Positions 1 through 64,000 of a DNA stretch of 64,000 nt are shown piece after piece. Each line of letters opens with the position of its first letter. The stretch's first letter is position 1. Under the pieces are notes generated by a model, which was given only the letters and a program-made list of their open reading frames with translations, did no database searches and was not told the origin of the DNA. Origin of the DNA: Ophelia neglecta. Its lineage: Eukaryota. Where the stretch lies: assembly GCA_965285935.1 (NCBI GenBank), contig OZ260662.1:11594001-11658000 (forward strand), given 5' to 3'. The position numbers and the translations under genes are program-made.

Positions 1-1559
1 TTATCGACCACCTGCGATTTCACAAAGTCGGTTGTTTCACGTGAAGCAGAGAAAAATTCCTTATCGGCAGGGTTATTGATGGAGCTGAATTGTGTGGTAA
101 AATCCCCTAAGCTAATATCCGGATGCTTGACCTCAGCCTGACCTTGGGAGTTGAACTTAGCCCAATATTTCTTTAAGTCAGTGTCACGTAGGTTGACTAT
201 CTTACGAGTGACCTCAATTCGATGTAGGTATTTACAGAATTTAGAAGCACTGTTAAATATTTTCTTTGCTTCATACATCATACGCTCCACATTCTCAATA
301 CCCTCACAAAGTCTGCCCTCGTCTCTGCATTTTTTTGCATAGTCATATCGTCGCCTCCACTTGTAGAATGTGCGACGTTTGTCCACGCAGTCGTCGTCTT
401 CCCAGGGAAGACGATTGTGGATGTGAATAGGGGCTCTGTAGCGTGAGCCAGTTTTCTTGCCCATTGTTATCTTACACGTGTCCTGCAAAATATCAGTAAA
501 TTTTTCGACCTGCTCATCGATGGTCAGAGCAGTAGAGTTCACAATGTCATGCAAAGATTCATACTTGACCTCGAGTCTATCACGCAGTTCCCCGAGCTTT
601 TCGTCATCCCAGACGATCCTCCAACTTTCTATTTCAGTTACGAGAGGGGCAGGTGGGGTTTTTACCCTTATCCTGGTTTCAACGTAGGCATGATCCGAAT
701 GTTCAGTCAGGCCCGACACGTACAATTCTGACAAACGGCCTAAGTCTTTATCCAAAACAAGAATATAATCAACTAAGGAGTGATAAGACTCATTTTCGCC
801 ACCCAGATATGTACATGCTCCTGTCAGAAGGTCAGGGGAAATCCTGCCATTACCTATCCTAAGCCCAGTGACAATGCCAAGCTCTACCAGTAATTTTCCA
901 TAATTATTCGGAGCATGCTTATCGGCGGATTTGCGAGGTGATTCAGTGTCCACAGAGTAATCGTCAGGGCATTCGCTAAATCTTACACTATCAGCCGCGA
1001 TGTAATCTGGCAGACTTCCCACGTGAGCATTGAGGTCACCACACATGACAAAATGCAGGTCACGCGCAGAATATTTACACATGAGTGACAGTATATCATC
1101 GCGAACCATTTCAAAATATAACCCCTTTTCAGAACTAGGAACACAGTTTTCAGGTGGGAAATAGCACACACAGAACATCCATATCTGCTGCGTTTCACCA
1201 AGGTTCATGCCAGGGACGTTGTATCTTAACCAGATGTATTTATCCTCGAATCTCTTTTCCTCAGTAAAGTAAATAGCTAGATAGTCTTTTACGAAAATTG
1301 CTAAACCACCGGAACATCTGCGAGCGCGGGGGTGAATATCACGTTTGTTTGCAACAAAGGATGTATAGCCAGGAAGGTTGATGTTTTGGAGGTCACACCC
1401 CCAGGTTTCTTGAAGACAAATTATGTCTTTATTTCTGACAAGAGTCAAAAACGATTCGTCTACTAGCTTATTGTTAGACTTGGTTGCTAACCCATGCACG
1501 TTCCAGGTAATCAAAGATAGTTCATCAGCATCAGTTAGACGTACCTGACTCGGTGATTG
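1..1559 (-). CDS. LINE ORF2, N-terminal apurinic-like endonuclease domain (partial; RT expected beyond the window)
   Basis: Hand translation from 1559: QSPSQVRLTDADELSLITWNVHGL...DIICLQETW...SGGLAIFVK...CYFPP...MCGDLNAHVG...SLVDYILV...EHSDHAYV...PWEDDDC. All canonical APE motifs are present. Missing from the ORF track, consistent with the frame running off the window edge. Confidence 0.9.
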
Positions 1560-3860
1560 CTATTCTGAGTCACCACCGTCAGGCGTGTTGCGGTCAACAT
1601 GGGTAAGTTCACTGGTCGAGGGGTCAGCATTTCGCAATGTGTTATTGGCTATTGCACATCTGAAATCAGCTGGGCTTAATGGTCCATTAGTAGGCAATGC
1701 ACGATTGGCAGCAGTCAGTGGTGGTTGTGTACCACGCCGCATCGACGCAATGTCGGCCACGGCACCGGTCGGTACACGACTTGTCGATTGGGAGGACAGA
1801 GGTGTACCCTGTGAATTTACTGTGGCACATTTTGACTTTGATTCAATATTTTTCAGTCTAGCTGACCTCCTTCTGTCTTCGCAAACATTCAGATTTTTCA
1901 CAGTTTGTTTTAAATGTTTTTTATTGTTATTGATACCGCGGTTGGTCACAAGATTGGCGGTTATGATGCGAGGGTCATCAATTTCATCAAATGTAGAGTT
2001 TATTGACAGGATATTATCGGACAGTGTGTTTAGTTCACCAATATTGGACGGGGGTCTGCCGGGAGTTTCCTCATTGGTTAACACACTAAAGTGGGTTGCG
2101 GTCGAATGTGGTAGTTCCATCATCGCCTTGCCATTTATGGTATCTCTTTGCGGGTGTGTAGATTTTCCTACCATCCCACGTACCGTCGATGTTGCTGTTA
2201 CACCCGTTTCCGTTCCAGCCATAGACACAGATAAGTCAACAACTTCTCTACATAGCACGGGCTCTGCGATCTTGTTTTCTGACAAATGGGCTGGAGTCTG
2301 TTCCATCATGTCAAACACCCTTCCTCCCCCGCGAGGGTTAAGAGGGATGTCAGCGACAATCCGGTCAACCCCATACTCATTGCCCTTAAGTTGTCCTGTT
2401 ACCTCACGACTGACAGCTGAGTTCTGTTTACCCACGCCAGCAGCCAGTCCCTCCAGCCCTTTCAGGCCAGAAGGTCCAGCCGCCGGGCTTGTATCAAATC
2501 CATTCATGCGTGGGCCTAGTGATTCAAAGCCAGGTGGTGGTGATCCAAATTTATTTTGACTGGTGAGGCCGACCGATCTGGGAATGAATTCAGGGCATGT
2601 TGGGTCATACTCAAACGCAAACATGTTTGGTGTGAAGCTAGTGTCAACAATTGGGGTGAACACAACGCCATGCCTGCCGGGATGCGGAGTGGAATGTGTG
2701 AGTCGAGATACGTCGGTGTGTGTACTAGGGGTGGGACTATGCGTCAAAATCTCGGCATGGAATGACGCAGGTAGAGGGGATACAGTCTGTGGTTGAGATA
2801 GGGTAAAAATAGGTGATGGTAATTTATTGGTGGAACGTACTTTGTTAGAGGCTCCATTGGGGCGCTTGTTAGCCGCCTGCTCATCATCGGACCTCTTGCG
2901 CTTCCTTCTCTCGCTAAATCCACTAGGAAGTTCTCCCACTTCATGTCCCTTTTCTTCAATCATCTTCTTTACCGCCCGTTTGAGACCACTCAAGTCGGCA
3001 TTTTTTACGACTTCGGCTATCTCTTCACACGGACGACGATCATAGCCTTCGAAAAAGTCATAGAGCACTTTGTCACCAACCATGATCTTGGCCGGAAAGT
3101 CCAGTTTAATGTTCTTGTCTATTTTCCGTAGCTCAGTTACAAACGACATGAGCATAGAGCGTGCTGCTCTTATCGGAAAAGGCAGGTCTTTGCTCACAAG
3201 GTTGCTCATCCCCATCTCACGCGCGTTGTCGAAAACTCGCTTGAGCATATTCCTAAGTCGAAGTGAAATGACTATCATGTTGGTCTTATCAGTTCCGTCT
3301 TGTTGGTCGACACGTCGCACAAATCTGGGATTAAAATCTTTCAAGTCATTCTCCTTGAACTTTAGTACTTTTAGGAAATCTTTAGCCAGGTCTAGGTCAC
3401 TCCTGTCGTCACGCTTCTTTATCCCGAAGATAACAAGGTTGTTACCCTTTTTATCCACCTCGTAGCGAAGTTCTCTTAGCTGGTCACGGCTTAGCTTGAC
3501 CTTAAATTCAGCTCGGAGTGCGGCGATCTCGGCCTGGAGTAATTGACTATGCAATCGGTCCTCGTCGGCTTTCAGGATTACATCAGCGATACCTTTCTCA
3601 TTCACGACGATCCGGTCTGTTATGGCAGTCAATTCCCCTCTGATACCTGACACATCGGCTTTCACGGCTTCTGTGTTTTCCCCAATCACCTCCACATGGG
3701 TCAGTAAGGGCAACAGTGCCTTCAACATTTCACGGTCCGTTGGTTCCCCATCCTCGCCTGGCATTTTGATGGTAGAAAATGATCCAAAACTCAGGAAAAC
3801 CAAGGTTATTGCTATAGTTATTAATCTCATCTGATGACTGGTAAGTTCACAAGTTGGCAT
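1560..3860 (-). CDS. LINE ORF1 protein (coiled coil + RRM-like/L1 ORF1-like domain + long low-complexity C-terminal extension)
   Basis: 766-aa ORF with a heptad-rich N-terminus and 'KKGNNLVIFGIK' RRM-type motif; lies directly upstream of the endonuclease. An alternative start at 3764 (MPGEDG) is possible. Confidence 0.85.
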   Translation of the reverse strand: MPTCELTSHQMRLITIAITLVFLSFGSFSTIKMPGEDGEPTDREMLKALLPLLTHVEVIGENTEAVKADVSGIRGELTAITDRIVVNEKGIADVILKADEDRLHSQLLQAEIAALRAEFKVKLSRDQLRELRYEVDKKGNNLVIFGIKKRDDRSDLDLAKDFLKVLKFKENDLKDFNPRFVRRVDQQDGTDKTNMIVISLRLRNMLKRVFDNAREMGMSNLVSKDLPFPIRAARSMLMSFVTELRKIDKNIKLDFPAKIMVGDKVLYDFFEGYDRRPCEEIAEVVKNADLSGLKRAVKKMIEEKGHEVGELPSGFSERRKRKRSDDEQAANKRPNGASNKVRSTNKLPSPIFTLSQPQTVSPLPASFHAEILTHSPTPSTHTDVSRLTHSTPHPGRHGVVFTPIVDTSFTPNMFAFEYDPTCPEFIPRSVGLTSQNKFGSPPPGFESLGPRMNGFDTSPAAGPSGLKGLEGLAAGVGKQNSAVSREVTGQLKGNEYGVDRIVADIPLNPRGGGRVFDMMEQTPAHLSENKIAEPVLCREVVDLSVSMAGTETGVTATSTVRGMVGKSTHPQRDTINGKAMMELPHSTATHFSVLTNEETPGRPPSNIGELNTLSDNILSINSTFDEIDDPRIITANLVTNRGINNNKKHLKQTVKNLNVCEDRRRSARLKNIESKSKCATVNSQGTPLSSQSTSRVPTGAVADIASMRRGTQPPLTAANRALPTNGPLSPADFRCAIANNTLRNADPSTSELTHVDRNTPDGGDSE

Positions 3861-4299
3861 GTGGAAATCTAGGTGCAGATTACGGCAAAAAAACTAGCAG
3901 AAAGTCCAATTTTATAGTGGCTTCACCAACTGGCGTCCCACTTACACGCATGCGCTCTCACAATAGGTATACGTTACTTATACGTTACATGTCTGCTACT
4001 CGTTATCAAATTCATGTACATATATTATGATTTCATATTGTATTCATTGTGGTCTGAATAAAATGTTCTGATTCTGATTCTGATGTAAAATCACTGTTCT
4101 CCTTTGCATGCCGAGCCATGAAGGCATCACAGACAATGAGGCTGCCGACAAATGTGCGAAAGAGGCCCTGGATTAAACAATTTTCCAAGTCAAATGTCCA
4201 TTTTCTGAAAATAAAAGCCTCTTCAAGCCTTATGGCTGGAACCTATGGCGGACTTCCTGGGATCAGGCTACATAAAACCAATTACATGCCATCTGCCCC

Positions 4300-5170
4300 A
4301 CCATACCAATATTTTTAAGCTGCCTCATGTTTCACGACTTGATCACATCCCGTCTGCGAATTTGCAAATCCTATATTACACACCTTCATCTCCTGAAGAG
4401 GAATATCCACCATTTTGAAATGTTGGCAATTTAAAACCTTTATTTGAAAGGGTCTGTCCACAACGGATCCTTCGATACTTTAGAAGTGAGAAAGGAACAA
4501 AGGCAATCCTATCATTCTTCCTATAATCCCTCATCTTTTCTTTTAGTTTGTCTTCGATGCATCGCGTAACAGGATCAATGTCATCAGTTATAAATGAACC
4601 TGTTTTAGCTAAATTCTCAGAATCGGTTCTCTGTCGTTACGCTTTACCATTTTTACATGTAGCATTCTTGGCTTCTTCGGGCTTCCGTTTGGTGTCGCTT
4701 TATCAGACCGGAGTACAATGTACAATGTCTATCTCAGCATTTTGTCTTGTGACCCCTGTTTTGTGATCAAATAAGTTGTAAATACTCTGCTAAGTATCTC
4801 CTGTTTCACCGGTTATTTCTGTTATTACATGAATGACAGGATTACTCCTCCGGTTTCTGTTACTAGGGTCAACTGCTTTTCTATTGAGGGAGATGATCAT
4901 AATCTTACTTGCCATAGTTTGCTCAATAACTAAATCTCTCCCTCGATACTGTTTGGGCAGTTTTAACAAATCCTAGTCCATATTGTTAGTCAGTTTGTGT
5001 AGTTTCCACAGTTTTTATTGTCGCTTCTGACTTATCCATCCTGCCGTTTGGACATCTAGCTTGAAATCCATTGAATGAAGTTTGGATACGATTTTTTGTA
5101 GAAGATCCTCCGTAGAAACAGACGGCGAGTGAACTCCCTGGTGGGCATTTCCCTTATGTGCCATAGCTAT
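4300..5170 (-). pseudogene. Decayed LINE ORF1 remnant (second copy at ~18250-19120)
   Basis: Minus-strand translation SRNRRSNPVIHVITEITGETGDT*QSIYNLFDHKTGVTRQNAEIDIVHC resembles the L1/CR1 ORF1 RRM consensus (RRxNlvIxGIxE...IdxxHR); contains stops. Confidence 0.55.
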
Positions 5171-6379
5171 TTCGTAGAATGACAAAAAAAAAGTCATAAT
5201 AGTCAAGTCTGGGACAAATTGTTATTAACTACTCTTTCCGGTACACCTTATACGCTGCCTTTTCCAAAATCAGACCTACATTGAGTTTGCAAATATGTAA
5301 ATAAAAATTTGAAATAGCTCCCTCCCGAATAACAGCGGCTCCACTCCGTGACCATCATCATACGCATCCATAATAAGGCAAACATACACTATTACACCAA
5401 TTGCTCCATATATAATTTCCCCCCAGTATTCGATTAATGTTAAATAATGTCCGGCAGTAACATTTAGTTTACTGTCGCTGCTGGAAATAGATTAACCAAT
5501 TCCTTTATTATGTGAATATATTGTCATATAGGCAAATCGGGCAAAATACATTTTGGATGTTTCTGTCGCGGTATGGGTTCGGCTTCAGTGATTCCTCGCC
5601 TGACTGATTTTGATCCAAGGATAGCATTGCAGTTATCTAGATAACAGAGTTTAGAGCGCTTCGTTTATTCCAGCTAAAGGTGCAATGTGCAAGCCACGCA
5701 AACATTTCGAAACTATACGTAAAATATGTTGATATTTTGGTCAACAATCCCGCCGATATGCGGCAGAATGGCATGACCCAAATAAAATGTTTTTTTTTCT
5801 TCAAAACATGATTCTCTGTCCGCCGACAGGAAAGAAATTCGTCGGGAGGGCGGTCCAAAACATTATTCTGACGTGCAGTCGTGGCTATATTTACTGTTTA
5901 TCCCTCTCTATTCTGTCATCTCATCTCGCTCATGGGGCAAAAAACCGACTTTAGTTTTGCGGATTTGCATTTAGGCAGCAAAGGGGTTCAATAAATTATG
6001 CTAAATAAATTGTTTGGCTTTTTATCACCCGTTCGACCCTTACAAATAAATCCTTCTTATTCACCTAACCGATTGACTCAAAAATTTACCTGAAAATATT
6101 GGCAGCAATCAATTAGAAAAAAACTATCACTCTATGTTTATTTGTAAGTTGGACTAATACTGACCACCATATCTACCAATCAGCGTGAGCGTACCAGGGG
6201 CTGACCTCCATATTCACCTATCAGCGGTAAAGAACCAAGAGCCTTTTAACAGGTTAGGAAGATGCGTGTAACGTGGTTGGTAAACAACTAGGAGAGATCT
6301 CTTACAAACGTTTGTTTTCCACTCAAGAGCAAGTGATGCCACTTATCGATGAATATCTAATTGCGGCAATTAATAGAAA

Positions 6380-6594
6380 GGCTTTGTGTAAACGGCGAAC
6401 GCGAAAGCAGCGAAAGTAGCGGCATGGCTTCTTAAATTGAGCTAATATGAACACAATAATAACCCTACCCATACCCATTTATATCGAAAACAAAATTGAG
6501 TATGGGTTAGGGTTGGGTTATAAAATAACTAATTTTTTAGAGTATTGTGAAATGCTGCTTTCGCTGCTTTCGCGTTCGCCGTTTACACAAAGCC
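6380..6594. mobile_element. MITE with ~41-bp TIRs and 8-bp TSD
   Basis: TIR GGCTTTGTGTAAACGGCGAACGCGAAAGCAGCGAAAG.../reverse complement; TSD AATAGAAA on both sides; internal TAACCC/GGGTTA motifs. Confidence 0.9.
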
Positions 6595-9500
6595 AATAGA
6601 AATGTGTTATCGCCATAAACGTGGCGCACTTCTTGGTTTTCTCGGACAAGGTACCGGACTTTTCCGGACTTTCCCGGACTCAAAAGCTTTTAGGCTTTAC
6701 AACGACCATTAAACATCTGCCACAAACGGAAAGGCCAGCCGTGTTCGGCATTCCGCAAGGAGGCAAATCAAGTTTCTTTGCTGTGTTGCCAGTTTCGATC
6801 AAAGGATTATTTGTGCTGCATGCTGTGCCATCCAGCTTTAACCTTTTCCAGCGGGCTACATTAAGAAGGCGGATAGGGGGCTATGGAAAGATATTTAAAA
6901 GACAGCAATTGCAGAGCTTTGTGAAATCATGGCAACCTGAGCGTTTAAAGTCCATATAAAAAGGTTCTGCCCCCATCGGAATATTAACCCCGGACCTCTG
7001 GCATGATATGAAGGCAATATACCGAAGTTACAAATTGATAGCTCGCATGTACATTTTCAAAATGGCACCGTGGCCTTCATGTTGAACGTAGATCATCCGA
7101 CTCTTAATCAGTTGAAGAGCGTCCTGGGTCTCATAAAATTTGATCAAAATGGGTCCACAGACAAATATAGACACACACGCTCACACACACATACCCTCAC
7201 AGACACGACTCTTAACATATAATATTTGCTCCTCTGAGCCTACTATCTAGCAGGCGTCAGTCACATATCATGTCCCTGATGCTGTTATTATGGGAATTGG
7301 GATCAGAGGTATGAAATTAATGTTATTGTGAAATTATTGTGTTATTGTGTTGGCCATATACGAGACAAAATATTATCAATATGAATCGATACTTCCATGT
7401 TAAGCATTTTCCTAATAATGAAATTCCGAACAAATACCTGTCTGGTTAAGTAGAACATAAAATATGACTATTATCCATGTATTTTCATAGCAGTGTCATC
7501 ATATCGTTAAACTTTTTTATAATCTTCAGAGCTAAGGGCAATTCAATAGTCTGCAAACCACTGATTAATAATGATATGAGAAGAGTGTGGGGATAGAGGT
7601 TGTCTCCTATAAGCGCGGAATATCTTTTGTGGCTTTTCTTTTGTTCCAATGTAACCTTCTACTCTTAGAACACTCTCTTAACAAAACGTAAAATCTGCCC
7701 TGGCGCTTTTCCTGTTACAAGTACGTATTTGGAGTACCCTGTTTTCCTTTCAAAGTCCGGCGAATATTTTCAGCGGACTTCTTTTAGATGATTTAGAGCG
7801 AGCTGGATTATTGAGCCACAGTTTAAGAATATCTGTAGCCCCGTTGGTTACCGTTTCAGAATTCTTCCTGTTGCATTATCTACGTAGGCTATGGTATCGA
7901 GAATGATGCACCCATAATTATTCATAAAAGGCAACGCAGCAATTATCAAAAAAGCTTATCAAGTCAACAATCTTGGCCCCGCATGCCGTGTATAGAAGGC
8001 ACATCAATTTGTTGACCACTTTTCATACCACGTGATGTCTGATTTATTATATTTTATAATACATTTGTGTTCAGTCGATGTACCGGGGGCGTGAAAGAAT
8101 GTTCAAGACATGCGAATACACCATGTTATTTCTACTTAAAAATATCACCCCTATTCCGTTAAATGGTAGAGCCCATGTTGATAAGACTAGCTTGAAAAAT
8201 GTTACATATAAAGAAATTTTAAGATGTGGCCGTTTAATTTAATATTTAACGCAATGGTCCATGTTTTTTGTGTGGAAAGAATTGAGATATTTTCCACCGT
8301 GCTGATCCAGGCAAATGCTTTTCGTGACATCTAGTGAAGACCTGCAAAGTAAGCAATTTAATCCCTTTTGTGTCCAGCATGGCGAGGTTGATGATCTGGG
8401 ATAAGAGTGCGGATGCCGATGACAGAGATACATTATGGAGCCGTATCAATCTTTATTAATGCTTTGTGAGCTGAGATTATGGTAGCTTTTCAGACCGGAA
8501 ATGAGACAGTCAAGGTTTTTTTTCGCAAAACTGTATAAAATAATGATTTCCTATAATTTTGTTTTTGAGAAGGGATTTATACATTAACGCCATTTGCTGC
8601 TCTATTTCTATAAACCCTATATATTTGCAATTTTACTTCCTGGTGATATTTTGTTGTGGACGGATATCCGCTCCAGAGCTAAAATGACCGATTAGTGTTC
8701 TGAGCGATTCGAAAGGAACAAAACTGGTCAAAGAAGCAAACACAGGTGCGCATGCGATTGTTCTGAACTGCACGCTGTCATTGTTGTTCACAACATAGAT
8801 AGATTTAGCAAATCCGCTGATTATATTCAAATGAGTGTAAATAGGACTTATAATTAGATGAAATTGTTAGAATAATTGATTAAAAAAAGTCAAGACAAAT
8901 CAAGTATAGGTTTGTTAATCTATTTACTTACACCTATTAATATTGCACATTTCTTCAACAGCATTACATTTACACATTAAAAATAGCTGACATATGTCTA
9001 ATACAATACAATAAAAATCTTATTGAGCAATCATAGCAATAATAATCATATTAATTAAATAAAGGAACCATAACAATAGCACTTATACGAATCATAATAA
9101 GCAAAAATAGCAATAATAATCATATAAATCATCTCTTGCTAAACACCACCTTCATTTATATACTTGTAATCCACTTAAACCTTTACGATTCAACTATATA
9201 TAGATTTACCATGCCTAATTAATAGTCTTAAACACTTAACTCCTTCACCTAATGAACATTAACAATGAAATCACATCGTGAAAGGGCATCAGATAATAAC
9301 AATGTCTGTCCATTTAACAGGGTACATTTCCAAGTATAAATTTGGTAATAAAAAAACTCAATTTGTGTATTCTTCATTTCTTAAACTGTATTTTACTCAC
9401 GCACTTAAGAACGTAGATAACTCATAGAAATAGATGTTTTAAGGTCATTTTATTCATATGCTATTTTAAGAATCCATTTGGATATACGAATAAAAACACG

Positions 9501-10073
9501 ATAATGACTCAGAGTATCACATATTTTCTGGAGTATTGATCAACGGAAAGAAATCGTCTGAAGACTTACATCTTAACATACATTTCTGGCATTGTGCAGC
9601 TTCCCATTGTTCAGCAAATATTTAATAAAATAATGTTCATACATGATGATAAGTAAACCTATAACCAAAAAGGATACGACGATGGAAAATCGTAAAGTAC
9701 TTCTTGATAAATGTGATTTAAAGCTTGCTATACTAAAAAGTGTTAAGCTTGTATTTAGAGACCTACACGGTATAAGCCTAATCCATGTTTTGATGCTCGC
9801 TGGATTAAATGACAATCTCAGTAAAATGAATATCTGTCCCTCCATTTGACCACCTTGGATTGATACAATGGATGCCATGATAAACATTTTGCTTTCAGCA
9901 AATTGGTGACAGTGAAATTTCGGCTCTGCGCTACGGTAAAGAATGACATAAATGAATTTTGTTAATCCTTATTGTCCAGTCGTCCTTAAAAATAACATTT
10001 CCCATTTTGATGCCTTCGTGCGCTTTAGACCATGGCACACTGCTGCAGATCACACGGGAAATATTTCATAAAT

Positions 10074-13000
10074 TCAGTGAGGCGCTGTGGGAGCGTCCTG
10101 AACAATTATCGGCCGACTGGGACATCTGATAGACGTTCGAAACTTTGCAGATGAAAATGTTGTAGCAATAGGATTTGTAATTGGATGAATTGCTAGATAA
10201 AGTAGAAAGGAAAACATGAGAAAGGCAGTGTTTACTGAAGGGGAAACTTCCACAACAACCTGGATCGATACAAGAACAAATATACTACTTAGTTGGCTTA
10301 TTATTTTAAACACTATACGCTTAACACTCTTCATTATTCGCCTTTGTCTAATTTCACTTTTTGCAATGATGGTAGAATTCAACTCATTCAATAAGCAGTG
10401 GATCGAGCGGCTACGCAATGCCAGATCAATAAGGATAACCAACGTATTGTAACCCAAAAATATAGTCTTGTAGGATACATTGCTCTCGAGATGACTGTTA
10501 ATTGGATAAAGAGGAAAACAGAATATATTCTTCTTTGTACTCGGGTTGAAAACTAAAGGTATACCAATTATGCCAGTACAAAGCACTGAGTTGGTTAATA
10601 TGGAAATAACAGTTATTTTAATGATGCGTTTCTGACCTATCAATAGTTTGTTAGATAAGATTGTAAGTTGTTGAATGGCTAGTGTAATACCCAAATGCAG
10701 GGAAAGTTCGAACGAGGCAACCGCAATAATTCCTAAAATAGAACATGAAAAAGAGTTGCTCAGAGAATGCACCGTCATAATGTCCATGTGATTCACACCG
10801 AAAAGGAAGAGCAAATAGCAGCCGTTCAACGTATCACAAAATATCTGACACAATGTAACCGTTTTAAGAGCAAAAGCACATTTACACAGCACCAACCAAA
10901 TAAATGAAATTAAATTAATGCTAACAATAGTAGCTGCCAAAAGAAGTACAGAATACGAAATTGCCTTTCTAGGAAATAACCCTGTGCAGAAATATAAATA
11001 ATTTTGAATGCTTTTCAATTGACAACCCGTCATTTTACTATGGAAGCAACACCATGACCAATCTAAATTCGTCCTATGTATAAATGCACCATGTGCGAGC
11101 AGAAAAGATTCAGGGTTAGGAAAAAAGAATGAGCAGAACCGAATATCTAACCATTTTAGGGATGATAAACCGAAAAAAATGTTAGGGGGAAGGCGATGAA
11201 TATTGGTACTTTGAAAGTTCAAAACATTAAGATGCACTAAAGTTACAAAAGAGTTTTCTTCTACATAGGTTAAAGGGTTACTTGATAGATCAATGGTGTG
11301 TACCAACCACAACCCTGCAAAAACATCTTTAGTTATCGTTCTTATTCCATTATTCTTTAAAATAATGAATAATAAATTTCTTGATCCCGTGAAAAAAAAA
11401 TCAGGCAAACCATGAACATTGGTGGATGACAATTGAAACTTTCGCAGATATTTTTTCCGTTTAAGGAGGGAAGATGGCAGAATTTCCGTCTTGTTTTTTG
11501 ATTGCTGTAAAATAAGATACTTCACATAGATATTGTAATGGACATACTCTCTCCTAAGGCTGACAACAGTTGTATCCCCAAGACATTCATATCCAACCGG
11601 GCAAGGAAGGTTCCACATGTGATATTCATCATCACATGAAAGGGGGCAGTCACATATACCATTGTTAATTTCTTTGCTATGGACACAGCGTTTTTCAACA
11701 GAACACATCAATAGCCCAGGACATGACAACCCTTTGCAGCCAATCTCATCTTCCCCATCTGGGCAATCTAAGTCACCGTCACATACCAGCTGATAAGGAA
11801 TACAATAGCTATAAGGGCACTTGAAAGAATCTTGACATTCTACCGCTGTACAATATGCGTACTTATTGTTATAAAATATACTAGTTATGCTATTTGCCTG
11901 GGAGCCAAATGCATATCCTTTTTCATAAAGACATACTGACTGAAGCAGATAGGATACATTTCTGCAACTGTCATGAAAAGGCGAAATGTTCGTTCCATTA
12001 CTTTGTTCATTTGATAATTTTCTAGTCGATTGCCGAACAATGGACGTGTTTGGAGTGTGAATTCCAGAACACGTATTACCGCACATCTCTTCGTCCGAAT
12101 TATCATGGCAATCAGGTTTACAGTCACATAAAAAAGACCCTTGTATGCATCCTATATCATTGCACTGAAAATAAACATCGGAACACACACAGTCGGGATG
12201 GCGGCAGGACGTAAAACACCACTCTGCGGAGTAAGTATGTTCGTCATAGTTGCAAACATGCTCACATATAGCTTCGTCACTTCCGTCTGGGCAGTCTGTT
12301 TGGCCATTGCACCTGTATTTATCCCAGATACATGTGCCGTCGGAGCACGTGTACATCCCTGGATGACAGAGGCTTTCCATGTGGATGGCTCTTGTCTGAC
12401 AAGCAACATGGGTAGCAGTTTTATGGTCAACAAGGCAGATACAGTGTTCGGAAAGGCCGATGTCTTTTCCTGAAATACAGTCGCAATCATGAGTCACTGC
12501 ATTCTTTTCCCCATCAACGATAACTAGAAGGTTGTCCAATGGATCAATTACCAACATCAATATAACGTGAAAATGTAAACTGTGTTTGGAAATGGAAACA
12601 ATGGTCTCCTTTTCTGAACAGGTGTCATCACAGTGCTGGATCCGGTAACATGCATTTTCAATAAGAATTGATTTCTCCGCAGAGCATACCATACTGTGTC
12701 CAGTCAAAGCTCTGCTGCGGTCACGCATTATGCTGTTATGTTGTGTTTCACATATATAACCGATGTCAAGAGGCCCCGCCCGCTGATTACAACTGACCCT
12801 GTACCATGGGTGAATGGTGGAGTGCCCAAATAGAACGGCAGTACAATGTGAATTGTCTTCTAAATCTTTTTCTGTCGTTAAGGCAAAGCGAACGTTTTCA
12901 ATCAAAGCGTCTGTACTGGAGTACAAACAAGGCATCAGGAGAGATGAGTTAGTAGAACAAACACTTTTATTCAGGTTGTGTAAATCAGACATTTGGCTAG

Positions 13001-16000
13001 TACTGCCCCAATTTGAGTACGCGAAAGTTGACCCGTCTGTCCACTGCGGCGGCTCTACCTAAACAAAAACATTAACTGGGATATGTTTATTAGTCGCAAG
13101 TGTATTCATGAGAGTTATCTCGCGTTTTTATTCGCAAAGTCCTTAAATGTTTAAAATGGTCAATTGTCATGCAATTTTCAAATACATGAAAATATGTTTA
13201 AATGTTACCTTTGAATACTTCAGACGGAGCCCAATCCAAAGCATCCCAGCTAGGTGAAAGTTGTTGACGAGTCGAGGCAATTCATCATCTTCTCCAAACA
13301 ACCATTGGTTAGAGTTAAGAGGTGAATACTCATCCATTTCAGGCGTCTGGTTCAGATATGATTGGCTCACACTTGCCGTCGTACTATGGTTTGTTATATA
13401 TATCTTATGTCTTTCATTTACCAACTCGTTCATGTGTTCTGTCAATTTATATCGCCAAGCTTTTATGGCGTCCCATTCCCATTTCGAATTAATACTAAGT
13501 AAGTGTCCTCCACTCTCCTGGCAGTGGTCTTCTCCTTGCTGCCATGAAGGGGTTATTTTCTCAGGTACGAAGAGATGGTAAATTTTATTGTTTAAACACA
13601 TACTATTTGTGCTATTCCCGCAGAATAACTCAATTTCTGACATTGACTCTTTGTCGATAACACTGTGGAAAATGTTCACTTGGTGTTTATAAATTTCTTT
13701 ACGTATGATAATCGTCACAACGGCAGGTGTTAACAAGTCCTGAGTGTGAACTGCAAGAAGTCCACTTGTGGTAGGATTGTACTCATAGGTCACGTCTCTC
13801 ATGGTCCCTTCTCTGGCGTATCTACGCTCCATTGTGCCCGCTGGAAGGTGAGCAAGTAAAGCGCTGTGGTTAGTTCTCACGTTTCCATCTCTTCGTTTAA
13901 CTTTCCACTGTATCGGATAAGTCACTAATACACTTATATCATTTCTGTCGAAGAACTGTTTTATGCCTTGGTCACTACTTTTTACGCTGATCTCTAATTT
14001 CCACAGCTTAGATTTGGTTGCAAACGTGTTTATTAAATCGTATGTAAAAGAGTGAATTCCCACATGGTCGATTGAAGCACTGATTGCACCACATGAATTG
14101 TCTTGTAAGTTTGTGAAACAAATGCCTCCCATTTGGTATGATCGAAACGAATTACACCAAAGGTTCTCCAAGAACCCGTGTAGATAGTAGATATGTTCAA
14201 TAGATAAGGTGTGTGGTGGTTTTGGCCTCGCATGATACAACATGCATGCCTTTTCGTCATTGTTTCTAAGATTCAGATCAAGCACGTATGAATAAAATCG
14301 AATACCTGAGCAGGTTCTGTAGGTGGTTGATAAGACCAACGGTTGTATTAGAAATTGTAAACGATCTTGGCCGATGGCGGTTCCTCCATCCAGCTTCGAC
14401 CACACAAATACAACAAATGGCCATGCTCTGCTGAATGCTATGGCCTGATTGGTCAAAATCAATACGCATTTGTGTGGGAAATGGTCGGGGTTAAAGATAT
14501 TTCGCAATAAATTCGTTCTTAATGTATCATGTTCGCCAAAAAGATAAGTTTCTTTTGATGTAAGCTTATTCCGAGTTATTGTCAGTAGTATATTGATATC
14601 ACCAGTATCTATACGTCGTCCCTCCATCAAGTAGTTTAAACCTGGTCTATCGCTTGTTAGTCCTTGGATACGAATGCACGTGTTGTTGGCCGCCAAACTG
14701 TAATTGGCTACCATGTTATCCCTCCTAAGTATGCCGTATTCTATGTTTATTACTCCGCTACATTTACCTAATCTTATTTTGCCAACCAGTCTGAACTGAA
14801 AACCAAAGGAATACCGTTGTAAGATGATACGGATGATATTACCATAATATAAGGGTTCTGTATAGTTAGCTAGGTAAGCCTTCAAAAAAGAAATACCGCT
14901 CGCTGAGCAGTACACAGCAACCGCCTGCTGACGGTCAGCTCGAAGGTAAAATGCCGTATGATTGGTCGATTTTAGGTTGGCTTCATTTTCAGAATCGGCC
15001 AACAGATGTAATCCGCCCGTGTCGCAAAGGCGTGTATTGTCATTTACCATTTCTACATGGTCGATATGTAGCTCTAGGTTTCGGCCATTTAGGGCTGTAA
15101 CTTCAAGGCTTATAAAGGATGTTTCGGGAAGTGAAGCCGAGCTCAAATCAAAACTGACTTCATCGTCGGGGCCTTTAATGTATTTTCGTTTCAACTGACA
15201 ACTTAAAGTAATGTACTCGCTCCCTTGACACGATATATCTGCCAAGTGTAATATAATCGATACATGAAGCATTTTATTTTTCTCTTCTGTGAATAAAGCA
15301 GCTTGCTGGAAGGTATACACAATCTGAGCCAAACCAAAGCGCGTCCAACCCTGGCTAAGCATTCCTGATTTGTATTCGGAAACCAAGCTGTTAATTTCTT
15401 CACACGTATAGTACATAGCACTTGTTATCATTGTTCTCGTGGTAGTGTAGAGGTAAGATAATCTGTCCTTACTGTTCTCAAAGATTCTAATAGATGTATC
15501 GTGGTCACAATTACCCCCAGCTACCACATACCCTATATGTTTCGACACGGGAGCTCGCACAGTCCACCATATGTTAACTGCGTCACCGCTTGTCCATGCA
15601 AAATTTGAATAGGCAGAAAAATACAGTGGTAGGTGGCGCCATTTATCATAAGCGATAAAACGATCGCGATCATAAATGGAATCATTAACCTCTAATTCTT
15701 TTCTTTCATTAAATACAGTTGATATAAGTCCCCTGTCTATTATATAATATTCCATTCTCAGATAAAATTTATCATACCAGACTATGTCTGCTTGCACAAG
15801 TAAATTACCATCAGTGACGAAGTGTAGGTCACTAACGTTCCCGCATCTCTCTAACACTATGATGTCAAACAAACTGGATATAGGCTCATTTTGTGAATAA
15901 ACGTTATACGCCTTGAACAATGAGAAAGTACCACAGTATTCACTGTAATATTGCGAACGCATCTCCACCAATGTAACGTTTAAACTGAATTCAAGAGAAG

Positions 16001-16535
16001 TTCTAGTTTGTAACAAATACGAAAGGTACCAACTGCCCTCCCCTGCTGCCGATATCCAGTCGTGAGGCTGGTATATTTCAAAGCTATCACAAATTAAGCC
16101 AGAGTAGAATACTTTGTCAATCCAGTTCGGCAGGTTATGCGTAGATCCGGTATTTGAACACAGAGCAGGATGAATAAGCCTTTGTAAATGCTCAAAAAAA
16201 TGTGTAATAGTGTTGAAATCAGGGTGAGACTTCTTTGTGAATATACCAAGCCAGATTCGCTGTTCCATATACAAAAACCACAAATGATGTCCCTTTGACC
16301 GCCTATGTTCTGATTTGTGTGAAGTCGGCCTACTCATATGAGTCGTAATTGTGGTGACCCTGTCAGCATCAAACTTATCTCTGTGGGCGGGATTGAGTGT
16401 TTTAAAGAAATTGCTCTCATCGTCTTGCTCCCAAACCTGCTCGTAATTCCTAACGAAGAATGTGCCAGAAGCTGCTGGAACCAAGAAAGTAATGTAAAGT
16501 AAATGCATAAGACTGTCCGGTCTTGCCATGTTCAT
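10074..16535 (-). CDS. GRL101-like LDLa/LRR-containing GPCR with N-terminal CUB-like region and C-type lectin domain (~2103 aa, 2 exons)
   Basis: Exons 16535-13209 and 13058-10074 are joined by a 150-bp phase-0 GT-AG intron that reconstitutes a CTLD (LWIGLRLKYSK|VEPPQWTDGS...WYRVSC...YICE). Also present: signal peptide, 4 LDLa repeats (e.g. CHPGMYTCSDGTCI...DCPDGSDE), ~5-6 LRRs, and 7 hydrophobic helices with an LxxxD-like motif in TM2 and NP in TM7. Confidence 0.85.
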
Positions 16536-17199
16536 TGAGCGGTTCTCACCTGTACATCCCCTCTTATATAAAATTCTAATGTTTCGTTTTTAATTTTGCC
16601 TTATATACCTTAATTATGTTCCTTCAATTTCATCTTCTGTTCTCCCATTATTTCAACTCTCCAATTACTTTCTTCGGCTCTATCATTAATCCAATCACAA
16701 CGTTCATTTTAATTTTCCGGTTCAGAATTTCTGGATAATAATCTATTGTTATTATTTGACATCGAGTTATAATTGTAATACTAAACAAACATCCGCGCGG
16801 CGACGAAAGGCTACGGTTACAAAATTAATGTAATGTAAGGTCTCTACATTGTATATAAATATTGAAAGGTCAAATTTAGGTATCACATTAAATGGATTCT
16901 ATTCGAGAGGATTATCTAGTAATGGTTCTCAAATTGAGAATTAAATAGTTAATTAAAACAGTGGCTGAAGAAGGCGAAAACATGTATCACGTAAACAATG
17001 ACAATATGGCTACCATTTGGTATACACGAATTTAACTCCGAGTACCCCCCCCCCCCCCCCACCCTACCAATATGAAATATTTGACTGGCTGTTTGGCGCA
17101 ACGCTAAATTCCGCTAATGCAGAATGGTTATTTCGTGTACAGTGTAACGGCTAGCCATTGTATGCATCGAAGATGTGTTTAGCGGCAACATACTACTTT

Positions 17200-17325
17200 G
17201 GTCCTTATTGCAGTCGATTTGGCATTAGTCTATGTCCAGTCCTATGACAGACAATTTGTTATCGCTACTGACTGTACGTCCTCCCTCCAGGCTCTGAAAG
17301 GGTTCTAACTATCAAATCCTTTTGA
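17200..17325 (+). pseudogene. Decayed retrotransposon RNase H fragment (I/Nimb-type LINE remnant)
   Basis: Translation IAVDLALVYVQSYDRQFVIATDCTSSLQALKGF*LSNP matches the non-LTR RNase H motif (AIxxAL...IxTDSxSxLQAL...P). Confidence 0.5.
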
Positions 17326-17689
17326 TCTCTCCTGACGAGAGACTATAAACAAAATCCTCAACACATCCAGACACGATCCCTTGGATGTGTTTTTATGTCT
17401 TTTACATGAAAGTGCTCCGGTATATGGGAAATCACCTGCATGCCCTCTTGTTTGTATTGCCTTATGTATTCTTAATAACAAATGTATATTCTCTTATTGA
17501 GTTGTGATTGAGATAATTTATGCCTCTTTGCATTCCAAAGCAGTAACCTTTAAAAAGGTTGACTTATCTATATAAATATAGCATTTAACTTTGCATTCAC
17601 CTACTTTGTTTATCCCTGACAATACACTACAATATACTGTAATGTGACAATATTTAAATGTATCCTAATGTCCTTTTTTGCCTTCTTCT

Positions 17690-18068
17690 TCTGGGTGGCT
17701 CCCATGCTAGCGTGTGAACAACACTTAATGGGAGTCTCCCTGGCCAAATGTCTACATCATAATGTCGTACTAATTTTATATATAAACGTGTATATGCGTT
17801 ACATGTACATTACATGTCTCATACTTGATCTCTTATTCGTGTATTTATTCTATAATTCCATATTGTATAAATCTCTTATTCGTGTATTTATTCTATAATT
17901 CCATATTGTATAAATCATAATGTCTTACAAATTATATATATAAACGTGTGTATATACGTTACTTATACGTTACATGTCTGCTACTCGTTATCAAATTCAT
18001 GTACATATATTATGATTTCATATTGTATTCATTGTGGTCTGAATAAAATGTTCTGATTCTGATTCTGA
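17690..18068 (+). mobile_element. LINE 3' UTR/tail remnant (tail also at ~4050-4084)
   Basis: Stem-loop GCTCCCAT...ATGGGAGT, then AATAAA followed by a (TTCTGA)3 microsatellite tail, typical of L2/CR1-group 3' ends. Confidence 0.55.
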
Positions 18069-21000
18069 TGTAAAATCACTGTTCTCCTTTGCATGCCGAG
18101 CCATGTGCGAAAGAGGCCCTGGATTAAACAATTTTCCAAGTCAAATGTCCATTTTCTGAAAATAAAAGCCTCTTCAAGCCTTATGGCTGGAACCTATGGC
18201 GGACTTCCTGGGATCAGGCTACATAAAACCAATTACATGCCATCTGCCCCACCATACCAATATTTTTAAGCTGCCTCATGTTTCACGACTTGATCACATC
18301 CCGTCTGCGAATTTGCAAATCCTATATTACACACCTTCATCTCCTGAAGAGGAATATCCACCATTTTGAAATGTTGGCAATTTAAAACCTTTATTTGAAA
18401 GGGTCTGTCCACAACGGATCCTTCGATACTTTAGAAGTGAGAAAGGAACAAAGGCAATCCTATCATTCTTCCTATAATCCCTCATCTTTTCTTTTAGTTT
18501 GTCTTCGATGCATCGCGTAACAGGATCAATGTCATCAGTTATAAATGAACCTGTTTTAGCTAAATTCTCAGAATCGGTTCTCTGTCGTTACGCTTTACCA
18601 TTTTTACATGTAGCATTCTTGGCTTCTTCGGGCTTCCGTTTGGTGTCGCTTTATCAGACCGGAGTACAATGTACAATGTCTATCTCAGCATTTTGTCTTG
18701 TGACCCCTGTTTTGTGATCAAATAAGTTGTAAATACTCTGCTAAGTATCTCCTGTTTCACCGGTTATTTCTGTTATTACATGAATGACAGGATTACTCCT
18801 CCGGTTTCTGTTACTAGGGTCAACTGCTTTTCTATTGAGGGAGATGATCATAATCTTACTTGCCATAGTTTGCTCAATAACTAAATCTCTCCCTCGATAC
18901 TGTTTGGGCAGTTTTAACAAATCCTAGTCCATATTGTTAGTCAGTTTGTGTAGTTTCCACAGTTTTTATTGTCGCTTCTGACTTATCCATCCTGCCGTTT
19001 GGACATCTAGCTTGAAATCCATTGAATGAAGTTTGGATACGATTTTTTGTAGAAGATCCTCCGTAGAAACAGACGGCGAGTGAACTCCCTGGTGGGCATT
19101 TCCCTTATGTGCCATAGCTATTTCGTAGAATGACAAAAAAAAAGTCATAATAGTCAAGTCTGGGACAAATTGTTATTAACTACTCTTTCCGGTACACCTT
19201 ATACGCTGCCTTTTCCAAAATCAGACCTACATTGAGTTTGCAAATATGTAAATAAAAATTGGAAATAGCTCCCTCCCGAATAACAGCGGCTCCACTCCGT
19301 GACCATCATCATACGCATCCATAATAAGGCAAACATACACTATTACACCAATTGCTCCATATATAATTTCCCCCCAGTATTCGATTAATGTTAAATAATG
19401 TCCGGCAGTAACATTTAGTTTACTGTCGCTGCTGGAAATAGATTAACCAATTCCTTTATTATGTGAATATATTGTCATATAGGCAAATCGGGCAAAATAC
19501 ATTTTGGATGTTTCTGTCGCGGTATGGGTTCGGCTTCAGTGATTCCTCGCCTGACTGATTTTGATCCAAGGATAGCATTGCAGTTATCTAGATAACAGAG
19601 TTTAGAGCGCTTCGTTTATTCCAGCTAAAGGTGCAATGTGCAAGCCACGCAAACATTTCGAAACTATACGTAAAATATGTTGATATTTTGGTCAACAATC
19701 CCGCCGATATGCGGCAGAATGGCATGACCCAAATAAAATGTTTTTTTTTCTTCAAAACATGATTCTCTGTCCGCCGACAGGAAAGAAATTCGTCGGGAGG
19801 GCGGTCCAAAACATTATTCTGACGTGCAGTCGTGGCTATATTTACTGTTTATCCCTCTCTATTCTGTCATCTCATCTCGCTCATGGGGCAAAAAACCGAC
19901 TTTAGTTTTGCGGATTTGCATTTAGGCAGCAAAGGGGTTCAATAAATTATGCTAAATAAATTGTTTGGCTTTTTATCACCCGTTCGACCCTTACAAATAA
20001 ATCCTTCTTATTCACCTAACCGATTGACTCAAAAATTTACCTGAAAATATTGGCAGCAATCAATTAGAAAAAAACTATCACTCTATGTTTATTTGTAAGT
20101 TGGACTAATACTGACCACCATATCTACCAATCAGCGTGAGCGTACCAGGGGCTGACCTCCATATTCACCTATCAGCGGTAAAGAACCAAGAGCCTTTTAA
20201 CAGGTTAGGAAGATGCGTGTAACGTGGTTGGTAAACAACTAGGAGAGATCTCTTACAAACGTTTGTTTTCCACTCAAGAGCAAGTGATGCCACTTATCGA
20301 TGAATATCTAATTGCGGCAATTAATAGAAAGGCTTTGTGTAAACGGCGAACGCGAAAGCAGCGAAAGTAGCGGCATGGCTTCTTAAATTGAGCTAATATG
20401 AACACAATAATAACCCTACCCATACCCATTTATATCGAAAACAAAATTGAGTATGGGTTAGGGTTGGGTTATAAAATAACTAATTTTTTAGAGTATTGTG
20501 AAATGCTGCTTTCGCTGCTTTCGCGTTCGCCGTTTACACAAAGCCAATAGAAATGTGTTATCGCCATAAACGTGGCGCACTTCTTGGTTTTCTCGGACAA
20601 GGTACCGGACTTTTCCGGACTTTCCCGGACTCAAAAGCTTTTAGGCTTTACAACGACCATTAAACATCTGCCACAAACGGAAAGGCCAGCCGTGTTCGGC
20701 ATTCCGCAAGGAGGAAAATCAAGTTTCTTTGCTGTGTTGCCAGTTTCGATCAAAGGATTATTTGTGCTGCATGCTGTGCCATCCAGCTTTAACCTTTTCC
20801 AGCGGGCTACATTAAGAAGGCGGATAGGGGGCTATGGAAAGATATTTAAAAGACAGCAATTGCAGAGCTTTGTGAAATCATGGCAACCTGAGCGTTTAAA
20901 GTCCATATAAAAAGGTTCTGCCCCCATCGGAATATTAACCCCGGACCTCTGGCATGATATGAAGGCAATATACCGAAGTTACAAATTGATAGCTCGCATG

Positions 21001-22017
21001 TACATTTTCAAAATGGCACCGTGGCCTTCATGTTGAACGTAGATCATCCGACTCTTAATCAGTTGAAGAGCGTCCTGGGTCTCATAAAATTTGATCAAAA
21101 TGGGTCCACAGACAAATATAGACACACACGCTCACACACACATACCCTCACAGACACGACTCTTAACATATAATATTTGCTCCTCTGAGCCTACTATCTA
21201 GCAGGCGTCAGTCACATATCATGTCCCTGATGCTGTTATTATGGGAATTGGGATCAGAGGTATGAAATTAATGTTATTGTGAAATTATTGTGTTATTGTG
21301 TTGGCCATATACGAGACAAAATATTATCAATATGAATCGATACTTCCATGTTAAGCATTTTCCTAATAATGAAATTCCGAACAAATACCTGTCTGGTTAA
21401 GTAGAACATAAAATATGACTATTATCCATGTATTTTCATAGCAGTGTCATCATATCGTTAAACTTTTTTATAATCTTCAGAGCTAAGGGCAATTCAATAG
21501 TCTGCAAACCACTGATTAATAATGATATGAGAAGAGTGTGGGGATAGAGGTTGTCTCCTATAAGCGCGGAATATCTTTTGTGGCTTTTCTTCTGTTCCAA
21601 TGTAACCTTCTACTCTTAGAACACTCTCTTAACAAAACGTAAAATCTGCCCTGGCGCTTTTCCTGTTACAAGTACGTATTTGGAGTACCCTGTTTTCCTT
21701 TCAAAGTCCGGCGAATATTTTCAGCGGACTTCTTTTAGATGATTTAGAGCGAGCTGGATTATTGAGCCACAGTTTAAGAATATCTGTAGCCCCGTTGGTT
21801 ACCGTTTCAGAATTCTTCCTGTTGCATTATCTACGTAGGCTATGGTATCGAGAATGATGCACCCATAATTATTCATAAAAGGCAACGCAGCAATTATCAA
21901 AAAAGCTTATCAAGTCAACAATCTTGGCCCCGCATGCCGTGTATAGAAGGCACATCAATTTGTTGACCACTTTTCATACCACGTGATGTCTGATTTATTA
22001 TATTTTATAATACATTT
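17953..22017 (+). repeat. ~4.1 kb direct repeat, copy 2
   Basis: Near-identical to 3968-8066; lacks the 34 bp flanked by ATG microhomology. Confidence 0.95.
20331..20545. mobile_element. MITE (duplicate of 6380-6594 inside repeat copy 2)
   Basis: Same TIRs and AATAGAAA TSD. Confidence 0.9.
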
Positions 22018-23115
22018 TGTCACAAGGTAATTTCCAGTTACTGAACTGAAGATGGTATGTGTGTGCCTGCAACTGATGATTCCCTATTGTTTCGGATAGA
22101 TTAAATTGGTTATTTCTGAATATTCAATCAATATTTTCTGCCGTACCCCCATTCTCACACTTGTATTTGTTTATTGAATGTGCCTAATAAAGAGTGGTTT
22201 ACATCGGTTTATCGAGATATTGGTTCAAACAAAAAATAAGGAAATGTTAGGAAATTGAAATGTAGACAGGACAGGTAGAAGCGTTGTATCGTATTAGAAA
22301 AAAATTGTATCCTTATGGGACCTTCTGTAATTTTGTTCAGGGTTTGGGCCTTGAACTACAATGAAATTGTCACACGGGGAGCCCTCGTCAAAACTGAGAA
22401 AACGAAATGATTTCTTTTCAGCCCCCCCCCCCCCCCCCTGATCATATTTGGCAGGTTCCTTACTTCTGCGCGGTATGTAGCAGGTTACGTAGCTGATTCT
22501 ACACGCAGGTGGTCTCGGCCATAACGTGAACCCGACGGAGGTGTGCGGTGAATTATATCTCGAAACCGAAGGTCGAGGGAAAATCTGGACACCTTCCGAG
22601 GGACAAATTGTTTGGCCTAGTTCCCTAATCAAGAAACCATATTTGTTTTATTAAAAGTCCATGAAGATAATAACTAATTGTTTATCAGCAGGATCGTTAG
22701 CCTTGCCTAAAAAACCACACCACTTTGTCAATTTCATCTTAATGCAAAAACACATCGCTTCTATAATCTATTCAATAATAAGATAATGCAACCAAATTAA
22801 CTAAGCGAATTATTAAGGTCCAAGAATGATGTTTGCTCCACTAAACTGTGAGCTTAGCTGATCTCTCAATGCAAACAATAATAGGTCTGTAATCACATTG
22901 ACTGTTCTCCCAGGGCGACCGTGAACTTCATTCCTATGTTCGCTTTTTCGATCTATAGACAACCCACCCGATGTACAAACGTTCGAGATATGTGGTGATA
23001 TCCAGCTTGAACTGTGTCATTGAACATTTTAAATCGCTAAAGCCAAAGGTGTTTTGTGCCTTGGTCGATTTAAAAATTAAATAGATATAGATGCTCACTC
23101 GTACAAATCAGGTAG

Positions 23116-23444
23116 GTTGTTGTTGTTTGGGGTTTTACGTGGCTTACAACACTTATCGGTCATATCGCTACAGTGCCTACTTGTGACAGTGGGCTCAATG
23201 CCCTCTTTAGAGTGTTGCCTCACTGGAGTACCTGCCGTAGACACCAGACAGGGAACCCCACCCAGTCACATTATACTGACACCGGGTTGACCAGTCCTGA
23301 TACTACCCCCGAAATACCGGGCGCCTGGCAGGGGAGCTATCAGTACCTATTTTTACATCTTGGGTTTGACGCGATCGGGAGTCGAACCCTGGTCTCCCAC
23401 TTGCGAGGCGGACGCCCTAACCACTCGGCCACGCTTTGGTGGTC
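23116..23444 (-). mobile_element. tRNA-derived SINE (Meta-core-like), full length
   Basis: Minus strand: Pol III A box TGGCCGAGTGG (23431-23421), B box GGTTCGACTCC (23389-23379), conserved core (plus strand CAGTCACATTATACTGACACCGGG), and (AAC)n tail. Confidence 0.85.
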
Positions 23445-24339
23445 AGCGTGTCGAGTAAGTAGGGGTTAATGGGCGTATGCTTCAGGTCACCCGTACTATG
23501 TGCATTGTTGTTATAGCATTGTATCCCAGGAGCCGGTTTATGTAACTTGAATGCGTGAAACGAATTAAAACACCGTGTTGTCTTGAGTATCTAGTCAAAC
23601 AGGTACATTTGACGACATATTGGAAGGTTTTGCCTTCTTTTACTAGACGTAAATCGACCTGTCCTATCACGGTCGGCCATGTTGGCGAAAAACTGACTTA
23701 TCTTTTCGAAAAAGACTTGATAAATGCCCAAATCGCAATGAATATGGTACCAATCAATCCATTTAACAATATTTTTATGAAACTGTTGTGATAAAAACAA
23801 CAATTTAAATTTCGTACCTTGCATACCTCGGGCACCTTCGGATCCGATGATCGCCGAGGTGACAAATAGGCGGCCATGTTTCTACTAGGTTCGGACACCC
23901 TTAATCCAATTTAAATCACGATTACAGTACTTGATCTGCCTTATCTTCCTAATCGATCTTTCTGGAAGCTGGATTTGGTCTAAAACTTCGTCCTGGAAAC
24001 ACCGGTCAACATCGTCTCATCTTCTCGGCTTATCGATCTAATCTTCAAACTTAAGACCGCTTTTTAGAAACCCGGAGCAGAGTTTCACGGGTTGCCTCTT
24101 GTTAACTGAACAAAGGGTGAAACAATAAAGTGACAGGACAGTGTTATAGATTCTACTCGTGTTCTGACTGGTGTCAAATCGTGGGTGAATTACAATACAC
24201 CAGTATGCGTAATACGCTAAGAATTTAACAAATGCATGAAACCTGTGAATTAAGACCAGCCAAGGGACTGAAAAATGCTCGTCTGATAATGTAGGCGATC
24301 TTTCCTTTTTTTTTTATAGTGAAAGTGTATATTATAGTA

Positions 24340-24582
24340 CAGTGGAACCTGTGAATTAAGACCACCCAAGGGACTGGGAAATGCTGGTCTGATGTCAGAG
24401 GTTGTCTGTTTAGAAAGGCTTACATTGAAAGTATACAAAATGGTCGTCATATTAGTGGTCTGAATTTACATCTGGTCTGATTAAAGAGGTGGTATTTAAG
24501 GCAGGTTTCAGTGTATTCACATTGGTATCCTGAATTGACAATTGGTTTTAATAGAGAGGTGGTCTTAAGACAGGCTCCACTG
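24340..24582. mobile_element. Tc1/mariner-pogo-type MITE
   Basis: TA|CAGTGGAACCTG...CAGGCTCCACTG|TA: TIRs with TA TSD. Confidence 0.75.
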
Positions 24583-26882
24583 TACAGTGTAAAGTGTGAG
24601 TTGCTGTTGCATTTAATCACAATACCAATCAAATCCAGGTATATTGTTTTTTTTCTTAAATTGAATTTCGATAGATGCATCTGTTGTATAACAGATATCA
24701 GATGCCTCCTCAGTGACTCCCCAGTGTGAGGTATTCTCGGCGTCTGTCAGAAGTGTCTGCCGAGTCGCTGCGAACTTTGGCATTGACCCCATTCTGGCCA
24801 CCAGAGGAGCCACCCATTTCTGCAAGCTATCTTATCTCCGCTGCAAACAAATCTATTAGACATCATGGCCATCGGCTCTGATCCCGACACAAACACGATA
24901 GAATTTTACATGGGAAAGACTTTTTCGTGGCTGCAAAGTTTTGCAAAAGCTGGGGCTTCTAGCATGTTATTTACAAATTTACAAACTCGCTGGCGACGAC
25001 GAATATTGGACCATTTTTACATATGTATACTAACAAACAAACGAATTCAACTTCTCCAATAAGCTTTGCTTTACATAATATTTTAGATCTAACAGGGATT
25101 GACAATCAATAAATCAATAAATCACATATAACATGATTATTTTTGAGTTTTTGACCAGTTGGTTGGGATGTTATCCCTATTAAACCGTGATAATTTTTAA
25201 TTTTATTTAGGCTAACTCATTTTCGATAGCGAGGTTCATATAGAGAAAAGTAAACCTACGTCAATACTTCATCAGTCAATAGTTCCTTTGGCTTTGATAA
25301 TATTAAATCAAATAACCAATGATAATAATTCAAAGAATTTAGTGGCCACGGGTTTGAAAAAAGAACACAGGGTCAATTTGGTTTTCAATTAAATGTTCTT
25401 CACGTCCATCATACTTTAGATACACAAAAAGATAAATATATAATTTTAAGGTAAACTAGGATTGGGCTTCTCAGGAGTAATGTAGCGAAACAGTCGACAA
25501 TATACAAAATGTTGTAAGTGCAACCTGCAAACCGGGAAATTATCTTCTATTAATGATTTACAATTAATGAAAAGTATTGAAGTTATTGTAATGTAATGAG
25601 TAGGGGAATTCCAGGAGGCGACAGCATCGGGATGTAGTAGCCTAAGAAAAATGTCTTTCAAAAGTGAACAACAGCATAGCCATGATCAAAAACATAAACA
25701 AAAAAATATAAATCAATAGTAACAAGTAGAAACTCCATCCTGAATTCTAAATTCATGATTTATTGTCTTTTTACCTTCCAGCGCTTTTAACATTACCGAA
25801 TTCCAGCCTATACTCTTTAACATTAAGACACTCGCCTAGTGGTAATTTATTATTTATTTATTCATTTTCATTTTGCATTGTGCCGCCGGCTTACCCTTTA
25901 TCTGGTGTATTCTTCCTCTGGCGAAGGGGAAGAGGTCTGTAATAGTTGAGTTAAACTTATGTCTACTTGTGCGGTATATCATTACAAATTTTATTTAATA
26001 GGTTGTTGTGATGTGTGCATGCGAATTCATATTCCATGACTTACTATCAAACAAATACTTTGTACGTTTTTTTTGTTATTTGCAGTACACATTCAGTGTT
26101 ATATTATGGTGGCTCTCACGCTAGCGATTACCTAAATCCTAGTGAGGGACTCCATGACCATAATCATTATTTCAACTTACCATCAGTCATTGTACATGTT
26201 CATTTTGCTATGGTCGAATAAATATATCTGAATCTGTTATAGTTGAGAATTCACAGGGCAAATCACCACATCTACTGTCCTGTCATTCGCCTACACACAA
26301 AAACATAGTTCACAATGTTCAGCGCTAAGTACTTAATATATGTTTTGATGATAGTTATTGGTGTAATTAATGCATTGGGGAAAAAGCCATTGTGACTTAA
26401 CAAGATTAGATTCTTATTTACAAAATAGTTTAACACAAATAGACAATAAAAACAGACGATATGAAACGATTGGTGCCGAATATAGTTTTGGGATACACTC
26501 GAATTAACCATTGAGATCATTTCCAATATAATTCACCCATTCAGGTACACCAGCTTTGAAACTGTTTCCAGGTGAGACTCAGCTTTCAACAGATTGAAAC
26601 AGCTTTTCAAAATGTGGATCAAACGGAATTATCTCACATTGTATTAAGTAGTTTGCATAAACAAGATTAAAAGAAAGTTAAATTTATGGAGCCAGAAGGC
26701 GAGCGTTGCAGGATATATAGATAAAACAGATTTATAGAAAATAATCAATCATATTTTATGCTTAAACGTATAAATATATACCGACATGTTTAACACTGGT
26801 ATGTCATTGAGCATTGAATTCATCTGTTTATAAACAATATTTTAAACTACTGTTTTCGTGTCCTAAAATATGAAATGTCAGA

Positions 26883-29800
26883 CTATATAAAAGAGTCAGG
26901 CCAGTTCTGCCCCTGTCGTCCCCCGGCACAAGGGAAAAAATACAGGAGCTTGGTGAGGCAGCTGTCAGCATGAGACATCTGCTTAAACTCCTGTTGACGG
27001 TGCTCCACTGGGATATCTTCCTCTGCAACTGCTTGATTCACCTTGGTAACAAAATTATCTAAATATTGAACGGAATTATAGGAAGCAAAATGGACACTGC
27101 AAAAAAATGATGTTTTGCCAATGTGTGTCTGAGGGTTCACACAATAAATCATTGTTATGTATTGTTTAAAATTGCCTATAAGTTGCAATTTTTCAAATTA
27201 GGGTTTCTCAATGATAAAAGGAAGTTCCAAATTTAGATGACGAGTGGAATGAATATAATGCAGCAGGGGCAACAAGGAACAGTAAGATTTTTACTTATAG
27301 GCATAAAAACGTACCCAAGTCATCATGTGTTGTATGTCATCCTCTTTTGCATGCATTGCAAATATTCCAACCAGTTTACGGATGAAAATACTCCCATTGT
27401 TGCGAACGTAAGACACGTGCCCTGGAACAAGATTAAATATGATGCTTTTTTCTTGTTTTATATCAATCCAATTAATGATATCTTAGAATATTTGATACCT
27501 TTTGCTACACACATATCGAGCTAGTCCCTTCCAAGAGCGAGTACACAAAACTAGTGTTCTTTTACCGTGCTGCTAATATTTCGTTGCCCTGCAAAGTGTC
27601 AAGCACAAAAGTGTCGTTATTAAAAAGAAGACCCTTTTTTAAATGTATTTTGACGCCTTTCGGGTTGACATCATCATGTCGTTTTACATGGGTTCTAGGC
27701 TTAGGGATGTTCTAGGCTCAGGGATGTGTATGTGTATATATGTGTTACGATATATGCCTTATTTTCTGAAAGTGGCCGCCAGGGGGCATCCCAATGCATA
27801 AAAGCGGGAGTTTATATCAGACAGATAAAGCAAACTCGAAAATAAAGGTTGTAACCAAAAGAAAAATTTGCTCACTTGCAACGTTACATGTTGATAATAC
27901 CTAAATAGTCTTTGTCTTCTGACCGGGGTATTGATTTGCGATCTATAAGACATCTCCCCCTCCCCGTCCCCCCCCCCCCCTCCCGAGGCCTAGTCATGCC
28001 CAATGAGGGACATCTGGGGTAATCAAGACATCCCCCTGACCTTGTCAATACATATTGGTTATAAAATAATACAGTTGATACAAACAAATATGAACCTCTA
28101 CATGTTGATTTTGTTTCTATGTTAGGCAGACTGGTACTCGGATCATTATGAAAATGATCAATAAGGACACATGATAGAGTCCAATATTATGCTTTAAACA
28201 AAAGATATATTTTCTTCTTTGTAAACTTATAAAATAAGTTCTATCAATAATGAACTATCTAGCAAGAACTTTTTCTAACCTACTCCAAATTCCCATAACC
28301 CACAATTAACCATGATAACCAACGAACACCCACAACAAATCACGATAACCTGTGATAAACCAGAATAATCTCGATACACCACGATAAATCACGATAACCC
28401 ACAAATTATGATAACTCACAATAAACCACGATAACTCACGGTTACATATGATAACCAATGGTAACCTACCATAACTCACAATAAACCCCGATAACTCACG
28501 GAAACATGTAATAACCGGTGATAACCTACGATAACTCACAATATATCAATAAAAAACATTAAGGCAATATCTGAACAATAATGTACAACATCATAGAATA
28601 TTAGCAATAATGTACAAAAGCATAAAATAAGTGACAATAACTCAAAATAGTTCACGTAACTGCCAATTGTTGACGATAATTTACGATGACTCACCCTTAT
28701 CCACGATAAACCATGATAGCCAAAATAAACTAAAATAACTGAAAACAATTTACGATAACCCACGATAACTCACAACAATGCATAATAATCCTAACATTAG
28801 TTCAAAATAGACCAACAATAACTCAGAATAAACCACAATGAATCACACTAATCCACCTAAACCCACAACTTCATACAATATCTCATAATACTGAATTGAG
28901 AATTGAATGATAATACTCATTATTATACAAAAACAAGATACATTCTGTAATATATTCCAATAGTAATTATTATCAAATAATGATCCAAGTACTAGTCAGC
29001 CTTATATTCTTGAACCTTTGGATGTGTGAATGAATTAGTCTGGCACTGTGGAAATATTCTGCTAGAATTCAAAGTTGTGTTCTTGTGTGCATTTAAACTA
29101 TGGAAAATATTTTCTAATCACTGTGAGTTTGGACATGAAGTTATTATTGAAAGCCTACATCAGAAATTTATATTATCATTCACCTTCGTGGATATAACAC
29201 ATTGTTTTAAACAGTATGTACCTGGTAAAGCGGGTAAGCATATTATGAAGTCCGACATAATAGGAACTGGGGGTTGCAAAGCGGCGCTTCTGGCGAAACA
29301 CGTGGTGGTATGAGGACCAGCTGGAACTCCATAATCCATGGTGCGCTGAAAGAAAGGAAACCAAATGCAAATCTAGATAGAATTATGTTTCTCTTTGGAT
29401 TGGTATTCCTATATCTGTTTTTCTTTTGAACATAGTGCCAATAAACTGAACGGTGACCATCTTAATTATAAAATGTTTATGTTATCTGGGGTTAGAAAAA
29501 AAACTAAATCTGACAGTTCCAGACACATTGCAATTCGTGAAAAAGTCGATTAAGAAGACCGATATTTGCTCCAAAACATAACCGTCGATTAAAAGCTTGC
29601 ACAAAGTATGGATGCATAAAAAGCAAAGAATAAAAAAGTACATATATTTTCTGACTTCAAGGCTAGGTTTCTCAAAACGTTACGTGCTTTATTCCGAAGG
29701 ACTAATTCTAAAACCTAAGGACTTATAACATGGCAATATTTTCAACTTGGGATTCGAAAAATATACGAAGTACTGTTTTAGTTTCATTGTAATATTTAAG

Positions 29801-32800
29801 TGAACAGTGCAAGTCTACAATAAGAAAGCACTGCATTCCGAATCAAAGCAAGTGTATTTTTTCAACTATTATAAAGGCTTTTTAATATATAAATAGAACC
29901 AACCTACCCCGGCACAGGCCTGCACAATTACCACTTTTGGTTTGTTTTTCATCGCAGGACAGTTTTTGTTGTCTAGATTTTTTAAGAGGTCCGAGAGGAG
30001 GGCCGTCTTGCCGTCGCTGCCAAATATGTAGCCATGGCCACCATGACTTAGCAGACAAATTACAGCGCTCTGGTCCTGGATGTCAAACTTCCTCGAAAAC
30101 TCTCTGACAGCATTCTTTATTTCCTAAAAGATACCGAAGCCATATTAGTATATGAATTAATATCTAGTAATGAAATCATTATTCAACCCAAAACCGCACA
30201 AAGAAACTTTTTAAAATGCTTAAATTCTTACATAGACTTATAAGATTGGTTTCCATGGTTTTTTGTTGCATTTATATAATGTATATTGATAAGTTCACTT
30301 CACGAATGGAAGTAATAAACAATACTTCATAAAGCCGACGTAGCTTCTTTAATATGGTTAATGCAGCTGCCGCTCAGGTTATGGAATATGTGTCAATATT
30401 CTTGCTTTATTCATTGTTCGTTTTTCGTCATTTTGTAATTGCTACATAAACATACCCGAATATCTAGCATTGCTTGCTGATAAGTGTAAAATGGTAATTA
30501 TTTGCCAGGTGAACTGCTTAATTTTGTGAACAAAATTAATCAATAAGAAATAAAGTGTATGACCTCTGTTATTTATATGTCAATCGTACATAATTCTAAT
30601 ATACAAGTATTGTTAGGAACTAGCTTTATACCTATTCGTTATTACCTTACCATGTAATTCATCCAGTAGCCGCCCATTGTGTTTTTAGACTTACCTGAGC
30701 TGTGAGTTGATAACGATCGTTACAGAATGGCACCATCACTTCATACCCCATTTGTGACCATAGTTCTGACAACATCTGGCTATCTTGGACGTACCCTTGC
30801 AACGATTCTAAATTTTCTACCAGAAATTCGGACACATATATAATACACGCTTTGCCTTTCTTGGCTTTGCTCATTGGGAAGATCTGAAATATATTTAAGA
30901 CGAAGGAGGTACAGTGATAATTTTATCACAGTAAAGGACACATCATTACATAAACAGGGAAGGGGGGGGGGGATACGGGTGGCTCTAGATGATTTATTGA
31001 AAACACAAATATTCTCTCGGCCACATTCGCAGAGAAAAATATAAAATTCCCAATTTTTAAACAAAAATACAAATGTGGGAAACTTTTGCATGTTTTTATG
31101 ACAAAATGTGGAGAAAGGAACCTCCACGTCCCCAAGTTAATTACAGATATGAATATTTCCTATAATATATGAAGAAATTAACTATAAATATTCAACGATT
31201 CTGAACGGATTAATATTTTCTAAATTTTACATGAATTTTCAGAAAATTGGTTGACTATTACTTCGAAAACAGTAGTCTTTCGTTTTTGTGCATGCGATCT
31301 TATAGCAGTAACAGCACTTAGTGCAAGTGAGCTAATAATAAGATTCTACTTAGTCTGTGAACTACTGCCTAACACAGATGTGAGAAGTATGTGGATATAA
31401 CGGAAACAAGGCGTACATGAAGTTTTACTATATTCATCAAAAAGGAATATCGGCTTGGATTTTTTCTGGCTAAGTGCCACTTCCAGTAACCGACATCTGA
31501 TTGTGAAGAATACTGCAGCAACAGACACTGGCAAACACTATTCATGCAACACTGCAACTCTGGCATTTAAAGCACAACTATTCCTCACTATTTATATTAA
31601 AAGTGATAATTTCCTCCCATGAAAGAAATAGAGTCATGTGTGAAGAGTATTACCTTGCAGTTCTTTATTTTGCTCAATGTTCTGAGAAAGAAATTTATTA
31701 TTTATTGTGTCAGAGAGAGTATAAAATTATATCATTATATAATATTGCGGTATGTCGCAAAATTAATAATATGAGGTAATACCGCCTGTTTACCTTCCGT
31801 GTGGACAGCAAACGCAGTTTACTGCGAACAAATTCCTCAGTGGCAGGCTTGACTTTGACCACGTTTGAAAATCCCGTTTGCGGAATTTTCCAATGAATCT
31901 CTCTTGGCTGTCGGTTAACAGTCTGAAAGGCATTGTCAGCGTCCGCTGCTGCAGGTATAATTATACGTTTCAATAATTAATGCGAGCAATTATGGAGAAA
32001 ATTATATTATAGAACTGGGCCTAAAACGATACAATTGTGTAGGTGCAGATGCTTGTATTCCTGTGTTACAATGAGATGGTTCAAGCATCACGGCCTGGCT
32101 ATTGAAAAGAATTACTGGGTTGGGTATATGAAGTGAACATTAACTTAGGTATAGTTGTTTCAGAATCAGCCGCAATTTTAGTTGTTTCTAATATAGGATA
32201 AATAAACTCTATTTGATCTCTAAAACAGGAGGTGGCGAGAACAGAAAAGTCAATGCAATGTGTATGTTATTTAACAAGTATGGATTGCGTTCACTGACAA
32301 ATCAATAATTTGAATATTGACAATTAATAAATTACACGAGTCTCACCTGGAGCACCATTTGAACCAAGGCAGCCAGTAGCGCCAGATAAACGTTTCCGAA
32401 GAAAACCTTTTACATTCGGATCGTTGTTATCGAGTGCCATATAATACTCCAGCACAGATAGTTCTGCCTCATTGACGATAGAAAAATCCCATTTGATGTC
32501 ACCGTATTTGAGTATCTCTAAAGTCTGTTTTGCGGCAAATTTCTCACATACATAATGTGGAATTGTATATCCCCTTCCATCCTGTACATGCGATTTGAAC
32601 CCCTTTATACGCAAAATTCCCATCAAAACCTCTAGTTTCCCTTGTTCAGCCGCTAAATGGCCCAATGTCATCCCATCCCTCAGCGGTGTGTTAATATCAA
32701 ATGATGCCTGTGAACTAATGTTGATAATGAAATCATTGTATATATTAATAGGTTCATCACGTTTGCTGTTCTCCAGCAGACTAAGTAGAACCTTTCCGGT

Positions 32801-34162
32801 AAATTCCGAGGACACGGGTGATTCTGTACATATCATTGTTATTGTTGTGAAGAGAATGGTTTGGCCAATGTGCCCATTCCCCAAATTTTTCAGACACTGA
32901 CTCAGTTCAGTATACAATTCTTCATTTATACTTGCCTCGCTAGATTTCTCGGCATTAAAAAAATCAGCTACCTTCTCCAAACCGACCTGCTGATAATAAT
33001 AGTATAACATCGTTTTCCCCCAAGTATCTTTCATGTCTCTATCATATCCAGGGGTATTCATTAACTTTGATACAATACCCCATTTTCCATGAAGGGCAGC
33101 TATGTGCCCTAGCGTCTTTCCGCTTTTCAACGGACGGTGGATACTGAATCTTCGGTTTGAGGCCAAATCTAACACAATCTTGGTGTTAAGCTCTAGCAGG
33201 TCAGTCGGTACCTCTTTCTGTGCCAGCTTTAATACTGCTCTGTCTACCATTTCGGCTGTGGCTGATGGATGCTTGCACATTAATCTTATAATCTTCATAC
33301 CAGCTTCCACTGATTCTGGTCTCATGTGGCCTATGCAAAGATCTAGCGCAGTTCGTGCTTTGTTATCTAGTACAGAGACATCCAAATTAGTGTTTTCAAG
33401 TAAGATTTCTGCCATGGCCAAGTAGGATTCATCGACGCTGGCATTATCAGCCAGCAGCAACAAGAGTGGGGTGTCCCCAAAGCGGTTCTTGATGTTGACA
33501 TCCACGTTGGGGCTGCCCAAGAGTGTTTTTGTGACCTGTGGGAGGCGTTGTACAGCAACGGCGTGGTGGAGACTCGAACAGCCACATTTGGCACCCACCT
33601 CGTTCAAAGATTCGGGTGTCTCTGTGATGAGTGCTATTGCCACCAGTGGCATAAGTCGATTATCAGCTTTATTGTGATCTACTAGGCAATGGCCAAAAGC
33701 GTCAATCTGTGTACTACGGCATTGAGCAAGAAACTGGAACATTGATAGTACAAAACCAGGCGGTATAGTGGCCACTGCAACATCTGCTCTAACAAACCAT
33801 GCTGCAAGTAAATCAAAACTAAACATAGCTAAATCTTCATAACCCATTCCCTTCTGGCTGAGTGCTTTCATCATGCCTTGGAGGGCTGCTGAGACTCCCC
33901 CTGGACCCCGGGTCAGTCCGGCTACTACTCGTAACACGTCATCGTGGAAAAGATACTCTCGCAGCTCCACGGTGATATGGCTTGATTTTAGGGTTTCAGT
34001 GAGTAGTGTTTCCACGATATCGGACACCTTCTCTCCAACAATGAACACTCCCTTATCTAACTGTCTGGCAAGGTCTGTCATCTTTGTCTTGACGGCTGAT
34101 AGTCGAACCAAAGTCGACGTCTCGGGGTACACCAATCCAACTTGATTCTCTACCCTTGCCAT
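26883..34162 (-). CDS. Ankyrin-repeat-prodomain caspase (peptidase C14A), ~921 aa, 7 coding exons
   Basis: Exons 34162(acceptor 34183)-32347, 31948-31794, 30883-30695, 30123-29908, 29345-29222, 27421-27315 and 27041-26883; all GT-AG with compatible phases. Ankyrin motifs: SSLHHAV, GDTPLLLL, TLGHIAA, TLGHLAA. Caspase p20: FPMSKAKKGKACII...CLLSHG...KPKVVIVQACAG. p10: PIMSDFII...GSIFIRKL...VNQAV...KQM...LTKLLYFFP. An upstream exon may extend the N-terminus. Confidence 0.88.
28290..28870 (+). repeat. Degenerate ~10-bp-period tandem repeat (CACGATAA[C/A]-type) in a caspase intron
   Basis: Recurrent acgataactc/acgataaacc/acaataaacc units. Confidence 0.8.
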
Positions 34163-34637
34163 TAGTTCGTTTGTGTCCAATGCCTAGCAAACATAAAATA
34201 TTACTGTACACGTTAACACTGTCAGGTTGTGATAACATTTACAAATCCAACGACATTAAAGGTTTAACGTTATGTTAATTTGGTACTTATTTACTTATCA
34301 GATTAGATAATAGTTTTCTCCCAACCACAACTTTTTGCGGCAGAACGCGTAAAACAACATGCAGCATAAGGAGAAGAAACTTAGTCACATCCTAGAATTC
34401 CCTTCAATTTCTTTTTCAAAGCTTATATTTTAGTGAAAACTACTGCACAGTGGTACATTTTGACTATAATATATGCCACACGTTGGTCACAGACATGCTA
34501 GGAAACCTAGGACAGACAGGGGTCCCGTCCTCCCCAGGCAGACAAAGTGATTAACTCTGACGTCACATGGGAAAACATGTCCCTTTTCTAAGCGCCCTGT
34601 TAAAATTTTATTTGTACCATTTTATTAGTAAAATTTA

Positions 34638-34805
34638 TTGTTTGGTTGGTTGTTTGGGGTTTTACGTGGCTTTCAACACTTATCGGTCATATCGCCACAG
34701 AGCCTACTTGTGACAGTGAGCTCAATGCCCTCTTTAGAGTGCTGCCTCACTGGAGTACCTGCCATAGACACCAGACAGGAAACCCCGCTCAGTCACACTA
34801 TAGTG
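34638..34805 (-). mobile_element. 5'-truncated copy of the same SINE
   Basis: High similarity to 23116-23275 (TTTGGGGTTTTACGTGGCT...CAGTCACA). Confidence 0.85.
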
Positions 34806-35537
34806 ACAGTATACTTTAATTAAATGTTCCTCGAATGTTTGCGTTAAAATATTAAACGATCACTTGAAAAATCTATTTCTTTAGGGAAGTGAATTAAATA
34901 ACATTCTCACTTGTCTTAATTTATTTACATGATCAAACGGACATGGTGGCTAGCTATACTGTATGTGCTACGGCCTGGAAAAAGGAAAACTCGCCAGACT
35001 GCGTACTCAACGGCCACAGCAGGTACCGCACGGCACGGTCAGTATGACGTCATGATACATGAGTTCTAAAATTTATTATTTGCTACGGGTGCGTTTGCCG
35101 CGATCGTATACCTGGTCCATCTAATATAGGTAAAAGTAACAACACAACTGGGAACATGATGTGGCTTTTATTATCTATTATTATACCAAGTTCAGTGGTT
35201 ATAATAATATTTAAACAAACAAAGAGTTATGTTATGTGACAGTTGCTATATAAAGGCATTGGTAAAGTAAATAAATATACAAAGTATACAGAACACGTGC
35301 TGGTCGGAGGAGCATTTGAAGTAGTAAGCAAATAGTGGAAAATGGTATGTCCTTCAATCTGAAGGTTGTCATAAGTGGTATATAAGGCAAACAAAATATT
35401 CCCTTGAGAAAAGCCTGACATGACATCGGCATTGAATAAAAAAGGGCCCGTACTATAGAACTATGGCGGTCTCAGAACATATCTTGTGCGGCGCATTAAG
35501 ATATAAAATCAAAGATATTACTGTTTTGATTAAAATA

Positions 35538-35715
35538 CAGTGAAACCTGCCTTAGGGACCTCCTCTATATTCAGACCACCTGCCAAATCAGACCAATAAA
35601 ATGAAGACCATACTGCACATTTTCAATATAAAATAACCTGTTAAAAGATACCACCTCTATAGTCAGACCAGTATTTCCCAGACCCTTAGGTGGTCTCAAT
35701 TCACAGGTTTTACTG
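35538..35715. mobile_element. Tc1/mariner-pogo-type MITE (same family as 24340)
   Basis: TA|CAGTGAAACCTG...CAGGTTTTACTG|TA; internal AGACCACC motifs shared with the 24340 copy. Confidence 0.75.
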
Positions 35716-37554
35716 TATATGCAATTCAGAGAAAACTGCCATTGATTCTAAGGAAATGTATTTCATCAAGATTTGAACCTGTCATAACGCAGGTAAGCAC
35801 TCGGCAAGGCACACGTAGATTATGTCAAGATGCAGTCTTATCTGTAAATGTTTGAAACCAACCCAGCGTATAACGGCTTTATCAACGAGCCAGAACGGGC
35901 GATAAACAAGGACCAGGAAATCGCCAAATGTATAATCTCCCACTCTTTGTATGAATTGAAATATCAGCCAATTAATAATTGTCTTTGTCATCGATTATAC
36001 TATATAACAGTATGACATCAAGTGTATGCATGTATGTATACATGACTGGCCAGGGCATGTTTCAACTATAAGGCTGAAGTAAATGGCATGCATGTACTTA
36101 ATTGTGTGATAACCTTCTCCAGCCGATGTTATTACTATTAAAATACTTGCTACAGTATAGAAACACTGAAAGACTATAATGTGGCAATCATTATGCAACC
36201 CTTTTTCTGAAGAGGCAAGAGTACTGTCGAAACTAGTAAAGAAACCATAATGATATAAAGTGTCACAACTTCTTTTGTACTATAACCCCACTGCATATGA
36301 AGGCATAGATTTATATATTATAGTAGTTTAAGCTGACTATATACTTTCGAATACTTGCGTCATAGTTATGGGTCCGAAAATGATATGAAACACCGATTAA
36401 ATACAATTTACCTGTCAACTATGTGTTTCGTCCTGCCACGTTCAAACATAGTGTGTTCGTTTCAGCCGTATCGCTTTCTGGGAAAACCTTGTTTACGCAT
36501 AATATTATGGTGGTTAGGGACACGTGACAGTATAACCAGGCTACTGATTGGCTCAATCTTTAACGCTCGGAATCCGACTTTCTCATTGGTTACCGTCAAT
36601 ACTATCTATATGTGTTACTATCGTACAGTACTATCATATATACAACTTCAATATATATCTACATAGGCCTATGGCCTAGTGGTGACACAATAAAGTTTTA
36701 TAATATTTGTGAGTTTATTCAAATCCTTTTATTTACATATAGACAATAAGTTTTCATGTTCATTACAACAAATTTGCAAATATAACATTGACTACTTGCA
36801 GTTATTCGGTATCCAACAAACACACAACAAATCATGCATATAATTACTTATTCATCATAGCGTATATTACATTTCAAGTAAGCCACTTAAATAATTATTT
36901 TGAGATCATTTGCAGACTAGAATACATATTTACAAAAAGTTCTAATTTACAATTACTAATTATCCATTTAATCATGCAGGCATGAAAAGATATGTCTCAT
37001 ATTTCAGAATAAAACAACGATGCAAGGAAATGTGAGCGAAAAGAAAATATATCACGTTATTCATTACGTATTAAATAAGTAGTGAAATATTCCCACAGAC
37101 TACCTTGGCAGACCCGTACATTCAGATCTTTGTTTATATAATAAAGTAGTTTCTATTGGCGGATTTGGAGGTGAAGCATTAGGTCCTGATCACTTCTCTG
37201 GCTCTGTGTGTGTGTACCATGCCAGAAAATAGTGGGATCTAACCCCCGGACAACTCTATTGGATGAAACGCCATGCCACGCCTTCTAAATGAATGCTGAC
37301 ATATTTTTTCTCTTCGAAAACCTAATTTTCCAACAATGTGCTCGGGCGAGAGGCCGGAGTTTGTTTCCTGGCAACATCCTAGCGGGCATATTTCTGACAG
37401 GGGTCGCTGAAGTGTTTTTGATTGTATAAAGTTTAGCGCACAGGTACTCGTAACGTGGGAGGGGGGGGGGTTGCTGTCACAGAACCCCCCCCCCCCACGC
37501 ACACACACACAGACATAGTAGCGAGTACCTGTGGCTTGGCGACCGTATTTCTGC

Positions 37555-37770
37555 CATACACAGGGGGCCGAAGTGTGCTTGTCTGTTAACAGCCAAGCCG
37601 GAACATTTCTCCCCTACACAGAGCGAAAGTGTGCTTAATTTGTTAACAGCCTAGCGTGCAAATGAGGATCCTCGCCTTGCACAGGATGCCGAAATGTTTT
37701 GTTTGTTTACAGCTTGGCGGGCACGTTTCTCGTCAGTACACAGAGGGCCCAATATGGATGTATTTCAACA
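37555..37770 (+). repeat. Diverged ~60-bp minisatellite (about 4 units)
   Basis: Recurrent ACACAG...CCGAA(A)GTGTGCTT...TGTTAACAGCC units. Confidence 0.6.
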
Positions 37771-38742
37771 GCCAAATTACTGAGGGAGTCCATGTCTGAT
37801 TTTCTGTGAACCTGTTAACATCCTTACGAGCACATTATATAATAACAGATTCTAACGTCGGAAACAATCTTTAAGACATCCTTGACCTGCTTTCAAGGTC
37901 AGGGCTTCTTGGCCATAGTTTCATGTGCCCACGTGTTGGCACTCACTGGCCCCGGCTCACTGGTATATCTGCGGTCAATACGATAATCAATGGCTTTACA
38001 CTACGCAAACTTGTTTGATAAATATAATTTGCCTCCTAAGCAAAAGCTTGCAATCTTTGCACTCACATAAGCCAATCACATTGACACATTAAGGCATATA
38101 GATTGTTAATAATCAATTTACTATAGATGTAGGCTTGTAAATAAAACATTATCTCGCACTACTTAGTGCAAGTGGAGCCATCATGTGTCTTATGCCACAT
38201 TATTGTCTGCAACGCCAGTAGTACCGAGTAGAAGCGGACGGATAGTGATATAAACTACTTTAATATCCACTTCTGATCAAAACTCTTGGCAATGATCATC
38301 TCCGCTAAATATTGTGTCCCTTCATTGTGTGAGTTCACATTCGTCTGATGCCTTCACCATCTTTATCAATAAATACATTGACTAACAAGTAACAAAAATC
38401 TCTGGTTGCTACTAGTAGTAACAAACTGCATACACCAAATTGAATTAACTATTTCAAATGGTCTACAACATAATTCTTATTATGGTCCCCTTTTGCTTTT
38501 TCCTTTGTACAGTGTGTTGTAATGGCAAACGTGATAGCTAATTTCGGTAGGAAATTTAAATATTTTGCCATTTTCAATCAGAACATACGACTTTTTTCTC
38601 ACAAACTATTAGTTGCATATGATACGGCATGTCAAGAGAGCAATAATATTTTTCCTCAAATGCTTCTACAAGCAGTGTCCTCTATCGAATCACCTTTGGC
38701 ATTGCATACTACTTCATTTACTACTATGCCAGTTTCCCGATG

Positions 38743-41700
38743 TTACGCTAGCACAGTGTATCCATTGGAGGAGAGAGTCAGCGGACTCTCCAGGCTATAG
38801 TCGTTAGCGGGAAGGTGCTCACGACTGTAACTAGGGTTACCAAACGTGATGTAGGTGCTTTTCTTCCCTTTCCGTTTCCGCCTGTAGAGAGCGTAGACCA
38901 CCACCCCGCCTATTGCCATGACAACCACGATGATGCCGATGACGACTCCGGCGTGGTTGGTGCCTCCCTCTAGCTGCATTTTTGATGGTGTAGCTGGAAA
39001 AGTAATGTTTACTCTAAAGCCCATTGCTTTGCAATTAGAAATGTCGGGACTGGTTATTTTCTAACTACAGCTGATGCACTTGCACACACAAACACACAAA
39101 TATATACGACAAGTAAACATGATATGGCTTGTACACAATAATAAGTCTAAGATATATTAAAGCCAAATCTTTGCATTTACCTTTCTCTATTTATAACACG
39201 TCAATCCATGACTTATTCAACCCTTTACCAACTACACTGTATAGATATTTTAGCCCATTCATATAGAGACGTTCTGCGCATTTGTAAATAAAACAAACAG
39301 AGACCGAGAACAGGATTTAGCCACTTCCATATACGAATTTAAGGTTCAGGGTAACAGATATAGACAAACCTATCTACCTGTATTGTTGGTTGTAGTTGTG
39401 GAGACAACAGGTGGCGTTGTCTTGACAACCGAAGTGGTGGTCGTCTCTTTTGGACTCGGCTTTTTTGTAGGTGCCTTTGGAGTCGAGGTTGACAAGGTCG
39501 TAGAAGACGTCCCATTGCTGGATGTCGTCGGTTGTGCAATTGATGTTTTATCGCTCGGTTCTGGGGTAACAATCGGGACTGTTTCATTCTCTGAAGGAGG
39601 GTTGGGTGAAGGGGTGGAGGGTGTAGGGGTGGAGGGCGTAGAGTTGGATGGAGGTGGGGATAGAGTCGTTTTTGAGCTGTTGGTAGGTGGTATTGTTGAT
39701 TTTGATGTGGTTGTATTCGTTGTTGTTGACGGTTTCGTTGTTGTCGTTGTGGTAGGGGATGTTGGTATAATTGTCAGTTGAGTATTTGGTTCAGTCCCTG
39801 CAAAAATAATATCAATAATTGATTGACAATAATAGCGTAACATTGTCTTGTTTGGTGAAACATATTGCATATTTCTCTGATAATCAGCTGTGTTGCTTCA
39901 TTTATAATTAACAAGTGGCCCAGAACATGGTAAAATTAAGTCACTTTTGTATTTAATAGTTAATAATACAGCCCTAATGTTATTAATGAACTTAATAAAT
40001 GGGTTGATAGCGACAGAAAACGAATATATAGAGTTCTTTCACGGTGAAAACAAAATCACATTGCATGGCTTTGCAAAATGTGCAATACAAATCAGTTTGA
40101 GACCATCTTTCTCTTTTGATGCCTGTTACTGAGACTGCTGTAAAACACTTCAAGTGAGTGTTGGGACGAGAAAAATAACATCGTCAATCTAACGTTACTG
40201 GTACAAAAAAACAAAAAACCCTGAACTAAGTTATTGAATCGATGTGACCATTCTGTTGCAACAATAATAAGGCTCAATTTGGGATACGTCAAGTCGCCAT
40301 TAGCTAACTGGGTGGCCTCTCCTTTTTTTTTTCAGACATGAGGCCAGTCGTCCTATTGCTAGAGAATAGTTAGGTCAGTAGAAGTACCAAACTATTGGCG
40401 AGAGGGGTCAGGGTAAATATATTCTAAATTCGAGGCCTGTTGCCGATCCCTTGACCGCCTCTTTATTTCAAGCCAATGAAAAACTCATTACACTCACAGT
40501 CACAGATCACTGCTGCGTCCTTTTCGTGCGTACAGTTCCCCGCCATGGCCCACGTGATCCCCGTCTTCAGACAGTCGCCTAGATCAGCCTCACCGCCTTG
40601 ACACTGCAGTAGGTCCAGCCAGATGACGTAGTTCTCGGGGGCGGGGCCAAATAGTTCGGATTTCCGGCGTGCAACGGCCGTTTCCGGGCTGCGAAGCAAA
40701 AGAATGGTCGAAGTGCAAATTTATAGTATACTTTTATATATTGTTCACTATGGGTAGAGTAAGCCCCGAATAGACATTTCAATTATTCAGGTCACACTAT
40801 ACTCTTATCATTGCGTCAGCTTCTAGGTCAGGCCATAGGTTATTCGAAAATGACCTATACGTATTTAACATCGAAGCCTCCGCGACTACAACAAACGGAG
40901 TACACATTTTAATATATATGTGCTACACAAAAGCTGATAATTTAAAATAATATCAAGATTTAGCACACGCAAATGTTACCTATTTGATGGTCTGTGAAAA
41001 TGTTACCTTGCTCAACTATGTCGACATTAATCACTTTATTACATTCGTAGCCAAGAAACTACAATCTTTATCAATTAAAAACGGTATACACTGCAATAAA
41101 TTAGAGTGGATGAAGGAGGTATTTCGCAGTAAATTGATATAGAATGTCTTACTCCGAGGCGCCCAGCATCCTGCAGACGACCTTGGCCTCAGCGTCCCCA
41201 AACTGGTTCGAGCAGACGCTGCCCCACTGTCCATCATGGAGGACCTCGAGTCGACCTTCCAAGCCGTCGTGTCGAGATCCGTTCACCAAACGTACCTTCA
41301 TCCGGTCTGAAATGTGAGAAACTTCATTATCTCTGAACAGAATGACTTGCCATGTTAAATTATTATATCTGCAGAAGGCAGTTGTTCGTAGTTTGGTGCT
41401 TTTTAAACACATTTCAATGATTTATTGGGTACTGTGGGACATTTAAATGGTTAAATCGAGGGAAAAAAGATGCAACGCGGAAACACGTTTTCCGTGTGCC
41501 GAACTTCGACGTTGGGCTACTCGAAATTAAGTTTAGTTCTTGGTGACAAATTTTAGTACGAGGGCACTCAGGCAATCTAACTTAAATGGAAAAAGAAGCT
41601 GTCTTATTTTCCTGCCCCCCCCCCCCCGCCCCGCCGGGGGACCAAGATTAAGAGGAGGGATGCGCAGGCGAAATCTCAAATCGCGGGGTTGTTTTTCTAG

Positions 41701-44700
41701 TAGTGTCACTGAAAGTCTCCCCTATTTTTTATCATAGTATAAAAAATGAGGCTCTTTATTTAGCATTGTAAATTGAACAAAAAATGGCCTCTGTTTTAAT
41801 GCGTTGAAAAATGAATCATTGGTGCGCAAATTTCACAGTCGGGAGACCTGCCAGCGCCGGTTTGATAAGGAAAAGTACACGTTAAGAGCAAAAAAATGGC
41901 CTTTTATACTACTCTTCTAGCATGCTTTTAAAAAGGGGAGCTATCTTCTAGCACCACATCAATGAGAAGTGCACCGAAGGCCTGATTATACCAGTCTGAG
42001 ACCGGCTCCGGTTTCAGAGGGTTTCTATGTTTGTCTCGGTTTCGGTGGGTGTCGGTGTGTACGTCTAAAAGTCAGCGTTGTTCAGAACGACAATACACGG
42101 GTACATGATACAAATTTTAACGGGAACCCAGCCTCTCGGACACATCAGCGTGACTTCACTTGAATTAAAATGTATCTCCGCTCCCCGGGATATGAGTTTA
42201 TACAAATACCCTCCCTCATAACGTTCATGCTATTTGAAACTAATACAAACCTGTCGAAAAGTTTTTTTTTTAAGTTTTACAACCTAACATTGTTAGGCAA
42301 AAAGCCTATTAGGTCTTCTTAGTACAGGTTTTCTCCTAGTTGCATGCGATAAGGGAAGGCCTATAGGCCTATTGAATATACTAAAATATTGTATAGATTC
42401 TGTACATAGGCCTACACATTTTCTTCCATTCCTCGTGTAGGTCTACATTGTAAGCAGTACAATATTTACGCAGGGTGCCTCTTATTTCTCATTCAAGCGA
42501 GCCTTTTAGTTTTGTGTTTGAAGGCTGTTCATCTTAAGGGTATACCGAACCCCTAGTTGATGTTAAGTGTTATAATTGATTTTTGTCGACGATTACAATA
42601 TATACAACAAATTTTTCATAATATATAGTGCCCACTAGGTACCAAAAGGCCTATGAGTGGAAATTTCTGAAAAAAAAATTGAATATTATGACTTTGTAGC
42701 AGTTTTTGTCAGAAAATATAGGTATTTTTTTCAAAGGTTGCCATGAACCACTGAAATTATTTACAAGTGTGACAGTTGTGCCAATGTGTTCCTAAGAGTG
42801 TAAACTAGTAAACGGTCATTCAGATTTTCCAAATTCCTCTCCTAACCAGTGATTTAAATAGGCTTTGTAACTAGTCATCTAATATAGTACTCATTATTGG
42901 CTATTTCAACTTTGGCGATTGATTACTAATTGATGGAAAATCTTATAAATAATCTGAATGACCGTTTACTAGATCTAACTCTTGTTGACAAGTTACCGTT
43001 TGCGGATTTTAATTCGGTTAAAGTTTGACGAGGCCAGCGTTGTTTGAAAATGATGAATAGCTTGCAATTTACACCAAGTCATCTTCGCGGCTAATCAACA
43101 AAGAAGGCGCCGGAACACTGTTTTTCTCACTTGGACGCCTGGATTTGGCTTGATGCATTCTCACCTTTTCACTAGCCACTAGGGCAGTATAGTCCCCTAC
43201 AATCCCACAAACTGTCATTTTCTTTCTTCCAATCATAAGCGTAATTTTGAGAGTTTAGTCGGTGAGTTTTAGTCGGTTGAAATGTCACTCGTTCAGTTCC
43301 ACGTGGGTGAGCCACACGGACACATTTTAATTGGCTGTGATGCCGTCGCGTCAGCCCTTGTGGGCGTAGCCACGTAAGGGAAAATAAGTGATATCAGACA
43401 GATCATCTGTTTATATAAGTTCAGCTAACTTGATCAAATATAAATCATGCATCATCAGTTGGAATTAATTAGCGTAAGAATAACTGACTTGTGACTTCAG
43501 ACATCGATTGATTATTACAAATACCGTGTAATTCATATACAAAATAACTGCGGATGGTGGGATATTTCTAAAGGATGGGACGGAAAAAGAGAATCTTTTC
43601 AAACATTTGTAATTAGATTGCGGCCAATTGTGGGATAAACTCTGGTCTGTGCCTGTAGGAATGGATTAGCCTCTGTTGAATTTGATATACTGAAATTCTC
43701 GGCGATAAATATACATCTAGTAAGTTAGGAACGTTCGTTTCACGTTTTATCGCTCACTTACATGCACATGCCTTCTCACACACGCTCTATTAGAAAACAC
43801 GTAGACTACATGTACATGAAGCGCAATTATCTGTATTTGTCGTCGTTTTCATCGGGCTCTATGTCAAAGCTTGCTATACGTTCGTAGACCTATTATATAC
43901 TATTATTGACAAGTTTATTGTCATATGAAAATTCGGACACAGCCTCTTCCTTGGAGCCATTTTACATGAGTTCTATTAGTGATTTTTTGGGCACACTAAC
44001 ATATTATGTACAGGTATCCCACCTGTCATATTATTCAGTTGATCACAACTATCATTGATCCAGTGAGAGTGGGGAGGAGCCTAATTGCCATTGCCTAATG
44101 CTTGGTCATGCATGGCTGATCACTATGGTCATGTGGCTAACAATACCATAACATGTCTTGTTTGTAAACAAACAATTAGCTGATGGGCATGAATAAAAAT
44201 CCTTTTATGAGTAAAATATAAAATGCTAAGAATGAAAATAAACACACCAATGGATAGAGCAGATCAAGCTCTATCTAAAACAGTACATTTTCAAAAATCT
44301 CCCAATAATGAAATTTAACATCCAGTAGGGGTTCGGTATACCCTTAACAGTCAAGAAATGCGATGCAATGATTAATTGCAACTCTCCAGTGCAAACCCCG
44401 CTGCGCAACCATCGACCTATTATACAGTTTACAGTAGGCCCCTAACATTAGAAGGTTCATGTATAGGCCTACTATGTTAGGACTATGCTTGTGTTAAATA
44501 TGTAGCGCGTAAGCCTATACATGCATATATAGGCTACCTCGGGCCGCTATGCAGCCTGACCTAATGTCGTTTACCGCCTATGAATGGGTGGAATGAGAGT
44601 GTGTAATGTGATCAAGCAAATGTCAAGTCATTCTTTGCACATTTGTCGACGGCGCAGGTGTTCCAATCACTATTTAAATACAGCTGTATGACTACTGCTG

Positions 44701-47700
44701 ACAACAACAAAAAAATGATAGCCGGTTGCGTTATAAGCGGTGTTGTTAGCATGTACCCGTGATAGCTCAGTTGGTAGAGCGGGAGACTGTAGTGGTAAAC
44801 TAACTGAAATCTCTAGGTCACTGGTTCGACTCCGGTTCGCGGGACATGTCTTTTGCAAATTTTGCGAATATCGCTTTGCAGCGCACACTTGTGGAGAAAC
44901 TGTTCAGTTAACCTATATATAATCGGCGATCTGTTTTAAACCCCAGTAGGCCATCCCCGGGATATAAGGGGGAAATTCCTTTTTATAACCAGGATTGGGA
45001 AAAAATCCCCCGGCCGCGGCCACCACAACAGATATTTTTTCAAGAATGGCGTAGTTTTGTATGATTATTATTTCGTACAAAACCTGGTAGAGGCGTTCTT
45101 TATGAAGGTGTTGTCAATCCGGGGGAATTCCCCACCCACTGACCCTCGACAACCCAGCAAATGGACAGTTTGCGAATGGTAGTGGTGCCGGTTGGGGGTG
45201 GGGGGGGGAGGGGGGGGGGTAGAGTACAATCGATACGCGCATAAGCCCTGGCAAGTAACACGCGACCGAGTACGCGTGTGAAATGATTTTTTCGAACGAA
45301 CTTTATTTTTCAGATTTAACGTAAACTCGTAAACGTACATGACCCCCCCCCCCTCTCCCTGGGTTGGAGGGGCCGCATGCGCGTTCTCGATTTCTCGGTA
45401 AAAGGGGTACTTTTTGGGGTTTGATCTCGGGCACGAGAATTTCCGAAAAAGGGGTACATTTTCGTTTTTTTCTCCCGAGAAATTGAAAAAAGGGTCTTTT
45501 TTATAAGCCTCCCGAGAAAATGGGTATTTTTACAAGCATGTGCAGAGAAAAGGGTTGGATGTAGAGAGCTGTTAAATGTTTTAGGGCACTTTCCTGGAAA
45601 AAACTCAATGTGTTCCATTTAAATATTTTACCTCATGTTGATGCCCCCTATAAAAGGGGGTTAGGGAGCGTTCATTATTTATGGCCGGGGGGGGGGGGGG
45701 GGTGGTGGTGGTAAATTTTTGAAATGAGTACGTCAAAAAAAATTTGCCCCCCCCCCTGGAAATAGGTGGGAAAAAAATTGCCCCCCCCCCCTTGGAAATA
45801 GGTGGAAAAATAATTGCCCCCCCCCCCATCAAAGACAGGTGGCAGATATGGCTTATGACATTATTCATTTTTATTCTATACATTTGAACACATTTGCAGC
45901 TAGATAATAACAACATCTATGATCTATACAATTTTCACCACTGGGTTTGTCGGAATATTACAATATTAATACATATAATAGTCACTAAAAATTCTTTTCC
46001 TGATGGTTCGACCTGAGCTTCGGTCAAACATGTTATCACTCTTTTTGAGTGACTATTAAAGGCTGTAATATGAAATATATTGAGATGTGTTCATTACCCA
46101 CAAAATGATATAGCGAAACTTTTGTATGTTTGGTATGTGATTGTTTGTAAAAGTTGTACTATGTATCATTGCACGTCATGTCAATACATCTATCACATAT
46201 AAGAAAGTTAGTGAGACAGCAGATACATTGACCAACTGGCCCCATAGGGGGTGGCCCAATGGAACATCCTCATTCAAACGTCCTCGTAATTCCAGTTATT
46301 ATACTTGAATTTTATTTCAATTGGATATATGTATTACTGTGCAATTGCCGGCTTTATTCTTTCAAGTTTTGTTTGTGCTGTATTGGTGCATTAAACTTTC
46401 TGTTTAAGAACTTTTGTTATTTGTATTAGGACAGGTTCTCATACATACTGCATTGTATATTATATGTTCAGTATTTTTCAGTTTACTAGTCGATTTGTTT
46501 TAGTGTGCATGTCTGGTCAGTGTTGCGTGATATTTTGTTTTTTTGTGTCAGGCTGTTGCACAGCAGATACTATAGTGACTCATTTTATGTTTGTCAATGT
46601 TTTTTTTTACTGATTCATGATTTTTTAGAATGCTAGTCTGGGGTCTACACTAACTATTGCCCGACATACCGGGGCACCTCAAATCTGCTTGCGGGCACAA
46701 AGGTTTTAGTTACTAACTTCCCGCCGGGCAACCTGCTAAAATTCCCCAAATAGCTGATTGTTGGATATCTTGTATATTTTATATGTACAAATATTTTGGG
46801 ACAGTAAGCCTATGGTGCTGCGAACATCTTGTCATATTGCACGTTTCTACAAGTCCTAAATCTGTTATTATCTCATTGTTTTGATAAGTATTGTATGATA
46901 ATAATGGATTAAACCAGACATGGGGCGAATACACTTGAAATGTATTCGAATACGAATACGAATACTGAATACAGCAGTTTTCAAATGTATTCGAATACAA
47001 ATACGAATACTTTCAAAAGTATTCATGAATACATTCATGAATATTTTGGGTGTTGTATGCCAATAAATGGATTATATATTAATTAGAGTATATAGCAATT
47101 TAATATTAATTAAATTATATATTATTGATTACACTACCTGATATAGGAGGTATAACAAAAACTGTATTAAATGCCTTAACAAATTACACTGGTACGGATA
47201 CTATGCTATGTACTAGGAGAAAAATACACACTAATAAAATATTATTGGCCTTTCTACATATACTGTCCCATGTATTTAGTGCATTTGTCAATGACACGTA
47301 TTTTACAAATTTAGTATTACTTTTTAGAAACATGAGATTGTCAGACAAAGTTTTTGTCTGACAATCTGCACCTTTCGGGGCAGAAAACATTGTATGTGCC
47401 TTGTATCTTCCTGTTGTATTGTCTGGATGTTTGAAGTGGCTAGCCACAACAGATACTGCCATGGTTTCACATGATGACTAAAAATTTAGCTAATGTGTAC
47501 TGTTCGTCTTGGGGGTTGAACACTGATTACGATGAGATGGCTCAGCCCTAAATACACCTTCAAGAACATGGTCATTCATCAAATTTAGCCAATCACCACA
47601 CTTCTACTTGTATTAAGGATGTACAAAAGTGCCATATGTATGTGTGAAAATCAACATTCAAGTCCAATTCACTGCTCTCCACTTTGCACCAATTTCAGGA

Positions 47701-50700
47701 GTATTAATTGAAATTGAACCTGTGACCAAGGAGACAGAAGCACTTGGTAAAGCTTATAACTGATCTTGTCAACGCGACCAGGGTACAAGGCATCTGTCTT
47801 TCAACACTCTCCTTCCCTTATTCCTAGACTTAAGACAAATGATTCTATTTAATTTCTTACTATCAACCATTGTCTCACCTGATCATTTGATTAGTCTGCT
47901 AAATATCATATTGTCAGACAATGTCAGTCATTGTCTCACCTCAATCCAAACATCACACTGATCAATGGGACTTTCAAAACTACCAAACTAACAAAGCAGT
48001 CTCAACTATCTGTTTTAGGTTCCAGCTAGCATGGAAGTAAGATGTGGAAATTTTAAGATCAGTTAATTCAATTAATTAAGTTTTTCTTGAAAAGGGTTCT
48101 AAGGGGAAAGTTATATATAAATATTTATCATTGTAATCACAAATGTATTCAGGAATATGAATACATTAAGTTTGAAATGTATTCGAATACGAATTTATAT
48201 TGGCTTTTTTCAGAATGTATTCGAATACAAATACGATTACAGCATTTTTGTATTCGAATACATTTGAATACAAATACTGAATACGAATACCCCATGTCTG
48301 GATTAAATAGGATCGCATGGCTTATAAACAATTTGCACATTTATAAATAAGAAATAAATCATTCTCTACCTTATGACTTGTTCTAAATTCGGAGTCATGA
48401 GTTTGATGTATCATTTCATGCCAAAAGAGTTGTATCTACCTGCTATTCATGTGTCAGTACTGTATAAATTCTAGAATTTGTCTAAGTATGATCATTTGCA
48501 TTAGCAGTTTCACTACACACTTTTGTACAATATGTATTTCTATAAAATAGCTACACAAAAGTGTCAATAAGAAATACGTGATAAAAAAAAACTGTCCCCC
48601 CCATGGAAATGGGTTGAAAAAAAATGTCCCCCCCAAATTTACCACCCCCCCCCCCCCGGCCATAAATAATGAACGCTCCCTTAGGTGCTTCCTGGAGCCT
48701 GAGAATAGGGGTGTGATATTTCATCAAGCTTGAGTTAGGGGTGAAAAAACCTGAAATTGCCTTTCCTGAGATAGGGGTCAGTTTTCAAAAGTGATGAACA
48801 AGCATGGGTACCCCCTAAAATGGCGGAGTGGGGGGGCCGGGCGTACATGTACACATAGGCATACATATACCCCATGTTGTTTCACATTTTGCCGAGACAA
48901 ATTTTATGTGTGAAAAAAAAACGTTGTTTTCAATGGGCCTTTTAAACTTCGACTGAAACTTGTTTGTTCTCTCCAAGTTAGGTACAAGCTTTCTCGACAA
49001 AATGTGGACAACCAAGTTGTGTTCAAATTTCTTCTTATTTAATAATCATGCTATCGTTTTTAATCATTCAGTGCATCGATTTATACAAAAGGCAAACATG
49101 TCCGACATTATACCGCACAGGCATAGGCCTATAGGCCAACGACTACCAATAAATATGTCGTTTTATCAGGTTATTTAATAATAGGAAAAATATAAAAAAT
49201 ATTGACATGAATAGCCAATGGTCTAACATTGCAGTTGGCGTATTCACGACGATTCAAGTCAGTTATAAATCTGACATAAAGAAATTTGCCAAATATGGCA
49301 CATAATAGGCTACCCTTGGATGACACACGAACATAAAAGACATAAAGAGTGGTCGATTTTTTAATTAAAACACTTCCACACATGAAAATAACCCAGCTGT
49401 GGCTAATCTACATAATAAATAGACATTTTAGATTTTTGCTTTGATTTTATATTGTATCGTTACCTGCTTCAAATTAGAAAAAGGCGGGATGTTTCACATT
49501 TTCTGAGGAAAAATTTCATATTTTCTTTACCAGTGAGACAGCCGTTTAATAGTTGAGTTGGATTATTGGAATTAAATGATGTTCCTGTCATGCAGGACTG
49601 ATCAACAGCTCAGTGAATTAGATCGTTGGCAAGAGGGATGGCCTTTTATATATAAAATAGGGTGTGAAATCAGGTCGAGGGGTGATCCCGAGGATGTTCT
49701 CGAAAATTCGGGCAAATTGTGGCAATAATTATAAGACGTTCACTGGCAATTTTCTAAAAAAAAAAGGAAAAGGGCTGTCCTCGAAGTGGTGTCTTGATTT
49801 ACATGCCCACCCCCCCCCCCACACACACACACATATCCACCCCTCCTCCCCTCCCTGCTCCAAAGCCCCCCCCCCCTTCTATAATAATTTCCTTGGCGAA
49901 CTATCATGATAGATGTTAGCTAGGTTAGTGTTTGACCTATATACTTACTGTCTGGTCTGGTAGGCGTCTTGTCACATTGTCCACTCAGGAATCTGATGTC
50001 ATCGATGGAGGTCACCTGGTTTCGACATTTATCCGAGCACATCCGGGACTCTATCAGTATCTGGAAGCCGAAACAAAATTAGGGGCCTCTAATACATCAA
50101 AACTGTTATCGTCATCGTTGGTTAGAACTGTCGCATGCTTTTAAATTTATTTGTATTAAACTAACATTAAAACATGTGATTATTATGTTAGATAGCAGGA
50201 TCAGCATTGTGAAAGAAACCAGCAATTTGTAAAAACCTTTCGGAGACTCCCAGGGTTCCGAGAACGGACGCTGGTGGCCTTAGTAAACATACCTTGTCAT
50301 GTGTTTATCTATTTGGTTTAGGCCTCTGCGTTTTGAAGCAGTTTTCAATAGATATTTCTTATAATTATGAAAGGGTGGTAGCAATGCGTTGCTCCGTGGC
50401 TACTCTCTTCGTTTTTAAACGATGGGGAAAACTGCTAGCCTTTACGCCATGTGCGAAATAAGACCAGTCTCCATTGCAGACTCTATTTTATTCCATTTAT
50501 AGTTTTGGTTGTGATTAGATTATTTTATTATTTATTAGGTATTATTTTCATTGATTTTTAAAAGTTTTAGAAAACTATTATCATCTGTAGGGGCATTTTA
50601 TCAAAAACAAGTAATATTGTACAAGTAGTACTGTAATTGTCAATAGGATATATGTAAGGAGCTAGTTGATAATGTATGTACATTGACCTGACCCAATTTG

Positions 50701-53700
50701 CAGCACAGTGATTGGTTACCTGATAGGCCTCGGTCTGCGGAGCGATCTCTGCGAACCCCGACTTCCATTTCTCAGTGTCGTTTTCCGTGATCTCGAATAT
50801 GGTGTCAGTGTTGTCTGTGTGATTGGTGTCTGCGATGGCAGGCCTCAGTTTGATAGACAAGTGGACCACTAGACGATCAGAAAGAATACAACACTCAGAA
50901 TTGTGCATGATACCAGGAAAATAGGAAAACTCGATAACTTGTTTTTAACGCGAGTTCTGATGATAGCGCACAGGGCAAGTGACGCACGTTAAGATAACTG
51001 TGCGTGAGGAAGGGGGGGTGGGGGTGGTCTGTAAAGCTGGTTTCACTCTATATCGTATCTTGTAATATGCATGAAACGACGAAACCTTCTAGAGAAGAAA
51101 ATGTAAGTACCCCCCCCCCTCCCCCAGGAGGCTGTGTGATTGTATACTTGCATACGAACCTACCGATACTTTATCACCCTTACACATGCAGGTATGCAAG
51201 CTCAACGTTTATTAATGAGGATTTTAACAATAAAAAGAAAGAGGGAGTGTCGGGGGCAGGGAGGGGGACGCTTAATATGGACAGATACAGAATGAAAAAA
51301 AGGCAATGGTCAGAAAATTGAAGGCCAAAAGGGATAGGGTGGGGTTGGTGGTGAGGGGGGGGGGGGGGGGGGCTTTAAAAACTAAGGAATAGCTATGAAT
51401 CCCAACTGCCCTTTCCCCTCACCGGCGGGGAGTAACGAGCGCACCCTTAAAAGCAAATTTCAAAAACAGATTTTTTTTGCGTTGATAATAATTGAATAAA
51501 GAATAAACACATTCTCTCTAAATAGTACATTTGTCCAGTCCATACACACTTCTAACCGTGACATTACAGTTTGCCAGCATTTGATTTGTACCAAGAAAAC
51601 TACAATATCATACGCGTTAACAATGTGAATACAGTAGGGAATTGATAGGAGATATAGAAGTATAGATAACACAAACAATTAATCATGATTCTTGTTCTAG
51701 CAAACAGTGCAACTTCATAATGGATGTACGCTTTTGGTCACGACATTACAGTCTGAACTGGAACAAACCAAGTACTGGCAACATGTTCGTCAGTGACAGT
51801 TAAGTATTACTATTTATAAGAGCTATGGGCAGAGAGCCAACGTTTTTTTAAAGCCGAATAACTCATTATAATGGACAGAATGAACAACTTGAAAAAGTAG
51901 GGCGGTTAAAGAGAGAGTAATAAGCGACTAATTATCGTCTGTATCATCATTTTTAATAATTCGTGGCCCAAGGGAGATAATAATGATGTCCGAGATACGA
52001 CACATCTGTTTTCCGAGAAAATAAATTCAACAATCACCCAGCAGATATTTACCTTGTTCTTTGAATGCCACCATGTAGAAAGCAAATGCCATACACCTAG
52101 TTTCTTGGTGAGCGGGGTACTGTGGCGACACCATCAGAGCAGTCAGGTTGGTTTGAACGGCAGTGTTGGGTGTGTGGTGGTCGAGGTCAACATCCATGAA
52201 ATGACCTTGAGAATAAGATCATGTTGCGAATTAGCATACCATAATTGTCTTGTCTCTTATACAGTCACTAAAGCTACTGCACATAATCATCTACAATCAT
52301 ATCGCCAATTAATAACGGTTAGTGTTTTCCAAATGCAATAATGTAGAGCATAATATAATTATGGGAATGTAGTATTTCCCAGTAATGATTATGTTGCATG
52401 TATTTTAATTGTCCACTATGCGGCGACACCGTCGCACCAGTCACATGGGTCACCCATGCCAGTTAATTCAAATATATTGAAAGAGCGTCACTTTCTACCT
52501 GGTAACTGACCGAATAGGACCTTGTGTTTTTGTAGGATTTAAATCCAGTTCTCTACTGGGTAAGTTGTAAAATATTATCTAACCTTAGTTGTACATGTAT
52601 TATATTTCATATTAATGATTATACTTTCTGTAATGCTACAGGAGAATTGATATGGAAATAACTTTAATAACCTTTATAAGAAATACATGATTAAAACATA
52701 TAGAGAAGGTACAAGTCATTCTCTTTAATATTATCTTGGAGCCTATCTATAATGGTATATTACATGCTTTGTCTCCGAGTAACTTACACATGTATTTATC
52801 TTTATTTACAGATTTTATACATTACTTTACTTTGTACAAACCACCTAATAGTCGCTAAATAAATATATATACTCGAACCCTGTATTTTCTTTATATTTTG
52901 ACCATTCATATATATAAGAACCCAAATACCACATAATTATGAACCAGGAAGTCATTTTATAAATATCATAAAATGATAGAATAATCATATATATTTCCTA
53001 GTCAATCGCCTCCCTAATATTTATACGAGACGGACTGACACGATGTCAACTTGGGGCGTCAGATCTTATTATGCGGTGCCCTGACGGGCCTCCGATAAGT
53101 AAGCAGGAAGGGGAAAATTTAATACTCATGGACTACTCAACAGATGCGTAGGAAGAAAAATCAAAGTGGGGGGGGGGGGAACTTTACATCAGCGGCATAA
53201 GGGACGAAATCAAGATTTGGGGGTGGGGCTCAGGTAAGCTAATTCAGGTTTTATTCAATTATGTGTAATGGGTTTGTAAATAACCTGCACACAGGTAACT
53301 ATATGATTATGGTCAAGCCAACTGAAGACAGACGCTTCTGACCAATGCTGCATTACACCATTTTGAGAGGGCAAAATCTGCCCCGAGGGGCCATGGCCCC
53401 TCCACTTAAAAATGTGGGCCCCCCACATTTTTAATTTGAGGGGCCATGCCCCTCCCCCCCCCCCCGGCCTCTGCTTCCTACGCCAATGCTCATCACATCT
53501 GAAAGTTGCCTGGGGTCTACAGACTAACTGGAAGTGATCCGTATTATAAATGTGTGTAAAAGTATATATACTACTTACCTATGTGTTTCGACGATCCATA
53601 CGTGTGGTCATGGCGCGCCCCGCGAGCTTTGTTGATTACGTCTGCGTCGCCGGCGGAGTGACGGTGCCACGCAATTGGTGACGTATTGTCTACAGACCAC

Positions 53701-54446
53701 CCACAGAGATCATCAGATTCAAATCCACAGACAACACCTGAAAAAGAAAGTCAATAATCATCAGAGACCTGATAACGGCTCTAACAGATAACAGTCCCTA
53801 AGGCCATAGTTATTTGATTAATTGGTTTACAGATTTTCTTGGCCTAATTTGTCAGGGTTGGTCCAAAAAAAAAATTTACAACAAATTCATGAGTCGGTTG
53901 GTCCTAAAAAACAATCACATACACAAAAAATAAACGTCTTTAACAGTTTCCTCGCCTGCCACACGTCGGAAGAATCTATGTTCTCCAGATTCGCTCTCGT
54001 GCACAATTTACAGATAAGACGACGGGGCCTCCGCCATCTTGGATATGCTTTGGTCATACTAAATGTCGACGACAAAACCCGGACGACGAAAAAATTGAAG
54101 GCGTGATTTTACAGTCGGCGGTAAATTTTAAAAAAAGTGCCAAATGGCAATTTTTTTCTTTGAGTCGGTAGTTTTCAGAGCAGTCGGCGGATCCGTAAAA
54201 AAATTAATCAAATAACTATGGCCTAATATGGCTTTTTCCAGGAGCCTCTTACCTTTCTTTGAGACGCTGATCGAAATCGAGGACTTGATCTCCTCTGATT
54301 GGTTGCCCTTCAGCGTTCTATCCGCAACACATGTATAATCTCCTGCGTCGGCCAAGTTTAACTTGTTAATTTTCAAGGTTGTCACCGAGAAGGCCGACAA
54401 ATCTTTAAAATCGGGCGGTTTCGTCGTAGTAGTAGACACCACCACT
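38743..54446 (-). CDS. Type I membrane scavenger-like receptor: (partial Ig)-MAM-SRCR-Ser/Thr mucin stalk-TM-FxNPxY tail; 5' exons not found in window
   Basis: Phase-compatible GT-AG exons: 54446-54253 (Ig, DAGDYTC); 53737-53579, 52205-52053, 50868-50720 and 50060-49949 (MAM: CGFESDDLCGW...DHTYG...LMVSP...CMAFAFYM...SIDDI..GQC); 41306-41153 and 40688-40498 (SRCR: VRLVNG..EGRLEV..WGSVC...IWLD..C..CTHEKDAAVIC); 39797-39378 (T/S/P-rich); 38993-38743 (TM, RRKRK, FGNPSY, stop). Confidence 0.88.
41614..42189. mobile_element. Putative non-autonomous DNA transposon with CCC...GGG termini
   Basis: C-run/CCGGGG left end, CTCCCCGGG right end, internal AAAAAATGGC/GAGG-CTCT repeats; similar in style to 45342-48841. 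No clear TSD. Confidence 0.4.
42538..44343. mobile_element. Non-autonomous Kolobok-like DNA transposon (1.8 kb)
   Basis: TTAA|GGGTATACCGAACCCCTA...TAGGGGTTCGGTATACCC|TTAA: perfect 18-bp TIRs, TTAA TSD and purine termini; internal inverted pair CTAGTAAACGGTCATTCAGATT at ~42805/~42951. Confidence 0.85.
44756..44844 (+). tRNA. trnY-GTA: tRNA-Tyr (GTA) with 16-nt intron (44793-44808)
   Basis: Cloverleaf: acceptor CCCGTGA/TCGCGGG + A73; D-arm GCTC/GAGC; anticodon stem GGAGA/TCTCT with GTA at 44789-44791; intron after base 37; T-arm ACTGG-TTCGACT-CCGGT; TTTT terminator at 44851. Mature length 73 nt. Confidence 0.92.
45664..48680. mobile_element. PIF/Harbinger-like non-autonomous element
   Basis: TTA|GGGAGCGTTCATTATTTATGGCCGGGGG...CCCCCGGCCATAAATAATGAACGCTCCC|TTA: long TIRs with a 3-bp TTA TSD. 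Confidence 0.85.
46915..48300. mobile_element. hAT-like non-autonomous element nested in the Harbinger-like element
   Basis: TIR CAGACATGGGG/CCCCATGTCTG; 8-bp TSD GATTAAAC/GATTAAAT; subterminal GTATTCGAATAC palindromic repeats at both ends. Confidence 0.85.
53802..54223. mobile_element. PIF/Harbinger-like MITE
   Basis: TAA|GGCCATAGTTATTTGATTAATT...AATTAATCAAATAACTATGGCC|TAA. Confidence 0.85.
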
Positions 54447-55624
54447 CTGAAAAACAAGACAATTGTGTTACATACAAATTTGAAGGACGAGAAATACTTA
54501 GGCACTTAGAGCACTAATATATCTTGGTATTTGTTCTACATTATGTAAAGCAGTATGAAACATTCATTAATATATTAGTTTGTATGGCAGGCACCACATA
54601 AATGGCAAGAAAGAGACCATAAAAGGTAAGTATGATCCCAAAATATGGTCCAGTCCTGAAATATGATCCAGGTTGGAACAGAATTAGTTTTTATAGGGTA
54701 TAAACATAATATTTTTTTGACGAAACTGATAGATAAAATATTTTCCTTCAACCGGGACCACAGTTGCCTTTTTAAGGCCTTCTGTGTCATTTATTTGGGT
54801 GCCCGCCATTCTATGGATGACCTCTTATTAACAGCAGGAAATATGTCTAGTTAAGGTTAACAAGAGAACTGAAAAATACGCACAGTCTGAGAAAAAGTGG
54901 GTACAGCACTCAATCCCCGAGCCTTTGTGGCTGCCTGCGACAACATGTAGGTCGAAAAGGAGTCGCTGCCGCAGGTCACCCCTTCCCTATATGCTAATTC
55001 TTAGGGCCACACTATTAGGACTTTCGCGCGGGGTGGGGTGGGATGGAGGGTGGGGTTGGAGGGATAGAATCATTTGACAACAAGTTGGAATCATATTAGT
55101 TGGAAAAAAGTTGACCAACTTCAGACATTCTCTCCTATGGGTATTTGCAATACAAGAGGCAGGTCTGTGACCACCAGCGAATTTCTTTTTTTACAAAAAC
55201 AGGTGCTGCATTGAATGCAGTGTCTCGTAGCCAATGACTGTCTTCAGACAGTCACTTTAATAATCTGTAATTGTTCTCATAGCTGAATTATTGCCTATAA
55301 AAAATGAGCCGTGTTCTGATCAGTTAACATTTAAACTTACAGGGAATATTATGTTTGAAGAAGCAAACGATGGAGGGTTTTTTCTTTGAGGGAGGGAGTG
55401 ACGGTGCTGCAAATCGACACTGGGGACAATTGAATTCAGTGTAAATGAGGATGACGCTTTTGTTCATTCAGCCCCAGTGTTTTTTCACCAAAACACGAGG
55501 ACCCCACACTCTTCTATTTCCTCAGCCAAAGTCTATATTTCCATCTCTGTATAGTTGGTATGTTTACCATTATGAAATACCATGTATATGTTTCTACAAT
55601 ACTCAATATAATACAAAGAACCTG

Positions 55625-55940
55625 ACCAGAAACCACAGACAGACCAAACTGCTACTGTTAACTATGAATCAAGATAACCAGAACCAACAGACTGGCCAAG
55701 CTGGTATTGTAAACCAGTAAACAAGATACCCTGAAACCACAGACAGGCCAAACTGGTATTGTTAACCAGGAGTCAAGGAATCAAGATGACCAGACATCAC
55801 AGACAGGTTATACTGGTACTGCAAACGAGGAAACAAGATGACCAGACATCACAGACAGGCCATACTGGTACTTAAAACCAGGAGTCAAAATAACCAGAAA
55901 CAGCAGACAGGCTAAACTGGTACTGTAAACGAGAAATCCA
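55625..55940 (+). repeat. ~52-bp minisatellite, about 6 diverged units
   Basis: Recurrent ACCAGA(A/C)A(C/T)CACAGACAGGCCA(A/T)ACTGGTA(C/T)TG...CAAGAT units. Confidence 0.8.
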
Positions 55941-58900
55941 GGATATTTTCTTGAGATTCCGGCGCCCTTATATTACCTGATATTTCCCTGCCTGTCCCTT
56001 CTTTCCGGTGAGTACCCAAGCATATAGCCATACCTACAGATGTTCTTTTATGCCGAAGATATATTTGGATATGTGCTTCGTCCTTTTCCCTTGCTCACGA
56101 ACAATTTCCGTATCCAATTATCATTCAATGACCGTCTGCCTTTCTTGTCTAGTCGGTGAGGATGGGAAATTTGCTGAACTAGCTATTAAACACGGACGCC
56201 AGACGAGCAGCACCCTTCATGTATATGGCGGGTCAAGTATCCTATAGGATGAGCTGGCGACCATATTGATTTGTCTATACACCGACCGCCCACTCCCGCA
56301 GGGTGTGTTGATTTAACCTCAACAAATCTACTTACTAAACCGCTTTGTGAATTGATTGTAACACCCACGGTGGTCTTTTCCATTAGTATCTAGGCGTTCC
56401 ATTTCATCACCACTTGCTATTTTGTTCTCTCAACAACGCCCGATGTTCTCTCAACGACACACACTTTGTCGTTAAACAAAGAGTCTATAATTTCGCGGCT
56501 TTTTATCTCGTGTTCTTGTATTATTCAGTGTATGTTTCTTGCAAATAAGCATTGTGTGCGACATGCCTATCCTAAATGTCACCTGTGGTAGGATGCTATG
56601 ACACAAGGTCATCTGGCAGTCCTGTCAACAACAGCGGAAAAAAATAATGCTGTTCAAGATTATAATGGCACAGTCTTAAAACACCGTTATAACACCTTCA
56701 GATATTACATTTTTAGAACATTAGGCATCCCCAATGCACAATATAGTTGCCAGCATTAGGCAATGAAGAAAAACACTAAAAAAGCCATGATTTCCTTTGC
56801 TTTCATGGGTAGAAGCCAGTTCACTAATATTCTGTCTCCAGGCGAAGGGACCACGTTACCATTTATATTGTCTGTTTTACTTAATGTGTCCGGCTCTGAG
56901 AACATATAACACAAGCAGCCGAGTCATACAATTAACACTGCCTTGCCATGTAGTGGCCTCTTGTGCCCCCATTGGGATTTTATCGCCACTGTATTGTATT
57001 TTGGCGAGTAACAAGTGTTCCCTGATGATTTAGATGACGATTAAAAAAGAGTACACAGCTAGAATACATTCTTCGGCCTCGACGAAAGCGGGTTCAATGC
57101 TCTCTAGAAGAAAGCACAATAGAGGCCCGTACTAGTAATGTATATTCGAAATATTTCGTCTTAACAATATTGCGTGTTGGCATTTATGATGGACCGGGAA
57201 TAATTCAAATTTGCCTCATATCCGTAGATATTAAAAAACAGCACAGAGTAATATCAAATTGGTATTGTCAACTAAACAACTGGACAATCCAAATTCAGAG
57301 AAGGGGAAGAGAAACACAGTAATCATCAAATTCCACAAATTTATGGAAAACGCACCGAGAATGTGGTAAAAGTGCTTCCTCCTACAGGTTGTTTTTTAAT
57401 TGGGGCATATTCATTTGTAGTCTCACAATTAGGAGACGGTTAAGTCCATCAAGATTCTCCTATGGCATATTTTATCCTTGAACTATGTTACCCACCTTCT
57501 CTTTTGTGTTTTGCTCTTACTCATGCGGATATTTTCTCATTGCAATATATATCAAACCCATTTTATTTACAATTATAAAGCAGGGGACTGATGTTTTGTA
57601 TTTATGCAGCTTATGATTCCTGAATAATTCGGACCAATTGAGGATATTTTTCTATTATTCATTTGCCATTGGCTGTCCATTCCAGTTGCTTTTTATGCAG
57701 GTTGTAGAAAACAAGTATTTTTGGCGCACGAGCTGATATCTAGAACCTGTGGTGAGCATTAGCAGGCATACTACAGAATGATATAAATGAATAGCTACGG
57801 TTTTATGGGAAGTTTTATTTTCGCGCTTACTTAGCACAAAGAATTGTTTAATATGGAAAGTAGGGACACGTGTGGACATCTCATGCCTACCATTTCTTGA
57901 ATTTGGCTAGAATGTCCATGGCCCAGCTCTGGAAGACATCATAATATTTAATTAGATGATCATAATATTTAATTAGATGAAATCAATATTTAAGTGTTTA
58001 TCGGTTTTACAGGGTTTTTGGAAGTTTGATTTGATCTTAAAACTTGCCATTTTTTTCCTGGTCAGTGAAAACACTAATTAACGCAGTCTCAGGTAATTGC
58101 TAATAGGTTCATCTAATACAAAAACGTTAAAACCGCTTCCAAAAATGAGCCCTGGTCCCGTTCATTCTTTCCCAAATGTATTGCTTCCTGTGTTATTTTT
58201 TTGTTTGGGAGTAACGTGTGTAAGCTATTACCTCGGCATTCGGGATCAGTTGTGATGCATTGCTCCTTCGGAAATTGTAAAATGGCATGACTTAAATTAT
58301 TCACGATGAATCATGTCTCTGTGAGGTAAATTGATCGAGTGAGTTTCGTCCAACTGCAGGGGAGATAATGTACATATATAACGTAGCTCATCGACTCCTA
58401 TTATCCAAGTTCTCTCATGTGGGCCAAGACGTCACACCAAGAACTGAGTATATGAACACGTTATCCCTGTGGAACTGTCAATTAATCTTCAACTCCGAAA
58501 CTCACAGTAATTGGTCACGATAGTATGAACAAATCTCTGAATACGTTATATATCTTTGTTTCTGTAGAACGAAGAATATTTGTCCACCAGTAACACATAA
58601 TAACGTATTCAGCCCTTGGTTATTCACCCACAAGACAAAAAAAAATCAACAATCAGTCTTGTTCACAAATCCAGCTCTCATTAAAAGGGTTCTCATCGAA
58701 AAGCTTCAGCAAGCAAATATTCTTCATTTCTCCATGTTCCAAGCTATTCCTGCATTTATCTTGACCTTAAATCCATTGATAAGGTGATGCTGCTTGACCT
58801 GTTTATATTTAATTCTACATATAAATGACTCATCAACAATATCATTACTATTAAATTAAACATACGCAAGTGGAAAAAACAAAGCCTGTAGTTGCTTTTA

Positions 58901-61900
58901 AGAATTCAACAATGAAAGGACAACAGGCAAACGATCACAACACAGTAAGAGCTCGATAAAATCGGCACAAGTGCCTTATGAACTATCAATTGTATATCCA
59001 CCCTAACCTTATTACAGACAAAATGTTATAGCTTCAAAATACTTTCTGAAACGTCCATCATTCGAGACATTCTTCCAACTAGAAAAAATTATTTTAAAAT
59101 TTCTGTTATAACTACGTTCGAAACCAGTAAAATAATATTTCCAGATTGTTCGATGGTATGATTATGGACACACATGAAACAAATATAGATATTCAAAGAA
59201 GATTAAATAAAGGGATAGTTTTTTTTCGTATTTTGTCGCTTTTTGTTAACAAGCTTAAGGAATGACCTTTTTTTATCACGAAACATTTATCAACCCAGAC
59301 TTCACTTGTAGCGGATAAGAAGTGTTTGCGAGATCTACAGATATTTCTTGATTTGTGCTGAAAGGTTATAGTTCATACAGTTGTTAGTAGTCAACCAAGG
59401 ACATAGATGATACATGCCTGAGAAATGAGTTGCGATAGGAAACAGTTTACAGTTCGTTCACGATTTGAGTCAAATGCCAAGAGGGTGTTTTCGAGCTGGT
59501 ATCTGCTCTTTTCAACCTTTGTTTTCGAGGCTGTTTAAGGCTCTCTTTCACAAGGCGACTCTCTTTAACTCGTATATTCATCTTTATTTGGGTCGTTTTT
59601 TTTTCTACAGATTCAGTTCTTTGTGGGTCCCATATCTGGCCCTTGGGTGGAACATTCTCAACAAGGTCCAGGGGTAGAACCCCTCTCCGATTCAAATGCC
59701 TAGAAGGCCTTAAACTGCATGGCAGAATATTGAAGAAGCAGGTGAAACTTTGACCAAAAGAAATCTTGGAATTGAGGGCAAATGCTCACAGAGAACACGT
59801 ATTTCCCAATCTATTCAATTTATGTTCCCTTCCTGTAATTACACTTGTTATATTACCAATAGACACCAGATAAAAGAGGACAGTTCTTTCGTTTTGGCAT
59901 TAGAATGATCATATTACCATGTCTCACCGTGGCAAAAACTCAATAAGTTCGCCAATGACCTGGTGGTCCCCCATTGATTGACATTCTTCTGGGCAATCTA
60001 GTGGCAGAATAAGTGTTCCAATAGACGACTAATGACTATTTTGTGATAGGACTAATTCAATTTGACATTGACCAATCGTCCAAATCGACAGGCGAACCTT
60101 TATCAACCACAGCGAGTCCTAGCCTAAGAAAAGGAAAATTACATTGTGGGCGATATAATGGGGTTGTTGGCTTGGGATTACCTCAAGTGACCTAGAGTAA
60201 GCCCTCAGTACCGAGTCATTCCTATGAGCAGAAGTCATCAGCCGATGTGCCCGAATGCCTTGAGCGACAGCTGACATCCCGATTGACATAAAACTCTTGC
60301 TCCTGAAACATATTCCCCGGAAGCGCCCTGGTGTTTGAACACTGTCTTAAACTTCTGTATCAAACTCGCTCATAGCGTCTTCGATCATCCCTGACAGTGT
60401 TTAATATTTATAAAACTCGTTTATGAATCATCAAACCAAAACTTGTGTTTGTCGTTTGTTGTTTTCCGTTTGTTGCCCTTCCAACCAAAGGACTTGCTAC
60501 GAAATTTGTTTTCTATTTTTTTTAAATAACACCCATCCATGAAGGTTATGTTAGAAACCTTTCGAAAATCATACCTCGTACAATCGTTTGCTTAAAGCAT
60601 CTGGCCCTGGATTAATTCAATTTAAGCGTCCTGTCATTGTTGATAATGGCAACTCTGAGAATTTACAGGTGATGACAGGGAGATGAAATCATTTACTTCT
60701 ATATATTACTACTGGTGCCGTGCGTTATTTGAAACCATTATACTAGCATCTTCTCGGTTTACATACATTCGCTACTGCAGTAGCAATGCCAGATTATAAA
60801 CAGGTGATTTCATGACACCTTCACAGCTGACGGACATGTCTCATGTTTAGATGAAAGATAAACACACTGAATCGGTATTCTTGGCTTGAGACGAGCTATG
60901 AATTCTTGCGTCTGGGGCGGACTGCCCCAGACAGTTAGATAAACCAATTGCTTGATAGAATTGGGTTGTTTTCCTGCCCTTGGCATCGTATATATACTCG
61001 TTAAACTGTCTTAAAACACTGTCTGTTTCAAAGAGTCTGATAAATTTTCTTCGCCGGCATCTTTTCTTGAAAGAAAGGTGCATTGAACAGATAAGCCAAG
61101 TGGATAATGGCACATGATAAAAAGTTGGGAACTGTGTAAAAGGTTGATCGAGAATAAGGGATATGATCACTGTTCAAGCCATGTAATTCTTCATCGTCTT
61201 TGTACCAAAGATATATATTCGAACTCTTATAACAACATTTGGAGCTCCTCTTTGCATATTATATACTCGATTCGTACACTCAATGTCCCTTAAATGAAAA
61301 ATCAATGGGAATGAGGAATGAGGAAACACTATCAATAACAGGAAAGCTTTTCTCGCCGGGGGGGGGGGGGGGGGGGGGGCTCATAACAGTCAGATAAGTA
61401 GCTAGCTAGCTAGAATTTGAGCTTTGAGATAAAGCTATATCCACTGGGCTAAACGGTTTAATATAACTTAGTTGGCTAAGATTTAGGCCGAGAATCGTGA
61501 GTATTAGCTTAAATCCTATCCAGCTATTTAGCCACCTCGATATTTCTCTGGCTAGGGTTTCTAATTTTCTATCTATAGGGCTTCTATAATGGACCAAACA
61601 TAAATTGTATGCAATTTTTGACGATTATCGAAAGTCTTGCTCAAGTGTGGTCAACGAAATCCTGCCAATCATCATAATTATATTGCCAACCGACAGCATT
61701 TTAGCTACAAGCTGGTTGCCCCCCCCCCCCCCCCCCCCTCCTAAAGCGCTATAAACAGGAAAAACAGGAAAGCAAACCATCAGCAAACAACAAAAGAAAA
61801 GACCAATATTAAAAAAATCACAAATTGTCAAAAAGAATTAACTTTTTTTACAAGCATAGCAATTCTTTTCTGTGCAGCAAGATGCTTGAACTTACACGAC

Positions 61901-64000
61901 TTTATGAAACACAAGGAATGTTCCAGAATTACCATAATGCAGTACAAGTATACCCAGTAACATCGACTTGCGTCGGAAACCAGTGTAGGGACAATTTGGA
62001 TTTCATAACCATTTTTTAGTCATGCGTTTATCATATTAGCCGTCCTGGTAGAGGTGCATACCATATGGCAGGAAACGGCATGCAAAGATATCCCCGGAAG
62101 CCTCTTAGGCTATTGTAGTCAGGCAATAGTCAATTGTTATTTGTCAAAGTGGTCAATATTAATATCTTAGTTGCATAGCCCATGAATGTTGAGTGGAGCA
62201 AAGCGATGTATAACCAGTGAGTTATTTTGAAGACTTATTCATTCAATATACAGAATATATGTAGAATGAAAATGGAAAACTGTTAAACAAAAATGAGTTT
62301 ATGGTCAATGTTTTGTAAAACCATATTTGTATATTACTGTATTAACTACCCTCCAACGCTACTACAACAAGGATATATCATTAATGGTAATAGCATGTAC
62401 CCATGGGGTCATTAAGCTCTAGCCAAATCTTATGAACAATGCGTTACAAATCGTTGAATAAACGACGCCTGATAAAAGCTTAACAGACTTTTTCAGTGGG
62501 CTTCCCTTGGACGAAAATGTTATGTTGGAAGGAAAGGAAGTATGCTGTTTGGACTGATCGTACAATAGGCCTTCACTAGAACACCATTAGTTTCCCAAGA
62601 AACTCGAAGCATCAAGCTGGAATGTCAATTTTATAAGAATACAGCATACCAAATAAATTGTCATTTACTGTCTTATTGCAAAACAATTTAGGTTATTAGC
62701 CGCACTGCAGGACCGTCCAATTATTTGATGCATTAAAGCATCGGAAATTAGAGGTTGTCTTTGCTTAGTCCGGAAATTAGACTTGAACCGAATTAACCTG
62801 ACAATTATGATGGTTAAGCAAATCAAAATTACCTAGAAGACAAAATAATCTGATAGACAATTTAAAGCGTTCAGCTGGAGAGACTGGAGGATTGGACATT
62901 CTTGTTGACAGTGAAAATGATTAATCTTATCAATAAGGGCGTAGTGAGAAGTGTCCATGATGGGATTTAAGCTAGCCTTGACATCGGCCTGTTTAAACCG
63001 TCCAAGCTGATTCGGGCAGAACGTGTGGTAAATCCTTAACACGCGCTTTTATTAAATGAATTGAACTCTTTTCAAACCTATCCATTTGTATATACAACGA
63101 AATTACGACACCTATTCTAGATTGTATAATAGATTAATTTCTCGAGTAAAATATTTATGAATAGCAGGGAAAACTAAGGACGGTGGCTTTCTGAGTTTTT
63201 GAAAAACGGCAAAAATTTCATGAATAATTTGTTCTTGCATTTAAATTCATGAATGAACGTCAGTTGAGACTGGCAAATCATAAGCCTTATTATGAGAACT
63301 GTACACCAAATAATATGACTGACAATTTCGTGAATCATGGTTCACTTAGCTAGCTAGAGCTACTAAGTTTAATCGCATGCAGGCCATTTTCGAGGGTTGA
63401 ACATATATCCTAAGTTCGCTCGCACATTTTCCGCTCCCAAGTTTTTTTTTGTAGTAACTATATCTAAGCATCAACAGCATAGAGGAGTTATTTTCTATAT
63501 TGTAAATATAGGAAAGATTCAATATTTTTTGTTTCTGTAATAGGATATGTTTTTAGACAGCCGATGAAGAAAACGTCGGCATTGCAATAAGGTAAGTAGG
63601 AAACCTATGGAAAGTACCTGACCATACTTCTGCCATGGTTTTATAGAGTTTCTGCAAAGAGTAATAATGGCACACGTGGCTTTATCTTTATATTTATCTA
63701 GAGACTCATGCCCTTTGCCCACAACCACATTTCATCCGACATGTCTTGAGTACGAACCCCATTAAACCACGACATACAAGGATACCATGTCTGGATCGAA
63801 GGAATGTTGCTGCTGCTATTTTTGGGCCTGAACGCAACTCTTCATTCCCAGAGTGCAGTGATGTTTGATTTATGTCATGTGACGGTTTGGGCATATTATT
63901 CATCATGCTGAAACCCGAATTGTGTCTGTCCAATATTGCAGTTAGGTCTTAGACGTGTATGTTACACGCCTGGTTAGATCAGGTCAGCTGACCTGACAAA

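What the first reader, a model, noticed from the sequence alone, without database searches (positions are those of the whole stretch)
1500..1571. LINE retrotransposon apparently expressing ORF2 by programmed amber stop-codon readthrough (UAG-CAA-UCA plus 3' stem-loop)
Seen: on the minus strand ORF1 ends GAC TCA GAA TAG and continues in the same frame CAA TCA CCG AGT CAG ... ATT ACC TGG AAC GTG CAT GGG (ITWNVHG, the first APE motif). There is no in-frame AUG before the endonuclease; the first Met lies inside the domain. The six bases after the stop are CAATCA. A stem can form starting 12 nt downstream (UCAGGUA 1548-1542 with UACCUGG 1509-1503, extendable by 3 bp). Established: UAG-CAR-YYA is the tobamovirus readthrough signal, and 3' stem-loops stimulate readthrough in viral and cellular genes. 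Characterised LINEs (L1, SART1) instead use reinitiation or translational coupling. Inference: this element makes a gag-pol-like ORF1-ORF2 fusion at a ratio set by readthrough, an unusual strategy for a non-LTR element.
Basis: partly seen in the sequence, partly recalled or inferred. Interest (0 to 1): 0.85.

Follow-up and report, generated by a model that had tools for sequence, protein, structure and literature searches.

The report
LINE with conserved leaky-stop signal
A young jumping gene (a LINE) and a whole lineage of its relatives keep their two genes in one reading frame, split by a single stop codon in the same sequence context that tobacco mosaic virus uses to read through a stop, so the enzyme is most likely made as a rare fusion to the first protein, a strategy I did not find described for this class of element.

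Summary
On the minus strand, ORF1 (766 aa) ends in TAG at 1562-1560. The same frame continues with no AUG into a 1189-aa endonuclease/reverse-transcriptase ORF2, and the six bases after the stop are CAATCA.

All four copies of this young family (97-99.5% identical, different flanks) carry the stop. In the same genome, 23 of about 28 related families (30-45% identity in the endonuclease) also have ORF1 and ORF2 in one frame, split by exactly one stop at the same place. So do 8 of about 15 related contigs from other organisms.

The ten closest families form a clade. They keep the nucleotides NAA-UAG/UAA-CAA-YYA while the encoded residues change (E/Q/K before the stop, S/L/P after). This points to an RNA-level signal matching the type I (tobamovirus) readthrough motif.

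The junction stop is UAG in 26 of 31 cases, whereas ORF2's own terminator is UAG in 1 of 13.

The proposed 3' stem-loop is not supported: pairing probability is 0.002, there is no excess stability, and it is not conserved.

Programmed readthrough giving an ORF1-ORF2 fusion is therefore the best explanation (about 0.7), but it rests on sequence comparison alone. No RNA or protein data were available. Ten literature searches found no description of readthrough in a non-LTR retrotransposon.

The parts
1..3966 (-). The part of a 6.35-kb non-LTR retrotransposon copy that lies in the window. Its 5' end is near 3966. The 3' 2.4 kb lies beyond the window start, to about G000:C2:11591620.
   Evidence: Alignment with the copy on C7 (L007:2251-8593) stops at window 3966. 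Contig loose ends lie at 3959/3968. The 3' end is a (CATTGT)n tail.
3861..3966 (-). 5' untranslated leader
   Evidence: Lies between the alignable 5' end and the first ATG of ORF1.
1563..3860 (-). ORF1, 766 aa, no Pfam match. The C-terminal ~430 aa are S/T/P-rich and unalignable between families.
2952..3737 (-). [quoted passage not shown]
   Evidence: AlphaFold model from a 12-family alignment, mean pLDDT 77.8. The ten best PDB matches are all the human LINE-1 ORF1p trimer (best E 9e-7, TM by target 0.64-0.65 for the top three).
1554..1565 (-). Putative readthrough cassette GAA-TAG-CAA-TCA (NAA, stop, CAR, YYA).
   Evidence: Across the ten closest families, information content is 2.0 bits at -2, -1, the first two stop bases, +4 and +9, and 1.0-1.5 bits at the third stop base and +5 to +8, against 0-0.7 in most of the flanks. 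It matches the type I motif UAG CAR YYA (PMC13517186).
1560..1562 (-). In-frame amber codon that ends ORF1
   Evidence: Present in all 4 copies. No read-level variant.
1512..1559 (-). 16-codon open leader between the stop and the first endonuclease motif (I-T-W-N-V). It contains no AUG.
1..1559 (-). N-terminal 519 codons of ORF2. The whole ORF2 is 1189 aa = L006:4993-8559 minus strand.
   Evidence: Pfam Exo_endo_phos at residues 17-184 and RVT_1 at 598-848.
1008..1511 (-). Core of the apurinic-type endonuclease domain (Pfam match).
1503..1548 (-). I judge it a chance complement.

Best explanation
This is a recently active CR1/L2-like LINE. Its full-length RNA carries a Gag-like ORF1 (an L1-type coiled-coil/RRM/CTD protein with a long disordered tail). 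In the same frame, after one UAG, comes the endonuclease/reverse-transcriptase ORF2, which has no start codon of its own. Most ribosomes stop at the UAG and make ORF1p. A small, fixed fraction decodes the UAG with a near-cognate tRNA, helped by the context AA-UAG-CAA-UCA, the type I signal known from tobacco mosaic virus. Those ribosomes carry on and make a ~1956-residue ORF1-ORF2 fusion. This sets a high ORF1p:ORF2p ratio and ties the enzyme physically to the ORF1p that coats its own RNA, as Gag-Pol does in gammaretroviruses. What is shown: the frame arrangement, its conservation, the nucleotide-level conservation of the signal, the UAG bias, and the absence of an AUG. What is inferred: that readthrough happens, how efficient it is, and that the fusion is the active form.
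For: (1) One in-frame TAG followed by CAATCA, and no AUG before residue 118 of ORF2.
(2) Three full-length copies and one 5'-truncated copy, 97.4-99.5% identical, with different flanks and different tail lengths, all carry the stop. The lineage that transposed therefore had it.
(3) 23 family-level clusters in this genome (30-45% identity in the endonuclease) have a homologous ORF1 and an ORF2 in the same frame, split by exactly one stop 13-25 codons before the W-N motif. Multi-copy families agree internally.
(4) The ten closest families form a clade (support 91/93) with terminal branches of 0.35-1.3 changes per site. All ten have NAA before the stop, nine have CAA after it, and all ten have YYA next. 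The residues differ (E/Q/K and S/L/P), and three families read CAA-UAG-CAA-YYA.
(5) Background in the same ORFs: CAA:CAG is 99:94, NAA codons are 8.3%, YYA codons 6.6%, and CARYYA dicodons 3 of 2970. Even given the amino-acid class, 10/10 NAA has p = 0.005 and 9/9 CAA has p = 0.002.
(6) The stop changes identity (UAG/UAA/UGA) between families but never becomes a sense codon. It is UAG in 26 of 31 junctions against 1 of 13 ORF2 terminators (Fisher p = 3e-6).
(7) Relatives on contigs from other organisms share the arrangement: L081, L083, L085, L086, L087, L101/L103, L146, L147. About 50 more distant LINE loci almost never do.
(8) Type I UAG-CAR-YYA works in plants, mammals and yeast, needs no 3' structure, and tolerates all three stops in plants and yeast (review PMC13517186).
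Against: There is no expression, ribosome-profiling or protein evidence: no RNA run holds the element, and the runs laid were DNA. The families are related, so part of the conservation is inheritance rather than independent evidence. Outside the ten-family clade the hexamer after the stop is not conserved, even between sister families, and several contexts (GAC, GAG, AGC and others) are not established readthrough signals. Either basal leakiness suffices there or another mechanism serves the whole lineage. No downstream structure is detectable. Human L1 shows that ORF2 can be translated without its AUG by a termination-dependent route (PMC5972666). A few related families have shifted to overlapping frames (L061/62, L066) or to an ORF2 with its own AUG (L080, L082, L084, L148, L149). 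So the lineage can use other routes.
Confidence: 0.7

Rival explanations
1. Termination-dependent reinitiation, or AUG-independent internal initiation as proposed for mammalian L1. Ribosomes finish ORF1 at the UAG and some resume at a non-AUG codon in the 16-codon leader (in-frame UUG and AUU lie just before the T-W-N motif), giving a free ORF2p.
For: L1 ORF2 is thought to be made by an unconventional termination/reinitiation route, and SART1 by UAAUG coupling (PMC5972666; PMC5009743). The stop always sits immediately upstream of the endonuclease. Many distant families lack a recognised readthrough context.
Against: Reinitiation places no constraint on the frame of ORF1 relative to ORF2, yet the frame and a single stop with no spacer are kept in 23 families and 8 foreign contigs. 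No AUG lies at or near the stop. It does not explain nucleotide-level conservation of AA-stop-CAA-YYA with varying residues, or the UAG bias.
Confidence: 0.17
2. The stop is a defect. The family is a dead or trans-mobilised lineage derived from a single-ORF element that acquired a nonsense mutation.
For: Only 3-4 copies exist. One copy of a related family has AAG in place of TAG, giving a continuous ORF (L034).
Against: The stop is at the same site in 23 diverged families, each with intact long ORFs on both sides, and in other organisms. Stop identity changes but is never lost at family level. The L034 change is private to one copy of a family whose other copies keep TAG.
Confidence: 0.03
3. 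The stop is removed at the RNA level, by A-to-I editing of UAG to UIG (as at the hepatitis delta amber/W site) or by splicing out a short segment.
For: A CAG|GUACGU donor-like string and a CUAAC lie 12-25 nt after the stop. One distant family reads TGA-GTAAGT.
Against: No double-stranded structure forms around the stop. UAA-bearing families would need two edits. Edited or spliced RNAs would be copied back into the genome, yet no copy has TGG or a deletion at the site; the one altered copy has AAG. The donor-like string lies downstream of the stop and is not conserved.
Confidence: 0.03

Closest known systems
Tobacco mosaic virus replicase readthrough (type I signal, UAG CAA UUA; Beier and Grimm classification)
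   Same: The stop is followed by CAR-YYA. Three families here even carry CAA-UAG-CAA-YYA, the arrangement I recall from TMV. The downstream ORF encodes the polymerase. No 3' structure is needed. UAA variants occur.
   Different: The host is not a plant virus. It is a nuclear non-LTR retrotransposon of a 762-Mb eukaryotic genome with metazoan-type CR1/L2-like LINEs. The review states that type I is not known in animal viruses. Readthrough is not measured here.
Gammaretrovirus (MoMLV) Gag-Pol by UAG readthrough (type III signal plus pseudoknot)
   Same: An RNA-binding structural protein and a polymerase sit in one frame separated by UAG, so the fusion would set the stoichiometry. Some distant relatives have UAG-GGA/GGG/GAU contexts (L056, L083, L146, L058).
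   Different: The focal element has C, not G, after the stop, and shows no pseudoknot or stable structure starting about 8-12 nt downstream. It has no protease to separate the products.
Mammalian LINE-1 and silkworm SART1 ORF2 translation
   Same: A bicistronic LINE RNA. ORF1p here has the L1 ORF1p fold. ORF2 is needed in far smaller amounts than ORF1.
   Different: L1 has a 63-nt spacer, and reinitiation is proposed for it. SART1 uses overlapping UAAUG (PMC5972666). Here there is no spacer, no AUG, and a conserved same-frame relation.
2A 'StopGo' sequences in L1Tc and sea-urchin non-LTR elements
   Same: Another translational recoding device used by LINEs (PMC5972666).
   Different: 2A separates products of one ORF. 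Here a stop must be bypassed, and no 2A-like motif is present at the junction.
LTR retrotransposons that use stop-codon suppression (for example soybean SIRE1, env-like ORF)
   Same: A retroelement that places a downstream ORF behind a leaky stop (Havecker and Voytas 2003, seen only as a reference in PMC7385966).
   Different: A different class of element with a different replication mechanism. I did not read that paper.

Membership tests
Type I programmed stop-codon readthrough site (UAG-CAR-YYA) | Stop codon followed directly by CAR YYA | tested here: met
   TAG CAA TCA at 1562-1554. Nine of the ten closest families match, and the tenth has CGG UUA.
Type I programmed stop-codon readthrough site (UAG-CAR-YYA) | A functional coding sequence continues in the zero frame after the stop and has no independent start | tested here: met
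   1189-aa EN/RT ORF, first Met at residue 118 inside the EN domain.
Type I programmed stop-codon readthrough site (UAG-CAR-YYA) | Evolutionary conservation of the stop and its context at nucleotide rather than protein level | tested here: met
Type I programmed stop-codon readthrough site (UAG-CAR-YYA) | Measured readthrough above background, and a detectable extended protein | not testable with these tools
   No RNA runs hold the element. No ribosome-profiling or proteome data were available.
Type III (MoMLV-like) readthrough | UAG followed by GGV/GUA/GAU and a stimulatory structure starting about +12 | tested here: not met
   The context is CAA. The fold z-score is +0.47, and the proposed helix has pairing probability 0.002 and is not conserved.
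APE-type non-LTR retrotransposon (LINE) | N-terminal apurinic-like endonuclease and a central reverse transcriptase in ORF2 | tested here: met
   Pfam PF03372 E = 8e-13 and PF00078 E = 3e-28. The RT matches R2 and L1 ORF2p chains at E about 1e-25.
CR1/L2 lineage of LINEs | 3' end made of a short microsatellite rather than poly(A); type II (or esterase/PHD) ORF1; no RNase H | tested here: met
   (CATTGT)2-4 tail. ORF1p has the L1 ORF1p-like fold, and type II ORF1 is reported for the L1, CR1, L2 and R1 clades (PMC4120745). No RNase H match. A relative carries a GDSL-esterase/NADAR ORF1.
CR1/L2 lineage of LINEs | Placement of the RT domain within the CR1 or L2 clade in a tree with reference elements | not tested
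Termination-reinitiation / translational coupling (SART1, L1) | A restart codon overlapping or close to the stop (UAAUG), or an inter-ORF spacer | tested here: not met
   No AUG within 117 codons after the stop, no spacer, and the frame is kept.

The most novel reading that the evidence does not exclude
A whole lineage of CR1/L2-like LINEs, present in this genome and in several other organisms, expresses its endonuclease/reverse transcriptase only as an ORF1-ORF2 readthrough fusion. One clade within it has acquired the tobamovirus-type AA-UAG-CAA-YYA signal. This would be the first non-LTR retrotransposons shown to use programmed readthrough, and a type I signal native to an animal-type retroelement.
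Probability: 0.6. Interest if true: 0.82.

Novelty: new variant of a known kind. Interest (0 to 1): 0.74.

Why it matters
How LINEs translate ORF2 from a bicistronic RNA is a long-standing puzzle. The described answers are L1 reinitiation, SART1 coupling, frameshift-like overlaps and 2A peptides.

A lineage that uses retrovirus-style readthrough would add a fourth route. It would imply that a covalent ORF1-ORF2 fusion can carry out target-primed reverse transcription. It would also give a simple physical basis for cis-preference and for the very low ORF2p:ORF1p ratio.

The same data provide a natural series of stop contexts to feed reporter assays: type I, CGG, GGA-type, and a recurrent UAG-GAC-A of unknown activity. 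They also warn annotators that 'ORF2 without a start codon' or 'internal stop' in such LINEs is not a sign of decay.

Tried and rejected
- Expression data: the look-up of sequencing runs found no RNA holder. The three runs laid are DNA contigs of the source sample. Depth was about 90-130 on the element against about 39 in the flank, so they only confirm the sequence and a copy number of about 3.
- Stem-loop: an MFE fold, an ensemble fold and a cross-family complementarity test all gave nothing above controls.
- ORF1 by sequence: Pfam gave no match even at E = 5, and PDB sequence search gave nothing. The Atlas gave only a weak lead to baculovirus FP-like clusters. The fold search settled it as L1 ORF1p-like.
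- Word-based homologue search of ORF2 gave only 8 hits. The exhaustive search gave thousands, none above 37% identity.
- The metagenome scan with the clade alignment returned mostly distant LINEs without the arrangement. It is useful only as a negative control.
- Literature: ten full-text searches on readthrough, stop suppression and fusion in non-LTR/LINE/CR1 elements found no description. Targeted reading of five reviews and papers also found none. From memory only, unverified: old descriptions of some plant LINEs (Arabidopsis ATLN) may mention an in-frame amber codon between the ORFs.
- Editing hypothesis: the one copy lacking the stop has AAG, not TGG.
ORF1 N-termini of some families are therefore incomplete in alignment A2.
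Full report
**Observation.** Read on the minus strand, the window holds a long ORF from 3860 to 1563 that ends GAC TCA GAA TAG (TAG = 1562-1560). The same frame continues CAA TCA CCG AGT CAG and stays open to the window start. I fetched the neighbouring DNA of the same chromosome; the window is G000:C2:11594001-11658000. The downstream frame runs for 1189 codons, with Pfam Exo_endo_phos at residues 17-184 and RVT_1 at 598-848. Its first Met is residue 118, inside the endonuclease domain. The TAG is the only in-frame stop in 1956 codons, and ORF2 itself ends in TAA. TAG is therefore a genuine stop in this organism, not a reassigned codon. DNA contigs from the source sample show no variant at 1554-1562.

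**Anatomy of the element.**
- The element is about 6.35 kb.
- It has a 5' leader of about 106 nt (window 3966-3861).
- ORF1 is 766 aa and ORF2 is 1189 aa.
- There is a ~370-nt 3' UTR, then a (CATTGT)n tail with 2 repeats in this copy and 4 in another.
- ORF1 has no Pfam or PDB sequence match.
[quoted passage not shown] Its ten best PDB matches are all the human LINE-1 ORF1p trimer.
- This is the 'type II' ORF1, reported for the L1, CR1, L2 and R1 clades (PMC4120745).
- Given the microsatellite tail, the lack of RNase H, and a foreign relative whose ORF1 carries GDSL-esterase/NADAR matches, I file it as CR1/L2-like. I did not run an RT tree with reference elements.

**Copies of this family.** The genome holds three full-length copies and one 5'-truncated copy. 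They are 97.4-99.5% identical, with unrelated flanks and different tail lengths, so they are separate insertions. Read depth agrees with about three copies. All four carry TAG CAATCA.

**Related families in the same genome.**
- A six-frame search with the endonuclease found at least 150 scored matches. I examined 70 loci.
- They fall into about 28 family-level clusters at 30-45% identity to the focal endonuclease.
- In 23 clusters there is a long upstream ORF in the same frame as ORF2. It is separated from ORF2 by exactly one stop, which lies 13-25 codons before the W-N-[VI] motif.
- This upstream ORF is homologous to the focal ORF1 wherever its N-terminal part was available.
- The first Met of the ORF2 frame usually lies 90-220 codons in.
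- Where several copies of a family were sampled, they agree.
- The ORF1 tails and the short leaders are unalignable between families and differ in length. Yet the frame relation and the single stop persist.
- Exceptions are L061/L062 and L066, where ORF1 lies in another frame and overlaps ORF2 by 71 or 26 nt, and a few degraded loci.

**The signal.**
- In an endonuclease tree the ten closest families form a clade (support 91/93) with terminal branches of 0.35-1.3 changes per site.
- Their junctions read NAA, then UAG (8 families) or UAA (2), then CAA in nine families (CGG in one), then UCA, UUA or CCA.
- Information content is 2.0 bits at -2, -1, the first two bases of the stop, +4 and +9. It is 1.0-1.5 bits at the third stop base and at +5 to +8, against 0-0.7 in most of the flanks.
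- The encoded residues vary (E/Q/K before the stop, S/L/P at the second codon after it) while the nucleotides obey NAA and YYA. Gln is always CAA, never CAG.
- In the same ORFs CAA:CAG is 99:94, NAA codons make up 8.3%, YYA codons 6.6%, and in-frame CARYYA dicodons occur 3 times in 2970.
- Even granting the amino-acid class, 10/10 NAA has p = 0.005 and 9/9 CAA has p = 0.002. This is the signature of selection on the RNA, not on the peptide.
- The motif is the type I readthrough signal UAG-CAR-YYA. According to a 2026 review it acts in plants, mammals and yeast, needs no downstream structure, and works with all three stops in plants and yeast. It has not been seen in animal viruses (PMC13517186).
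- From my own knowledge, not checked here: two adenines just 5' of the stop are a known stimulator of readthrough in yeast.

**Identity of the stop.** Across families the codon switches among UAG, UAA and UGA but is never a sense codon at family level. The only loss seen is one copy (L034) with AAG, while its sister copies keep TAG. The junction stop is UAG in 26 of 31 independent junctions, whereas ORF2's own terminator is UAG in 1 of 13 (7 UAA and 5 UGA; Fisher p = 3e-6).

**Other organisms.**
- The closest foreign proteins are only about 30-33% identical. I fetched 14 of their contigs and added hits from a metagenome scan.
- Eight show the same arrangement: a same-frame ORF1, one UAG, then the endonuclease. 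They are L081, L083, L085, L086, L087, L101/L103, L146 and L147. At L146 only 23 open codons remain before the contig end.
- Five have an ORF2 with its own AUG and no same-frame ORF1: L080, L082, L084, L148 and L149.
- Among about 50 more distant LINE loci from metagenomes, only L101/L103 and L144 have a long same-frame upstream ORF. The arrangement is therefore a property of this lineage, not of LINEs in general.
- Outside the CAA-YYA clade the contexts vary: UAG-GAC-A (recurrent, in three organisms' contigs as well as here), UAG-GGA/GGG/GAU (type III-like), UAG-CGG, and others. They are not conserved between sister families.

**The stem-loop.**
- The two arms exist and give 7 pairs, but I could not find the claimed 3-bp extension.
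- The helix closes a 32-nt loop (-5.2 kcal/mol) and has pairing probability 0.002.
- The 100 nt after the stop fold no better than shuffles (z +0.47).
- Across 23 families, z-scores of the 120 nt after the stop scatter around zero, ranging from -2.5 to +1.2.
- The best complement between the post-stop region and the W-N codons averages 6.0 bp in true pairs against 5.74 +/- 1.35 in cross-family mispairs. 23% of mispairs reach 7 bp.
- I reject the stem as part of the signal.

**Mechanism and rivals.** The best-supported reading is programmed readthrough giving mostly ORF1p and a minor ORF1-ORF2 fusion.
- *Reinitiation or AUG-independent initiation*, as in L1, is the serious rival. It would explain why the stop hugs the endonuclease. 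It would not explain the kept frame, the absence of any spacer, the nucleotide-level signal, or the UAG bias.
- *A defective lineage* is excluded by the comparative data.
- *Editing or splicing* is unlikely. There is no duplex around the site, UAA variants exist, and no genomic copy bears the expected TGG or a deletion.
- For the families without a recognised context, either basal leakiness is enough (LINEs need very little ORF2p) or their contexts are unrecognised signals. That part is open.

**Novelty.** Ten full-text searches and targeted reading of recoding and LINE reviews found L1 reinitiation, SART1 coupling, HeT-A frameshifting and 2A peptides, but no readthrough in a non-LTR element. 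The library lacks most subscription journals. I also have an unverified memory that some plant LINE descriptions mention an in-frame amber codon. I therefore rate this as a new variant of a known kind rather than categorically new.

**Limits.**
- All evidence is comparative sequence analysis.
- The families are related, so counts of families overstate independence.
- The clade assignment is provisional.
- No RNA or protein data exist for this organism in the tools.

Noticed in passing
L061/L062 (G000:C5:24.35 Mb, C20:0.317 Mb) and L066 (C8:5.22 Mb): Related LINE families in which ORF1 (514 and 466 aa open) lies one base forward of the ORF2 frame and overlaps it by 71 or 26 nt. Within the same lineage some members seem to have swapped the in-frame stop for an overlap or frameshift-type arrangement.
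   Followed up: partly
L047, L048, L050 (this genome); L085, L086, L147 (contigs from other organisms): A recurrent junction context UAG-GAC-A, often followed within about 15 nt by AGGACA-like strings or an R-T-R peptide. It is shared across organisms and is not one of the three classical readthrough contexts, so it may be a second signal.
   Followed up: partly
L067 (G000:C2:109.04 Mb): The junction reads TGA-GTAAGT, which is also a near-perfect 5' splice-site string. It is the only family of this kind seen.
   Followed up: no
L034 (G000:C7:27.49 Mb): One copy of a TAG-CAATCA family has AAG instead of TAG, giving an uninterrupted open frame of 1405 aa across the junction. Its sister copies, 99% identical there, keep the stop.
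   Followed up: yes
G000:C2:113.2-114.4 Mb: At least ten endonuclease-like matches (about 35% identity) lie in one 1.2-Mb stretch, each with the same 283-aa open frame and most with one internal TAG. This looks like a tandemly amplified block containing a truncated LINE.
   Followed up: no
window 1585-2559, plus strand: A 324-aa open frame lies antisense to the disordered C-terminal half of ORF1. It is also open (279-336 aa) in the other copies. It is probably a by-product of the composition of that region.
   Followed up: no
window 3928-4152: Just upstream of the element's 5' end, contig depth jumps to 360-1400 against about 39 in the unique flank, so another high-copy repeat abuts the insertion. 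A 34-bp indel variant lies at 4117-4152.
   Followed up: no
window ~3995-4005 and L007 ~2214-2223: Two copies share the 10-mer CGAGTAGCAG 30-40 nt upstream of the alignable 5' end, with unrelated sequence in between. The true 5' end may be variable or lie further upstream.
   Followed up: no
L149:3-1235: A foreign relative of this LINE lineage has an ORF1 with NADAR and faint GDSL-lipase matches, followed by a spacer and an AUG-initiated ORF2.
   Followed up: no
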